From positions 4,890 to 68,889 of the forward strand of contig JAFVQN010000136.1 of assembly GCA_017504805.1 (NCBI GenBank): DNA of 64,000 nucleotides, given 5' to 3'. Every line of letters begins with the position of its first letter. The stretch's first letter is position 1. Made by a program: the position numbers and the translations under genes. Below, one piece after another: positions 1-64,000 of this stretch. Below the pieces are notes generated by a model. The model was given only the letters and a program-made list of their open reading frames with translations, ran no database searches and was not told the DNA's origin. The stretch comes from Akkermansia sp. (GTDB lineage Bacteria > Verrucomicrobiota > Verrucomicrobiia > Verrucomicrobiales > Akkermansiaceae).

Positions 1-423
1 ATCACCGCCCCAGTGGCATACACGGCTGTCATTCTCTCCGCTCTCTCCGATGCTGAGATTAACGTGGATATGATTGTGGCCAACACCGCTCATGATGGCC
101 AGGCCCGCCAGTCCTTCACCATGAATATGAGCGACCTGGGAGCTGCCCAGGCTGCCCTGAAGAAGGTGCTTCCGCAGCTGGGTGATAAAGCCCGCATGGA
201 GACCGAAGCCGGTCTGGCCAAGCTTTCCGTGGTGGGCGTGGGTATGCGCTCGCATACCGGCGTGGCTGCCACTATGTTCCAGGCGCTGGCCGATGCGGGC
301 ATTGCCACAGGCATGATTGCCACGTCCGAAATCCGCATATCCACTACGGTGGAGGCTGGTGACATTGAACAGGCTGCCCGTGTGGTTCACAGCGCATTCC
401 ATCTGGATCAGGTGAACGCTTGA
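1..423 (+). CDS. lysC: Aspartate kinase, C-terminal ACT domains (5' truncated by window)
   Basis: INVDMIV...AKLSVVGVGMRSHTGVAATMFQALA...IATSEIRIS...VHSAFHL are typical aspartokinase ACT motifs; frame open from position 1. Confidence 0.93.
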   Translation: MTAPVAYTAVILSALSDAEINVDMIVANTAHDGQARQSFTMNMSDLGAAQAALKKVLPQLGDKARMETEAGLAKLSVVGVGMRSHTGVAATMFQALADAGIATGMIATSEIRISTTVEAGDIEQAARVVHSAFHLDQVNA

Positions 424-436
424 CGCTCAACCGTCG

Positions 437-2050
437 ATGATGGAAGAGAAGAAACCTGCCGAACCTTCTGCTCCTTTGGAGGAGGAGGAAGAACTCGAGT
501 TCCGCCCCTGGGTCAAGTGGACCGCAGTGGGGGTGGCTGGTGCGGTGTCAATCGGTTTGTTCCTGCTGGTGCATGAAATCGGCTATGCTCAGGGTGAGGA
601 AGCCGGATTCCAGAGTGCCATCTGCTCCGGTGTGGTGCATGAGTCCCTGAATAATGCGGCCTCGCAGAATGTGCTGAGCTTCATGCAGCTGGCATCTGCC
701 AGCAATGCGTCTCTCCAGTCCGCTGCGGCAGATACGGATAAAGCCTTTGCCTGGATTAAGGATACGCAGATACGGCGGGAGGCAGAATGGTGCCTGGTGC
801 AGGCGCTGCTGGAGCGGCGTCTCTGCAAGCCCGCAGAGCCGCTGCTGGAGAAGCTGTTTGAGGCTGTGCCACGGACAGCCGAATGGGCGTTCCGCTCCTT
901 GCAGGTTGCAGATCAGCTGGCAGCCGCTCAGCAATACCAGCAGGCAGCCGCATATTACAAACGCGCCGCAGCGGGATTTGCCGAAAATCAGTTGCAGGCG
1001 CCGCGTCTGCAGGCTCTTGAGCAGCTGGTGGCCTTGGTGACCAGTTCGTCTCATGGTGGCAGCACGGCATCCAAAAATCTCCAGGGCATGATTAAGCTCG
1101 TACAGGATGCTGGTGCTGGAGCGCAATACCTGCTCGGAATCCTGCATGCATACGGTGGTGAGCTGAGCCGCTGCAAGGGAGATGTTGCCGGAGCGAGCAG
1201 TCAGTACCAGGCGGTGCTGAAGCTTGCTCCCTCGGTCAAGACGGACAATCCGGTCTGGGCGGCGGCTCTTGGTCTGGCCATGCTCGAAAACGGCGATGCC
1301 GCCGGCGCGGAGCCGTTGCTGCGGCAGGCTGAACGCAACACGGGCAACCGCCCGTCTGATATTTCAGCCCGGCTGCTGGCGCTGCGCCAGCTTGCTGTCA
1401 TTGAGCAGCAGCGTGGGCATCATGTCACCGCCATGGCTTTGCTGCACCGGGCGCAGGGCGTGGCGGAAGGCCGGGTGCAGCCGAAGAATGCGTTCTGGCC
1501 CTGCCTGTTCGACCAGCGCGGGTGGATGCACTTTGTGGTGCAGAATTACCAGACAGCTCTGATAGATTTCAACAATGCTATATCGTCAACCCAGGTGCCC
1601 CAGTTGCTGATGCAACCGCAGGAGGGCGCTGCCCGCTGCTATATGGAGTTGGGCAAACCGGAGCAGGCTCTTCCTTTGCTCCGGAAGTGTCTGGAGCTGC
1701 GTGTCAAGTATGCCCCCGCCGATAAACAGTCGCTCGGTCGGATTAACCTGCTGCTGGGGCAGATGTATGACCAGCAGGGTAAGATTGCTGAAGCCGGAGC
1801 GGCCTACTCCCAGGCGGTGCAGAATCTGCAGGGAGATAAGCCGGATGTGGTGGAGAACCGCCGCGCTGCCTTGCTGGGGCTGGCTTATTGCCAGACCCAG
1901 AATAAGCAGTGGAAGGAAGCCTATGCCACCTGGGAGCAGGTAATTCCCCTGCTTGGGGAGCAGTATGACCGCCTCGAGGAAGTCCGTGCGCAGATGCGCC
2001 GCATCAAACCCTTTATCCCGGCCGGGGAGGCAGAGCATCTGGCTCCCTGA
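437..2050 (+). CDS. Membrane-anchored TPR-repeat protein
   Basis: Acidic N-terminus, one TM segment, repeated TPR-like helices (LLLGQMYDQQGKIAEAGAAYSQAV; LGLAYCQTQNKQWKEAYATWEQV). Confidence 0.8.
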   Translation: MMEEKKPAEPSAPLEEEEELEFRPWVKWTAVGVAGAVSIGLFLLVHEIGYAQGEEAGFQSAICSGVVHESLNNAASQNVLSFMQLASASNASLQSAAADTDKAFAWIKDTQIRREAEWCLVQALLERRLCKPAEPLLEKLFEAVPRTAEWAFRSLQVADQLAAAQQYQQAAAYYKRAAAGFAENQLQAPRLQALEQLVALVTSSSHGGSTASKNLQGMIKLVQDAGAGAQYLLGILHAYGGELSRCKGDVAGASSQYQAVLKLAPSVKTDNPVWAAALGLAMLENGDAAGAEPLLRQAERNTGNRPSDISARLLALRQLAVIEQQRGHHVTAMALLHRAQGVAEGRVQPKNAFWPCLFDQRGWMHFVVQNYQTALIDFNNAISSTQVPQLLMQPQEGAARCYMELGKPEQALPLLRKCLELRVKYAPADKQSLGRINLLLGQMYDQQGKIAEAGAAYSQAVQNLQGDKPDVVENRRAALLGLAYCQTQNKQWKEAYATWEQVIPLLGEQYDRLEEVRAQMRRIKPFIPAGEAEHLAP

Positions 2051-2089
2051 CCCGTGTTTCATTTAATACCCTGAATACCTTTTATCCGT

Positions 2090-3727
2090 ATGAATCGCCG
2101 CTATCGTCCCCCCCGCAAGAAAAGCAACCATACCATCCCCCTGGCCGCTGCCGGCCTTACTGTGGCAGCGCTGGCTCTCTGGGGGCTTTTTGCCAAGGGG
2201 CAGGATATCATTCTTTTCTTCAAAGGCCAGACAATTGTAGTACCCAGCAATGCCGAGGCTAATGCCAATCTTTCCCGCCTGCTGGGAGATTTGGCTGGTG
2301 ATAAGGCCCGGCTGCTTGAATTGGCGGAGAATTCACGTTCGCGTCTGGGGTGGATTGAGAATGCCGATACCCAGCGCCAGTTCCGCTGGTTTCTGATGTC
2401 GCGCCTGGTGGATAAGGGCCAGTGGCAGGAGGCTGTGCGCATCCTGCCTGAGGTGGAGTCGCTGGCGCCGGTCGAGGGACTGGACCGCCTCGCTGTGGCC
2501 GCAGCGGCGCACGGCGATTATGAACTCCAGCTCCGCCTGGACCGCGGGCTGCAGGAAAAATTAATCAACGCGCCGGAACACACGGCACTGCTGTTGCGTT
2601 CCATCCGGCGCTCTGCAGAAACCTGCATCCGCATGAAGCACCATGATGAAGCGGTGAAGGCAGTGGCTCAGCTGGATGCTCCCGGGGTGCTGGTGCGGCT
2701 GACAGAGCCTGAACTTGCTGCGGAGGCTGCGGCTTTGCAGATGCTCCGCGCCAGTGTGTGCGCGGTGAAGGAACCGGTGCTTCAGACGACTCGCAACATT
2801 CTGGAACAGGCCAGGTGGCCGCTCTGCCCGGCCACTTCGCAGCTTCTGCTGGAGGAAGTGACCACAGCGCTCCGCGATAATCCCCAGATGTCGCAGAACA
2901 ATCTCAAGGAAATTGAGGAAAAGCTGCTGCGCTGCCGCGATGCCATGCAGGAATACCCTGATAAGGAACACCGCCTGCCGCAGTGCTACATGCTGCTGGG
3001 AGAGGTCCGCCACCGGCTGGGAAATCATGCCGGGTGCTCGCAAGCTCTCACACTTGCCTCTGCTTTTGCTGAGGGCTACGGTGAAATGACCCCGGAATTG
3101 CAGACCCGCATAGCCCGTATTCGTTCCAAGGCAAATGAGGCCACCGGCAACGTGCAGGCAGCAGTGGCAGACTACCGCTACCTGCTTGATCATGAGAAAG
3201 AGCCTGCCGAAATCATGCGCGTGCTCACTTATCTGGCCACGCATGCGGAGGGTGAGGAGAAGATAAAGCTGCTGACCCGCAGCTGGGATATGATGCAGCA
3301 GAATCCGGCCCTGGTGAAGAAGGATTCTGATTTCCGCTTCCGCATGGCTCAGGAGCTGGCAGCCTACTATGCCGGAAAGCAGGAATACGCCCATGCGCTT
3401 AAATGGGTGGAGGAATGCACCCGCATGGTGGAGGAGGTGAACCCGGACCTGACTAATGGCAAGACTCTGCGAGCCCGCCTGAATCTTGCACTGGCTCAGC
3501 GCAAGGCGAATCAGGATATCGTCTGCTTCCGCACGCTGCGTACGATTCAGAGCAGCATTGACCAGATGAGCGATGAGGATAAAGCACGTCTTGAACAGGC
3601 AGAGCAGGGGATTTACCGCACGACGATGCGTGAACTTTCCCGCACTTGCCTTCTGCTGGGTGATAAGACTACGGCCAAGTCATTTGCAAAGAAAATTCGT
3701 GAGGATTTGCCGGAGAAAGTTCGATGA
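2090..3727 (+). CDS. Membrane-anchored alpha-helical/TPR-like hypothetical protein
   Basis: Basic N-terminus plus TM anchor, TPR-like helices (CYMLLGEVRHRLGNHAGCSQAL); 545-aa ORF in operon orientation. Confidence 0.7.
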   Translation: MNRRYRPPRKKSNHTIPLAAAGLTVAALALWGLFAKGQDIILFFKGQTIVVPSNAEANANLSRLLGDLAGDKARLLELAENSRSRLGWIENADTQRQFRWFLMSRLVDKGQWQEAVRILPEVESLAPVEGLDRLAVAAAAHGDYELQLRLDRGLQEKLINAPEHTALLLRSIRRSAETCIRMKHHDEAVKAVAQLDAPGVLVRLTEPELAAEAAALQMLRASVCAVKEPVLQTTRNILEQARWPLCPATSQLLLEEVTTALRDNPQMSQNNLKEIEEKLLRCRDAMQEYPDKEHRLPQCYMLLGEVRHRLGNHAGCSQALTLASAFAEGYGEMTPELQTRIARIRSKANEATGNVQAAVADYRYLLDHEKEPAEIMRVLTYLATHAEGEEKIKLLTRSWDMMQQNPALVKKDSDFRFRMAQELAAYYAGKQEYAHALKWVEECTRMVEEVNPDLTNGKTLRARLNLALAQRKANQDIVCFRTLRTIQSSIDQMSDEDKARLEQAEQGIYRTTMRELSRTCLLLGDKTTAKSFAKKIREDLPEKVR

Positions 3728-3763
3728 CCCTTCATTCCTGAACAAATTCAGTATCTTCCGACC

Positions 3764-5608
3764 ATGGCTTCGATGCAGAAAAAGAGTCTCATTGCCACGG
3801 CGGCAATCTTCTGCTGCCGCTTCACTGGTCTGCTGCGTGAGATTGTCTATACGTCGCTGTTTGGTGCTACGGGCGCATTGGATGCATTCCTGACCGCTTT
3901 CCGAGTGCCGAATATGCTGCGCGATATGTTCGCTGAGGGGGCTCTTTCCCAGAGTTTCACCAGCGTCATGAGCAAGGTGGAGAAACAGGAGGGACCCGAA
4001 GCGGCCTGGGGTTTGGCTCACAGGGTGAGTTCGCAGCTTATTTCGCTGATGGTCTGCATCGTGGCGCTGGGTATCCTGCTGGCCGGTACATTCATGCAGC
4101 AACTGTACCCAGAGCGGGCCCGCGTGGTCCTGGAAACGCCCTGGGATGCTCCCTCTATGCTTTGTGCTGATGCGGCTTTCCGAGGATTCCGGACGAATGC
4201 CGATGGTCTGAAGGAGGCAGTATTCACCTCTCAGGACCAGCTCCGCGGGCTTACGCCTGATTCGTGTCTGCGCGTCTCCCTGCTGGAAAAGCTGGAGCAC
4301 GGCCAGACCCTTCTGCTCACGACTGCTGAAGACGGAGTCCCCGCTGCCGCCACTCGTGTCGAGCCGCGCAGCTTCATGGGGCTGGCCACAGATTTGTGCC
4401 GCATTATCTGGCCCTTCATCCTGCTGGCATCGGTCTCTGCTCTGTGCATGGGAGCTCTGAATGTCTTTGGCGTGTTCGGCCTTCCCAATCTGGCAAGCGC
4501 CGCGTTCAACCTCACGACGGTGGGTGTGGGCGCTGCTGTAGGCTGGTTCATAGACCCCACGTTTGGTCCGGATGCCTTGTACGGCTTTGCCATTGCCGTG
4601 GTCTGCGGCGGTGCTGCCCAGGTACTCGTGCAGCTGCCTAAGATGCGGCAGAAGGGGTACCGCCTGCGCTGGGATATCGGCCTGCGCCGGGATGGCTGCT
4701 GGTTCGCATTCACTGACCCTGCCGCCCGCCGCGTCTGGTTCCTGATGCTACCGGGCGTGATTGCGGCGGGTATCACGCAGACCAATATTTTCATCAACAC
4801 GGCATTTGCCCTGTACCTGCAACCCGGCTCGGTAACTGCTCTTTCCAGCGCCTTCCACCTCTGGCAGCTGCCTGTGGCACTGTTCGGAGTAGCGGTGGGC
4901 ATGGTGGTACTCCCCTCTGTTTCTCGTATGAGTCTGGAGGGCGGGGGAAATGCAGAGATTGCTGTTCATCTGGCGAAAGCGTTGCGTTTCATGGCGCTGT
5001 TTGCCGTGCCTTCTGCTATTTTCCTGAGTATCTGGGGAACGGAGATTGTGAGTGTGTTCTATCAGCGCGGTCGTTTTGACGCAGCAGCATCCGCATTCAC
5101 CGGCTCTGTGCTTGCTGCGTATTCCTTCGGCTTGCTTGCTTATGCCGGCATGAAGGTTTTGCAACCGGTTTTCCTTGCGCTGGAAAAGCCCTGGGCTCCA
5201 GCCGGGCTGGCCTTGGTGGCATTCTGCATTTCCGTGAGCTGCAACTATGTGTTTGTTCACGTGCTGGGTCTGCCTGCCATGTATCTGGCGCTCACCACGT
5301 CTATCGTCACCACGCTTAACTTCCTGTTCTATTTCCTCTATCTGAGGCATTTGCTGGGAGGTATGGCCTGCCAGGTGCTGCTGCCCGGCCTGCTGCGTAT
5401 TGCTGGCGCCGGTGTGGTGCTGGCCGCCGGCTGCTGGCTTGTTGCGGAGTTCTGCTTCGGCAGCTTTACCAGTTGGAGCTTCGGCTGGCGTTTCGGTGCG
5501 CTGGCCCTGGGTGGTGTGCTGGGCGGCGCTCTGTATGCCGGTGCCTGCCTCGCATTCCGGGTGCCTGAGCTTCAGCCCGTGGTCAGCCGATTCCTGCGTA
5601 AAAAGTGA
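3764..5608 (+). CDS. murJ: Lipid II flippase MurJ/MviN with an approximately 88-aa loop insertion
   Basis: RFTGLLREIV...FGA...DAFLTAFRVPNMLRDMFAEGALSQSF signature, QLPVALFGVA, multiple TM helices. Confidence 0.93.
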   Translation: MASMQKKSLIATAAIFCCRFTGLLREIVYTSLFGATGALDAFLTAFRVPNMLRDMFAEGALSQSFTSVMSKVEKQEGPEAAWGLAHRVSSQLISLMVCIVALGILLAGTFMQQLYPERARVVLETPWDAPSMLCADAAFRGFRTNADGLKEAVFTSQDQLRGLTPDSCLRVSLLEKLEHGQTLLLTTAEDGVPAAATRVEPRSFMGLATDLCRIIWPFILLASVSALCMGALNVFGVFGLPNLASAAFNLTTVGVGAAVGWFIDPTFGPDALYGFAIAVVCGGAAQVLVQLPKMRQKGYRLRWDIGLRRDGCWFAFTDPAARRVWFLMLPGVIAAGITQTNIFINTAFALYLQPGSVTALSSAFHLWQLPVALFGVAVGMVVLPSVSRMSLEGGGNAEIAVHLAKALRFMALFAVPSAIFLSIWGTEIVSVFYQRGRFDAAASAFTGSVLAAYSFGLLAYAGMKVLQPVFLALEKPWAPAGLALVAFCISVSCNYVFVHVLGLPAMYLALTTSIVTTLNFLFYFLYLRHLLGGMACQVLLPGLLRIAGAGVVLAAGCWLVAEFCFGSFTSWSFGWRFGALALGGVLGGALYAGACLAFRVPELQPVVSRFLRKK

Positions 5609-5691
5609 TTTTTTTGCGGGCCTGTAAATAAAACAGGTGATTTGAGCCGCTTAGTGTGTTGTAAGATTAAACCATTTTCCCCTGTTACGTT

Positions 5692-6036
5692 ATGAAAAAG
5701 AAATTTTCCAGTCTCCTGTTGCTTGCCTGCGTGGCCATGGTCATGCTGGTTGCGGGAAAAGCCGAGGCCCGTGTTCATTTCAGCGTGAATCTCGGCCTCC
5801 CTGTGTGTGTGCCTTGTCCGCCGCCTGTGCATGTGTGCTCTCCTTGCCCGCCGCCGGTTCATTTCCATGGTGCTCACCGCCACCACCACAGGCACCATGT
5901 GCATCACGGACCGCGTCATGCCGCTCCGCGGCATCATCATGGCCCCCGCGCTGCTGTGCCGCATCACCGGCACCCCGTCCGCAATCACGCGCCGGGCAGG
6001 GCTCGGGGCCATGGACCGCATCCCGGCCGCCGCTGA
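5692..6036 (+). CDS. Secreted His/Pro-rich small protein (PXPV-repeat-like)
   Basis: Signal peptide ending AEA, VHFSVNLGLP, repeated PCPPPVH, His/Arg-rich tail; followed by terminator. Confidence 0.75.
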   Translation: MKKKFSSLLLLACVAMVMLVAGKAEARVHFSVNLGLPVCVPCPPPVHVCSPCPPPVHFHGAHRHHHRHHVHHGPRHAAPRHHHGPRAAVPHHRHPVRNHAPGRARGHGPHPGRR

Positions 6037-6048
6037 TAGCTTTTCAAC

Positions 6049-6077
6049 GTCTCCGCAGTTTGCGGAGACTTTTTTTT
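6049..6077 (+). terminator. Intrinsic terminator
   Basis: GTCTCCGCA-gtt-TGCGGAGAC followed by T8. Confidence 0.85.
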
Positions 6078-6224
6078 GCGGCATCCGATATGCCGGATGC
6101 GCCTGATGCTGGCAAATGTGTGAGAAAGCAGATTTTAATACGAAAAAGTTGAAACATTCAAACAAATGCTTTGATCAGAAGCGCCTGATGATATGAGCAG
6201 TAAGAACAAGCTGCTTCCAGACAA

Positions 6225-6389
6225 ATGAAAAAGAATTACTGCAAAATAGTGATAGTATCCCTGGTGCTGGGACTTTGCTTATCGAGTTGTCATCACGTGA
6301 GTGTCGGCCTGCATGGTCTGTATGGAGGAGTACAGGTTGGTTTTCAGCCTCATTTCCACCACCGGCATCACCATCACTGCCATTGGTGA
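6225..6389 (+). CDS. 54-aa His-rich lipoprotein (absent from the ORF track)
   Basis: Manual translation MKKNYCKIVIVSLVLGLCLSSCHHVSVGLHGLYGGVQVGFQPHFHHRHHHHCHW*; basic N-terminus, hydrophobic core, LSSC lipobox; hairpin follows. Confidence 0.75.
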   Translation: MKKNYCKIVIVSLVLGLCLSSCHHVSVGLHGLYGGVQVGFQPHFHHRHHHHCHW

Positions 6390-6397
6390 TGACAGGA

Positions 6398-6425
6398 AAG
6401 GCTCCGGGGGGATACCCGGAGCCTT
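6398..6425. terminator. Hairpin terminator between convergent genes
   Basis: AAGGCTCCGGG...CCCGGAGCCTT stem between the lipoprotein and lpxD stops. Confidence 0.7.
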
Positions 6426-6457
6426 CCTGGATGAGAGATGGCGGAACGAAGAGGAAA

Positions 6458-7528
6458 TTAATCCTGTTCGGCTATGGCCTGATTGATGAGGGCCTGAATT
6501 TCCTCAGCCTTGGCCTTGAGAGCGCGAAGTTCCTTGAATGCCTCGGGCAGCTTGCGGAGTGCCGCAAACTGACGGGCTGCTTCGCCGTAGGGCACAGCGG
6601 GTGCGCCCCAGTAGGTTTTGCCGCCTTCTAGGTTGCCGATGACGCCGGAGCGCGCTGCAACAACCACTTTGTCTTCCAGCTTGATATGTCCGGTGATACC
6701 GCACTGTGCTGCGATGGTGACATAGTCGCCCACCTGGGTGCTGCCAGCGATACCGCTCTGGGCGCACATGATGTCATGCTTGCCGAGGGTGACGTTGTGG
6801 CCAATCTGAATCTGGTTGTCGAGCTTGGTTCCTTCGCCGATAACGGTTCGACCGAAACGGGCACGGTCGATGGTAGTGTTGGCGCCGATATCGACATTGT
6901 CACCGATGACGACGATGCCAACCTGGTCGATGGTGTCGTATCTGCCTGTTTCCTTGTTGAGCAGGAAACCGAAGCCATCGCCGCCGATAACGGCTCCGGG
7001 CTGGATGACGACATTGTTGCCGAGAATGCAGCGTTCGCGAATGACCACCTTGGCATAAAGCTTGCAGTTGGTGCCCATCTTGACGGACTTGTAGATGACG
7101 CAGCCGGGGCCTATATCGGAACCATCACCGATTTCAGCATCGGCCTCAATCACAGCATTCGGCCCCACGCGAACCTTGGTGGGGTCGAGTTTTGCGGAGG
7201 GATCCACCACAGCGCTGGGGTGAATACCAGGCACAAAATCAGTGCTGGCTTTCATGAAGTGGCCCACCAGTGCGTTGAAGGCAAGTGAGGGGTTCTCTAC
7301 CTCAATGAAAGCCACACCCTCGGGGTACTGCGGTAGTGCCGGGGGGACGAGCACGGCGCTGGCCTTTGTGGCCAGGAAGTCGTTGAAATACTTTTCGTTG
7401 CCCAGGAAGGCAATCTCGCCGGGGCAGGCGCCATCCAACGTAGCGACTCCGGAGATTTCAATCTCCGGAGTCTCGTTGATGAGTTTGCCACCAGTGAGCT
7501 TGAGAACGTCGGAGAGAGTGAGGTTCAT
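6458..7528 (-). CDS. lpxD: UDP-3-O-(3-hydroxyacyl)glucosamine N-acyltransferase
   Basis: LpxD N-terminal domain, hexapeptide repeats, IGGDGFGF, IGANTTIDRA, KLDNQIQIGHN. Confidence 0.96.
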   Translation of the reverse strand: MNLTLSDVLKLTGGKLINETPEIEISGVATLDGACPGEIAFLGNEKYFNDFLATKASAVLVPPALPQYPEGVAFIEVENPSLAFNALVGHFMKASTDFVPGIHPSAVVDPSAKLDPTKVRVGPNAVIEADAEIGDGSDIGPGCVIYKSVKMGTNCKLYAKVVIRERCILGNNVVIQPGAVIGGDGFGFLLNKETGRYDTIDQVGIVVIGDNVDIGANTTIDRARFGRTVIGEGTKLDNQIQIGHNVTLGKHDIMCAQSGIAGSTQVGDYVTIAAQCGITGHIKLEDKVVVAARSGVIGNLEGGKTYWGAPAVPYGEAARQFAALRKLPEAFKELRALKAKAEEIQALINQAIAEQD

Positions 7529-7555
7529 AATAAGCTCTACGGGTTAAGGAGAGTA

Positions 7556-8200
7556 TTACTTAGCGGCCGGAGCGGGAGTGCCATAGAGGCGCTTCAGTTC
7601 GGCATCCGGATCAAAGCCCTGTGGTGCACCGGCATTGAGCTGCTTGAGCACTTCGGGGGTAAGGTCGATATCCTTCTTCATGTAGGGGAACACGCGGGTG
7701 CCGATGCCAATCTGAGGCTGGGGAGAAATAGCGCCGGAGTCAAGCACGAGGTCGGCTCCGCTCTGGTCAGCAACGGTGTTGATAGCAGTCTGCACTTCTT
7801 CCACCAGAAGGCGCATTTCGGTGTTGCGCATTTCGCGGAAAGCCACTTCGCGGCGCTGCACAAAATCCTTCATCTCCTGGTCGGCGGCCTTGAGCTCGTT
7901 GGCCTTGGCCTGATACTGCTCGCGGAGCTTGGCTACTGCAGAATCAGACAGGCTGGAGTCGTACTTCTCCTGAATCTTCTTGAGTTCGCCCTGCAGGTTG
8001 CGGAGCTTGTCCTCACGGGTCTTGATGTCAGCCTTGATTTCAGAAAGCTGCTTCTGGAGGGTGACCTCCGTGTCAAAGCGCTTGTAGAACTTGGTGTAGA
8101 GCTCCTGCACGTTGACAGAAACAATCTTGATTTCGGCCTGAGCTGTGGCTGTAAGTGCGCACAGCGTCACGAGAGCGGTGGAGATGATGGGGAACTTCAT
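7556..8200 (-). CDS. skp: OmpH/Skp periplasmic chaperone
   Basis: Signal peptide, KIVSVNVQEL, coiled coil, ADLVLD...DLTPEVLKQLN; upstream of lpxD. Confidence 0.88.
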   Translation of the reverse strand: MKFPIISTALVTLCALTATAQAEIKIVSVNVQELYTKFYKRFDTEVTLQKQLSEIKADIKTREDKLRNLQGELKKIQEKYDSSLSDSAVAKLREQYQAKANELKAADQEMKDFVQRREVAFREMRNTEMRLLVEEVQTAINTVADQSGADLVLDSGAISPQPQIGIGTRVFPYMKKDIDLTPEVLKQLNAGAPQGFDPDAELKRLYGTPAPAAK

Positions 8201-8364
8201 AATATGTGAGGTTTTGGATGTTCTTATTCTAATATTCGTTCAAATTAAGTCAAGAAAAGGTTGCGTCACTATTGACTGAATGAAGAGAAAAAATCAGAAA
8301 TCTGTTATGGGAAGTTATTCTAACACCTTGAATGAGAGAGTATGCAGATATAAAGTGTGAAAAT

Positions 8365-9456
8365 ATGAAAACGACAGGTACCTACCTTGCATTACGCGAT
8401 ATCAGCGTGATTTTCAGCCCTTTTGAGCATCGGAAGCTGAATTTGCCTACCAGACTGGTCATGAGGCCAATGGCTCGTCTGCTGGCACAGAACGGCATAC
8501 CTACACCTGAAATGCTGCGATATTACCGGCGGCGAGCCGAGCACCAGCTCGGGTTGATTGTGACCGAACCCGTAACCATTGACGACAGTGCGGCAGCCGC
8601 CGATAGCGGCATGGCGCAATTCTGCGGGGGGGCCGCCTTGCGTGCCTGGAAGGGGATATGCCGGGCGGTGCATGCCACGCCGTGCAAGATTGCGCCCCAA
8701 CTATGTCATGTCGGTATGCTGCGACCCGCCTCTGGAGATATTCCTAATCCGGCATCTCCCGCCATCGGGCCATCGGGAATTGACCCGGTAACACGAGAAA
8801 AGCGGGGAGAAACGATGAGCCGCGAGCGCATTCGCTCAGTGGTTCAGTCATTTGCGACAGCTGCTGCTCATGCACGCCTGCTCGGGTTTGATGCCGTTGA
8901 AATCAACGGCGGCTCAGCGTGCCTGCCGGAGCAGTTCATGAGACCGGAAACAAACCATCGGACGGATGAGTATGGCGGCTCGCTGGAATCTCGCCTTCGT
9001 TTCGTGCTCGAGATTTTACATGCTGTGCGCAAGGTGGCAGGCAGACGGTTTCCTGTCATTTTCCGCTTTGCCCAGTATTCTCCGGGGTGGGAGTCAGTTC
9101 CGCTGGCAGCTTCCCCTGCTGAGCTGGAGCGTATGTTGAACGCACTCTGTGAAGCGGGGGTGGATATTTTTGCCTGCGACGATGCAGGGGTGGAGCGGCC
9201 CGCCTTTCATGGGTCTGCCATGAATCTGGCCGGATGGGTGCGCATGCTTACTCATCGACCGGTCATTACCGGTGGCGGTGTGGGGGTGGAATATGGAATC
9301 CAAGGGACTGTACGACGCTTCATGGCGCATGAATGCGACCTTGTGTCTGTTGGTCGCGCGCTGCTGGCAGATGCAGAGTGGGGCAGCAAGATACTGCTTG
9401 CCCGGGAGAAAGAAATTACCCCATATACCGAACGCGCCTGGAGCCGATTGTTCTGA
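8365..9456 (+). CDS. Old yellow enzyme (NADH:flavin oxidoreductase) family protein, catalytic motif degenerate
   Basis: RLVMRPM, PQLCHVG, GFDAVEIN, NHRTDEYGGSLESRLRF, DLVSVGRALLADAEW; start may be 8332. Confidence 0.85.
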   Translation: MKTTGTYLALRDISVIFSPFEHRKLNLPTRLVMRPMARLLAQNGIPTPEMLRYYRRRAEHQLGLIVTEPVTIDDSAAAADSGMAQFCGGAALRAWKGICRAVHATPCKIAPQLCHVGMLRPASGDIPNPASPAIGPSGIDPVTREKRGETMSRERIRSVVQSFATAAAHARLLGFDAVEINGGSACLPEQFMRPETNHRTDEYGGSLESRLRFVLEILHAVRKVAGRRFPVIFRFAQYSPGWESVPLAASPAELERMLNALCEAGVDIFACDDAGVERPAFHGSAMNLAGWVRMLTHRPVITGGGVGVEYGIQGTVRRFMAHECDLVSVGRALLADAEWGSKILLAREKEITPYTERAWSRLF

Positions 9457-9466
9457 GGCCCCCCAG

Positions 9467-9497
9467 AAAAAAAGCGTTGCCTGAAGGGCAACGCTTT
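9467..9497. terminator. Bidirectional intrinsic terminator
   Basis: A-run then AAAGCGTTGCC-tgaag-GGCAACGCTTT between convergent genes. Confidence 0.8.
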
Positions 9498-9522
9498 GCT
9501 GATTAATGAAACGGGGATACGT

Positions 9523-9663
9523 TTACTGCCCCATTTTATCGTAACGGTCAATCATGCCGTAAATTTCTTTTACGTCCTTGTGGGACTTACGGCCGATGAT
9601 GACGGCTGCAACAAGGAGGCAGATGGCTCCTCCAATGGGGGCCCATTTGGCAAGTTCGTTCAT
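9523..9663 (-). CDS. 46-aa single-TM small protein coupled to MerR
   Basis: MNELAKWAPIGGAICLLVAAVIIGRKSHKD...; ATGA overlap with the MerR stop; terminator follows. Confidence 0.6.
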   Translation of the reverse strand: MNELAKWAPIGGAICLLVAAVIIGRKSHKDVKEIYGMIDRYDKMGQ

Positions 9664-10205
9664 AATTTGTTCTGGTGCTTTGAGGTGGATTTTCTGGTGG
9701 AACAACTCGATGGTTGAGACTGGTAATCAGCAGGCGGTGAATCGGGTTCCAGCTTGCCTTCATCAGTTAACTGGAAGGGAAATTCGATGATGCCGTCGCG
9801 GGTGATATAGGGGAATGCTTCCTCCGGATTGGCCCCGTTATTCAGAGCCTCCATGGCGCTGCGGCAGCCATTGATGAAGAAATCTGCAAGCGCAATGCCC
9901 CGATCAACCGCTTCCTTGATTTTGTTGAGCTGGTCCCGGGCATTTATCATCATTTCGAGTCTCTGCGGAAGCGTGGCCACGCCTTCTCGCGTTACGTCCA
10001 TGAACGCTTTAATCTGGGGCAGGGTCATGCCGGCCTGTTTCATGCACAGAACACCGAGAAGACAGCCCATGCTGGCCTCTCCATAAACGCGTCGTCCAGA
10101 TTCCGTTCGCTCCACGTAGCGGAGCAGCCCTTCTTTTTCGTAATAGCGAAGAGTATGAATGGACAGACCGGTTTTACGGGACAATGCTGAAATGCTATAT
10201 TTCAT
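9660..10205 (-). CDS. MerR-family transcriptional regulator
   Basis: YSISALSRKTGLSIHTLRYYEKEGLL...RTESGRRVY...GMTLPQIK HTH. Confidence 0.92.
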   Translation of the reverse strand: MKYSISALSRKTGLSIHTLRYYEKEGLLRYVERTESGRRVYGEASMGCLLGVLCMKQAGMTLPQIKAFMDVTREGVATLPQRLEMMINARDQLNKIKEAVDRGIALADFFINGCRSAMEALNNGANPEEAFPYITRDGIIEFPFQLTDEGKLEPDSPPADYQSQPSSCSTRKSTSKHQNKL

Positions 10206-10394
10206 GTCAATTGTATTATAGAGACAGGGTCGGGACATTCTGCCACAACTCCAGACCCCGGTCAAGTATAATGTGAGACGCAGAATGTGGCAATTTGTTC
10301 ACAAAAGAAACAATTTTCCGCGTTGGGAGAAGGTTGAGGATGGATTCCGGGATTGACATTCCGACCCATTCTGGCAGAATAGTGCAAGAGAGAT

Positions 10395-12305
10395 ATGAGT
10401 ACGTACGGCTATTACCGCCTGGCTGCTGTGACCCCGCGGGTGAAAGTGGCAGATGTTGCATTCAATACAGAAGAGATAATAAACGCCATGAAACAGGCTG
10501 TCCGGGGCGGTGCTCAGGCAGTGGTGTTTCCGGAGCTGTGCCTCACCGGGGTAAGCTGTGGTGATTTGTTCTTCCTGGCGCACTTGAGGCAGGCTGCGCT
10601 GCGTGGGCTTGCCCGTTTTGCCGCAGAGACCGCTCGTCTGGACGCGGTCGCAATCGTGGGGCTTCCGCTGCTAGTTGGGGAAGGTGTGTATAATGTCGCG
10701 GCCGTGGTGCGCCGCGGTCGTGTACTTGGCCTTGTGCCGAAATCGGTGCTGCCCAACTGTCGCGACGCGTACGAGAAGCGGCAGTTCCGGCCTGCTGGTG
10801 ACTTGCGCGTGAACGTTGTAGAGCTGCCTGGGGTTGGTTCACTACCTATCGGCACCGACCTCGTGTTCCGGGATGATGAGGATTTCAGTTTCTGCGTAGA
10901 GCTGGCGGACGATTTGTGGTCTGTTATTCCCCCGAGCAGCCGCCTGGCGTTGCAAGGAGCCCGGGTTATCTTTAATCCCGGGGCATGCACAGCCTGTGCA
11001 GGAGCCGCAGATTATTGCCGGAGCCTTGTGCAGCAGCAGAGCGCCCGGTGCCTTGCGGCGTACGTGTATACGTCTGCCGGTGTGGGGGAAAGTACGCAGG
11101 ACGTCGTGTACGGCGGTCAGGTGGTGATTGCTGATAACGGACGACTGGCCGCGGCCCCGCCACTGTTCTCCCGCGAGACGCAGATAACCTATGCTGATGT
11201 GGACATGCAGCGCCTCGCTGCAGCCCGCAGCAGTGAAAGCAGCTACAACGACTGCTGCGCTGCGCTTCCCTGCGCCCGCCAGATTTCAATCGGGCATTTT
11301 GAAAGCCGCTGCGACCTTGCCTATGCCTGGTTGCCGTCCCGCCCGTTTATCCCAGCCGCTTCCGAACGCGCCGCCCGGTGCGAGGAAATCCTCAATATTC
11401 AGGCGGCCGCCTTGGCGAAACGAGTCGAGCACACACATGCCCGCACGCTGGTGATTGGTATTTCCGGCGGTCTGGACAGCACGCTGGCGCTGATGGTGTG
11501 TGTCCGCGCCTGCAAGCTTCTGAACCTGCCGAGCAGTACTATTCTGGCGGTCACGATGCCGGGATTCGGAACCACCGGACGCACCTATCAGAATGCTGTG
11601 GCCATGATGCGTCTGCTGGGGGTCACCCTCAAGGAGGTGAATATCAAGGAAGCCTGCCTGCTTCATTTTCAGGACCTCGAGTTTGACCCCGCCTTGCGTA
11701 CCAGTACATACGAGAACGTGCAGGCACGCGAGCGCACCAGCATTCTCATGAATCTGGCCAATAAGACCGGGGGCATGGTGGTAGGCACAGGAGATCTCTC
11801 CGAAATCGCCCTGGGCTGGTCTACCTACAATGGAGACCACATGAGCATGTATGCGGTAAATTGCTCCGTACCCAAGACGCTCATCCGTTGTCTGCTTTCC
11901 TATGAGGCGGAGCACTGTTCGCGCGAACTGGCAGAAACGATACAGGACGTGATTGATACACCCGTGAGCCCCGAACTCCTGCCACCCGCGGATGATGGCA
12001 GCATGGAGCAGAAAACCGAGGATATACTCGGCCCGTATGACCTGCACGACTTCTTCCTTTACCACTTCATCAAATATGGAGCAGAACCGACCAAGCTGCG
12101 CGTGCTGGCTCAGGTGGCCTTTGCCGGTGAATATTCGGAGCAGCTGATTGGCCGCACGCTCGAAACCTTCCTCCGCCGCTTCTTCCAGCAGCAGTTCAAA
12201 CGCAGCTGTGTGCCGGATGGTCCGAAGGTGGGCTGCATCGCGCTTTCGCCGCGTGGTGACTGGCGCATGCCGACTGACGCCTGCGGGGAGTTGTGGAAAC
12301 CTTGA
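10395..12305 (+). CDS. nadE: NAD+ synthetase, two-domain (glutamine-dependent type)
   Basis: Nitrilase-like N-domain (FPELCLTG); synthetase IGISGGLDST, ENVQARERT, GTGDLSE, QQFKRSCVPDGPKVG. Confidence 0.95.
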   Translation: MSTYGYYRLAAVTPRVKVADVAFNTEEIINAMKQAVRGGAQAVVFPELCLTGVSCGDLFFLAHLRQAALRGLARFAAETARLDAVAIVGLPLLVGEGVYNVAAVVRRGRVLGLVPKSVLPNCRDAYEKRQFRPAGDLRVNVVELPGVGSLPIGTDLVFRDDEDFSFCVELADDLWSVIPPSSRLALQGARVIFNPGACTACAGAADYCRSLVQQQSARCLAAYVYTSAGVGESTQDVVYGGQVVIADNGRLAAAPPLFSRETQITYADVDMQRLAAARSSESSYNDCCAALPCARQISIGHFESRCDLAYAWLPSRPFIPAASERAARCEEILNIQAAALAKRVEHTHARTLVIGISGGLDSTLALMVCVRACKLLNLPSSTILAVTMPGFGTTGRTYQNAVAMMRLLGVTLKEVNIKEACLLHFQDLEFDPALRTSTYENVQARERTSILMNLANKTGGMVVGTGDLSEIALGWSTYNGDHMSMYAVNCSVPKTLIRCLLSYEAEHCSRELAETIQDVIDTPVSPELLPPADDGSMEQKTEDILGPYDLHDFFLYHFIKYGAEPTKLRVLAQVAFAGEYSEQLIGRTLETFLRRFFQQQFKRSCVPDGPKVGCIALSPRGDWRMPTDACGELWKP

Positions 12306-12336
12306 CATTGCGATAATCTTCTGCTAATCTACAACC

Positions 12337-12660
12337 ATGAAACGCGTTGAACAAGCTCTTGCCACATTCCGCCAGAAACCGTACATGTACAACTGCGCCC
12401 AGACGGTGTGTGCGGCGTTCGGTCGTGAGGATCTGATTGAACCCATGGCCTGCTGTGGTGGAGGCAGAGCCCCGGAGGGAACCTGTGGTGCCCTGTATGG
12501 CGCCATGCAGGTGGCTCCAGAGAAATCTGCTGCCATTCTGGCCGCGTTTTCCGCTGCGAACGGCTCGACTCTCTGCCGCGAGCTGAAGGGCGCCAATCGC
12601 GTGCCTTGCCAGGAATGCGTGCGCCTGGCTGCCACGCTTCTTGTGGAGCAGGGACTGTGA
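12337..12660 (+). CDS. C-GCAxxG-C-C family putative redox protein
   Basis: YNCAQTV, GTCGALYGA, GSTLCRELK, CQECV. Confidence 0.85.
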   Translation: MKRVEQALATFRQKPYMYNCAQTVCAAFGREDLIEPMACCGGGRAPEGTCGALYGAMQVAPEKSAAILAAFSAANGSTLCRELKGANRVPCQECVRLAATLLVEQGL

Positions 12661-12679
12661 CCTGTTGATTCAGATTTCT

Positions 12680-12716
12680 GCTCAGGGGGGAACGCAGTAC
12701 CGCCCCTGAGCTTTTT
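12680..12716 (+). terminator. Intrinsic terminator
   Basis: GCTCAGGGG...CCCCTGAGC followed by TTTTT. Confidence 0.75.
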
Positions 12717-12756
12717 GTTGCAGTATGAATCACTCTGTGCTACACCACGGGGTGTT

Positions 12757-15246
12757 ATGCAAGAAATACCCATTGTATTAGGCTTTACAGCTGGTGAGTT
12801 GTCGCCCTGGCTTTCTACCCGCTTTGATTTGCAGGCGTATCAGCGCGGAGCTGCCCTCATTTCCAATTTCAGAATACAACCGTACGGTGGCCTGGAAGTG
12901 CGACGCGGCACGCAGTTTATGTGCAAGAGACCGGCAGGCCCCATACGTCTTTTCCCGTTCTGTTACGCGGAGAATGATGCCCTGCTTCTGGAGTTCTTTT
13001 CCGGTGGTATGCGGGTGTACAGGGAGGGGACCCCGGTGCAGACTGATACGGGAAGCGATTATACGCTCACAACACCATGGCTGACTGAGGAGCAGCTGGC
13101 TTCTTTGCATTTCACTCAGGTGAATGATGCCATCTACGTATGCAGCCCCAGTTATCCTCCGGTGGTGATTTACCGCTATGCGAATAATAAGTGGCGGTGT
13201 GAGCAGCCGGTGTTTGAAACTTACCCGCGAGAGACTCATGCCGCACAGAACGGACGCCTGACTGTGCTTTTTGAAAGGGGGGGGCTTTATGCCAACCTGA
13301 GCCTGGAGGGGAGTTCTCAGGAGTTTTCGGCGGATATGGCTGATTCAGAAATACTTCTGGCGGATGCTACTATTCCTGGCAGAACGCTCTTTGCCAATGA
13401 AATCCAGAAAACCGGTACGGTCGCAACGCCGGATTTGAGCACTTCATCCATTGCCCGGCACGCACTTCTGCACCAGCGTGATGATACCACCGGCATGTAT
13501 CATTTTTACCGATGTATCCGGGCGTACGCCCCGTCTGCCTTTAATGGAAGCACGAAACTGAGCGATTACCCTCACTATTTCCAGCCCGGTATCATGCGCC
13601 TGGATTCCAGCATGGTGCCGTATGAAGTAGTCAGTGACTGGGAGTTGACCACGTCCGGGACCTGGAACGGCCACTGGGAATTGTGGCGCAGTTACGATAC
13701 GCCGGATGATGAACCTGATTTCCACCTCTGGAACTGGACCTGTATTAAAAGTTTTTCGCAGTCTGATTATGAGAATCGTCAGAATTGGGCGATTTCCGGT
13801 TCTGAGTCACGGCCGTGTCGTCTCGTGCTGGTTTGCCGGTGCAGCACTGACCCTGAGGTGCTGGGGGCGATGGTTCAATTCAGGGTACTTGGAGGTCAGC
13901 GTGAGTACAAGTTTGTGATTAGTTCTGTGATCGATGCGCAGCATGCCCGCGCTCGCGTTCTGCGAACGTATCTGGGAACTCCCGTGAGCTTCTCTACGAA
14001 TCTATGGAGCTTTGGCGCTTTCGGCGTGCGAAACGGGTATCCGGCGTTTTCTGCTTTTTTTCAGGGCCGTCTCTGGCTGGGTGGCATGCCCGGTCTGCCC
14101 ACGACTCTGCTGGCCAGCGTCATTGATGATTTCCATAACTTCCGGACTGGTTCGGATGATGATGCCGCGTTGCATCTGAGTATAGTGGATAGTGACCAGA
14201 GCCGCATCTGTTGGTTATGTGCGACGCGGCAGCTGCTGGTGGGGACATCGGACAGTGAGTGGGTTCTTGTTTCAGCCAATGATTCTATCCTGACTCCCAC
14301 TTCTGTGGCTTTCCGCCGGCAGTCTTCCGTAGGCAGCGAAGGAATGTCCGCCCGGGCTGTGGAGAATACGGTGCTGTTTGTCCAGCGTGGTGGCAAACGC
14401 ATGCGCGAGATTGCGTACCGACTGGAATCGGATGGCTTTTCTGCTACAGATATCAGCATGCTGGCCGAGCATTTGTTTGCCTCCGGAGTCAAGGACTGGT
14501 GTGTGCAGCGCGGGTCCAATGTCAATGTCTGGGTGCTGATGAATGACGGTTCCGTGGCAGTGCTGACCATTAATATGGAGCAGCAGGTTACTGCATGGCA
14601 GAGAGTCGTGTTCGAAGGACGGGAGGTCCTGCAGATGGCCGCCTTGCAGAGTTCTGCCGGCCAGGATGATGAAATGTGGTTTGCTTTCCGCATCATTTCC
14701 AATAATAATGTCTCGCTGGAACGGATGCGTGATACATCACTCCATCTGGACAGCTATGAGGAAGTCGACGCTCTCAAGAACATGGAACTCAAATGCTCGT
14801 ATCACCTGGCCGGCACGATAATCATGATTCTTGATGCCGAAACTGGTGAAGGCGGTAGGAGTTACGCCACAGCTGGCGGATTGCGGGGCATTCCCTTCGT
14901 GATAAAAGGACGCCGCTACAAGGTGGGTATTCCCATTGAAGCAAACTTGCAGACGATGCCCCTGGAGGGGGCAAATAGCTTTAACTCCGTGAGGCAGTTC
15001 AGCCGATTCAAACTCCGCCTGTTGTCCAGTGACTTGAATTTTGAGTTCCGCAGCACGGCTTCCGACGCGTGGGAACACTTTCTGCCGGAGCATGCTCCCT
15101 GCGCCTCAGTCCCATACACTGGGGCTTTGAGACTGGCGCAGATGCCTGATGCCGATGTGGGCCAATCGCTCTGCCTGCGTTATTCAGCAGGTGGTGATTT
15201 CCGCCTGCTTGCCATCACGCAGGAGGTGGACCACCACGGTAAATGA
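12757..15246 (+). CDS. Phage tail tubular protein B / nozzle-like protein (podovirus type), solitary
   Basis: N-terminal FTAGELSPWL..RFDLQAYQRGA..ISNF..QPYGGL..RRGTQF; central WSFGAF...GYP...FFQGRLWLGG, DDFHNF..GSDDD, LLVGTSDSEW, VLFVQRGGKRMRE, EQQVTAW; C-terminal HLAG...VGIPIEANLQTMPLE; recognised from memory of the family, no search run. Confidence 0.8.
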   Translation: MQEIPIVLGFTAGELSPWLSTRFDLQAYQRGAALISNFRIQPYGGLEVRRGTQFMCKRPAGPIRLFPFCYAENDALLLEFFSGGMRVYREGTPVQTDTGSDYTLTTPWLTEEQLASLHFTQVNDAIYVCSPSYPPVVIYRYANNKWRCEQPVFETYPRETHAAQNGRLTVLFERGGLYANLSLEGSSQEFSADMADSEILLADATIPGRTLFANEIQKTGTVATPDLSTSSIARHALLHQRDDTTGMYHFYRCIRAYAPSAFNGSTKLSDYPHYFQPGIMRLDSSMVPYEVVSDWELTTSGTWNGHWELWRSYDTPDDEPDFHLWNWTCIKSFSQSDYENRQNWAISGSESRPCRLVLVCRCSTDPEVLGAMVQFRVLGGQREYKFVISSVIDAQHARARVLRTYLGTPVSFSTNLWSFGAFGVRNGYPAFSAFFQGRLWLGGMPGLPTTLLASVIDDFHNFRTGSDDDAALHLSIVDSDQSRICWLCATRQLLVGTSDSEWVLVSANDSILTPTSVAFRRQSSVGSEGMSARAVENTVLFVQRGGKRMREIAYRLESDGFSATDISMLAEHLFASGVKDWCVQRGSNVNVWVLMNDGSVAVLTINMEQQVTAWQRVVFEGREVLQMAALQSSAGQDDEMWFAFRIISNNNVSLERMRDTSLHLDSYEEVDALKNMELKCSYHLAGTIIMILDAETGEGGRSYATAGGLRGIPFVIKGRRYKVGIPIEANLQTMPLEGANSFNSVRQFSRFKLRLLSSDLNFEFRSTASDAWEHFLPEHAPCASVPYTGALRLAQMPDADVGQSLCLRYSAGGDFRLLAITQEVDHHGK

Positions 15247-15249
15247 CGC

Positions 15250-16617
15250 TTATTCGAGCGTAACAGGCCTGCCGGGTTCGGGAACCACGATTTCCGAATC
15301 CGGCATGAGCCTTTCCAACTCCTTGCGCATGGATTCCACTGCAGGCGGATCTCCATGCACCAGAAGCACTTTGCGCGGGTGGAGGCGGCACGCATAATCA
15401 ATGAGCGCCTGCCGTGTGGCGTGTCCGGAGAAATCGAAGCACTCCACGCGGCACTTGAGCGGATAGGCTTGTCCGCCTTTTTCCCGCAGATGCACCATTT
15501 CGCTGTGATGGGCGGCTTTGATTTTACCTGCCGGTGTTTCCGGGTCGCTGTAACCGACAAAGAGGATAGCATCGTCCGGGTGCGTGATAATCTGTTCTGC
15601 CAGGGTGTGTGATACGGTATGTTCACTCATCATGCCGCTGGAAACAAGGTAGATATTGCCAGGGGAGGCCACGAGCGGCGCGGTACCCTGGCGGGGGAGG
15701 CCGTGGGTTTCGACATGTTCCTTGATTCGGAACCCGGGCATGAGTCGCGGCGTACTGTCGGCCAGTTTGTCGTACACTGCGGTGATTTTGGAACTCAGAC
15801 CACCGAAGTAGATGGGGACATCAGGGATGAGGCCCTGCTCCTTGAAACGGCCGATTTCGGTAAGCAGGCATTGGCTTTTGCCCAGAGCGAAGACGGGGAT
15901 GAGGACTGCACCGTTGTTTTCCAGCACCTCGCGGATGGTGTCGGCAAAGCGCCGCAGTTCCTTTTCGCGGGTGTAGGCGGCATCGCGCTCTATGCATCCA
16001 TGCGTGCTTTCCATGATGAGCACATCAATGCCGCTTTCAGGGAAATCCGCTCCGGCGATGAGGGTCTGGTTATCAAATTGTACGTCCCCGGTATAGAGGA
16101 TGGTTGTGCCGCTTTCACTTTCCAGCTCCACTCCGCAGCTGCCCAGAATATGGCCGGCATCGTGCAGTGTGGCGAGCACCCGCCCGCTGCGTCCGATGCG
16201 GAAAGACTCGTTGTATGCCCGGGGCATCCAGCAGCGGGCTGCATGGTCCAGCTCTGCATGTGTGTAGAAGGGGTATTCGATGATGCCATCCTGCGTGCGC
16301 TTGGCAGTCATCACGTTGACGGAGTTGTGCAGCATGGCCAGGCCGACCTCGCAGGTGGCTGCAGTCATGATGACTTCTGCCGATGGGTACTTATCCTGCA
16401 GCAAGGGAAGGGTGCCTATGTGGTCAAGGTGCGAGTGCGTTACGAAGATGGTATCTGGATCGGCCGCGCCAATGAGGTTGAATTCGGGCGTCGCCTCAGC
16501 TCCGTCCTTTTTCGGGTGCATGCCTGAATCCAGGATGATGCGCACACCATACATATCGAGCAGATAGCAATTCGAGCCGATATCGGTGTGGCGGGAAAGA
16601 TTGGTGAAACTAATCAT
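15250..16617 (-). CDS. MBL-fold beta-CASP ribonuclease
   Basis: THSHLDHIG, AGHILGS, YTGD, FSGHA, VHGD motifs. Confidence 0.9.
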   Translation of the reverse strand: MISFTNLSRHTDIGSNCYLLDMYGVRIILDSGMHPKKDGAEATPEFNLIGAADPDTIFVTHSHLDHIGTLPLLQDKYPSAEVIMTAATCEVGLAMLHNSVNVMTAKRTQDGIIEYPFYTHAELDHAARCWMPRAYNESFRIGRSGRVLATLHDAGHILGSCGVELESESGTTILYTGDVQFDNQTLIAGADFPESGIDVLIMESTHGCIERDAAYTREKELRRFADTIREVLENNGAVLIPVFALGKSQCLLTEIGRFKEQGLIPDVPIYFGGLSSKITAVYDKLADSTPRLMPGFRIKEHVETHGLPRQGTAPLVASPGNIYLVSSGMMSEHTVSHTLAEQIITHPDDAILFVGYSDPETPAGKIKAAHHSEMVHLREKGGQAYPLKCRVECFDFSGHATRQALIDYACRLHPRKVLLVHGDPPAVESMRKELERLMPDSEIVVPEPGRPVTLE

Positions 16618-16666
16618 TTGCGGAGCAGAGAGTACACCATTTCAGTGCTTATGTCAATGCTCGCCT

Positions 16667-17785
16667 TTATTCGGTGCTTCCGCGGCAGAGTGAGGAACAG
16701 AGCTCTGCAATGCTGCGTATGGTATCGCCAAGCCGATAGGGATATGGCAGAACTTCCTGCATGTGTGGGCGGTAGGCATGCCACTGCTCCAGACGGTCGG
16801 CAATGCCAGCTATATCGCCCGGAGCTACGCGCCCTTCCGGCAGGAAGGAATCAAGCAATTCTCCCACAGCGCCGTGGTCATAGCCGGCTACCGGGCATCC
16901 CAGAGCCAGCGCTTCCAGCACGACCCGGTCATGACATGCTGGGGCTTTGGCAAGGGAAAGTACAATGCCGCATTGGCACATCACATCCCGCAGGTCCGGG
17001 CGGAGGCCGACCCAGGAGATGTTTGCATCGACTCGGCTTTTCTTGTACAGCTGGCGCAGCCCGGCAAGGTATTTCTGGTCCGCCTTGGCTGTATCGCCAG
17101 CAATGTAGGCGCGTGCAGGAATTTTCGCAGCTGCGAGCCGTGCCAGGATGGGAGCCAGGTCTTCCAGACCGTGCATCGGGGTGATGGCTCCGGGCACACA
17201 GAATGTCAGGGTCCCATCCGGTGCGCCGTTCTGTCGCTCCCATTGTTCGACCCAGGCTGCAGATGGTGCATAGCCGGGGAAGCAGAGTTCCTCGTTCACA
17301 CCGTAGGGAATGACCCAGAGGTCCCGGCTGTCTTCATTCTGATTCACGCGCCTGGTCAGTTCATTACGTAAATGCCGGGAAATGGCGACAACAGCATTGC
17401 AGCGGTTCAGGCTGGCGGCCCAGCCCGGGTGCTTCGGGTAGGTGGTATGGATGCCGATGAGGCGTGGGCGTTCGTCTTCCGGCAGATGCTGGCAGACCCG
17501 CCAGGCGAGATTGGTGGCAGGAGTCGTGTAGGCCAGGATGACCTCTGCCCGGGTACTGCGCACAATCCGGCGCACCCGCTGGTATTCGTTCCAGTAGGTG
17601 AACAGCGCAATGTTGCGCGAACTATGGTGCTGCACGGAAGCTGCTGCCATGCGCCCGACCAGCTCGTTCGGCGGCGAGATGACTGTGTTGCGGAATCCAG
17701 ACTGCTGCAGCCCGCTTGCCAGGTCTGCTGCCAGCTGGTTGATTCCTCCGGGGCGCAGCCGCGGGCTGATGTGGAGCACATTCAT
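16667..17785 (-). CDS. GT4 glycosyltransferase-like protein (degenerate paralog of its neighbour)
   Basis: GT-B motifs GGINQ, LEALALGCPV; clearly similar to 17782-18897 but lacks the R/K/E donor-binding residues. Confidence 0.82.
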   Translation of the reverse strand: MNVLHISPRLRPGGINQLAADLASGLQQSGFRNTVISPPNELVGRMAAASVQHHSSRNIALFTYWNEYQRVRRIVRSTRAEVILAYTTPATNLAWRVCQHLPEDERPRLIGIHTTYPKHPGWAASLNRCNAVVAISRHLRNELTRRVNQNEDSRDLWVIPYGVNEELCFPGYAPSAAWVEQWERQNGAPDGTLTFCVPGAITPMHGLEDLAPILARLAAAKIPARAYIAGDTAKADQKYLAGLRQLYKKSRVDANISWVGLRPDLRDVMCQCGIVLSLAKAPACHDRVVLEALALGCPVAGYDHGAVGELLDSFLPEGRVAPGDIAGIADRLEQWHAYRPHMQEVLPYPYRLGDTIRSIAELCSSLCRGSTE

Positions 17786-18897
17786 GCCTTATCGGGTTTC
17801 AACTCGGTGTACAGCCGGATATGGGCCTGTATCATATTGTCCCTGCGGTAGGGGGCAGGCACGGGACTCATGGGGACGGGGCGTTCGGCGTACCATTTTT
17901 CCAGCAGCTTTGCCATAGCGTCCGGATTACATGCCGGAACCATGCCTTCCGGAAGGAAGAGCTCGAGCTGCTCTCCCACGCCACCGTGTTCGTAGCCGGC
18001 TACCGGACGCCCGAGCGCCAGCGCTTCGAGTGTTGTTTTGCCAAAGGATTCAGGCTGCAGCGTGAGGGAAAGAGTCACATCGCAGGCGCAGAGTACTTCT
18101 GCCAGATCACGGCGGTGCCCGGTCCAGGTTACGCAATCGCTCAGCCCGGACTTGGCAAAGGCTGCGGCCACTTCATCGCGGTAAGCTTCCTTGCCTTTCT
18201 TGGTCTCGCCCACGATGACCGCATGTGCCGGAATTCCCTTGCTGCGCAGATACGAAATGATGGGGATGAGATGCGGGGCTCCCTTCAGCCGGGTAATGCG
18301 CCCGGGCAGACACAGGGTGAACTTGCCGGCAAGTTCAGGATAATCCGCATGCCACTTGTCGAGCCATTCCTGGGATGGCTTGCGCTGTGGGTTGAATTGT
18401 GCCGTATCCACCGAGTTGGGAATGACAACAATGCTGCCCTCCGGGGTGCTGGGGTAATTTTCCAGGATATGCTGCCGCATGCAGCGCGACACTGCGATGA
18501 CCCGGTCTCCCCTGGCCATGATGGCTGAATAGGCATTGACTGAGTGGAATCCGTGGAAGGAGGAGACGATGGCCGGGCGTTCCTCTGCGGGAATGCGTCT
18601 GCAAGCCAGGTGACCCACCCAGGCCGGCACCCGAGAATGCAGGTGCAGAATGTCTGGCTGTTCCTCTCGGATGAGCCGCGCTGTGGCACCCACCTTCAGC
18701 AGGGTCATGAGGCTTTTCCTGCCTATGGGTCGCGTGATGTGGCGGGCTCCGCAGGCCTCGATGGCTGCTACCATGCTGCCGCCTGCGGAAACAACCACAT
18801 TCTCAACCCCTGCAGCGCACAGGCCGTCGCAGAGCTCAAGAACAACTTGTTCGACGCCCCCTGAACTAAGGGAGGGCAGCAGGTGCATTACTTTCAT
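17782..18897 (-). CDS. GT4 glycosyltransferase
   Basis: GGVEQ, HLHSRVPAW, GRITRLKG, ESFGKTTLEALALGRPV. Confidence 0.92.
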   Translation of the reverse strand: MKVMHLLPSLSSGGVEQVVLELCDGLCAAGVENVVVSAGGSMVAAIEACGARHITRPIGRKSLMTLLKVGATARLIREEQPDILHLHSRVPAWVGHLACRRIPAEERPAIVSSFHGFHSVNAYSAIMARGDRVIAVSRCMRQHILENYPSTPEGSIVVIPNSVDTAQFNPQRKPSQEWLDKWHADYPELAGKFTLCLPGRITRLKGAPHLIPIISYLRSKGIPAHAVIVGETKKGKEAYRDEVAAAFAKSGLSDCVTWTGHRRDLAEVLCACDVTLSLTLQPESFGKTTLEALALGRPVAGYEHGGVGEQLELFLPEGMVPACNPDAMAKLLEKWYAERPVPMSPVPAPYRRDNMIQAHIRLYTELKPDKA

Positions 18898-19835
18898 GGC
18901 AGAAGGGTGGGAAAGTTATCCAGTATGTAGGTTGCAGTCCGGCCTGCTTCATCCATGGTTTTACCGGTCTGGGGGATGGTGTTGGTCTTGGCCCATTCTG
19001 TGAAACGGCATACACTGCCGTCGGCAATAAGCATGTTCAGGCCGCGGGCAATGCGGGAGGCATCCGGCTTGTGCGGGCCTTCCTTGGCCGGCATTTCGAT
19101 GATACCCACGGGAGCGCCGCTTGAGAGAGCTTCATAGACCATACTCACACTGTCCTGTGTGACCCAGACTTCCTTGGCCTTGGCCAGATTTTCGGGTACC
19201 CAGTCCGGCCCCGTTTCTTCCACTGGCACAACGCGGATGTTCGGGCAGGCGGCACTCAGGTCGCTCACAAAATCTGCCGGGGTGCGGCGCGATGTTGTGA
19301 GCACGATGGGGGTGCTGGTCAGACGAGCGATGGAGGAAAGCTGGTTGAGTACCAGTTCGGCGTCCCAGTTGTAGCTCTTGCTCGGCCCGCCAATCAGTAT
19401 GAGTGTCTGAGTCTTATCAATGCCGGGTGCGGGTTTGATGGCGTTGATTGCCCCGACGGTCGGGAAGATTCTACCGTTGGCGGTAAAGCCGTCTGGCAGG
19501 TCATGACGGGGCATGATGCATAAATCGAACATGCTCGAGGGCAGGCTCGGGCGCATGCATACCATGCACAGGCAACGCAGGTGACGCGCCAGGCTGAGCG
19601 CCGCGAGGTGTGTGCCGTGTCCGGCACAGAGAATCAGGTCGGGCCGGGGGTGGGGCAGTTCCTTGCCCTTGTAGAAGAGTTTGCTGAACCAGCTCAGACC
19701 TGTGATGTCCACTTCGTAGCATGCGTGGTTGCGACCAGGTGCCCGCTTACCTGCTTGTTCGATAAGCGCTCCTGCTAGTCCCCTCGTCTGGGAGAGGTGG
19801 CCTTTTTTGCCATCGCTGATGATGTAGATAATCAT
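18894..19835 (-). CDS. ELM1/GtrOC1-family putative glycosyltransferase
   Basis: SDGKKGHLSQTRGLA, LIGGPSK, TTSRRTP, VWVTQDSVSMVYEALSSG. Confidence 0.87.
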   Translation of the reverse strand: MIIYIISDGKKGHLSQTRGLAGALIEQAGKRAPGRNHACYEVDITGLSWFSKLFYKGKELPHPRPDLILCAGHGTHLAALSLARHLRCLCMVCMRPSLPSSMFDLCIMPRHDLPDGFTANGRIFPTVGAINAIKPAPGIDKTQTLILIGGPSKSYNWDAELVLNQLSSIARLTSTPIVLTTSRRTPADFVSDLSAACPNIRVVPVEETGPDWVPENLAKAKEVWVTQDSVSMVYEALSSGAPVGIIEMPAKEGPHKPDASRIARGLNMLIADGSVCRFTEWAKTNTIPQTGKTMDEAGRTATYILDNFPTLLP

Positions 19836-19839
19836 GGCT

Positions 19840-21129
19840 TCATTGGAGAGGGAGGGTTACACTGCCTTTGAGGGTCTGCCCGAGCAGTGGTGTATTCAGG
19901 GTGCCGCAGGGCAATGTCTCAACAGAAATTTCTGAAGTGGCTTCCGGGTCAAAGAGCAGCAGGGGCATGCCTTCCGGCTCTTCGGGGTCCATCACATCCG
20001 GGCAGACAATGGTGCAGGGGGCTACACAGCAGACTCGCACCAGATCATCCCAGCTGAGTTTGCCGGGTTGCACGAGTTTCGTGTAGAGCGTAGGCAGGAA
20101 GTGGTCCAGCAGGCACATGCCTTGCGGGGCTGAGGGAAAGTCCTGCTTCTTGGCAAAGGGAAGACACGGCGTGTGGTCGGAGACGATGCAGTCAATCGTG
20201 CCGTCCTTCAGACCAGCCAGCAGGGCTTCGGTATCTGCCTTATCGCGCAGCGGGGGCAAGGTCTTGTAATTGGTGTCGTAATCGCCTACGTCTTCGTGTG
20301 TGAACAGAAGATGGTGCAACGCCACTTCGGCTGTCACGCGGCAGCCGGCAGCCTTGGCCCGGCGGATGATTTCCACGCCTTCTGCCGTGCTGACTGTCTG
20401 CACGTGCAGCTTGCAACCGGCATCCTGCGCGAGACGCACAATGATTTCAAGCCCGATTTCCTCCGCGCAGGCCGGGGTGCCGTGCAGACCGAGCCTGTAG
20501 GATGTTGTGCCGGGATGCATGCAGGTATTGGCCGTGATGCTGGGCACGTCGCCGCGGATGGCCATGGTCATGCCCAGCTCGGCCACGTATTTCATGGCTC
20601 GGTGCAGCATGAGCAGGTTGCCCGGGCGCTCTCCTGCATCACTCAGTATGCTGATGCCCCGGGCGGCGAGTGTGTTGTATGGAGCTTGCTGGTCGCCTTT
20701 CATGCCCTGGGAAATACACCCTGCGGGAATCATTTCAGCAGCAGAGCGCTGGCCGACTGCGTCGCGGAAGCTGTCCAGTGCGGAGCTGTTGTCAAACATG
20801 AAGCCGGCAGAGGGCTGCACCAGAATGCCCCACACTCCGCCCTGCACAGCTGCCTGGCCGGTGCGTGTGACGGATTCGCGCTTGCTGCGGCCTTCAATCT
20901 CAATCTTGGCGTGCATGTCGAAGAGCGCGGGGAGTATCAGTTTGCCTGTAGCGTCGATGACTCGCGCACGCTCGGGAATATTCATCTGCCCGGCGGGACT
21001 CACTTCTGCATCGCATATGGTGATGCCGCCGAATTCCGGCACAACCTGGCTGTGTCCCGGTGCCAGGCGGATATCAAACGCTTCACCCGTGGGAGCCCAG
21101 GTGGCATTCCGAATGTAGGTACTAGTCAT
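19840..21129 (-). CDS. pyrC: Dihydroorotase-like protein, probably inactive PyrC' subunit of ATCase
   Basis: Amidohydrolase fold (PPLR, SDHTP) but HxH replaced by HAK; overlaps pyrB. Confidence 0.85.
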   Translation of the reverse strand: MTSTYIRNATWAPTGEAFDIRLAPGHSQVVPEFGGITICDAEVSPAGQMNIPERARVIDATGKLILPALFDMHAKIEIEGRSKRESVTRTGQAAVQGGVWGILVQPSAGFMFDNSSALDSFRDAVGQRSAAEMIPAGCISQGMKGDQQAPYNTLAARGISILSDAGERPGNLLMLHRAMKYVAELGMTMAIRGDVPSITANTCMHPGTTSYRLGLHGTPACAEEIGLEIIVRLAQDAGCKLHVQTVSTAEGVEIIRRAKAAGCRVTAEVALHHLLFTHEDVGDYDTNYKTLPPLRDKADTEALLAGLKDGTIDCIVSDHTPCLPFAKKQDFPSAPQGMCLLDHFLPTLYTKLVQPGKLSWDDLVRVCCVAPCTIVCPDVMDPEEPEGMPLLLFDPEATSEISVETLPCGTLNTPLLGQTLKGSVTLPLQ

Positions 21130-22048
21130 TGTTCTGCGTCCGGGGTGTGAGGTAGGAAAGAATGCTCATGCGTGCTGCAACACCGTTTTCGACCTGGTTG
21201 CAGATGAGACTGTTGCGGTATTCCATGGCGTTGTCGCAAAGTTCCACGCCGCGATTCACCGGGCCGGGGTGCATGATGCTCAGATTGAGGTCATCTATGC
21301 GCTTCAATCGTTCTTCAGTCACGCCGAAGGCGTTGTGGTAATCAGAGGATGGGAAGAAAGGCGTGTCCATGCGCTCGTTCTGGACGCGCAGCAGGTAGAT
21401 GACATCCGGCTTCCATTCGAAGACGGCATCCCAGTTCGTGAAACGCGGTATGCCGGTGAACTTTTCTGCCGGCACCAGCGGACCCGGCCCCATGTAGGCA
21501 ACGCATGCGCCCAGCCGGGTCAGGATGGTGCTGGTGGAGCGTGCCACGCGGCTGTGCAGAATATCGCCGATGATGACTACTCGTCTGCCATTCAGTTCGC
21601 CGTACTTTTCCTGCAGGGTGAAGGCATCCAGGAATGCCTGGCTCGGATGGGCATGGGCACCGTCGCCTGCATTGATGACGGAAGCTTTGGCATGGCGCCC
21701 GATGACGGCGGGGATGCCGCTGTTCTTATGGCGCACGATGATGTAGTCCATGTGCATGCTCATGAGCGTGTCGATGGTGTCATGCACGCTCTCTCCTTTA
21801 ACCACGGAGGATGTGGCTACGGAAAAGGTGGTAACATCTGCCTGTAGTTTCCTGGCTGCAAGCTCAAAGGATGAACGCGTGCGGGTGCTCGGTTCGTAAA
21901 ACAGCGTCAGAACAGATTTGCCTGCAAGCACCGGGTGTGTTTTGCCGCTGCAGAATATCTGTTTCATCTCCGCCGTCCTTTTCAGAATGGCTCGGATATC
22001 CGCATCGCTCAGCGTGCTGATGGTCAGTAAATCTTTTGGCGTACTCAT
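21122..22048 (-). CDS. pyrB: Aspartate carbamoyltransferase catalytic subunit
   Basis: FYEPSTRTRSSFE, KGES, HPSQAFLD, HSRVARS, MHPGP. Confidence 0.97.
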   Translation of the reverse strand: MSTPKDLLTISTLSDADIRAILKRTAEMKQIFCSGKTHPVLAGKSVLTLFYEPSTRTRSSFELAARKLQADVTTFSVATSSVVKGESVHDTIDTLMSMHMDYIIVRHKNSGIPAVIGRHAKASVINAGDGAHAHPSQAFLDAFTLQEKYGELNGRRVVIIGDILHSRVARSTSTILTRLGACVAYMGPGPLVPAEKFTGIPRFTNWDAVFEWKPDVIYLLRVQNERMDTPFFPSSDYHNAFGVTEERLKRIDDLNLSIMHPGPVNRGVELCDNAMEYRNSLICNQVENGVAARMSILSYLTPRTQNND

Positions 22049-22096
22049 TTCCTGTGATGGAGTGGTTGACCTGGGGCGGGCGCTTGCCCGCGCAGC

Positions 22097-22504
22097 TTAT
22101 TCTGCCAGTTTGATGATGCGGTGGGCCGCCATGGCTGCATTGAGCGGTGTCTTCTTGTGCAGGCCGACCGTGGTGGCAGGTACCCCGCCCGGGAGCTGGG
22201 AAATGGCCAGCAGGGCATCCACCCCGTTGAGCGGACCGCAGGGAACAGGTACACCGATGACCGGCAACTCAGTATTCATGACAACCACGCCGGGCAGCGC
22301 CGCGGAAAGTCCTGCAACGCAGAGCAGCACCGCCTTGGTCTTGCTGGCCTCAAGTTCCCGCAGATAGTCAATAAGGGCGGGCAGATCGCGGTGGGCAGAA
22401 TAGATTACCTCCTCATGTTCCACGTTGTTCTCCTGGAAATAGACGCGAGCCGGTTCCATGAACGGAAGGTCGCTCTTGCTGCCGTAAATCGTGATAACTT
22501 TCAT
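22097..22504 (-). CDS. purE: AIR carboxylase / N5-CAIR mutase
   Basis: GSKSD, SAHR, LPVIGVP, GVDALLAISQLPGGVPATTV. Confidence 0.92.
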   Translation of the reverse strand: MKVITIYGSKSDLPFMEPARVYFQENNVEHEEVIYSAHRDLPALIDYLRELEASKTKAVLLCVAGLSAALPGVVVMNTELPVIGVPVPCGPLNGVDALLAISQLPGGVPATTVGLHKKTPLNAAMAAHRIIKLAE

Positions 22505-22514
22505 GCTACCGCAC

Positions 22515-22543
22515 ATTCTACCACGCACGCCCGCGCGTATCAA
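22515..22543 (-). promoter_or_regulatory. Sigma70-like promoter of purE
   Basis: TTGATA-17-TAGAAT with extended TG, 10 nt before ATG. Confidence 0.7.
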
Positions 22544-22631
22544 GAAAAAAGCAACTTCTCTGACGCGCTATGAGCGGATTCATCTTATTTGACCTCTTGC
22601 GTAGGAACCGCCAGGACCGGAGCTTGCCGAA

Positions 22632-23246
22632 TCAGCGGATGAAGTGAGTCCAGGCGCGGGGGGAGGGCGCCTGCGGGTGCTTAGGCCCAGCTGCCAGACA
22701 CTGCATCACCCAGGCCATGTTCTGCCCGAGGTGGCAGAGTGTCTGTACGCCTTCTGCATCCTGCTGCACTTCTCCTGGGCGCATGCCGTAAATCATATTC
22801 CAGTAAAAGGAACTGACCAGGGGTTGGTTATTATAGGTGATGTACTTGTTGAGCCGGTCCAGGGTGGTGCTGGCACCACCGCGGCGTGCCACTGCAACCG
22901 TGGCTCCGGGTTTATATGCCAGCTTTGCACCGGCAGAATAGTACAGCCGGTCCAGCAGGGCGCAGAGCGAGCCGTTGGGGCCGGCAAAGTAGGTGGGGCT
23001 TCCAATCACAATGCCATCTATGGAATCCAGCTGGTCATAGATGTAGCTGTAAAGCTTATCCTTCATGCCGCAGCGTCCGGTTTTAAGGCATTGCCGACAG
23101 CCGATGCACCCTTGCACCGCTGCTGCTCCAATCTGGACAATCTCGGTTTCGACGCCGGCGGCGTTCATAGCTTCAGCCACGATGGAGAGCGCGTGGTAAG
23201 TATTGCCTGCCGCATTGGGGCTGCCGTTGAGGAGTAGAGCTTTCAT
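22632..23246 (-). CDS. Flavodoxin family / iron-sulfur flavoprotein
   Basis: NGSPNAAGNT, GCIGCRQC..TGRC, GSPTYFAG, RRGG. Confidence 0.9.
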   Translation of the reverse strand: MKALLLNGSPNAAGNTYHALSIVAEAMNAAGVETEIVQIGAAAVQGCIGCRQCLKTGRCGMKDKLYSYIYDQLDSIDGIVIGSPTYFAGPNGSLCALLDRLYYSAGAKLAYKPGATVAVARRGGASTTLDRLNKYITYNNQPLVSSFYWNMIYGMRPGEVQQDAEGVQTLCHLGQNMAWVMQCLAAGPKHPQAPSPRAWTHFIR

Positions 23247-23345
23247 GCTGCAGAGTGTAGCACGCAGGCAAACAGGCTGCAAGTAAATAATATGCTGCCA
23301 CAGACGAAGCCGGGCATTGACCGCTGCGGGGAGCTTGTGATATGA

Positions 23346-26590
<3,245 letters not shown>

Positions 26591-26643
26591 AAAGGTTGCC
26601 AGCTTTCACAGAAAAAGCTTTTCAGCTACTGTTGATTTGGTAG

Positions 26644-28458
<1,815 letters not shown>

Positions 28459-28511
28459 GTTGCGGCTGGGTGCTGTGTTTTTGATGTTCAATTGGATGTG
28501 AGTGAATGCAA

Positions 28512-28542
28512 AAGCGGGCATCTGCTGTGCAGATGCCCGCTT
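28512..28542. terminator. Bidirectional terminator (thiC/fabH)
   Basis: AAGCGGGCATCTGC-tgt-GCAGATGCCCGCTT perfect 14-bp stem. Confidence 0.8.
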
Positions 28543-28562
28543 GAAGCAAGGGGTGATTGTTC

Positions 28563-29579
28563 TCAGAGACGGATGGCGGCCGAACTCCAGGTGAGGCCGG
28601 CACCGAAGGTTACAAGGAGGATGATATCTCCCTTTCTGGCGCGTCCTGTGGAGACTGCTTCATCCAGCGCAATGGCCACGGCGGCGCCGGAGGTGTTGCC
28701 GTATTTATGGACATTGACGAATACTCGCTCGGCTGGGATACCCAGTCGCTGCGCCACGGCATTGATGATGCGCAGATTTGCCTGGTGAGGGATAACCAGG
28801 TCTACATCTTCCGGCTTGATGCCGGTGCGCTCAATGAGGGAGAGGGCGCTGTCCTTCATGTGTGCCACTGCGTAGCGGAATACTTCGTTGCCTCGCATGG
28901 CCAGTGTGTAAAGCTTCTCCTGGATGTTTTCCTCTGTAGTGGGAATGGCAGAACCGCCGCCGGGTACCATGAGCAGGTCGGTGAGTGTGCCGTCCGAACC
29001 GATATCGGAAGCAAGCACCGCGCTGTCACCCTCAATGCCGGTGCCGGATCGAAGCACGGCTGCTCCCGCACCGTCACCAAAGAGCACGCAGGTGGAGCGG
29101 TCTTCCCAGTTGACGATGTGGCTGAGTTTCTCGGAAGCGATGATGAGGGCTGTTCTGGCCTGGCCGCAGCCGATGTACTGCACTGCTGTCTTGAGGGCAA
29201 AGAGGAAGCCTGAGCATGCTGCCGATATATCGAATGCCGCTGCATTCACGGCTCCGATATTGGCTTGCACGTAGCAGGCGGTGGAAGGTGTGAATGTATC
29301 CGGCGTAACGGTCGCGACGATGATCAGATCAATTTCTTCCGGGGTTACTCCAGCGGATTCCATGGCCCGCCGGGCGGCCTGGGTTGCCATATCACTGGTC
29401 TTTTCGTCGGGGGCGGCAATGCGGCGCTCTTCGATGCCTGTGCGGGTGACAATCCATTCGTTGGATGTGTCTACCATTTTTTCCAGGTCTTCATTGGTGA
29501 GCCGACGCTCAGGTACGTAGGAACCTGTGCCGATAAGAGCCACAGGAAGGCGCTTGAATGGTTTGGTGAGATCGTTCAT
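28563..29579 (-). CDS. fabH: 3-oxoacyl-ACP synthase III
   Basis: AACSGF, FGDGAGA, PHQANLRI, YGNTS, FGAGLTW. Confidence 0.96.
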   Translation of the reverse strand: MNDLTKPFKRLPVALIGTGSYVPERRLTNEDLEKMVDTSNEWIVTRTGIEERRIAAPDEKTSDMATQAARRAMESAGVTPEEIDLIIVATVTPDTFTPSTACYVQANIGAVNAAAFDISAACSGFLFALKTAVQYIGCGQARTALIIASEKLSHIVNWEDRSTCVLFGDGAGAAVLRSGTGIEGDSAVLASDIGSDGTLTDLLMVPGGGSAIPTTEENIQEKLYTLAMRGNEVFRYAVAHMKDSALSLIERTGIKPEDVDLVIPHQANLRIINAVAQRLGIPAERVFVNVHKYGNTSGAAVAIALDEAVSTGRARKGDIILLVTFGAGLTWSSAAIRL

Positions 29580-29679
29580 GTCAACTTTGTTTTCGCGATG
29601 CTTACGACACTGTCGATACTGACACATTAACACATAATCCATGAGATGGCGAGATTTTTTTTGCCGTATGGCGTAAAAT

Positions 29680-29695
29680 TAGAGTTAACTCTATT
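29680..29695. repeat. 14-bp palindrome TAGAGTTAACTCTA plus copy 1 of direct repeat AACTCTATT
   Basis: Palindrome 29680-29693; AACTCTATT 29687-29695 abuts the integrase stop. Confidence 0.6.
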
Positions 29696-30702
29696 TAAAG
29701 CCAGTTATCAGTTTTGAAAAATGCGTGAGCGTCGGCGTTTCTCAGATAGCGGAGGTTGAGGTAGCGCGTTTGCAGAAGGATGGCGTTTCGGTGCCCCATT
29801 TCTTCCTGCAGGAGGGGGAGGTTGTGGTAGCGTTTCAGATGCATGCTGGCAAAGGTGTGGCGCAGAACGTCGTTTTGCCAGGTTCTGAAGCCGGCTCTTT
29901 GCCTGAGGAGCAGCCAGAGTCGTTCCCAGTTGCAGGGGGCGATGCGCTGGTCAGGTGCTTTCATTTGTCGCAGCAGGCATCTGGCGCCACCCCGTAGCGG
30001 GACTGCTCTTGCACCACCTGTTTTACTGTTAAAGCTTTCAATGTAGACCAGGCGCTCAGATGGGTCGATATCTGACCAGTGCAGGCGACGTACTTCCATA
30101 GGACGGATACCGCACCATAGCATGAGACGCAGTGGTGCTTCCATAGGGAGAAGGCGTATATCATGTCTGCATGCATGCAGCAGGCTCCTGATTTGTTTCA
30201 GATTCAGGATTTCGATGCGCTTTTCCTCAACCTGCGGTCGCAGAATGGCTTTTGCCGGGTTCTGAGTGCACCAGCCTTGGCGGATTGCTTGAGTAAAAAC
30301 GCTGTGCAATACGGTCTGAGCCTTCCGGAAACTATGTGCGCTATGACCGAATTGAGCCTGCAGCATGACGCGGCATTTCGGAATGCTGATGAATCTGATG
30401 GGCATCTCCGCGAAACCGGGATAGAGGCACATGCGGTTAATGTATGAGCGTAAATCGGCCAGCGTGCTGGGGCGGCGGTGGGTTCTGGCCAGGATGCTGA
30501 AATCAGCGGCTTCTCTGAAACTGACCGTTTCTTCGCTATCCTCCAGGGCCTTCGCAATTGCTTTTACAACGCGCCTGAGTTGCTGGAAGAACTCCTGATT
30601 CTCATGGGCAGCATCTTCTGTGAGTTTTACGAGTATCTGCGCAGGGGCCTCCGGCAGGGGAAGAGTAACGGCTGAGCTGGTTAAATGAGAGGACGTATTC
30701 AT
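29695..30702 (-). CDS. Tyrosine recombinase/integrase, solitary
   Basis: GIRPMEV (R), SKTGG (K), DVLRHTFAS (R), EMGH (H), TRYLN (Y). Confidence 0.9.
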
Positions 30703-30707
30703 ACGAG

Positions 30708-30716
30708 AACTCTATT
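30708..30716. repeat. Copy 2 of direct repeat AACTCTATT
   Basis: 5 nt upstream of the integrase ATG; contains the putative -10 (TAGAGT on the minus strand). Confidence 0.55.
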
Positions 30717-30829
30717 ACATTGCTCCGGAGTTGTCACATCGCTTTCCCCAAAAACCACGTTTTGCCCATTTGCGCTTGCCAGATGAGGCGAAATGTGATA
30801 CTCTCACCCGCGTACGTTTTCCCATCCGC

Positions 30830-32515
30830 ATGAATAAGGAATATCGCATCGTCATTGGTTCAGATCACAAGGGGGTTGATCTGAAGGAAGCCGCTATCGA
30901 GATTTTGAAAGACTGGGGATTCCAGGTGGAGGATGTGGGTCCTGCCACAAAGGAATCCTGCAACTATGCCGAGTATGCCAACGCAGTCTGCAAGCGCATT
31001 GTTGATGGTCGCGCTGACCGCGGCGTGCTGATTTGTTTCTCCGGTCTGGGTATGAGTATTGCTGCCAACCGTTGGAAGGGCGTTCGCGCTACACTTTCCC
31101 GCACCCCGCAGGAGGCTGCTTTTGCCCGTCATCACAATGATTCCAATGTGCTCTGCATGGCATCTGCTTTCCTTTCTCCGGAGTCTATGGAAGAGGTGCT
31201 GCGTATCTGGCTCGATGCCGAGTACGAAGGTGGTCGCCACGTGAACCGCCTGCTGGTGGGTTCCGGTTCACCGCTCTCCGTCAGTGACCCTGAGCTGGCT
31301 TCCTATATTGAAGAGGAACGCTGCCGCCAGAACAATAACATCGAGCTTATTGCATCCGAGAACTTTACTTCTCCTGCCGTGATGGAGGCTCAGGGCTCTT
31401 GCCTGACCAACAAGTACGCCGAAGGTTATCCCGCCCGCCGCTGGTACGGCGGCTGTGAGGTTGTGGACAAGGTGGAGCAGCTGGCTATTGACCGCGCCAA
31501 GGCTCTGTTCGGTTGCGATGCTGTCAATGTGCAGGCTCACTCCGGCTCTTCTGCCAACCAGACCGTTTACCACGCCTGCATCAACCCTGGTGATACGATT
31601 CTGACCATGGACCTGGCATGCGGTGGTCACCTTTCCCACGGTTTCTTTGCCAACTTCTCCGGCAAGGCCTACAAGGTGGAACACTACGGCGTGGATCCCG
31701 AGACTGAGATGATTGATTACGATGCTCTGGAAGCAAAGGCCAAGGAAGTGAAGCCTGCGCTGATTCTGGCCGGTGCTTCTGCCTACTCCCGCACGATTGA
31801 TTTTGCCCGCATCCGCCAGATTTGTGACGAAGTAGGCGCTATCATGTTCGTGGATATGGCCCACATTGCCGGTCTGGTTGCCGCAGGCGTGCATCCGTCC
31901 CCGGTGCCTTATGCTGATTTCGTCTCCACCACCACCCACAAGAGCCTGCGAGGCCCGCGTGGCGGCCTGGTGATGTGCAAGGAACAGTGGGCCAAGAAGC
32001 TCGACAGCGCCACTTTCCCCGGTCTGCAGGGCGGCCCGCTCATGCATGTGATTGCCGCTAAGGCAGCCTGCCTCGGCGAGGCACTCAAGCCTGAGTTCCG
32101 TGAGTATGCCCAGCAGATTGTCAGGAACGCCAAGGCTATGGCTGAGAAGCTGAATCAGCTTGGCTTCCGCATTGTGGCCGGCGGCACGGATAATCACTGC
32201 TTCCTTGTAGACCTGAGCAGCAAGGGCCTCAACGGCGCCGAAGCCCAGGTAGCTCTCGATAAGGTCGGTATCACTGTGAACAAGAATGCTATTCCCTATG
32301 ATAAGGGCAGCACCTTCAAACCCAGTGGTATCCGCATCGGTACCCCGGCTGTGACGACCCGAGGCATGAAGGAGGATGATGTGCGCAAGGTGGCCGAATT
32401 CATTGGCCGCTGTCTGGGTATCCTCGCCGCCCAGAAGGTGTGCGAAACTCCCGGTGCCTACGATGAGCTCCGCGCTGAGGTTTCTGCCTTTAACAAGAAC
32501 TTCCCGATGCCGTAA
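30830..32515 (+). CDS. glyA: RpiB-GlyA fusion (ribose-5-phosphate isomerase B + serine hydroxymethyltransferase)
   Basis: [30 protein letters not shown], then [29 protein letters not shown]. Confidence 0.95.
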
Positions 32516-32543
32516 GTACGCGCTTGTTCTATCCTGAAAAACT

Positions 32544-32578
32544 GGAGGGGATGTATCTGCAGCCCCTCCTGTTTTTTA
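32544..32578 (+). terminator. Intrinsic terminator
   Basis: GGAGGGG...CCCCTCC followed by a T-run. Confidence 0.65.
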
Positions 32579-32651
32579 TATGCTTAAATCTTCTGGTCTG
32601 CCTGTTATTTCCAGCTTGACGCAGGCGGGGGAGTGATGATAAGCTTAACCC

Positions 32652-34364
32652 ATGAGTACTAAGTTCAGTTGGGAATTACGCCCTCTGGACGGAAGTGTGG
32701 ACTATGGCGAGGAACTGAACCTGCAGCTGCCGCTGCTGGTGAGGAAGCTACTAGCTCAGAGAGGCATTTCCGGACGAGAGAGGGCACAACGATTCCTGAA
32801 ACCCAAACTAGCGGATCTAGGAGACCCTTTCGCCTTGCGGGAGATGGATGCTGCCGTTGAGCGCATCTTCCGCGCGGCAGACAACGGCGAGCACGTCTGC
32901 ATCTACGGTGATTACGATGTGGACGGCGTGAGCTCGGTTACCTTGCTCTACACGATTCTGCGAGCCTTCGGCATACGGACGGATTATTTCATTCCAGTCC
33001 GTACGCGTGAGGGCTACGGACTGAGCGAGGAAGGAATGGCCAACGCCATCCGGCAGTGCGGGGGGAAGCCAGACCTGATTATAGCTGTAGATTGCGGCAC
33101 TTCATCTGTTGATGAAGTGGCATGGTTGCAGGATCAAGGGATTGATGTGGTCATTCTGGACCATCACGAGGCCAGCACCAGCGGTCGTCCGCCGGCAGTG
33201 GCAGTGGTCAATGCCAAGCTTGAGGAATCCAGCCCCTTCACTTATCTGTGTAGTGCCGGGGTGGTGTTCAAACTGGCGCATGCCATGCTGAAATGCCGGC
33301 GTCTGGCTCATTTTGACCTGAAACAGTATCTGGATGTAGTGGCCGTGGCCACGGTGGCAGACATCGTTCCGCTCGTGGAGGAAAACCGCCTGCTTACCCG
33401 GCATGGCCTGCGGGTGATGGAAAGCGGTGGCAATATCGGCATCCAGGCTCTGAACCGGGTGACGAATCTGAACCGCCGGCCGAGTGCGAGCCATGTTTCA
33501 TTCCGTATCGGCCCGCGTTTGAATGCCGCGGGCCGCATGGATAACCCGCTGGATGCGCTCAACCTGCTGATGACCCGCGATACCGCCATGGCTATGGAAC
33601 TGGCCGAACGTCTGGAAATGCACAACAGAGCCCGGCAGCAGGAGGAAGAGAAAATCCGCCATGAGGCCATGGAGATGCTGGCTCGCACCTTTTCCCCGGA
33701 GCGTGATAATGTGATAGTGCTTGGTTCACGTACATGGCATCCCGGGGTGGTGGGAATTGTGGCTTCGCTGCTGATGCGCCGGTATCATAAGCCGACCTTT
33801 GTGATTTCCCTGGATGAGAATGGCATTGGTAAGGGAAGCGGACGTTCGATTCCGGGGGTATCGCTGGTGCAGGCCATTCACGCATGCTCGGATGTACTCA
33901 TCTCGGGCGGCGGTCATGATATGGCAGCAGGTCTGGTGATTCACGAGTCGATGATGGATGCCTTCCGCGAGAGGTTCAATGATTTTGTGCGGGCCAGTAC
34001 GGATCCGGAGAAACTGAAGCCCGTGTTGAATATCGATGCCGAGGTGACCTTCCCGGAGCTGACGCTGGATCTGCTGGATAGTTACGAACTGCTGGAGCCG
34101 TTCGGGAATTCGAATCCGCAGCCTGTATTCATGAGCAGAAATGTCATGTTGACCGATGCTCCCCGGCATCTTCAAGGGAATCATTTGCGCCTGGGCTTGC
34201 GACAGGGGACATGCGAATGCGATGCCATGTATTTCAATGGCGGCTCAGTGCGCCTGCCCGACCCGCCCTGGGATATAGCATTCACTATTGACCGCAATGT
34301 GTGGCGGGGCCGGGTATCCCTTGCTATTTCGATTCAGGATATACGTCCTGCAGCCTGTATATGA
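32652..34364 (+). CDS. recJ: ssDNA exonuclease RecJ
   Basis: GDYDVDG, VDCG, LDHH, TVADIVPL, PRLNAAGR, GSGRS, GGHDMAAG. Confidence 0.96.
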   Translation: MSTKFSWELRPLDGSVDYGEELNLQLPLLVRKLLAQRGISGRERAQRFLKPKLADLGDPFALREMDAAVERIFRAADNGEHVCIYGDYDVDGVSSVTLLYTILRAFGIRTDYFIPVRTREGYGLSEEGMANAIRQCGGKPDLIIAVDCGTSSVDEVAWLQDQGIDVVILDHHEASTSGRPPAVAVVNAKLEESSPFTYLCSAGVVFKLAHAMLKCRRLAHFDLKQYLDVVAVATVADIVPLVEENRLLTRHGLRVMESGGNIGIQALNRVTNLNRRPSASHVSFRIGPRLNAAGRMDNPLDALNLLMTRDTAMAMELAERLEMHNRARQQEEEKIRHEAMEMLARTFSPERDNVIVLGSRTWHPGVVGIVASLLMRRYHKPTFVISLDENGIGKGSGRSIPGVSLVQAIHACSDVLISGGGHDMAAGLVIHESMMDAFRERFNDFVRASTDPEKLKPVLNIDAEVTFPELTLDLLDSYELLEPFGNSNPQPVFMSRNVMLTDAPRHLQGNHLRLGLRQGTCECDAMYFNGGSVRLPDPPWDIAFTIDRNVWRGRVSLAISIQDIRPAACI

Positions 34365-35290
34365 GTAAAAAGTCACAGACGTTATTGCGGAAACAACGCC
34401 GAGCAAACGAGCCCGAGTTCGGTGACTGGCGTGTGCCGCTGGACAATCCGAGAGAAGCCGGATTTCTGAAGACAACTCCGCTGAATGTGCTGCGTCGTTT
34501 GCATGTGCAGGCTGCTTACTGGCAATCCATCGAGCCTGTTTACGCCGCAGATCCGCTGGACGAATGGCACCCGGTGCACGGCTGGCAACGTGCTATCCGC
34601 CTGGTAATCGGATTGTTCTTCTTGCTGCCTTTGTCGGTAGTGATGGTATTTGCCCTGCTGATGCAGCTCTACCATGCAGCGCCTGTGGTGGGAAACATAG
34701 ATTTCTGGCAGAGCGTACCAGTCTGGTACAGCGTGCTGGGGGCTCTGGTGTTCATCAGCCTCAAATATTTCCGTTTGGTAGACCCTATCCTCATGTATGC
34801 GTATGTGATGGGGCATGAGTTTACTCACGCTATAGCTGCGTTGTTGTGCATGGGGAAGGTGCAGGCTGTGAGTGTTGATCTGGACGGCGGGTATGTCGAT
34901 ACAGACACCGATAACCTCTTTGTGGCGCTTGCTCCATACTTTGTGCCGTTCTGGATGTTGGTGTGGCTGGCGGTGTTCTTTGTCGCGAACTGGATACACC
35001 CCTTTGCATCCTACTTGCCATGGTTCTACGCCGGGTTTGGCTTCTGGTGGTGTTTCCACGTGTATTGGACGCTGTGGCTTATTCCGCGAGAGCAGCCGGA
35101 CCTGTTGGAAAATGGTGTTGTCCTCTCGTTTCAGATTATCCTGCTTACCAATATTGCAGGTTTGTTGCTCATGCTCCGCTGCTTCGGCGTCATCAGTTTT
35201 CGTGGCTATCTGCATGACTTCGTGAGTTGCGCCAAGGAAATTCACGCGACTTGTGCCGACCTGTATCAGTGGCTTTTGCAACTCATTTGA
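34361..35290 (+). CDS. Membrane protein with HExxH (M50-like metallopeptidase)
   Basis: Multiple TM segments; GHEFTHA; ALAPYF; ATGA overlap with recJ. Confidence 0.7.
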   Translation: MSKKSQTLLRKQRRANEPEFGDWRVPLDNPREAGFLKTTPLNVLRRLHVQAAYWQSIEPVYAADPLDEWHPVHGWQRAIRLVIGLFFLLPLSVVMVFALLMQLYHAAPVVGNIDFWQSVPVWYSVLGALVFISLKYFRLVDPILMYAYVMGHEFTHAIAALLCMGKVQAVSVDLDGGYVDTDTDNLFVALAPYFVPFWMLVWLAVFFVANWIHPFASYLPWFYAGFGFWWCFHVYWTLWLIPREQPDLLENGVVLSFQIILLTNIAGLLLMLRCFGVISFRGYLHDFVSCAKEIHATCADLYQWLLQLI

Positions 35291-35348
35291 GTCAGCAAGG
35301 GAAATTTGCCTTGCATGAAGCTGTAATTCTGCCATAATTTCCGCGCTC

Positions 35349-35888
35349 ATGTTGAATCAAGAAGTGATTACAGAGGCAGAGACCGCTGCCATTCAGATAC
35401 CCGCTGGCAATGCCGTGCTGCTGCCGGAGGGGTCGCGCATTTATGTCACCCAGATGCTCGGCAATTCCATAACCGCCGCCACTGATGTGGGCCTGGTGCG
35501 CATCTCCCGCGAGGAGGCTGCCCGCGCCGGCATCATTGCCGCCTCGCAGGCTGTGCAGGAGTGCGATGAGAATCTGACTCTGGAGGAGCGCATCTGGAAG
35601 GTGCTCAGCAATATCTATGACCCGGAAATCCCGGTGGATATCGTGAACCTCGGGCTTATCTACGGGGTAGAGGTCATTCCGCAGAAGGAAGGGGGCAGCC
35701 ATGTGAGTGTGCAGATGACGCTCACGGCTCCCGGTTGCGGCATGGGCCCGCACCTGATGGCTGAGGCCGAAATGGGCATCGCTGCGCTGGAGGGTGTGAA
35801 GAGTGTGGATATTGAGTTTGTGTGGGATCCGCCGTGGAATCAGGAAATGATGACAGAGGAAGCCCGCATGCAGTTAGGTCTGGAATAA
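35349..35888 (+). CDS. sufT: SufT/PaaD-like (DUF59) Fe-S assembly protein
   Basis: IYDPEIPVDIVNLGLIY, MTLTAPGCGMG, VWDPPW. Confidence 0.9.
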   Translation: MLNQEVITEAETAAIQIPAGNAVLLPEGSRIYVTQMLGNSITAATDVGLVRISREEAARAGIIAASQAVQECDENLTLEERIWKVLSNIYDPEIPVDIVNLGLIYGVEVIPQKEGGSHVSVQMTLTAPGCGMGPHLMAEAEMGIAALEGVKSVDIEFVWDPPWNQEMMTEEARMQLGLE

Positions 35889-35896
35889 ATCGAAGC

Positions 35897-36373
35897 ATGG
35901 GTAAGGTAACCCTGGAGTTGACAGAGTCAGAAATGCGGGACCTGGCAGAGGTTTGCGCGATGTCACTGACTCTTCTCGGACAGGCTATGCCGGATGGCCG
36001 CAATCCGCGGGCAGACGCCTGGCAGAAGCTGCTGGTGGAGATTGTCAAGGCAGGCCGCACTGTTCCCGGCATTGCCCGTGATATGGAACTGAATCCGGAC
36101 TGCGGATATTGGTTTTTCAAAAGACCGTATATTGATCAGGCTTTTTATTCTGATGTGCTGGATGAATACCGCGATGCTGCATTCTGGGAGGAATTGGTGA
36201 TGCGCATTTCGTTCCGGACACTGGTGGAATATTACGGGCAGGACGAGGTGGAGTCCATGAGCCCGGAGGAGCGGAGTTCGAGGACGGCTGCGCTCGAGAA
36301 GTCCTTGTGGGAAGAAGTGTCCCGGCATGGTGCATCCCGGTTGCTTTTCATGCTCCCGCCAGAAGAAAGCTGA
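35897..36373 (+). CDS. Hypothetical protein
   Basis: Acidic helical ORF downstream of sufT (FWEELV motif); terminator follows. Confidence 0.7.
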   Translation: MGKVTLELTESEMRDLAEVCAMSLTLLGQAMPDGRNPRADAWQKLLVEIVKAGRTVPGIARDMELNPDCGYWFFKRPYIDQAFYSDVLDEYRDAAFWEELVMRISFRTLVEYYGQDEVESMSPEERSSRTAALEKSLWEEVSRHGASRLLFMLPPEES

Positions 36374-36378
36374 TAAAA

Positions 36379-36410
36379 GAAAGAGCCTCGGTTCAAGCCG
36401 CGGCTCTTTC
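36379..36410. terminator. Bidirectional terminator
   Basis: GAAAGAGCC...GGCTCTTTC between convergent genes. Confidence 0.7.
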
Positions 36411-36417
36411 TGATTTG

Positions 36418-38292
36418 TCAAAGAATATCGGCGACTGATATGCTGGAAGTGCAGCTTTGCTGCTGATCACAACTAGTCCGGTAACAGGGGTGGCAAGGGG
36501 TATGCAGACTTGCTGTTTTGTGACCGTCGCCCAGTGGAGCGTAGACCGCGGTGAGGCGGCTCGCCATGATGACATGGCACCGGCACCCCACCAGCGCAGC
36601 CAGCTGTGGCAGAAGTCCGTCCACCGCATACAGCCTGCACTGAGCTCCCAGTACCTGAGAGACCGTTTCCGGCTGCACAATGGAGCAGGGAATACCCAGT
36701 CGTTCTGCCATGACCTTTGCCGCTTCCTCATCCCGCTGAAGAGCCAGCAATGTCGTATTGCTCCCGAGCTGCTGCACCAGCTCTTTCCATTTTGCATCCT
36801 CCCAGGAATCGGCAGAACCAAGCGTAGAGAAGGGGGCTATGAAGTTGCCTGCGGCGTCAGCATTCCCCTGGTCCGGGTCTGCATACGGCAGACCTTTCGG
36901 CTTGAGATGCAGCCGGAGCAGCCGGAGGTAATCCTGACTCTTGTGTTCGGGCGGTTCCCCGACTGGAAGTACGCATTTCTTGCGGAACTGCCTGCTGAGG
37001 GGGGAAGCAGCAAATCCACTGATATACATCGGCAGCAGAGCTTGCAGACTCCGGAATACCTTGCGATTATCACTCAGCATGTACAGCACATCGTAGGGGC
37101 CGTCCTTGTATTGCTCGTCGGCCTCCATCTGGCGAATGGGATTTCTGGTAGATACTACGTGTGCCACGTAGTCCTGCGTTTTCCAGAATGGGATTTGTTC
37201 CTCGGGGGTGATGAGGTTGAGCTGGATGTCGGGGCGGCTTGCTTTAAGCTCCCTGAGCATCGGGATGGTGAGAAGCGCATCTTCAAATGCCTCGGGCAGG
37301 CAGAGAATGATGCGGAAGGGAAGGGTGGCATGCTGCCTGATGAGCTCCAGCTGGTCATCATCAAGGTAAGCAGGGGCGAAGTTAGCCGTCGTTTTCCAGC
37401 GGTGGTGCATCCAGAATCCGTCCAGTATGCTCTGGCGCTGGACTTCTGCAAGAGCGTCGTTCACCGCCATCGTAATACGTGCGCTGCTGGTCTCCCCCTC
37501 GGGAATGCTGATGTAATTGTTCAGCACGGCATCCCATTTGCCGAGCCCGGTGTTCCGGGTAGCCACTGCCAGCAGGTGCCCGTTGCCCTTGCATCTCTTA
37601 TAGATGAGCGAAGGCAGGGGGGTGGTGCCGGTCACTTTGCCGAAGTAGGGAACGAAGACGCCCTGCTGGGTGAACTGGTCGCTCAGCACGCCGAGCATGC
37701 CGCCCTGACCCGCCAGGCGGAATACTTCCTTGAGCCCTTTCTTGTTGCTGAACATCTCGCAGCCGTAGCGTGTGCGCCCCCGCAGTACCATGTCTTCCAG
37801 TACCGGGTTGTCGAGCCGGCGGTACATGGAGCCGTACCGCTTCACTTTTGCAAAGTACGGGCGGATGCGGGCCAGGATTTCCCAGTTGCCGGCATGCGGA
37901 ATGCAGGCCACAATGCACTGCCCCTGTGCGGCTCTGTCTTCAAATTGATTTCCTCCAATCACATTGACGGAGCGCTTGAGCTCCTTGTCTGTCATGAGCC
38001 CTGTCTTGAGGGTGCAGGCCATGTTCATGCAGGTGCGCACGATGTTGCGACGCACCAGTGCGCTGAGTTTGCGCCCCCGCAGCATGGGGTCAACGACGAT
38101 GCGCATATTGCGTGCCACAATGCGCCGCCGTTCGGGGAAGGCGAGCCAGGCAAGATACCCGATACAGCGACCCACCAGGGCAATGAGGCGGATATCCAGC
38201 AATCGCAGGATGCCGCAGAAGACCTGGTAGACGAACCCGCCAGCCTTCTGTGAGAAGGTGGCTTTGGAAACGCTGTCCGGGGCTGTTGCCAT
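36418..38292 (-). CDS. Lipid A late acyltransferase (LpxL-like) fused to a GT9/heptosyltransferase-like domain
   Basis: HAGNWE, YRRLDNP, LSDQ..GVFVPYFG, FWMHHRWK; C-terminal DALLTIPMLRELK and PCHPCY..C. Confidence 0.85.
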   Translation of the reverse strand: MATAPDSVSKATFSQKAGGFVYQVFCGILRLLDIRLIALVGRCIGYLAWLAFPERRRIVARNMRIVVDPMLRGRKLSALVRRNIVRTCMNMACTLKTGLMTDKELKRSVNVIGGNQFEDRAAQGQCIVACIPHAGNWEILARIRPYFAKVKRYGSMYRRLDNPVLEDMVLRGRTRYGCEMFSNKKGLKEVFRLAGQGGMLGVLSDQFTQQGVFVPYFGKVTGTTPLPSLIYKRCKGNGHLLAVATRNTGLGKWDAVLNNYISIPEGETSSARITMAVNDALAEVQRQSILDGFWMHHRWKTTANFAPAYLDDDQLELIRQHATLPFRIILCLPEAFEDALLTIPMLRELKASRPDIQLNLITPEEQIPFWKTQDYVAHVVSTRNPIRQMEADEQYKDGPYDVLYMLSDNRKVFRSLQALLPMYISGFAASPLSRQFRKKCVLPVGEPPEHKSQDYLRLLRLHLKPKGLPYADPDQGNADAAGNFIAPFSTLGSADSWEDAKWKELVQQLGSNTTLLALQRDEEAAKVMAERLGIPCSIVQPETVSQVLGAQCRLYAVDGLLPQLAALVGCRCHVIMASRLTAVYAPLGDGHKTASLHTPCHPCYRTSCDQQQSCTSSISVADIL

Positions 38293-38307
38293 GGGATGAG
38301 GGTGGAA

Positions 38308-38709
38308 TTAATTGATGGTCATGAAACGCGGGACGTAGAAAGGCTTGCGGGTGTAGGGGTCCCATACCTTGTCACCCACCTTGCTGTTGGTGTAATCCAG
38401 CTGGTAGTACGGCTCGTAGGGAGATACAAGGATGTTGGAGAATTCGCAGGGCAGTGCGTAAGGCAGACCATCTTCTGCATATTCAATGCGGCCTGCAAGG
38501 TGGCCTGAAGGCGGCAGATCATAGGGGTTCACCTTTACCCAGTTGGTCGAGGCCGGCTTGCCATCGAGGTCGGCAATGACGTGAGGGGGGCGTTCTCCCG
38601 GGTATTCGTCGCGGATGAAGCGGTCCGCAATTTGCTGGAAGATGCAGGAGCTGAGGCTCAACATGCAGAATGTTGCGATGACAGGCAGTATCAGTTTACG
38701 CGCGTTCAT
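38308..38709 (-). CDS. Lipoprotein
   Basis: LSSC lipobox; SPYEPY..LDY...DPYTRKPFYVP. Confidence 0.75.
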   Translation of the reverse strand: MNARKLILPVIATFCMLSLSSCIFQQIADRFIRDEYPGERPPHVIADLDGKPASTNWVKVNPYDLPPSGHLAGRIEYAEDGLPYALPCEFSNILVSPYEPYYQLDYTNSKVGDKVWDPYTRKPFYVPRFMTIN

Positions 38710-38740
38710 GGTGTAATGTCTGTTTAATTTAGAAAGTGGG

Positions 38741-39574
38741 TTATGAAGGCCGGTACGGAACAAGGCTCACCCGGCTGTCCTGGCCGTTTTTCCCCTGGGT
38801 GAAGTGAGGGCAGTATCCGTGCTCTTCAATGATGGCGTTTATTTCCGGGTAGCAGTTTAAGAGTGTACCCAGCGCAGGAGTCAGCACGCTGATATGGCGT
38901 TCCGGAATGCCTACCAGGCCGATACTGCCGCCGCGAGGCAGATTCCCCGGCAGCGGCTCACCTCCGTGGAAGTCTACCTTGAGTGAGGGAACCCCGTTTT
39001 CCACGATTTGACGGAAGGATAGATGAACGGCCGTGGTCTGGTGTATGTTAGACCCGATGAGACGGTCAATAATCAGTTCTGCATAGCCGTCGTGAATGCG
39101 TACGGCCAGCCCGTTGCCGTGAGTGATGATGGAAAAGACGCCTGTCTGGCGCATGCGGCAGGTTTCGCGCAGGAAACGGTTGATTTCAGCTTCTGTGAAG
39201 CTGATTTCCTGACCATTGGCATTGCGCAGAAGTGCTGTCAGGTCACGTGCGCTGCCATTGTCTGCATATCCCGCGATATCTTTCATGTCCTGCGGTGTCC
39301 ACATGCTGTGAATGGTGCGGGTGAGCACAATGGTAAACACCAGGAAGATGATGATGGCCAATGCACCCCATAAATTGAAACGCCGCCAGATTTCACGGAA
39401 AATGCTGGGGGCTTCCTGCTCCTCTTCCTCTTCTTCTTCCCCGCTGGGGTTGGCAAAGAAAGCGCGTTTGGTGATGTCTTCTCCCTCCGCTTCTTTGCTG
39501 AACAGGAATCCCCACAGGGAAGTGTCCTTCTCTGCTAGTTTCTTGGTCCGTTTTTTGTTGCTCGTGCCAGACAT
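38741..39574 (-). CDS. Hypothetical single-TM protein
   Basis: Acidic N-terminal region, TM helix, FTEAEINRFL. Confidence 0.7.
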   Translation of the reverse strand: MSGTSNKKRTKKLAEKDTSLWGFLFSKEAEGEDITKRAFFANPSGEEEEEEEQEAPSIFREIWRRFNLWGALAIIIFLVFTIVLTRTIHSMWTPQDMKDIAGYADNGSARDLTALLRNANGQEISFTEAEINRFLRETCRMRQTGVFSIITHGNGLAVRIHDGYAELIIDRLIGSNIHQTTAVHLSFRQIVENGVPSLKVDFHGGEPLPGNLPRGGSIGLVGIPERHISVLTPALGTLLNCYPEINAIIEEHGYCPHFTQGKNGQDSRVSLVPYRPS

Positions 39575-39658
39575 GCTGTACTACCTCACCAGTATAGAGC
39601 TTTTTTCCTCACAAGAAAAGGAAAAAACGAGACACGCACAGGAATTGACAGAAGAAAA

Positions 39659-40594
39659 TCAGGCGTCTTCAAGTGCCCAGCGAAGGTATTTGAGTGATTC
39701 TCCCCAGATTTTGCGGCTAGTGCTGCCGAGAATGACAACGATGACAGCGCGCCCATTGCTTGAGGCACAGGAGATGAGGCACTTGCCTGCCAGGTTGGTA
39801 TAGCCGGTTTTCATGCCCTGAACCCAGGGGTGACTGGTCAGAAGACGGTTGGTGGAGCGAATCATGCGTACAGAGCCGTTGTTGCGGCGGAATTCGTACG
39901 CAGGAATGTTAATCATGCCGCGAATCGTCTTGTTGTTGTATGCATAGCATGCGGCGAGCGCCATATCGTAAGCGGTGGAATACTGTTCGGCAGGGAGCCC
40001 GTTCGGATTGGCAAAGTGGGTGTTGAACATGCGCATTCGCCGCGCACGCTCATTCATGCGGTCCACGAAGGCATCGACACTGCCGGCGCAGTCGCGGGCC
40101 AGGGATAAAGCCACGTCATTGAAACTGCCGGTGAGCATGGCCTGCATGAGGGTCCGGCGTGAGTATTGCTCACCGGCCCGCAGATTGAGGCGGATGGGGC
40201 GCGCCATGCGGTCAGATGCCTTGATGGTCACGACTTTGTCGAGGTTCTTTGTATCGCAGACGCAGAGTGCAGTAATGATTTTCTGCGTGCTGGCAACCTG
40301 CCGGCGCGTATTGGCATTGAAACCGTACAGGACGTTACCATTGTAGGGATCAATGACGCAGACGGCCGCGCAGTCCGGTTCGGGTGCCGGAGTGGAAGGC
40401 ATGCGCAGGGGCCGCACGGGATTCAGCCCGTTGTCGTACGCCCGGCGCACACGGCGGGCTTCCATGGGAATGCGGGCCGGGCGGTGCCCAGCTGCGGGCT
40501 GGTATTGGGAAAAGGGATTGGGAAATGCCCCATCTGCAGGTGCAGTGGCGAAAGAAAGGGCGCAGAGCGTTATGAGGTGGGCAAGAAAACGCAT
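39659..40594 (-). CDS. D-alanyl-D-alanine carboxypeptidase (peptidase S11)
   Basis: ASTQK (SxxK), SFN, NPNGL, KTGYT; signal peptide. Confidence 0.92.
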   Translation of the reverse strand: MRFLAHLITLCALSFATAPADGAFPNPFSQYQPAAGHRPARIPMEARRVRRAYDNGLNPVRPLRMPSTPAPEPDCAAVCVIDPYNGNVLYGFNANTRRQVASTQKIITALCVCDTKNLDKVVTIKASDRMARPIRLNLRAGEQYSRRTLMQAMLTGSFNDVALSLARDCAGSVDAFVDRMNERARRMRMFNTHFANPNGLPAEQYSTAYDMALAACYAYNNKTIRGMINIPAYEFRRNNGSVRMIRSTNRLLTSHPWVQGMKTGYTNLAGKCLISCASSNGRAVIVVILGSTSRKIWGESLKYLRWALEDA

Positions 40595-40644
40595 GGCGCA
40601 ACAGTCTATTTCAGCTGCCCTGCATTTGCAAGTCTAAAGTACGT

Positions 40645-41775
40645 TCACCTGGTAGCTGCATAGCGGCCGCCGGGCAGGGGGGTGATGCGGCGGGCAATCT
40701 GCAGGCGCATGAGCAGCGGGTTGAGTTCACCTGCCCCGTGGCCTAGTGCAGAGCACAGGGCATCCAGTGTGTCATGACCTGCCTGGATGGCTTTTATCAG
40801 AGCTTCGGCATCATCTCCGGAGGTCTGAGGTTGAGGCGTATCACGGCGGACTGGTGCATCCGGGGACGTGAAGAGCTCGAGCTGCTGATGCCCGCTCCAG
40901 TTCATGTCCTGCAGCAGTTCGCGCGGGGATGTACAGAGCGTTGCTCCGTCGCGTATCAAGGCATGGCAGCCGCGTGAGCTGCCAGCAGTGATGTGCCCGG
41001 GAATGGCAAAGACGCTGTTGCCATAGTCCGTGGCTGCCATGTTGGCGGTATGCAGGGATCCGCTGTGCTGCGGTGCTTCCACTACCAGCGTGGCCCGGCT
41101 CCAGGCGGCTACGATGCGGTTCCGCTGCGGGAATGTGGTGCGGCTCGGGCGCATGTACATGGGGAACTCGCTCACCAGCGCCCCGTGGCCAGCGCAGATG
41201 CGGTCTGCCAGTTCAACGTTCTCGTCCGGGTAGAGACTGGCCATGCCGAAACCGAGCACGGCCAGGGTGCGACCTCCGGCATCCAGTGCGCCCCAGTGTG
41301 CGGCGGTATCAATACCCCGGGCGAGGCCGGAAATGATGGTGCAGCCTGCATCTGCCAGCTCACAGCCGAAGCGACGGGCTGTGGTCATGCCATAGGGTGT
41401 TGCCTGTCTGGTGCCGACGATGGCGACACTGCGGTCACTGTCGCTGGCCATCCAGTTGCCTCGTACGTAAAGCACGATAGGCGGGTCATGCATCCGCCTC
41501 AGGAATTCAGGGTATTCGGAATCAAGCAGCGTCACAATGCGGACGTTGTACTGCGCTGCACAGTCCAGTTCCGCCCTGGCATTGGTGCAGTTTTTCCAGT
41601 CGGCTATGGACTCAGCCAGTTTCGGACCAATGCGGGGCACATTGGCCAGCATACTCGCCTGAGCGTGGAGCACATGCTCGGCACTGCCGAAAAAATCCAG
41701 CAGTGCCTGAATCCTCATTGACCCGAGACCGGGGATGAGGTTGAGCGTGATAAGAGCCTCCTGGGGAGAGAGCAT
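40645..41775 (-). CDS. dprA: DNA processing protein DprA
   Basis: PPIVLYVRG, VAIVGTR, ISGLARGIDTAAH, FPQRNRI, SGSLHTA. Confidence 0.95.
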   Translation of the reverse strand: MLSPQEALITLNLIPGLGSMRIQALLDFFGSAEHVLHAQASMLANVPRIGPKLAESIADWKNCTNARAELDCAAQYNVRIVTLLDSEYPEFLRRMHDPPIVLYVRGNWMASDSDRSVAIVGTRQATPYGMTTARRFGCELADAGCTIISGLARGIDTAAHWGALDAGGRTLAVLGFGMASLYPDENVELADRICAGHGALVSEFPMYMRPSRTTFPQRNRIVAAWSRATLVVEAPQHSGSLHTANMAATDYGNSVFAIPGHITAGSSRGCHALIRDGATLCTSPRELLQDMNWSGHQQLELFTSPDAPVRRDTPQPQTSGDDAEALIKAIQAGHDTLDALCSALGHGAGELNPLLMRLQIARRITPLPGGRYAATR

Positions 41776-41785
41776 GCGGACGTTA

Positions 41786-42652
41786 TCAGTGCTCTACGGT
41801 GAAGTCGAGACCCAGGTCAAGAGAGGGCACGGAGTGCGTGAGGCAGCCGAAGCTCATGAAATCCACACCTGTCTCTGCGGCAGCCGGGGCCGTAGCCAGT
41901 GTGAGCCCGCCGGATGCTTCGAAGTACGGCTTGCAACCCTGTCCGCGCATTTCGACAGCCTTCCGCATGTCATCGTTGCTCATGTTATCAAGCAGGATGT
42001 AGTCCACGCCTTCCAGTTTCAGGAAGGCTTCCACCTGCTGCAGATTGTCGGCTTCCAGCTGTACTTCCACTCCAGGACGCTCGGCCTTGAGTCTGTTGAT
42101 ACAGGACTGCAGGTGGTCGATGTTGCCATCGGTCATCAGGTGATTATCTTTCACCATGGCGCGGTCGTAGAGCCCGAGACGATGGTTGTTGCCGCCGCCA
42201 TGCACCACGGCGGCTTTCTCGAGCAGTCGGTAACCCGGGGTGGTCTTGCGAGTGTCGAGGAGTTTGCATTCTGTGTGGCTGATTGCTTTGACGTACTTAT
42301 GAGTCATGGTGGCCACGCCGGAAAGTCGCTGGATGAAGTTGAGAGCGGTACGCTCTGCTCCCAGAATGGACTGCGCCTTGCCTTCAATCATCATCACCAC
42401 GGCGCCAGGCGAAACTTCATCACCATCGTTCAGGTACACTTCCACCTTCAGGGTCGGGTCGACGGCCTTGAAGACGGACCGGGCAACTTCTACTCCGGAA
42501 AGCACGCCCTGGGTGCGGGGGCGCAGCAGGGCTCGTGCCTGCAGCTCTGCCGGTACAAAATAGAGGGAGGTCACGTCTCCATCGCCAAAATCTTCGTCGA
42601 GCGCCAGTTTGATGAGCGCTTCCATGTTATCGGATACCTTAGTGTGGCTCAT
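41786..42652 (-). CDS. nadC: Quinolinate phosphoribosyltransferase
   Basis: ERTALNF, DTRKTTPG, HRLGL, KDNH, LLDN, EASGG. Confidence 0.96.
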   Translation of the reverse strand: MSHTKVSDNMEALIKLALDEDFGDGDVTSLYFVPAELQARALLRPRTQGVLSGVEVARSVFKAVDPTLKVEVYLNDGDEVSPGAVVMMIEGKAQSILGAERTALNFIQRLSGVATMTHKYVKAISHTECKLLDTRKTTPGYRLLEKAAVVHGGGNNHRLGLYDRAMVKDNHLMTDGNIDHLQSCINRLKAERPGVEVQLEADNLQQVEAFLKLEGVDYILLDNMSNDDMRKAVEMRGQGCKPYFEASGGLTLATAPAAAETGVDFMSFGCLTHSVPSLDLGLDFTVEH

Positions 42653-42723
42653 GGGCCAGATGATAGCCCGCCGGCGCTCAATTGTAAAGGCAGAAATGCG
42701 CTGTATTATGCACTAGATTGCGC

Positions 42724-42752
42724 TTGCCATGATTTTGCCTGCGTGATAGAAT
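42724..42752 (+). promoter_or_regulatory. Sigma70-like promoter of metG
   Basis: TTGCCA-17-TAGAAT with extended TG, 9 nt before ATG. Confidence 0.7.
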
Positions 42753-42761
42753 CGGCGCGCT

Positions 42762-44387
42762 ATGTTCTACATCACGACAGCGATTGACTACACAAATGGC
42801 GCTCCCCATATCGGGCATGCGTATGAGAAGGTACTGGCAGATGTTCTGGCTCGCTGGCACCGAATGTGTGGCGAGGACGTGTTCTTCCTGACGGGTGTGG
42901 ACCAGCACGGCCAGAAAGTGCAGCAGAAAGCAGAAGCTGCCGGTATGCAGCCCCAGGAATATGCCGACATGGTGACTCAGAAGTTTATTGACCTCTGGGA
43001 GCGGCTCGGTATTCAATATGATGGCTGGGCTGCCACTACAGATGCCCGCCACCAAGCCTGCGTGCAGGCTATTCTGAGCGATCTGAAAGAGAAGGGGTGT
43101 CTTTACAAGAAGGGCTACAAGGGGTTTTACTCTATCCGCCAGGAGCAGTTCCTGACCGATAAGGAACGCAATGAACAGGGCGAGTTCGGCCCGGAATGGG
43201 GCGAAGTGGTGGAGCTGGAGGAAGAAAACTGGTATTTCAACCTCAGCCAGCAGGTCGATTGGCTCAAGAATTACGTGACCAACCACCCGTCGGTTGTGAT
43301 TCCGGAGTTCCGCCGCCAGGACCTGCTGAATGCCATTGAACGTGCAGCTGGTGTGGATCTTTGCATCTCCCGCCCGAAAGACCGTCTTTCCTGGGGAATC
43401 CCGCTGCCCTTTGACCCGGACTTTGTGACCTATGTGTGGTTCGATGCTCTGGTGAACTACATCTCCTTTGCCGGCTACAAGGCTGCTGAGGGCTCCGGTC
43501 TGCCGGAGTTCAGCAAGCTGTGGCCCGCCGCCTGTGAGGTGATTGGCAAGGATATCCTGGTGCCGGCACACGGTATCTACTGGCTTTGCATGTTGCACGC
43601 TATGGGCTTTGCGGACGACCAGATTCCCGCTCTGCTGGTGCATGGCTGGCTGAATATCAAGGGCGAGAAGATGTCCAAGTCTCTCGGTAATATCGTGGAT
43701 CCGAACGATTTGTGCGACGCTTTCGGCGCCGAAGCCGTGCGCTACTATTTGGTGCGTGATACCAAGACCGGCTACGACAGCGACTTTGACCCCGAGCGCA
43801 TGAAGATGATTTACAACACGGAGCTTGCCAATGATATCGGCAACCTCTGCAATCGTTCGCTTAATATGTGCGTGCGCTACTGCGGCGGCACTGTTGCCAT
43901 CGGCTCGGAGGATGATGAGCTTTCCGCCGCGCTGCGTGAGAGCATGGCCGGCACTGTAACGAAGTTTACCGAATGCATGAACAGTTACAATACCGCAGAT
44001 GCTCTGGCTGCGTTGAACGCCCACGTGGGCTTGTGCAACAGCTATATTGAGCAGAAGCAGCCCTGGGCGTTGTCCAAGGATGAAAGTAAACTGCCGGAGC
44101 TGAACCGCGTGCTGGCTCACCTTCTGGAATGCTGCGCCCAGGTTGGTTTCCTGCTTGGCTGCGTGCTGCCGGAGGCGTCCGCCCGCATCCTTTCCCAGCT
44201 TGAACTGAATCTGGCTGGTCTTACACCGCAGACGATGACCTGGGGACTGGTTAAGGATGGTCACCGCGTGCAGGCTCCCAGCCCGGTGTTCCCCCGCATC
44301 CTCTCTGCTGAGGAAAAGGAGAAGATGGCTGCCAAGGCTGCCAAGGCTGCAGAGAAGGCAGCACGCAAGGCGGCTCAGCAGGGTTGA
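42762..44387 (+). CDS. metG: Methionyl-tRNA synthetase (short form)
   Basis: PHIGH, YVWFDALVNY, IGKDI, KMSKS. Confidence 0.96.
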   Translation: MFYITTAIDYTNGAPHIGHAYEKVLADVLARWHRMCGEDVFFLTGVDQHGQKVQQKAEAAGMQPQEYADMVTQKFIDLWERLGIQYDGWAATTDARHQACVQAILSDLKEKGCLYKKGYKGFYSIRQEQFLTDKERNEQGEFGPEWGEVVELEEENWYFNLSQQVDWLKNYVTNHPSVVIPEFRRQDLLNAIERAAGVDLCISRPKDRLSWGIPLPFDPDFVTYVWFDALVNYISFAGYKAAEGSGLPEFSKLWPAACEVIGKDILVPAHGIYWLCMLHAMGFADDQIPALLVHGWLNIKGEKMSKSLGNIVDPNDLCDAFGAEAVRYYLVRDTKTGYDSDFDPERMKMIYNTELANDIGNLCNRSLNMCVRYCGGTVAIGSEDDELSAALRESMAGTVTKFTECMNSYNTADALAALNAHVGLCNSYIEQKQPWALSKDESKLPELNRVLAHLLECCAQVGFLLGCVLPEASARILSQLELNLAGLTPQTMTWGLVKDGHRVQAPSPVFPRILSAEEKEKMAAKAAKAAEKAARKAAQQG

Positions 44388-44409
44388 AACTTGAATCTCC
44401 CATCAACGG

Positions 44410-44443
44410 AAAAGGTCTGGGATTATTTCCCAGACCTTTTTTT
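44410..44443. terminator. Bidirectional terminator
   Basis: AAAAGGTCTGGGA-ttatt-TCCCAGACCTTTT plus T-run. Confidence 0.85.
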
Positions 44444-44456
44444 GATAGGTGGTAAC

Positions 44457-45620
44457 TCAGATTTCCTCCACGAGCCCGAAGTAGTCAACGGGGGTGCCCG
44501 AGTCCAGATCGGTGATGAGCCAGATGAAGGGTCGCGTAAAGGAGATGACCCGGGCTGCGTAGTTCAGCGCATCATCTGCGGGGACTTTGGTCGCTGATTC
44601 GGTGAGATGCACCGAAATGCTCTGGATGAAGGCGCCGAGATGAATCTTCTGCGGTGTCAGGGGTGAGAAGTCAGCCGCTTCGGTGTCGAATAAGGCTTTG
44701 AGGCCCAGGCGGCGCAGTGAGTCCCGCATGTCATACGGCAGAACGATTTGCTCCAGACGCGGAAGCTCCACCAGCGTGTCTTCCGGTGTAGTTGCCGCCA
44801 GCTCTTTGCGGATGCTGGTCAGTCGGGCCGGCGTGAGCGCCGATGCGAATGCCCGGGCATCGCCAGCTGGAAGAATGCCGATGAATACAAGAGATGGGTG
44901 CGCATCCGCGCTCTGAGCTTTGAATGGCAGAACCACGGCCTGCCAGCTGTTGTCCGCAGCTCGTACCATGCGGTACATGCCGCGGCTGCGCATCTGGTGA
45001 AAATGCGGCATGCCGCCGCTGGCGCTATCAAAATCTGCCGTGCAGGAGTTTGCCGGATGAAAGGGAATCTCCCAATCCAGCTTGCAATGGGAGGTGCAGC
45101 CGGCCAGCAGGCGTGTGCGGCTGGTCACCATGTTACTGTCGGCCATTTGAAGTGATGCGTTTGCTGTGGCGGGAATCAGCAGGCCATTGAACAAGCTCAG
45201 CGCCATGGGGAGGTTGTCCGAGAATGGCAACGGCATGACGCCGTGCAGTTCTGCGGACCTGGGCAGATTGTAATCCATGGCCAGCAGGGCTGCTGCCAGC
45301 GGCTCTGCTGAGCGTGGCGTTGATTCTTCTGTCAGTTGCAGGTGGTTCAATTCCTCCAGAGTCTTTCCTGCCGCAATTTCCTTGAGCGCAGAAAGCGCGT
45401 GAGTCAGCGTGTGAGGTGCCACCAGCACATTGCCCGTTTTTTCACACAGTGCGTGTTGGAAGAGGTGAAGGCTGAATGAATCCGTCTGCAATTCCTTGAC
45501 CTGAGCGTCAGCTTGTGATGGTTTCATTTGCTCCTGCTGCTGGTTGAGATAGCCGACCCATCCCCCGGCCAGTACGCCCAGGGTAGCCAGTGTCGGAAGC
45601 AGGATTCGGGTGACATTCAT
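44457..45620 (-). CDS. Serpin-family protein, N-terminally anchored or secreted, divergent
   Basis: FSLHLF..NVLVAP..AAGKT, WEIPF, VVLPF, VELPRL, LGLKALF..ADFS, FTRPFIWLI. Confidence 0.8.
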   Translation of the reverse strand: MNVTRILLPTLATLGVLAGGWVGYLNQQQEQMKPSQADAQVKELQTDSFSLHLFQHALCEKTGNVLVAPHTLTHALSALKEIAAGKTLEELNHLQLTEESTPRSAEPLAAALLAMDYNLPRSAELHGVMPLPFSDNLPMALSLFNGLLIPATANASLQMADSNMVTSRTRLLAGCTSHCKLDWEIPFHPANSCTADFDSASGGMPHFHQMRSRGMYRMVRAADNSWQAVVLPFKAQSADAHPSLVFIGILPAGDARAFASALTPARLTSIRKELAATTPEDTLVELPRLEQIVLPYDMRDSLRRLGLKALFDTEAADFSPLTPQKIHLGAFIQSISVHLTESATKVPADDALNYAARVISFTRPFIWLITDLDSGTPVDYFGLVEEI

Positions 45621-45622
45621 CG

Positions 45623-48600
45623 TCAGGAGTATAGTGAAAGTTCCTCATCCAGCCTCGGGCTGGGGGCCACGCAGAATCGCGAGCCGAGCTCGATGCTGGC
45701 ACGGTTGCCAAGCGAATTGCGGAAGGTGATATGCACCGGCGTCTTGCCTGGGTATTTCTGCAGCACTTTCTTGATGAGCTCCAGGTCCCCGGCGTTGTGG
45801 CGTGCGGTGTTGAGCGTGATTTCGTAATGCTTCGATTTGCCGCCCCGGCGCTTGGTGCCGGAGCCAATCTGCTCCAGTCCGTTGGCTGAGACTTTCTTGC
45901 CACCCGTCTTTTCATCCTCGCTGATGCGGCCGCGGAACTGGACAAAATTACCCGCTGTGAGCAAGTCTTCCTGCTCGGCTGCCTTTGTGTACGAATCACC
46001 CCAGAGCAGGGCTTCTGTGCTGCCTGTGAAGTCTTCCACCGTGATGATGGCAAACTTCTGCCCGCTCTTGCTGACCTTGATATTGACGGCGCGGAGCATG
46101 CCTGCCATATCCTTCGCGCCCCGGATTTCCTCTGCGGTGAGGTCGGGCAGGGTGCCGATGGGCAGGTACTTGGGTGAATCGATGATGCCACGCATGCTAT
46201 CCAGCGGGTTGCCGGTGAAGTAGGCGCCTGTCAGGAATTTTTCTTCATCGAGGCGTTTATCCTTCGGCCATTCCTGGAGAATGGCGGATTCAACCGCTGC
46301 GGAGGTTGTCTCCGTCATATCAAAGAGTGCCATCTGACCGGCTTCAGCATCCTTGTGTACGCTGCTGGCGCCGTTGATGCACTGCTCGATGCTCTCGAAA
46401 ATCTGGGCGCGGCACACGTGCATCCAGTCGAAGGCGCCGCACTGCACCAGCACTTCAATCTGGTTCCGGCGCACATTCTGCGGCGGGATGCGGTAGCAGA
46501 AATCTTCCAGACTCTTGTAGGGGCCGTTCTTTTCGCGTTCTTCTACGATGACACGCACTGTTTCCGAGCTCATGCTCTTCACCGACGCCAGGCCGAAGCG
46601 CACGGCGAGTTTGCCGTTGGGCATGGTTTCGGGGCGGAATTTGACAGCACTGTGGTTGACGCAGGGACCCAGTACTTCTATTCCCATGCGGATGGCCTCC
46701 TGAATAAAGACGCCGATTTTTTCATTGGTGGCCTCGTTTGTCATGAGTCCGCAGAGGAATTCCACGGGGTAGTGGGCTTTCAGGTAGGCGGTCCAGTAGG
46801 AAATATGACCGTAGCAGGCGGAGTGCGACTTATTGAAACCGTAGCCGGCAAACTTCTGAATCTTGTCGAAGATGGCATTTGCCGTGGCTTCGTCAATCTG
46901 GTTCACATCCCAGCAGCCTTTCACGAATCGGCGGCGCTGCTCGGCCATTTCCTGCATATCCTTGTGGCCCATGGCTCGGCGCAGAAGGTCAGCGCCACCC
47001 AGGGTGTAGCCGGCAAGCAGCTTGGCTGCTGCCTGCACCTGCTCCTGGTAAATCATGACGCCATATGTCAGACCGGATACCGTTTCCAGCAGGGGATGCT
47101 CGTATTCTGCCTGCTTGAGTCCTTTCTTCACGGCAATCATGTCGTCCATGAACTGCATGGCGCCGGGGCGGTAGAGGGCGAGCAGGGCGATGATGTCTTC
47201 GATGTTGTCGATGCCGTAGCGCCGGCAGGTGTCGACCATGCCGCCGGATTCCAGCTGGAACACGCCCATGGTGTCGCCTCGGTTCAGCAGTTCGAATGTT
47301 TCCTTGTCAGTGATATCAACCGCATCGTAGCGGAAATCAGGGTCGCGCCAGCGGACGTAGGTTTCCGCATCTTTCATCACGGTGAGGGTCTTGAGCCCCA
47401 GGAAGTCCATCTTCAGCAGGCCGGCGTTGTAAATGGCGCCCATATCGCACTGCGCCACTACTTCGCCCTGCGGGTTGCTCAGGTCATCTCGCGTGAGCGC
47501 CACGTATTCATCCAGAGGACGGTCACCAATCACCACACCGGCGGCGTGCATGCCCACGTTGCGCACGGTGCCTTCAAGCTTCTTGGCGTAGTTCCAGATT
47601 TCCTTGTAGGTATCGTCCTGCTCTACGAGGGTGCGCAGGTCTTCGCTGGCGGCGTAGCTCTTGTCCAGTGTCACGCCCGGTCCGCTTTCGATGAGCTTGG
47701 CAATCTTGTCACTGTCGCTGTAGCTCATGTCGAGTACGCGTGCTACGTCTTTAATGACCGACTTGGCACCCATGGTGCCGTAGGTGATGATGTGGGTCAC
47801 AGCTCGTTCACCATACTTCTGGCGCACGTATTCAATCACCTCCGGGCGGCGTGTCTGGCAGAAGTCGATATCAATATCCGGCGGACTCACACGCTCCGGG
47901 TTCAGGAATCGCTCGAAAATGAGGTTGAAGGCGTAGGGGTCGATGTTCGTGATTTTCATCACGTATGCCACCAGGGAACCGGCGGCGGATCCACGGCCGG
48001 GGCCTACGGGAATATCGTGATTCTTGGCCCAGTTGATGAAGTCAGCTGTGATGAGGAAGTAGCTGGGGAAGCGCAGCTGGTTGATAATGCCCAGCTCGTA
48101 ATCCAGACGGGCTCGCAGCTCCTGGTCGTTCTCGGCGCGTTCCTTGCCGTAGCGCTCGGCCAGGCCTTCGTAGCAGATTTTGCGCAGATATTCCTCGCGG
48201 GTGGAGCCGTCCTCCGGTGCGAATTCCGGGTAACGCTCGGTGGAGGTGGAGTCGAGCTTGATGGAGGTGTTGCAACGCTCGGCAATCACGTTGGTATTCT
48301 CGTAGGCATCCGGGTATTCGGGGAAGAGCTCGCGCATCTCGGCCTCGCTCTTGAAATAGACGCTCTTGGGGTAGCGCATACGCTTGGAATCCATACGCTT
48401 GTTGCCCGTACCCACGCAGATGAGGATATCGTGCGCATCGTGGTCATCAGCATTCAGGAAGTGGGCATCATTCGTCACCACCAGCGGCACATTGTTCTTG
48501 CGGGCAATGCGCACCAGCTCGGGCGTCACGCGGCGTTCTTCTTCCAGCTCATGGTCCTGCAGCTCCACAAACACATTATCCTTGCCGAAGATATCCACCA

Positions 48601-49135
48601 AATCCAGCAGCACCTGCTCGGCTTTCTCGGGCTCATCGCGCAGGAGCCACTCCTGCATGGGACCGGAGATACAGCCGGTGAGGCAGATAAGCCCCTTGCT
48701 GAACTCGCGCAGGGTGTCGTAGTCGATGCGCGGTTTGTAGTAGAAGCCGTCCAGGTGGCCGCGGGAGACGATTTTGATGAGGTTTTCCCAGCCGATGTTG
48801 TTTTCGCAGAGCAGCACCAGGTGGCAGTACTTGTTGCGGCCGGGAATCTGCTTCTTCACATCCAGCGGGGTGGGGGCCACGTAGACCTCGCAGCCCAGAA
48901 TCGGCTTGAACACCGGCTTCTTTTCGTCCGGGTGTTCCATATTCCACTCCAGCACGCCCTTGTTGTGCTTCTTCACGTTCACCATGAACTCGATAGCTGC
49001 AAACACATTGCCGTGGTCCGTAATGGCAACGGAATTCATCCCGAGTTCGACGCATTTCTTAATCAGATCCTTGGTGTGGATCATGCCGTCGAGCAGTGAG
49101 TATTCAGTGTGAACGTGTAAGTGAGTGAAAGCCAT
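45623..49135 (-). CDS. dnaE: DNA polymerase III alpha subunit
   Basis: HLHVHTEYSLLDG, GPGRGSAAGS, PDIDIDF, KMDFLGL, YGFNKSH. Confidence 0.98.
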   Translation of the reverse strand: MAFTHLHVHTEYSLLDGMIHTKDLIKKCVELGMNSVAITDHGNVFAAIEFMVNVKKHNKGVLEWNMEHPDEKKPVFKPILGCEVYVAPTPLDVKKQIPGRNKYCHLVLLCENNIGWENLIKIVSRGHLDGFYYKPRIDYDTLREFSKGLICLTGCISGPMQEWLLRDEPEKAEQVLLDLVDIFGKDNVFVELQDHELEEERRVTPELVRIARKNNVPLVVTNDAHFLNADDHDAHDILICVGTGNKRMDSKRMRYPKSVYFKSEAEMRELFPEYPDAYENTNVIAERCNTSIKLDSTSTERYPEFAPEDGSTREEYLRKICYEGLAERYGKERAENDQELRARLDYELGIINQLRFPSYFLITADFINWAKNHDIPVGPGRGSAAGSLVAYVMKITNIDPYAFNLIFERFLNPERVSPPDIDIDFCQTRRPEVIEYVRQKYGERAVTHIITYGTMGAKSVIKDVARVLDMSYSDSDKIAKLIESGPGVTLDKSYAASEDLRTLVEQDDTYKEIWNYAKKLEGTVRNVGMHAAGVVIGDRPLDEYVALTRDDLSNPQGEVVAQCDMGAIYNAGLLKMDFLGLKTLTVMKDAETYVRWRDPDFRYDAVDITDKETFELLNRGDTMGVFQLESGGMVDTCRRYGIDNIEDIIALLALYRPGAMQFMDDMIAVKKGLKQAEYEHPLLETVSGLTYGVMIYQEQVQAAAKLLAGYTLGGADLLRRAMGHKDMQEMAEQRRRFVKGCWDVNQIDEATANAIFDKIQKFAGYGFNKSHSACYGHISYWTAYLKAHYPVEFLCGLMTNEATNEKIGVFIQEAIRMGIEVLGPCVNHSAVKFRPETMPNGKLAVRFGLASVKSMSSETVRVIVEEREKNGPYKSLEDFCYRIPPQNVRRNQIEVLVQCGAFDWMHVCRAQIFESIEQCINGASSVHKDAEAGQMALFDMTETTSAAVESAILQEWPKDKRLDEEKFLTGAYFTGNPLDSMRGIIDSPKYLPIGTLPDLTAEEIRGAKDMAGMLRAVNIKVSKSGQKFAIITVEDFTGSTEALLWGDSYTKAAEQEDLLTAGNFVQFRGRISEDEKTGGKKVSANGLEQIGSGTKRRGGKSKHYEITLNTARHNAGDLELIKKVLQKYPGKTPVHITFRNSLGNRASIELGSRFCVAPSPRLDEELSLYS

Positions 49136-49148
49136 AGCGCGTGCGATG

Positions 49149-49177
49149 ATTATACACTATACAGGCCGGCATGTCAG
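49149..49177 (-). promoter_or_regulatory. Sigma70-like promoter of dnaE
   Basis: CTGACA-17-TATAAT, 13 nt before ATG. Confidence 0.65.
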
Positions 49178-49213
49178 CACGAAAACATGCCAACGAACAC
49201 AAAATATCCGCGT

Positions 49214-49639
49214 TCAATCAAGGCAGAACGGGTCAATGCCCCGGTGAAGCTGGTTATGCTTCCGTATTGCCAAGGCTATTTCCTCTGCCATGGGAGAATA
49301 GGTGGTGGGCGGAATCTCGCAGGGCAAATGCAGGTGCATCTCGTTATCTGCAGTGAAGAGGGGACTGCAGTGCACCTCGTCGCCTACGTGAGATTTCAGA
49401 ATACCCTCAAGGTGTTCAGCTAATTCCAGGGTTTTACGGGTATAACGGGGATGAAACCGGTTGACATATACGAATCGCCCGGTGCTCAGTTTTCCGATTC
49501 GGGTATAGAACAATGGGCAGGCAACCAGACCAATCAGGCTGAGAAATGAGGTTGTGATGGCGAAACGGAACTTGTTTTCACCGTGTCCGATGCGCAATTC
49601 GCGAAAACCGCAGCTGATACCGAGGGACTTACAAGTCAT
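49214..49639 (-). CDS. Hypothetical membrane protein
   Basis: One hydrophobic segment; overlaps the upstream ORF stop. Confidence 0.55.
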   Translation of the reverse strand: MTCKSLGISCGFRELRIGHGENKFRFAITTSFLSLIGLVACPLFYTRIGKLSTGRFVYVNRFHPRYTRKTLELAEHLEGILKSHVGDEVHCSPLFTADNEMHLHLPCEIPPTTYSPMAEEIALAIRKHNQLHRGIDPFCLD

Positions 49640-50105
49640 GGTCAGTTTTGGTGGGGATGGCTGATTTGAGGAAATCACACACTTTCAGGCATTCTTCACT
49701 GCTTCGAGTGTTGGTGAAGAATTTCTTGCGGGCAGAGCCGTTGATGATGAAGACATGACCGCCTGTATTGGAGGCAAACGACCCAATGTTCACCTCCACG
49801 CTGCCAGCCTGACCGATGCAAATCTGACTGTCTGCGTTCAGTTCTGCTGTCGATGTCAGATACCAGTGGCCGATAAGCCTGCGTTTGCCAATAACCCGGC
49901 CGCGCTCAATGGAAATGATAAACGGAGCAGGACGGGTCAGCAGAAACCCGGTAAAAGCACCAACCGCAAGCAGGGCGCCGGCCAGAAGTTCGCCAGCCGA
50001 TTCTGCTTTTCCGGCTGCGATACAGTATACGACGAAGCAGAAAAAGACAAGGGCTATAACACCGAAGAGCCACCAAGGTCCCTGATTATCGAATCGAACA
50101 GTCAT
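49629..50105 (-). CDS. Hypothetical protein with two N-terminal TM helices
   Basis: Two TM segments then a soluble beta-rich domain. Confidence 0.65.
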   Translation of the reverse strand: MTVRFDNQGPWWLFGVIALVFFCFVVYCIAAGKAESAGELLAGALLAVGAFTGFLLTRPAPFIISIERGRVIGKRRLIGHWYLTSTAELNADSQICIGQAGSVEVNIGSFASNTGGHVFIINGSARKKFFTNTRSSEECLKVCDFLKSAIPTKTDHDL

Positions 50106-50228
50106 AGAGTGTGCTCCATCGTATACACGAAGAGCGAATATGAGTCAAGTCGAAACCCTGAGATGAGCCCGATTCATTTTACCTTGCTATGAGGAGGTGA
50201 ATCTGGTAGACTGTGCGGCAGCACGTGT

Positions 50229-53156
50229 ATGAAAGCTTACTACATTATCCCTGTGCTGTGCATGGGGGTGCTCGGGCTGACGGATGCTGCAGAGCGCGAA
50301 AGTTTTGATTTTGACTGGAAGTTCCGCTATATGGGGAGCGATGTGCCGGAGGAAGTGGATTCTCCGGCAACGGCGTCTGCGTGTGAGCCCGGGCATGTGG
50401 CTGCTCATGCGGTGGACCGGAATCCGGCAACGCGCTGGTGTGCGCCTGATGGTGGGACCGGGTATTTCCTGCAGGTGCATCCGGGTACCCGGAGAAAGGT
50501 GGAAAACGTCATCATTCTGTGGGAAAAGCCTAATGCTTTTCAGGTCGATGTTGAAATTATTTCGGACGGTCTGAAGAAGACCCGGACGCTTGCGATGAAT
50601 CAGCAGGACGTGCTGCGGATTCCGGTTGGAAACAGACCGATCGATTCGTTCAAAGTAACTATTTTGAATGGCACTAATGCCACGGCCTGGGCCAGCGTGC
50701 GCGAGATTGTGTTCCTTGATGATGCCGGGAAACCAATTCGCCTGCGGAAGCCGCGCCGCAAGGTTCACAATGTGGTGAAACCTGATTTCGATGATTCCGG
50801 ATTCAAGGCGGTTCAACTGCCGCATGACTGGGCGATAGAAAGCCCGTTTCTGCGAGAAAAGCCCAATGAAACAGGCAAATTGCCCTGGGATGGCTGGGGG
50901 TGCTACCGCAAACGTTTTCAGGTGCCCTCTGAATTTGATAAGGAGACACAGCGTTACTACCTGGATTTTGACGGCGTGATGTCGAATCCCCGTGTGTACG
51001 TCAATGGCCGGCTGGCTGGTCAATGGGCGTATGGCTATAACTCGTTCCGCGTGAATCTGACGCCGCATCTCAAGCCGGGGGAGGAAAACCTGGTGGCTGT
51101 CCTGGCGAGCAACCTGCCGCAGTCGACCCGCTGGTATCCCGGTGCCGGCATTTACCGCCACGTATGGCTGGAAAAGACGGGAGCAGTGCATCTCTCCCAG
51201 TGGCCGGTGTATGTGGCTACTTCCCGTATCAGTGCTGACTCGGCAGAGCTGGAAATCAGGACGCGGGTGGAAAATCACTCGGCACAGGCCTGCCCGGTGA
51301 CGCTGCTGCAGACGGTGGCTGAAACGAGTGCGGCTCCTTTTACGGTTGAGGTGCCAGCGGGGGGCAGCCGGGTGGTGACGCAGAAGTTGCTCCTGAAAAA
51401 GCCGTTGATGTGGAGTTGTGAGAACCCGAATCTTTACACCTTGCAGACCCGGGTGCTGACCGGAGAGACGGTGCTGGACTCACACGCGACGACCTTTGGC
51501 GTGCGTACGATAGAATGGCGGCCGGAGGGCTTTTTTTTGAACGGGAAGCGCGTGCAGATTAAGGGTGTGTGCGAACATCACGATCTAGGGGCTCTTGGCG
51601 CTGCTTTCCATACGCGTGCATACGAACGCAAAATTGAGATTCTGAAGGAGATGGGCTGCAACTCCATCCGTATGTCGCACAACCCGCCTGCGCCCGAGGT
51701 GCTGGACCTGTGTGATAAGCACGGCATGCTGGTGATTGATGAATTGTTTGATATCTGGGAGGAACAGAAGTACGACAAGGTGAATGGCTACCACCTGTAC
51801 TGGCCGAAGTGGTGGAAGCGAGATGTGCGCAACTTCATGCTCAGGGACAGGAATCATCCCTGCATCATAGCCTGGAGCGGTGGTAATGAGGTGCCGGAGC
51901 TGGGAACGGCTCGCGGGCAGGAGATTTCAAACGCTTTGCGCAAGGAGATGCGCAGGTTCGACAAGACCCGGCCTTACACGGTAGGCAGCAATGACCCCGG
52001 TAGTGTGACGAATGGTTTTGCCGGCACGGTGGATGTATTCGGGTTCAATTACAAACCGGACATGTATGGCCGGTTCCGGCTCATTCATCCGGAGCTGCCG
52101 GTCTATGCGTCAGAAACGAATTCGTGCGTTGCATCCCGCGATACGTATTTCTTCCCGTTGAGCTGGGAAGTTGGAGGCGGTGCGCGCTCCTTTCATGTGA
52201 GTTCGTATGGGTTGTCTGCTCCGGGGTGGGGGACGAGCCCGGATATTGAGATGCATGCCCTGGACCAGAACAGGCACGTGGCGGGTGAATATGTGTGGAC
52301 CGGTTTCGATTATCTCGGAGAACCGACTCCATACAACCAGGATGCTTCCAATATCGGCAATTTCCATGGTGCCAGTGAGGCGGAAAAACAGGCTGCCATG
52401 GAGGAACTCCGCCGCATGGGCAATAAAGCACCCAGCAGAAGTTCGTATTTCGGCATCGTTGACCTGGCAGGATTCCCCAAGGATACCTACTACCTGTACC
52501 GCAGTCACTGGGCGCCTGAGAAACAGACATGCCATATCCTGCCGCACTGGAACTGGCCCGGGCGTGAGGGGCAGGTGACTCCCGTGATGGTGTATTCCAG
52601 CGGCGATGAGGCGGAGTTGTTTGTGAATGGCAAGAGTCAGGGGGTGCGCCGCCGCGGGCAGGGGGATACCTACACGCAGAAGCTTTCCGTCTGCAAGAAT
52701 GCATACCGCTTTGTGTGGGAGAATGTGGTGTACGAACCGGGTACGGTGCGTGTGGTGGTCCGCCGGGATGGGAAACCCTGGGCAGAAGCGCAGCGGGTGA
52801 CAACAGGTGCGAGTTCGGCTGTCTCTGCTGAGGTGGACCGTGCGTCCATTGCGGGTGACGGCCGCGACTTGGCCTACATCAGCCTTTCGCTGGTAGATGC
52901 TCAGGGCAACGTGGTGCCTACGGACTGCCTCAGGGTGTCATTCGATATTTCCGGAGCCGGTGAATTGGTCGGTTTCTGCAATGGAAATCAAACGGACCAC
53001 ACTTGTATGCAGTCTAAGCAGCAGAGTTTTTTCAACGGGCGCATGATTGCCATTGTGCGCGGTGTGCGCGGCGCATCAGGCCAGGCTACTGTATCGGTAC
53101 AGGCAGAGGGGCTGCCGCCTGTAGACGTGCAGCTCAGGGTTGGTGCGGTAGAATGA
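50229..53156 (+). CDS. Secreted GH2 beta-galactosidase-like glycosidase with inserted F5/8-type-C (CBM32-like) domain
   Basis: LPHDWAI, FDGVM, RWYPGAGIYR, GVCEHHD, RMSHNP, WSGGNE, YASET, WTGFDYLGEPTP; DRNPATRW insert. Confidence 0.93.
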   Translation: MKAYYIIPVLCMGVLGLTDAAERESFDFDWKFRYMGSDVPEEVDSPATASACEPGHVAAHAVDRNPATRWCAPDGGTGYFLQVHPGTRRKVENVIILWEKPNAFQVDVEIISDGLKKTRTLAMNQQDVLRIPVGNRPIDSFKVTILNGTNATAWASVREIVFLDDAGKPIRLRKPRRKVHNVVKPDFDDSGFKAVQLPHDWAIESPFLREKPNETGKLPWDGWGCYRKRFQVPSEFDKETQRYYLDFDGVMSNPRVYVNGRLAGQWAYGYNSFRVNLTPHLKPGEENLVAVLASNLPQSTRWYPGAGIYRHVWLEKTGAVHLSQWPVYVATSRISADSAELEIRTRVENHSAQACPVTLLQTVAETSAAPFTVEVPAGGSRVVTQKLLLKKPLMWSCENPNLYTLQTRVLTGETVLDSHATTFGVRTIEWRPEGFFLNGKRVQIKGVCEHHDLGALGAAFHTRAYERKIEILKEMGCNSIRMSHNPPAPEVLDLCDKHGMLVIDELFDIWEEQKYDKVNGYHLYWPKWWKRDVRNFMLRDRNHPCIIAWSGGNEVPELGTARGQEISNALRKEMRRFDKTRPYTVGSNDPGSVTNGFAGTVDVFGFNYKPDMYGRFRLIHPELPVYASETNSCVASRDTYFFPLSWEVGGGARSFHVSSYGLSAPGWGTSPDIEMHALDQNRHVAGEYVWTGFDYLGEPTPYNQDASNIGNFHGASEAEKQAAMEELRRMGNKAPSRSSYFGIVDLAGFPKDTYYLYRSHWAPEKQTCHILPHWNWPGREGQVTPVMVYSSGDEAELFVNGKSQGVRRRGQGDTYTQKLSVCKNAYRFVWENVVYEPGTVRVVVRRDGKPWAEAQRVTTGASSAVSAEVDRASIAGDGRDLAYISLSLVDAQGNVVPTDCLRVSFDISGAGELVGFCNGNQTDHTCMQSKQQSFFNGRMIAIVRGVRGASGQATVSVQAEGLPPVDVQLRVGAVE

Positions 53157-53183
53157 TTATCAAATACGGAGTTACTTAACTAT

Positions 53184-54788
53184 ATGACAAATATCATGAA
53201 AAATTTATCGATGGCCGGTGATTATCCGGGGTCGAGAATCAAGGGCGGGACCAGTATCATGCTCGGGGTGTCCCTCGTGGGCCTTCTGGGCTTGTGCTTC
53301 ATAGCCGGATCTGTGGCCAGTGATGTATCAAACGCGTCTTTCCGCATCTGCTGGATTGTGCTTACATTCCTGGGTCTGCTGCTGCTTGCCTATATGTCGA
53401 GGCTGACGCTTCAGCTCACGGTGCGGCGCTCTCTGCTGCTGGTGTGCATGATTGTTGCCCAGATGCTCATCATGACCGGGGTATGCTCGCTCAAGGGAAT
53501 GGTGCCTGGGTACAGCATGCAGGGGCAGATGCTGCTGTGGCTGCCCTACGCACTGGCGCCTACGGTGCTTGCGGTGATGATAGGCCGTCGTCTGGGAGCG
53601 TTTACGGCTTTGTGTTGCACCATTTTCGGCATTGCTTTGTTCCCGTCCAAGACGGATTCCTCCATTATCCTGAATTACAGTGCAGTCAGTTTCCTGACCG
53701 GGACGGTGTGTGCGCTTGTGTCCGGTCGGGTGCATAAGCGTGAGCAGATTCTGCGCGCCGGTTTTGTGGCCAGCGCCATTGCCTTTGCTTCTGTATATCT
53801 GCTGGTGGGGCTGGAAGTTGCCGGAACCGGAGCGGCAGCCTCACTGCGCGGCCTGAAGGGCGGCTTCACCCTCAGCAGTTTTGCCGTGGAACTGTCAGTG
53901 ACCGTGGGGGTGAATTTCATTCTTGCAGCTTTGATAGGTGGCATGATGCCTGCTCTGGAACGCCTGTTCAATATCTCAACGCCTATCACATGGCTGGAGT
54001 GGGCAGATATGAACCATCCGCTTCTCAAAAAACTGCAGATTGTAGCCCCGGGTACGTTCCACCACAGTCTGGTGGTCCAACGCTTGTCTGAGGCGGGGGC
54101 AGAGGCCATCGGGGCGGATGTCACGCGCGCTGGTGTGTGCGGCCTGTATCATGATATCGGCAAGCTGGTCAATCCTCAGTATTTTGCCGAGAATATAGCA
54201 GACCAGACCAATTCGCCGCACGCCGATCTGACTCCGGAAGCAAGTGCCCGCATCATCACCGGACACGTGACCGAGGGTGTGGCTCTGGCAGAAGCGCATG
54301 GGCTTAATAATCGCATCGTCAATGTCATTCGTGAGCATCACGGCGTGTCGTCTGCCTACTTCTTCTACCGCAAAGCGCTGGACCACTATGAGGAGGAAAA
54401 GAGTAAATTCGAGGAGGGGCTTATTGATAGCTGTCCTGCCGAGGTGGATAAGGCTATCTTCACCTATAAAGGTCCCATCCCCCAGACTCGCGAAAGCGGC
54501 ATTGTGAGTATGGCTGATGCCGTGGAGAGCGCTACGCGCTCGCTCCAGCATCCCACGGAGGATGATATACGCAACATGATTAACGGGATTTTCAAAGGCC
54601 GCATTCTGGATGGCCACCTGCAGGACTGCGGCCTGACGCTGGGTGAGATTGAACAGCTGAAGGAATCCTTCTTCGCCACCATCCGCACTATGCATCATAA
54701 CCGCATTGCCTACCCCAAGCCCAAGGCAGATGATGCCACGGCAGCGGTTATTGAGCTGCGCAAGGCGGAAAATAAGCAGGACTCGTAA
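53184..54788 (+). CDS. 7TM-HD phosphohydrolase (PgpH-like)
   Basis: Multiple TM, APGTFHHS, YHDIGK, EHHG, MADAVESA, HNRIAYP. Confidence 0.88.
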   Translation: MTNIMKNLSMAGDYPGSRIKGGTSIMLGVSLVGLLGLCFIAGSVASDVSNASFRICWIVLTFLGLLLLAYMSRLTLQLTVRRSLLLVCMIVAQMLIMTGVCSLKGMVPGYSMQGQMLLWLPYALAPTVLAVMIGRRLGAFTALCCTIFGIALFPSKTDSSIILNYSAVSFLTGTVCALVSGRVHKREQILRAGFVASAIAFASVYLLVGLEVAGTGAAASLRGLKGGFTLSSFAVELSVTVGVNFILAALIGGMMPALERLFNISTPITWLEWADMNHPLLKKLQIVAPGTFHHSLVVQRLSEAGAEAIGADVTRAGVCGLYHDIGKLVNPQYFAENIADQTNSPHADLTPEASARIITGHVTEGVALAEAHGLNNRIVNVIREHHGVSSAYFFYRKALDHYEEEKSKFEEGLIDSCPAEVDKAIFTYKGPIPQTRESGIVSMADAVESATRSLQHPTEDDIRNMINGIFKGRILDGHLQDCGLTLGEIEQLKESFFATIRTMHHNRIAYPKPKADDATAAVIELRKAENKQDS

Positions 54789-55702
54789 TGAAACGGCATA
54801 TACGCAGTATTTCCATGATTGTGGCCTTCCTGGTGGGAGGCCTCTTTCACAAGTATCTGGCTCCTCTGGGGGCTTACCTGCCGGCGAGTGTGGCGCTGAT
54901 GCTCAGCATCACGTTCATCGGTATCGAAACGGCGCGCCTGAAACCCCGGAAGATGCACTTGTGGGTGCTGCTGGGGATTCAGCTTATTGGCATGGGCTTC
55001 TGGGGAGCTGCCCGCCTGCTGGGGTATCCGGTGCTGGCTGAGTCGCTGTTTTTCTGCGGTATCGCCCCTGTGGCGATTGCTGCTCCTGTCATCGTGAATC
55101 TGCTCAAGGGTAATGTGGAGTTTACTACTACGGCTCTGGTGCTCAGCCAGATGGTGTTTGGTCTGGTGACTCCGCTGCTGATGCCGTTTGTTGTGCAGGT
55201 AGAGGGATTCTGCTACACGGAACTGGCAGCGGAGGTGGCTGTTCAGCTGGGAACGGTGCTGGGGATTCCGTCTCTTGTCGCCATAATCATGCGCCTGGTG
55301 TATCCGCCCTGCAAGTCCTGGACCGCTAAGCTGCGTGATGTTTCGCTGGGTATCTGGATCATCAACCTGACGATTATAGCTGGTGTGGGCACTCAACGCG
55401 TGCTGGAAATGGAAGTCGGCTGGCTGGACATGCTGCCGCTGGTTGCGGGCTCGCTTGTGGTCTGTGTCACCGGTTTTGTGGCTGGCTACAGACTCGGGGG
55501 CAGGGAGCTCAAGCGCGAGTGCTCACAGTGTATGGGACAGAAGAATACCATCCTCACACTTTATATCGCCAGCCAGTGGTATGTGCATCCTCTGGCCTAT
55601 ATCGGACCGGCGTTTTACGTGTTTTTTCACAATATAGCGAATGCTCTCCAGATCGCCCTTGCAAACAGGGAAAAGTCCAGGGGGACGGTTGCTGGTCGGT
55701 GA
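54788..55702 (+). CDS. Bile acid:sodium symporter-like transporter
   Basis: About 9-10 TM, APVAIAAPVI..GNVEF, QCMGQKNT. Confidence 0.8.
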   Translation: MKRHIRSISMIVAFLVGGLFHKYLAPLGAYLPASVALMLSITFIGIETARLKPRKMHLWVLLGIQLIGMGFWGAARLLGYPVLAESLFFCGIAPVAIAAPVIVNLLKGNVEFTTTALVLSQMVFGLVTPLLMPFVVQVEGFCYTELAAEVAVQLGTVLGIPSLVAIIMRLVYPPCKSWTAKLRDVSLGIWIINLTIIAGVGTQRVLEMEVGWLDMLPLVAGSLVVCVTGFVAGYRLGGRELKRECSQCMGQKNTILTLYIASQWYVHPLAYIGPAFYVFFHNIANALQIALANREKSRGTVAGR

Positions 55703-55713
55703 GGTGCCGGAGT

Positions 55714-55734
55714 CCGCCCGGGGAGAGTGGGCGG
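55714..55734. terminator. Hairpin between symporter and rnpB
   Basis: CCGCCC...GGGCGG. Confidence 0.5.
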
Positions 55735-55735
55735 T

Positions 55736-56126
55736 GTGCGGTCCGGGTCCTGTAAGCCAGATTCTGTCCACCCGCGGTGAGGCGGGCTGTGTGGCCATTT
55801 TTCTCACGCCTGTTGCCAGACGAGCCCCGCGTTTATAGCGGGGTGCAACTAATACCCGGGAATACAGCGGGCAGGCTACCCTTTCCCTGTTTGTCTTGCA
55901 TCGCGCGGGGTTTTCCGTGCCTCCGTCGTTACCTTCGGAGCGGTGGGCTCTTACCCCACCTTTTCACCCTTACCCTTGCGGGCGGTTTGTTTTCTGTGGC
56001 ACTATCCGTCCACCCGGCATTGGCTCCGGGTGTCTCCTGCTTTCACAGGACGCGCTGCCTTATGATGTCCGGACTTTCCTCTGTGGGATTGAATACCCGC
56101 AGCGACCACCCGGACCCGGACTGCAC
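55736..56126 (-). ncRNA. rnpB: RNase P RNA (type A)
   Basis: Minus strand has GAGGAAAGTCCGG, AGTGCCACAGAAA, GGTAAGGGTGAAAAGGTGGGGTAAGAG, ACAGAATCTGGCTTA; complementary termini; TTGCCA-17-TACTCT promoter just upstream. Confidence 0.96.
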
Positions 56127-56220
56127 GCGCTGAGAGTACACCGAACGCCGCTACTTGGCAAGCCAAATCAGCTGAATCGGCTTGATTTTCATGCGTGGAT
56201 GCCGTAGAATACTCCCCGTT

Positions 56221-57381
56221 ATGAAGAAACGCGTGGTCATTCTCGGCTCTACCGGCAGCATCGGCACCAGTGCACTCAAAGTGGCGCGGGATATTCCGGA
56301 ACGCATGGAGGTGGTAGCGCTGGCGGCTCACAGCAATGTGCAGAAACTGGCCGGACAGGCCCGCGAGTTCGGTGTGCAGCATGTCTGCATCTATGATAGC
56401 AGCAAGGCGACTGAGCTGCGGCGACTGCTGCCTGCCGGTGTGCAGGTGTACACCGGGCTGGAGGGCCTTTGCCAGCTGGCTACGCTGGAGGGAGCAGATA
56501 TGGTGCTGGTCTCCATTATCGGCACGGATGGTTTGAAACCCACGCTGGAGGCCATTGAGGCCGGGAAAGACCTGGCCATAGCCTCCAAGGAGATTCTGGT
56601 GATGGCCGGTGAAGTGGTGATGAACCGCGCCAAGGTCAAAGGAATCAACGTGCTGCCGGTGGATAGTGAGCACAATGCTATCTACCAGTGTCTGCAGGGT
56701 AACCATGGTGGTGCAGGCCAGGTGAACCGCCTGATTCTTACGGCCAGTGGTGGCCCCTTCCGCAATACGCCCCGCGAGCAGTTGTCGGCGGTGACCCTGG
56801 AGCAGGCGCTGAAGCACCCCACCTGGCAGATGGGGCGCAAGATTACCATCGACAGCGCTACGATGTTCAACAAGGGACTGGAAATGATTGAGGCCCGCTG
56901 GCTTTTCGATATTCCGATGGAGCGAGTGGATGTGATTGTGCACCCGCAGAGTATTGTGCATTCACTGGTGGAGTTCTGCGATGGCTCTATCCTGGCCCAG
57001 CTGAGCAGCAGTGATATGTGTTTCCCCATTCAGTATGCAGTGACCTGGCCGGATCGACTGCCGAATTCGCTGCCGCACCTGGACTTGGCACAGATTGCCA
57101 GCCTGAAGTTCGAAGCCCCGCGCTGGGTTGATTTCCCCGCACTGACCCTGGCCCGCCAGGCCGGGCTCACTGGCGGCACCATGCCCGCCATGTATAACGC
57201 AGCCAACGAGGTGGCCGTGCAGGCCTTTGTGGATGGCAAGCTTTCGTTCCCCGGTATCTGGGAAACGGTAGAGAAGGTGCTTTCTAATGCCCGTCCCCGC
57301 GATTACCAAGGCCAGCTTCCCATCATTCTCGAAGATGACGCCTGGGCTCGCGAGGAAGCTATGAACATACTGATGTATTAA
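56221..57381 (+). CDS. dxr: 1-deoxy-D-xylulose 5-phosphate reductoisomerase
   Basis: LGSTGSIG, LPVDSEH, HPTWQMGRKITIDSATM, NAANE. Confidence 0.97.
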   Translation: MKKRVVILGSTGSIGTSALKVARDIPERMEVVALAAHSNVQKLAGQAREFGVQHVCIYDSSKATELRRLLPAGVQVYTGLEGLCQLATLEGADMVLVSIIGTDGLKPTLEAIEAGKDLAIASKEILVMAGEVVMNRAKVKGINVLPVDSEHNAIYQCLQGNHGGAGQVNRLILTASGGPFRNTPREQLSAVTLEQALKHPTWQMGRKITIDSATMFNKGLEMIEARWLFDIPMERVDVIVHPQSIVHSLVEFCDGSILAQLSSSDMCFPIQYAVTWPDRLPNSLPHLDLAQIASLKFEAPRWVDFPALTLARQAGLTGGTMPAMYNAANEVAVQAFVDGKLSFPGIWETVEKVLSNARPRDYQGQLPIILEDDAWAREEAMNILMY

Positions 57382-58547
57382 ATATTCTTAAGAATATTGC
57401 AGATTCGCTTGCAAGCCAATCCATCGCCATATGGATTGTTAGCCAGACTCATCCGCGCATACGATGCTGCGGAATCGAGCAGGTCAGATATTCCCTGAAT
57501 GATTGCAGCCTTATCCGTGCCGACAAGTTTGACCGTACCTGCAACAACCGCTTCCGGGCGTTCTGTTGTATCTCTCATCACTAGTACAGGTTTGCCCAGC
57601 CCCGGAGCTTCTTCCTGTATACCTCCGCTGTCTGTAAGAACAATATGAGATTTAGAAAGAAGATACACAAAGCTCAGATACTCGAGGGGTTCCGTAAAGA
57701 ATACATTCTGGAGCGAATGCGCAGATGTACCAAAGACCTGCTGAATCGGCTGACGCACATTTGGGTTCATGTGCATAGGATATAGGAAATCAACATCAGG
57801 ATATTTCTCGCCCAATTCTTTAATTGCTTCACATATAGAGATGAATCCTGCACCAAAATTTTCTCTTCTATGCCCCGTAATGAGAATCAGCTTGCGATTA
57901 GCCATTGTGAGGCGGCTAACGTCATATCCAGATTTAAGAATTGTCTGAACCACCTTAAGCTCTGTGGCTTCTGAAGAAGTCAGCCTTTCTCTGACATGGA
58001 GCAGGGCATCAATTACAGTATTGCCAGTTACATGCACGGAACTCTCCAGCACTTTCTCTTGGAGTAAATTATCCTTGCTTTTTTCCGTAGGCGCAAAGTG
58101 GAATGAAGCAATACGACCTGTTATTTGCCTATTCATTTCCTCAGGCCAGGGGCTATATGGGTTATTTGTTCTTAACCCTGCCTCAACGTGGCCTACTGGA
58201 ATTTGCTGATAAAACGCAGCCAGAGCAGCTGCCATACTGGTTGTAGTATCGCCATGCACCAGAACCATATCTGGTTTTACTTCTTTTAAGATTGGCTCCA
58301 GTTCCGTCAGAACACTCGCTGTAATTGAGTATAAGGTTTGTCCGGATTTCATGATATTGAGATCATAATCCGGCGTAATTTCAAAAATGGATAACACCTG
58401 ATCAAGCATTTCTCTATGCTGACCAGTTACACATACAATCGTTTCGAAGTCTTTATTCTCAGCCTGAAGGCACCTTACAAGAGGCGCCATCTTAATGGCC
58501 TCGGGACGAGTGCCGAATACTAGCATTATTTTTTTCTTCACGTTCAT
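57378..58547 (-). CDS. wecB: UDP-N-acetylglucosamine 2-epimerase (non-hydrolysing), low GC
   Basis: FGTRPEAIKMAP, HGDTTT, GHVEAGLRT, TDSGGIQEEAP, NPYGDG. Confidence 0.96.
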   Translation of the reverse strand: MNVKKKIMLVFGTRPEAIKMAPLVRCLQAENKDFETIVCVTGQHREMLDQVLSIFEITPDYDLNIMKSGQTLYSITASVLTELEPILKEVKPDMVLVHGDTTTSMAAALAAFYQQIPVGHVEAGLRTNNPYSPWPEEMNRQITGRIASFHFAPTEKSKDNLLQEKVLESSVHVTGNTVIDALLHVRERLTSSEATELKVVQTILKSGYDVSRLTMANRKLILITGHRRENFGAGFISICEAIKELGEKYPDVDFLYPMHMNPNVRQPIQQVFGTSAHSLQNVFFTEPLEYLSFVYLLSKSHIVLTDSGGIQEEAPGLGKPVLVMRDTTERPEAVVAGTVKLVGTDKAAIIQGISDLLDSAASYARMSLANNPYGDGLACKRICNILKNI

Positions 58548-59650
58548 TTGCGCGTATTCCAGTTAGTGATTACTTGTTTGTATGCCAGCAATGTAAGTTC
58601 TGCCGTCCATTGCCATGAAAATCTTTCATACCCTGCCGCTTCTTCAACGGTCAGACGGCCTTTTTCCCACCCGTTCAGCACCGCTTCTCTTATGGATTTC
58701 TGAGAAAAGGGGGAAAGATACTCCGCACTGATGCCATAATACTCCTTCGTTCCACCGTAGTGTGTGATGATGGGTCTGGCTCCCATTGCCGCCGCCTCAA
58801 TCATAGCAATCCCCGGAGTTTCACAATCTGAAGCAAGAACAGCTATTTTTGCGTGTCGTAATACAGCCCAGTATTCATCATCCATATAACTCCTGTGCCC
58901 AATGAAATGCATGTTCTGATTAGCCCTCTTTCTGCATTCCTGGTAGTACTCTTCGTACTCACGTTGAGGTTGTCCCATGAATACAACGGGATAATCGCTA
59001 TCCCTTAAAGCCTTAATAAAAGCAAGTTGATTCTTACGGCGAGCAAAGACGCCAGGGTAAACGATGTAATCAGATTCCGGTACGCATGCCGGTCTTGGTA
59101 GATTCCACGCATGAGACGGAACTTCGATTGCATTCGGAACCGGATAGCACAGTGCATGTTCTGCTAACGCATATGTCTGTCTGAATACTTCTCCTTCACT
59201 CCAGGAGTTTGGGAGAATGCCTGCGCACCATTGCTGAATATCCTGCCTCTTGTATCCGGTAATTCTTCTGGCTATGTACTCAAGGCTTCTGAGAAGCCGC
59301 CTTGGAGAATCGCCATTCCGAACGCAAATTAATTCGCGGAAACAATTATTCCAATACACCGTGGAAAGCATTACGGGCAGCTTGGCAAGGGCGCAGGATA
59401 TAGTATCAGGTATGCGATGATGGAACAGCGTAAATATATGTGCTACATCGAAAATCTTATGTAAATCTTGCCACTCTAATCTGTCACCAGCCTCGGATAT
59501 TAACTCAAAATCCTGGTTGTAAAACGCACATACCAGATTAACTCCTGCTAATTTTTTCAAATGTACAGTTGTCTTACGCATCTGAGTTGCATCACCAGTA
59601 AATCCGTCACTGGAAAAAAAACGCTGAGGGCCGATAGCAATGATATTCAT
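58544..59650 (-). CDS. GT4 glycosyltransferase, low GC
   Basis: GDATQMRKT, RRKNQL, ETPGIAMIEAAAMG, FSWQ. Confidence 0.88.
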   Translation of the reverse strand: MNIIAIGPQRFFSSDGFTGDATQMRKTTVHLKKLAGVNLVCAFYNQDFELISEAGDRLEWQDLHKIFDVAHIFTLFHHRIPDTISCALAKLPVMLSTVYWNNCFRELICVRNGDSPRRLLRSLEYIARRITGYKRQDIQQWCAGILPNSWSEGEVFRQTYALAEHALCYPVPNAIEVPSHAWNLPRPACVPESDYIVYPGVFARRKNQLAFIKALRDSDYPVVFMGQPQREYEEYYQECRKRANQNMHFIGHRSYMDDEYWAVLRHAKIAVLASDCETPGIAMIEAAAMGARPIITHYGGTKEYYGISAEYLSPFSQKSIREAVLNGWEKGRLTVEEAAGYERFSWQWTAELTLLAYKQVITNWNTRK

Positions 59651-60687
59651 ACTTTTTGGGTCAGTAGACGATACAATGATAACATAAAGGCGAAAAGAGG
59701 CATTGGCAGGCAACGCAGGTAATGAAACAAACCTTTTCTTGCGAAGCGTTTGTTTACCTGTATTCTGTATAATATCCCGCGCTTCCAATAATCCTTCAAT
59801 ATTTCATTTTTACTGATTAATTCTGCAATGTTGTTAAGTAATTTTTCGCCTTTTGATTTATTACTACAGAAATATGAAGTTAATGCTGCTTGAGTTTCCC
59901 GCAGAGGTGGGAGAATGATAGTATGATATTTAGTATTGAATTTTTCCAAGGCGATAATGGCTGCGTAATTTCGCTGACCATTATCCCCTGCGCAGCTCAT
60001 ATTTCCGCTTTGTCTCCGTATGTACGCGCATTCTGTATCAATATCAATACAATCTCCCAATGCTATAGCTCGATAGTTAGTGATGACATCATCAACGTAA
60101 TAGCCACTAACGGGCAATTCGCCAAAAAGCTCATGTTTATAGCATTTTGTGGCCCATGCCTGGTGAAGACAATTAGGCAGGTTGAACAAAGACATTGTAG
60201 TTTCTGTGGAATCTGAGTCCAACACTCGAGACGCTGGCATCTTCTGACTCTGCGCCTGAGAAATTCGTAAGATTTCCTCTTCCTCCTGGTCGTAAAAAAT
60301 CCTGAATCTGGCATAGACGCTTGTCGCTTGCGGATGTCGGGAGATTGCTTCTCCAATAATACTGCATCTGCTTACATGAGAAATATCATCATCGTCAGCC
60401 CGGATGACCCAGTCGCTTTCCACGAATTGCACCGCGTGGTTCGTGTTGCCGGCCAGGTGGAGGTTGCGGGGTGTCTGGGTGACGACTACGCGGCGATTGC
60501 CCTTGTAGGCAGCCACACACTCTTTGATGATTTCGAAGGTGCGGTCGGTGGAGCAGTCATCGGAAAAGATGTACTCCAGTTCGCCCTCGTAGTCCTGCGC
60601 AAAGGCGCTTTCGATAGCGGCGCGGATGTACTTCTCCCGGTTGTGGGAGAGAAGCACGTAGGAAAGCTTGGGCAGGGAGGAGGACAT
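59647..60687 (-). CDS. GT2 glycosyltransferase (compositionally chimeric)
   Basis: SHNREKYIRAAIES..QDY, SDDCSTD, ADDDD. Confidence 0.92.
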   Translation of the reverse strand: MSSSLPKLSYVLLSHNREKYIRAAIESAFAQDYEGELEYIFSDDCSTDRTFEIIKECVAAYKGNRRVVVTQTPRNLHLAGNTNHAVQFVESDWVIRADDDDISHVSRCSIIGEAISRHPQATSVYARFRIFYDQEEEEILRISQAQSQKMPASRVLDSDSTETTMSLFNLPNCLHQAWATKCYKHELFGELPVSGYYVDDVITNYRAIALGDCIDIDTECAYIRRQSGNMSCAGDNGQRNYAAIIALEKFNTKYHTIILPPLRETQAALTSYFCSNKSKGEKLLNNIAELISKNEILKDYWKRGILYRIQVNKRFARKGLFHYLRCLPMPLFAFMLSLYRLLTQKV

Positions 60688-60698
60688 AAAATGCAAAA

Positions 60699-60727
60699 GA
60701 GCCGCCCCGGGGTTGGCGGAGCGGCTC
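60699..60727 (-). terminator. Probable terminator after argG
   Basis: GAGCCGC...GCGGCTC with an adjacent A-run on the plus strand. Confidence 0.6.
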
Positions 60728-60741
60728 CGTATAAGATTCGT

Positions 60742-62025
<1,284 letters not shown>

Positions 62026-62129
62026 TTTCTTATCACAGAGCGCAGCGGTTACACCTGCGCACGTGGGTATTATACATCGCAGCCCAGCTGGATGAAAGCA
62101 AAAACTAGCACCTTGACGCAGATTGTCTG

Positions 62130-64000
62130 TTATTTCCCTTTGCTGATGCGTTTCAGCCCCCAGGCGGCCATGAGAACTGGCGCCATCCCCATCAGGAAAA
62201 GGTAAACGGCATTTCTCCAGATAGTAGATATGGAGTTTTCGTCTGTTTCCTGGTCAATTATGCCGAAGGGGCGAGCCTGGCGTGGGGCGAGGAAGAAGCC
62301 GCGATGTTCGTTTGTACGGCCGTCCTTACGTGCGGTTTTGACACCTTCGCTCAGAGTCGTCAATTTGCGGTTGGAGAAGTAGAACTCTGCCGGCAGGTCA
62401 TGTGGGGTGGTTTCCCGCTCGTCCTGCTCATCGAGCACCTGGTCGAGGAATTCCTCATTGCCAGTGGCAGCGGCTTTGTTGACTCGGCGCAGGATTTCCT
62501 TAGCCTCGTACACATTGGCCGCCATGCCGTTGAAAGCAAGGGCCGCGCGTTGAATAAACCGGAGTTCCTCCGTAGAACCGCTCTCCTTGTACTGCTCACG
62601 CAATTCGTTGACACGTCCGGTCTGGAGTTCCCAGAGATTTTCCGTGGTCTGCACGACAAAAAGCATTTCAAAAGCGTAGCGCAGGGGACAGAACTCTGCA
62701 ATCAGCGGTACGGGTTTACTGGTAATCTCGTGCGTGTTTTCATCCTGATATGCTACTCGGTGGCGCAGATTGGCCAGTCTGGTTTTGACGGCATCCGGCA
62801 GAATTTTGTCAGGTATGCGCGGGCTGAATTCGTTCATTTCCTCAAATCGCACCAAAGCTCCGGCCAGCAGAATCTGGGGCACCAGCAGCAGCGGTACAAT
62901 GTTGAGAGCTGTGCGGTCTGAACGCACAAAGGCAGAAACCATCAGCGACATGGCAATGCCGACGAATGCTGTAAGCAGCATCACGCCGAAATGCTCCCAG
63001 AACATGTAGTGAATGCCCAGGATGGCATTGCCTACCAGCAGATAAAGCGCACACTGCAAACCTGCAATGGCGGTCAGTACCAGCACCTTGGCCGTGAGAT
63101 AACCACCAATGAACAGGCGGTAATTGCTTTCTCTCCTCAGCAGGGGGCGGTCTCGCAGAATCTCGCAGGCGGCATCTGTCAGCCCGAAAAACATGGCCAG
63201 CACGAGCGAGAGGAACAAGTATTCCGTTATGTGGAGTGATTTGTAGAATGTGTAGGGCGCCTCGGATGAGGCTCGCAAGGTGCCGGCAATGAGCGCTGCA
63301 AGAACAGGACCTTCCATCAGCATGGCATAAAGACCAAGGCGGCTGCGCATACGAGCCAGCAAGGTGCGGCTTACCCAGAGCATGAAAAGACGCCAGAGTT
63401 CCATCGGTGTACGGGGCCTGGCTTTGGGAATCGAACGCTGCTGCGCGGAGTCCGTCTCCTCGTTGATAGCGTCTGCTGCTTTGTTGGCGTACGAGAGTTT
63501 TTCAAACCGTTCCTGCCATAAATTGGCGTTTTCGTGGGCTCGGACGCCTATGCTGCGAAATGGAGCATCCAGAACCTCAAATACGTAGTCAGCGCCCCCT
63601 GCAGCAATGGCTTCCGGGGGAATCCGCAGATGCAAATCCCGCGCCGCCGTGCGGAAATAGGTCATCATATCCTGCGGAGAGCCCCAGAAGGCCATCTGAC
63701 CGTGCGTATCAAGAACCATGACCTTCTTGAAACGGTTGAGCAGTACCTGTGCCGGCCGGTGCAGGGTGCAGATGAGCAGGCGCCCGTGTGACATGTATTC
63801 CAGCGTTTCAATGACGCGCTCCGCATCACCGGAAGAAAGCCCACTGATGGGTTCATCGATGAGGAATACTTCCGATGTGCCGGTCAGGTCAAGCCCAAGG
63901 TTGAGACGTGTACGCTCTCCATCGGAAATGGTACGCTCTCCCGCCCTGCCGACATGGCGGTCGGCGAGATGACCGATGCCGACGAAGTTCAGTACCGTGG
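62130..64000 (-). CDS. ABCG-type transporter (ATPase + permease), 5' truncated by window
   Basis: Frame continues upstream of the listed ORF: [28 protein letters not shown]; TM domain with LVPQILLAG. Confidence 0.88.

Follow-up and report, generated by a model that had tools for sequence, protein, structure and literature searches.

The 64,000-nucleotide stretch of Akkermansia DNA analysed here (the window) carries a solitary gene which is an intact tail nozzle gene of a short-tailed phage, now owned by the host (Table 1). Its open frame spans positions 12715 to 15246, and the ATG at 12757 is the likely start because all orthologues align from MQE...; position 12718, given as the start in the first-pass annotation, is the first base of a TTGCAG hexamer and not a start codon. 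The uninterrupted podoviral nozzle frame of about 830 amino acids described there is nevertheless real. Residues 6 to 828 align with positions 7 to 711 of the 712 in profile PHROG 376 ("tail protein"; E=3.6e-116), and the solved nozzle of phage Carin-1 (PDB 8ck1_A, "Tail Nozzle") matches with E=3.8e-42, while a Pfam scan of the protein returned no family. The AF2 model (pLDDT 78.9) predicts the fold of the family, with an N-terminal platform, a beta-propeller and C-terminal beta domains. The structural comparison proposed by the first reading also points to a nozzle, since Foldseek ranks 1 to 17 for this model are podovirus nozzles throughout, T7 gp12 included (TM 0.59 to Carin-1 and 0.43-0.45 to T7 gp12). 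The protein thus shares full-length sequence, fold and a size of ~800-830 amino acids with podovirus nozzles (Carin-1 8ck1 chain A, T7 gp12, LME-1 orf18, PHROG 376), and its nearest phage relatives are the nozzles of epsilon15-like and Pelagibacter podophages, at ~29% identity. Unlike these, it stands by itself between housekeeping genes and outside a virion module, shows vertical inheritance across a bacterial genus and has a host-type promoter-like element.

Table 1. Features of the nozzle locus (window coordinates) and the four loci of the dispersed gene set
Feature	Position	Strand	Basis or remark
nadE (NAD synthase; 10395-12305) and small C_GCAxxG protein gene (12337-12660), host flank	10395..12660	+	Pfam; synteny in nearest species
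Terminator-like hairpin of C_GCAxxG gene, CTCAGGGG...CCCCTGAG then TTTTT	12681..12716	+	Sequence; 13-mer GGAACGCAGTACC in loop
13-mer GGAACGCAGTACC, 16 nt upstream of -35	12689..12701	+	Element common to dispersed phage-derived loci
Promoter-like element: TTGCAG, 17 nt ending TGC (extended -10 type), TACACC	12718..12746	+	Sequence; putative function
Inverted repeat CACTCTGTG / CACGGGGTG, with G-U pairs, enclosing -10-like hexamer	12731..12754	+	Ends 2 nt before ATG
Nozzle (tail tubular protein B) gene, intact, 829 aa	12757..15246	+	PHROG 376, PDB 8ck1_A, fold matches to 17 phage nozzles, orthologue starts
Convergent beta-CASP metallo-beta-lactamase-fold RNase gene, host flank	15250..16617	-	Pfam
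Locus 1 of the set			Solitary nozzle gene
Locus 2 of the set			Adaptor gene divergent from T7-type portal and scaffold-like gene
Locus 3 of the set			Solitary HK97-type major capsid gene
Locus 4 of the set			Operon of two large internal-protein-like genes and large terminase

The surroundings of the gene are those of the host. Pfam assignments and coordinates bear out the setting described earlier, with the nadE/C_GCAxxG terminator on one side and, on the other, the convergent beta-CASP gene, whose stop is 3 nt from that of the nozzle; the latter gene also adjoins the nozzle in nearer species, where it is 81-91% identical. The proteins of five related prophages match the contig of the nozzle (C129) at the nozzle only, in agreement with the statement that the window holds no other virion gene. 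A dprA gene is present in the window (40645-41775, minus strand) and comEC is also found, but each of the two families exceeds the cut-off in 10 of 14 control genomes and therefore says nothing on DNA uptake here. The earlier argument from dprA, a near-universal family, is accordingly given no weight.

The promoter-like element ends 10 nt before the ATG, which would allow for a very short leader or none. The window has two copies of TTGCAG-N17-TACAC where 0.02 are expected; besides that of the nozzle, there is one 7 nt before the ATG of a host FMN-reductase/flavodoxin-like gene, and the resemblance of the nozzle element to a flavodoxin promoter, noted in the first reading, is genuine. TTG and TGnTAnA are kept in 36 nozzle orthologues from differing genomic contexts, in the alignment of which T42 is invariant and T22, G43, T45, A46 and A48 are conserved at 90% or more. 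RNAalifold found no consensus structure in these 36 aligned upstream regions because the arms of the inverted repeat, which vary between species, are out of register, and folding was scored instead per sequence with controls. The 43 nt up to and including the ATG gave a mean MFE of -12.7 (z -1.7) over 79 orthologues, compared with -6.3 (z 0) over 160 control gene starts, and the sense strand folds more stably than the antisense strand (p=1e-10). Further upstream, the terminator-like hairpin has a variable stem and a conserved loop in the near clade.

The genome from which the window derives, hereafter the home genome, is an Akkermansia metagenome-assembled genome of 2.04 Mb (80% complete, 162 contigs), and dispersal within it is judged from separate contigs with host flanks. 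The search for equally solitary virion genes that the first-pass annotation had proposed identified, on other contigs among host genes, a T7-type portal (PF12236, E=3.3e-123) with an adaptor (PHROG 394, E=3.7e-41), a major capsid protein (PF19821, E=1.2e-73; PHROG 3437, E=1e-51) and a large terminase, TerL, matching PHROG 2. The flanks of these loci include RNase HII, an autotransporter, Sel1 and an NTP-transferase. A PDB sequence search with TerL gave no match; the protein retains every motif residue that is invariant in prophage TerLs (K57, R59, G62, S64, T65, S175, E176, D350, D407 and D506). In the complete genome G007 the capsid gene lies at 0.35 Mb, TerL at 1.83 Mb, the nozzle at 2.86 Mb and the portal with the adaptor at 3.07 Mb. 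Spread over more than 1 Mb between host flanks and accompanied by no integrase or replication module, the loci are not packageable as one unit. The conserved set yielded no small terminase, no tail fibre or receptor-binding protein and no lysis gene. A cluster on another contig of the home genome (C78), encoding a small terminase and proteins of 851, 271, 114, 751 and 3494 amino acids, was considered as part of this set and rejected: no more than 4 of 24 congeners have its 751-aa protein, and the cluster is therefore deemed a piece of a real prophage.

Orthologues of the nozzle are present in 129 of 154 Akkermansia species genomes (92 of the 107 of high quality); since ~16% of the species genomes are without it, the gene is dispensable. 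In all Akkermansia loci examined it is solitary and not beside adaptor and portal in a virion module, and its genomic context changes between lineages. Among 24 sampled congeners, the nozzle was found in 22 (33-72% identity), TerL in 23 (64-90%), the portal in 23 (63-85%), the adaptor in 23 (50-79%) and the capsid in 22, of which 21 are orthologues (62-95%); the frames of these five genes are open in nearly all of them. The nozzle is the fastest-evolving part, at 33-72% identity against 62-95% for other parts, and its least conserved stretch comprises residues 630-720. Four nozzle frames, all in one clade, were flagged for a single TAG; because the flagged match runs 2-3 positions beyond sisters with the same 834-aa frame, we infer that the TAG is the natural stop codon and not a lesion. 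With a dN/dS of 0.044-0.048 at a dS of 0.73, the nozzle is under strong purifying selection like its neighbours (0.036-0.062), and this value, together with its presence in most species, upholds the proposal that it is retained under selection.

The genes also share their absences and their history. Two genomes, G013 and G151, are without all four of the genes compared, and two others, G059 and G145, hold only clustered prophage paralogues of them. Identities to G000 correlate between the nozzle and the other three genes (Spearman 0.85-0.93), and the distance matrices of nozzle and adaptor correspond with a Mantel r of 0.905, a value reached by 0 of 5000 permutations. We consider it very likely that the nozzle is a member of a single functional set of co-inherited genes.

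The loci have, in addition, an upstream element in common. Exact copies of GGAACGCAGTACC number three in the 2.04-Mb home genome (0.06 expected), one each before the nozzle, the TerL operon and an integrase gene; the adaptor and capsid genes have near-copies upstream, in the form of 13-4-13 palindromes. The element is therefore present at all four phage-derived loci of that genome, and also at five or six sites that are not phage-derived. Only the near clade has the exact nozzle 13-mer (8 of 82 loci within 2 mismatches). Between species, the element upstream of nozzle, adaptor and TerL operon differs, whereas within a genome it matches. This sharing was scored by an ungapped local score, the longest exact shared word being too strict; 7-8 of 17 genomes are individually non-significant by this score, and the upstream regions of nozzle and adaptor in G007 have no significant element in common. 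Since the element co-varies at the nozzle, adaptor and TerL loci, it suggests that one common regulator acts on the dispersed loci. GafA is the activator of RcGTA, the gene transfer agent (GTA) of Rhodobacter capsulatus, and the shared element hints at one such activator in Akkermansia as well.

As for the origin of the set, temperate podophages of Akkermansia and other Verrucomicrobiales, present as prophages in G001, G004, G011, G016 and G038, have the same gene families. In the related Verrucomicrobiales prophage of G038, the genes for TerL, capsid, adaptor and nozzle form one contiguous block close to the portal and a scaffold-like gene, and in a sister genus the adaptor adjoins the nozzle and both lie beside the portal. 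In contrast to the host-owned set, the prophage copies are clustered, vary between genomes and are only 26-50% identical to that set. A clustered temperate podophage of the G038 type is the likely kind of ancestor of the dispersed genes.

We consider the nozzle to be, probably, the tail part of a domesticated podovirus-like particle, encoded by host-owned genes at dispersed sites of the Akkermansia chromosome. The first reading had offered a scattered particle as one of two alternatives, and it is favoured here because the partner genes were found elsewhere, are conserved together and jointly absent, and share a history and an upstream element with the nozzle. Its parts differ in confidence: there is a reasonable likelihood that the set builds a particle, whereas the transfer of host DNA by that particle falls somewhat short of an even chance. 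In such a system, the common regulator would bind the shared upstream element and switch the loci on together; capsid and portal would build the head, the terminase would fill it with DNA, and adaptor and nozzle would seal the portal and afterwards serve as the exit channel. With its genes more than 1 Mb apart, the particle could not carry its own gene set and would therefore act as a gene transfer agent (viriform) and not as a phage. Tentatively, then, Akkermansia, including the probiotic A. muciniphila, may run a podovirus-type GTA of at least four loci under one regulator, with a palindromic operator (GGTACnGCGTTAC-N4-GnAACGCnGTACC in the home genome) co-evolving with its binding protein and the nozzle as the putative DNA exit channel.

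Like the multi-locus GTAs, RcGTA of R. capsulatus and its relatives (PMC9953437, PMC11841831), Akkermansia has phage-derived head, portal, terminase and tail genes that are vertically inherited, kept by the host under purifying selection and placed at several loci too distant for joint packaging. It differs from RcGTA in belonging to the Verrucomicrobiota, in having podovirus-type parts (T7-type portal PF12236, adaptor and nozzle) and not a siphovirus-like tail, in the separation of head and tail genes one by one, and in being known here from genes alone. FpGTA of Faecalibacterium prausnitzii (Borodovich et al., Nat Commun 2026, PMC12946183) consists of two operons found in only some strains and is supported by packaged-DNA sequencing, with EM and proteomics methods; the report, in which Akkermansia does not appear, presents it as the human gut microbiome's first GTA-like element and as the first to have podovirus-like morphology. 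Common to both are a gut commensal as host, a GTA-like element, probably of podovirus-like morphology, and more than one locus. The Akkermansia set differs by its at least four loci, its nearly genus-wide occurrence and its recognition from sequence only. In the literature searched, no paper connected Akkermansia with a GTA, with domestication of a terminase, portal or nozzle, or with phage-like particles.

Other explanations were weighed against this reading. Host-owned virion parts might serve phage conflict, interfering with related temperate podophages or being mobilised by them (assembly poisoning or satellite). In many Akkermansia genomes, clustered prophages encode paralogues of the nozzle, TerL, portal, capsid and adaptor at ~26-50% identity, so that the proteins of host and phage could come together in a single cell, and the rapid evolution of the nozzle, above all in its least conserved stretch, is in line with such a role. 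A decoy, however, needs no motif-complete terminase together with a retained portal, capsid, adaptor and nozzle; moreover, the tested prophage regions did not show the shared upstream element, and the set is present where the searches found no prophage paralogue, as in G007 with one match per query. We deem phage conflict unlikely. Still less probable is a particle other than a GTA, such as a killing particle, a cargo shell or a DNA-release device: it would accommodate the conservation of structural genes, the hypothetical nature of DNA transfer and the lack of an identified small terminase in the set, but a conserved TerL with ATPase and nuclease motifs and a T7-type portal point to DNA packaging, and nozzle and adaptor to DNA exit.

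The two remaining explanations concern the nozzle by itself. It could have been co-opted as a beta-propeller protein with a cellular role of its own, independent of the other phage-derived genes, as its solitary position, its own host-type promoter-like element, its changing context and the lack of Pfam recognition would allow. Its presence and absence nevertheless track those of portal, TerL and capsid, it has a history in common with the adaptor, which still adjoins it in the sister genus, it matches virion nozzles from N- to C-terminus, and its upstream element is that of the other loci; lone co-option is thus about as improbable as a non-GTA particle. By far the least probable is a plain remnant of a decayed prophage that erosion has yet to reach. 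Phage origin and the lack of phage genes beside the nozzle fit this explanation, which is already contradicted by the selection and distribution data: its frame is open in 129 of 154 species, its dN/dS (~0.045) equals that of housekeeping neighbours at a dS from 0.7 to saturated, and host-gene synteny and the promoter-like element are kept, whereas the real prophage gene of the home genome on C78 is limited to the few congeners given above.

If the dispersed set does encode a host-owned, DNA-packaging virus-like particle, Akkermansia would exchange genes, or release DNA and lyse, by a route not recognised so far. Such a route would be relevant to strain evolution, to safety assessment and to virome data, in which capsid-borne bacterial DNA is usually put down to contamination or transduction. 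The range of gene transfer agents would then also include the Verrucomicrobiota and a T7-like podovirus architecture, with a scattering of genes beyond that of the described systems compared here. The shared upstream element offers a direct experimental handle on its binding protein and on the inducing condition. In A. muciniphila, the orthologue of the nozzle is annotated only as "hypothetical protein".

According to our analysis, the open frame in the window encodes an intact podovirus tail nozzle (tail tubular protein B). Read from the ATG shared by all orthologues (MQE..., 829 aa), the protein aligns from end to end with PHROG 376 ("tail protein") in a profile search (E=3.6e-116) and matches the solved Carin-1 nozzle 8ck1_A in a sequence search of the PDB (E=3.8e-42); a Pfam search returned no family. 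When an AlphaFold2 model computed from 20 orthologues (mean pLDDT 78.9) was compared with the PDB by Foldseek, all 17 best matches were podovirus nozzles (Carin-1, LME-1, cyanophages, T7 gp12, Kp7/Kp9, and PhiM1). The nearest phage genes, at ~29% identity, are "tail tubular protein B" of epsilon15-like and Pelagibacter podophages. Host genes lie on both sides, namely, lpxD, ompH, an OYE-type reductase gene, merR, nadE, and C_GCAxxG upstream and a convergent beta-CASP RNase gene followed by glycosyltransferase genes downstream, and base composition along the window shows no break at the nozzle gene. Given these matches, neighbors, and composition, the first-pass annotation was correct in describing a solitary nozzle gene in a host setting. 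The five nearest species share the gene order nadE, C_GCAxxG, nozzle, beta-CASP; farther species have other flanking genes, with 50 to 95% identical counterparts elsewhere in the home genome, and the nozzle gene stands alone in every Akkermansia locus compared. As for nadE, it is only 66 to 67% identical in two close relatives whose flanks are 85 to 92% identical (compared with L013, L010, G011, and G022) and is absent from the nozzle locus of G011, which hints that it may have been replaced or relocated in relatives.

The home genome is a metagenome-assembled genome, 80% complete, in 162 contigs, with the window on C129. Proteins of true podophage-type prophages, from congeners and another Verrucomicrobiales genus, were searched against all of it, and the partner genes that the first-pass annotation had envisaged elsewhere on the chromosome were found: the large terminase (TerL), portal, adaptor, and capsid genes are all present, flanked by host genes (RNase HII, an autotransporter, a Sel1-repeat protein, and an NTP-transferase). 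Each is conserved in 22 to 23 of 24 congeners with frames nearly all open, at identities of 64 to 90% (TerL), 63 to 85% (portal), 62 to 95% (capsid, 21 at orthologue level), and 50 to 79% (adaptor). G007, a complete genome, has the four loci at 0.35, 1.83, 2.86, and 3.07 Mb. TerL has kept every position that does not vary in the prophage TerLs, among them the Walker-A-like KxRxLGxST, the SE Walker B, and three nuclease aspartates. The conserved set yielded no small terminase, fibre, or lysis gene, and the two genes preceding TerL have no family match. The 170-aa gene downstream of the adaptor is 47% identical to a true-prophage gene of G001, is matched by a sister-genus counterpart, and could belong to the set as well. 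The complete Akkermansia genome G105 carries two host-type capsid genes, 61 to 62% identical to the query, with a short nozzle-like fragment near one of them.

Features and their positions (C, contigs of the home genome unless preceded by a G-number, which denotes a comparison genome; L, extracted loci with local coordinates)
Feature	Position	Strand	Remarks
Nozzle open frame	window 12715-15246	+	ATG at 12757
nadE	window 10395-12305
Host promoter-like element	window 23245-23282	-	TTGCAG-17-TACACT, ends 7 nt from ATG of FMN-reductase/flavodoxin-like gene
TerL	C125		PHROG 2
415- and 1721-aa genes	C125:10146-16540 (L117:1146-7540)		operon-like unit with TerL
T7-type portal	C137		PF12236, E=3.3e-123
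Adaptor (tail tubular A type)	C137		divergent from portal; PHROG 394, E=3.7e-41
Scaffold-like gene	C137		with portal and adaptor
170-aa gene	C137:4003-4515 (L120)	-
Major capsid protein	C133		PF19821, E=1.2e-73; PHROG 3437, E=1e-51
Prophage piece	C78:2173-19432 (L118)		outside window; small terminase (PHROG 51), then 851-, 271-, 114-, and 751-aa proteins and a 3494-aa giant protein
Sister-genus locus (L151)	G057:C69:860-7204		portal (-), adjacent adaptor (+) and nozzle (+); host genes a few kb off
Capsid genes of G105	G105:C1:560390-561289; G105:C1:1153768-1154664
Nozzle-like fragment of G105	559026-559181
Further element copies	C66:18047 (L156:6047); C9:12131; C44:304; C48:13552; C67:1088

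A nozzle orthologue with an open frame occurs in 22 of the 24 sampled congeners (33 to 72% identity) and, across the genus, in 129 of 154 Akkermansia species genomes (92 of the 107 high-quality ones). Elsewhere in the family, orthologues are confined to one sister genus, other genera giving weaker, prophage-like matches; that of A. muciniphila (822 aa, annotated "hypothetical protein") belongs to a cluster of 669 sequences. Against two metagenomic orthologues with 93% amino acid identity, nozzle dN/dS is 0.044 and 0.048 at dS 0.73, and it stays at or below 0.17 at larger distances, where dS saturates. The first two values are on par with those of the flanking beta-CASP (0.036) and C_GCAxxG (0.062) genes. 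The ratios exclude a decaying prophage relic; together with the distribution, they bear out the proposed retention under selection. A fragment of a genuine podophage-type prophage on C78 served as a control, its 751-aa protein occurring in just 4 of the 24 congeners. The 80% complete home assembly yielded no nozzle paralogue.

The set is also inherited jointly. About one-sixth of the species lack it. Nozzle, TerL, portal, and capsid are absent together from G013 and G151, and in G059 and G145 they are represented solely by distant prophage paralogues that lie clustered. Ranking of congeners by identity to the home genome is alike for all genes (Spearman 0.85 to 0.93 for nozzle versus the other three, 0.74 for nozzle versus nadE), and the distance matrices of nozzle and adaptor, which lie at different loci, agree closely (Mantel r=0.905; 0 of 5000 permutations as high), the significance of both statistics being overstated by the nonindependence of related genomes although the pattern is consistent. 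In the sister genus, adaptor and nozzle are adjacent, beside the portal, an arrangement that looks like the ancestral state prior to separation of the nozzle in Akkermansia. Since TerL, capsid, adaptor, and nozzle are likewise contiguous in the prophages of G038, the solitary nozzle is a derived state, reached by rearrangement of one ancestral module.

The promoter-like element TTGCAG-17-TACACC is present before the nozzle gene, with TG one base ahead of the second hexamer and 10 nt between that hexamer and the ATG, and orthologues whose genomic surroundings are unrelated also keep TTG and TGnTAnA. A host FMN-reductase gene in the window has this architecture before its ATG. "Wired in like a host gene" is a fair description. 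By inference, the nozzle mRNA would be nearly leaderless, and the host example suggests that such transcripts from extended -10 promoters may be normal in this organism. Two features go beyond the first-pass annotation, a hairpin at the start codon and a shared 13-mer. The hairpin is an inverted repeat bracketing the -10-like hexamer, whose arms vary by species yet remain complementary; the 43 nt up to and including the ATG fold with a mean MFE of -12.7 kcal/mol (z=-1.7, 79 orthologues) versus -6.3 (z=0) at 160 control gene starts. Folding is more stable for the sense than for the antisense strand (p=1e-10), as expected from G-U pairs in RNA. A transcript starting after the -10 would exclude the 5' arm, and the hairpin could, speculatively, mask the start codon on read-through transcripts only.

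The 13-mer, GGAACGCAGTACC, has three exact copies in the home genome versus 0.06 expected: one lies 16 nt upstream of the nozzle -35, another 14 nt upstream of the TTGACC preceding the TerL operon, and the third ahead of an integrase gene. The upstream regions of the TerL operon, adaptor gene, and capsid gene contain near-copies arranged as 13-4-13 palindromes, and a relaxed consensus has 10 matches genome-wide, 5 of them at the four phage-derived loci. In other species the element differs in sequence, yet it matches within one genome between the nozzle and adaptor or TerL loci (a 22-mer in G022, a 24-mer with one mismatch in G002, GGGCAATAAGTG in G016). The mean local score is 10.7 within genomes versus 7.3 across them (0 of 5000 label permutations as high), and z exceeds 2 in 9 of 17 genomes; G007 showed no significant match between its nozzle and adaptor upstream regions. 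Most simply, the element would be an operator shared by the loci and bound by a putative co-evolving regulator; alternatively, it may act at the RNA level.

Between the two roles first proposed for the nozzle gene, as part of a scattered particle or as a co-opted beta-propeller, the former gains support from head, connector, tail, and packaging genes at separate loci. The comparisons show these predicted podovirus genes to be a co-inherited, selected set, which is probably co-regulated, and we infer that it would make particles with some cargo. A search of the available literature returned nothing describing a system of this kind in Akkermansia; the genus tally, the joint absence, the sister-genus intermediate, the start-codon hairpin, and the co-varying upstream element are new here. 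Among the further copies of the element in the form G[GT]AACGCAGTACC, one directly precedes a gene for a tyrosine recombinase of the phage integrase family, and three occupy the loop of a CCCCTG/CAGGGG hairpin inside a ~100-nt repeat close to contig ends.
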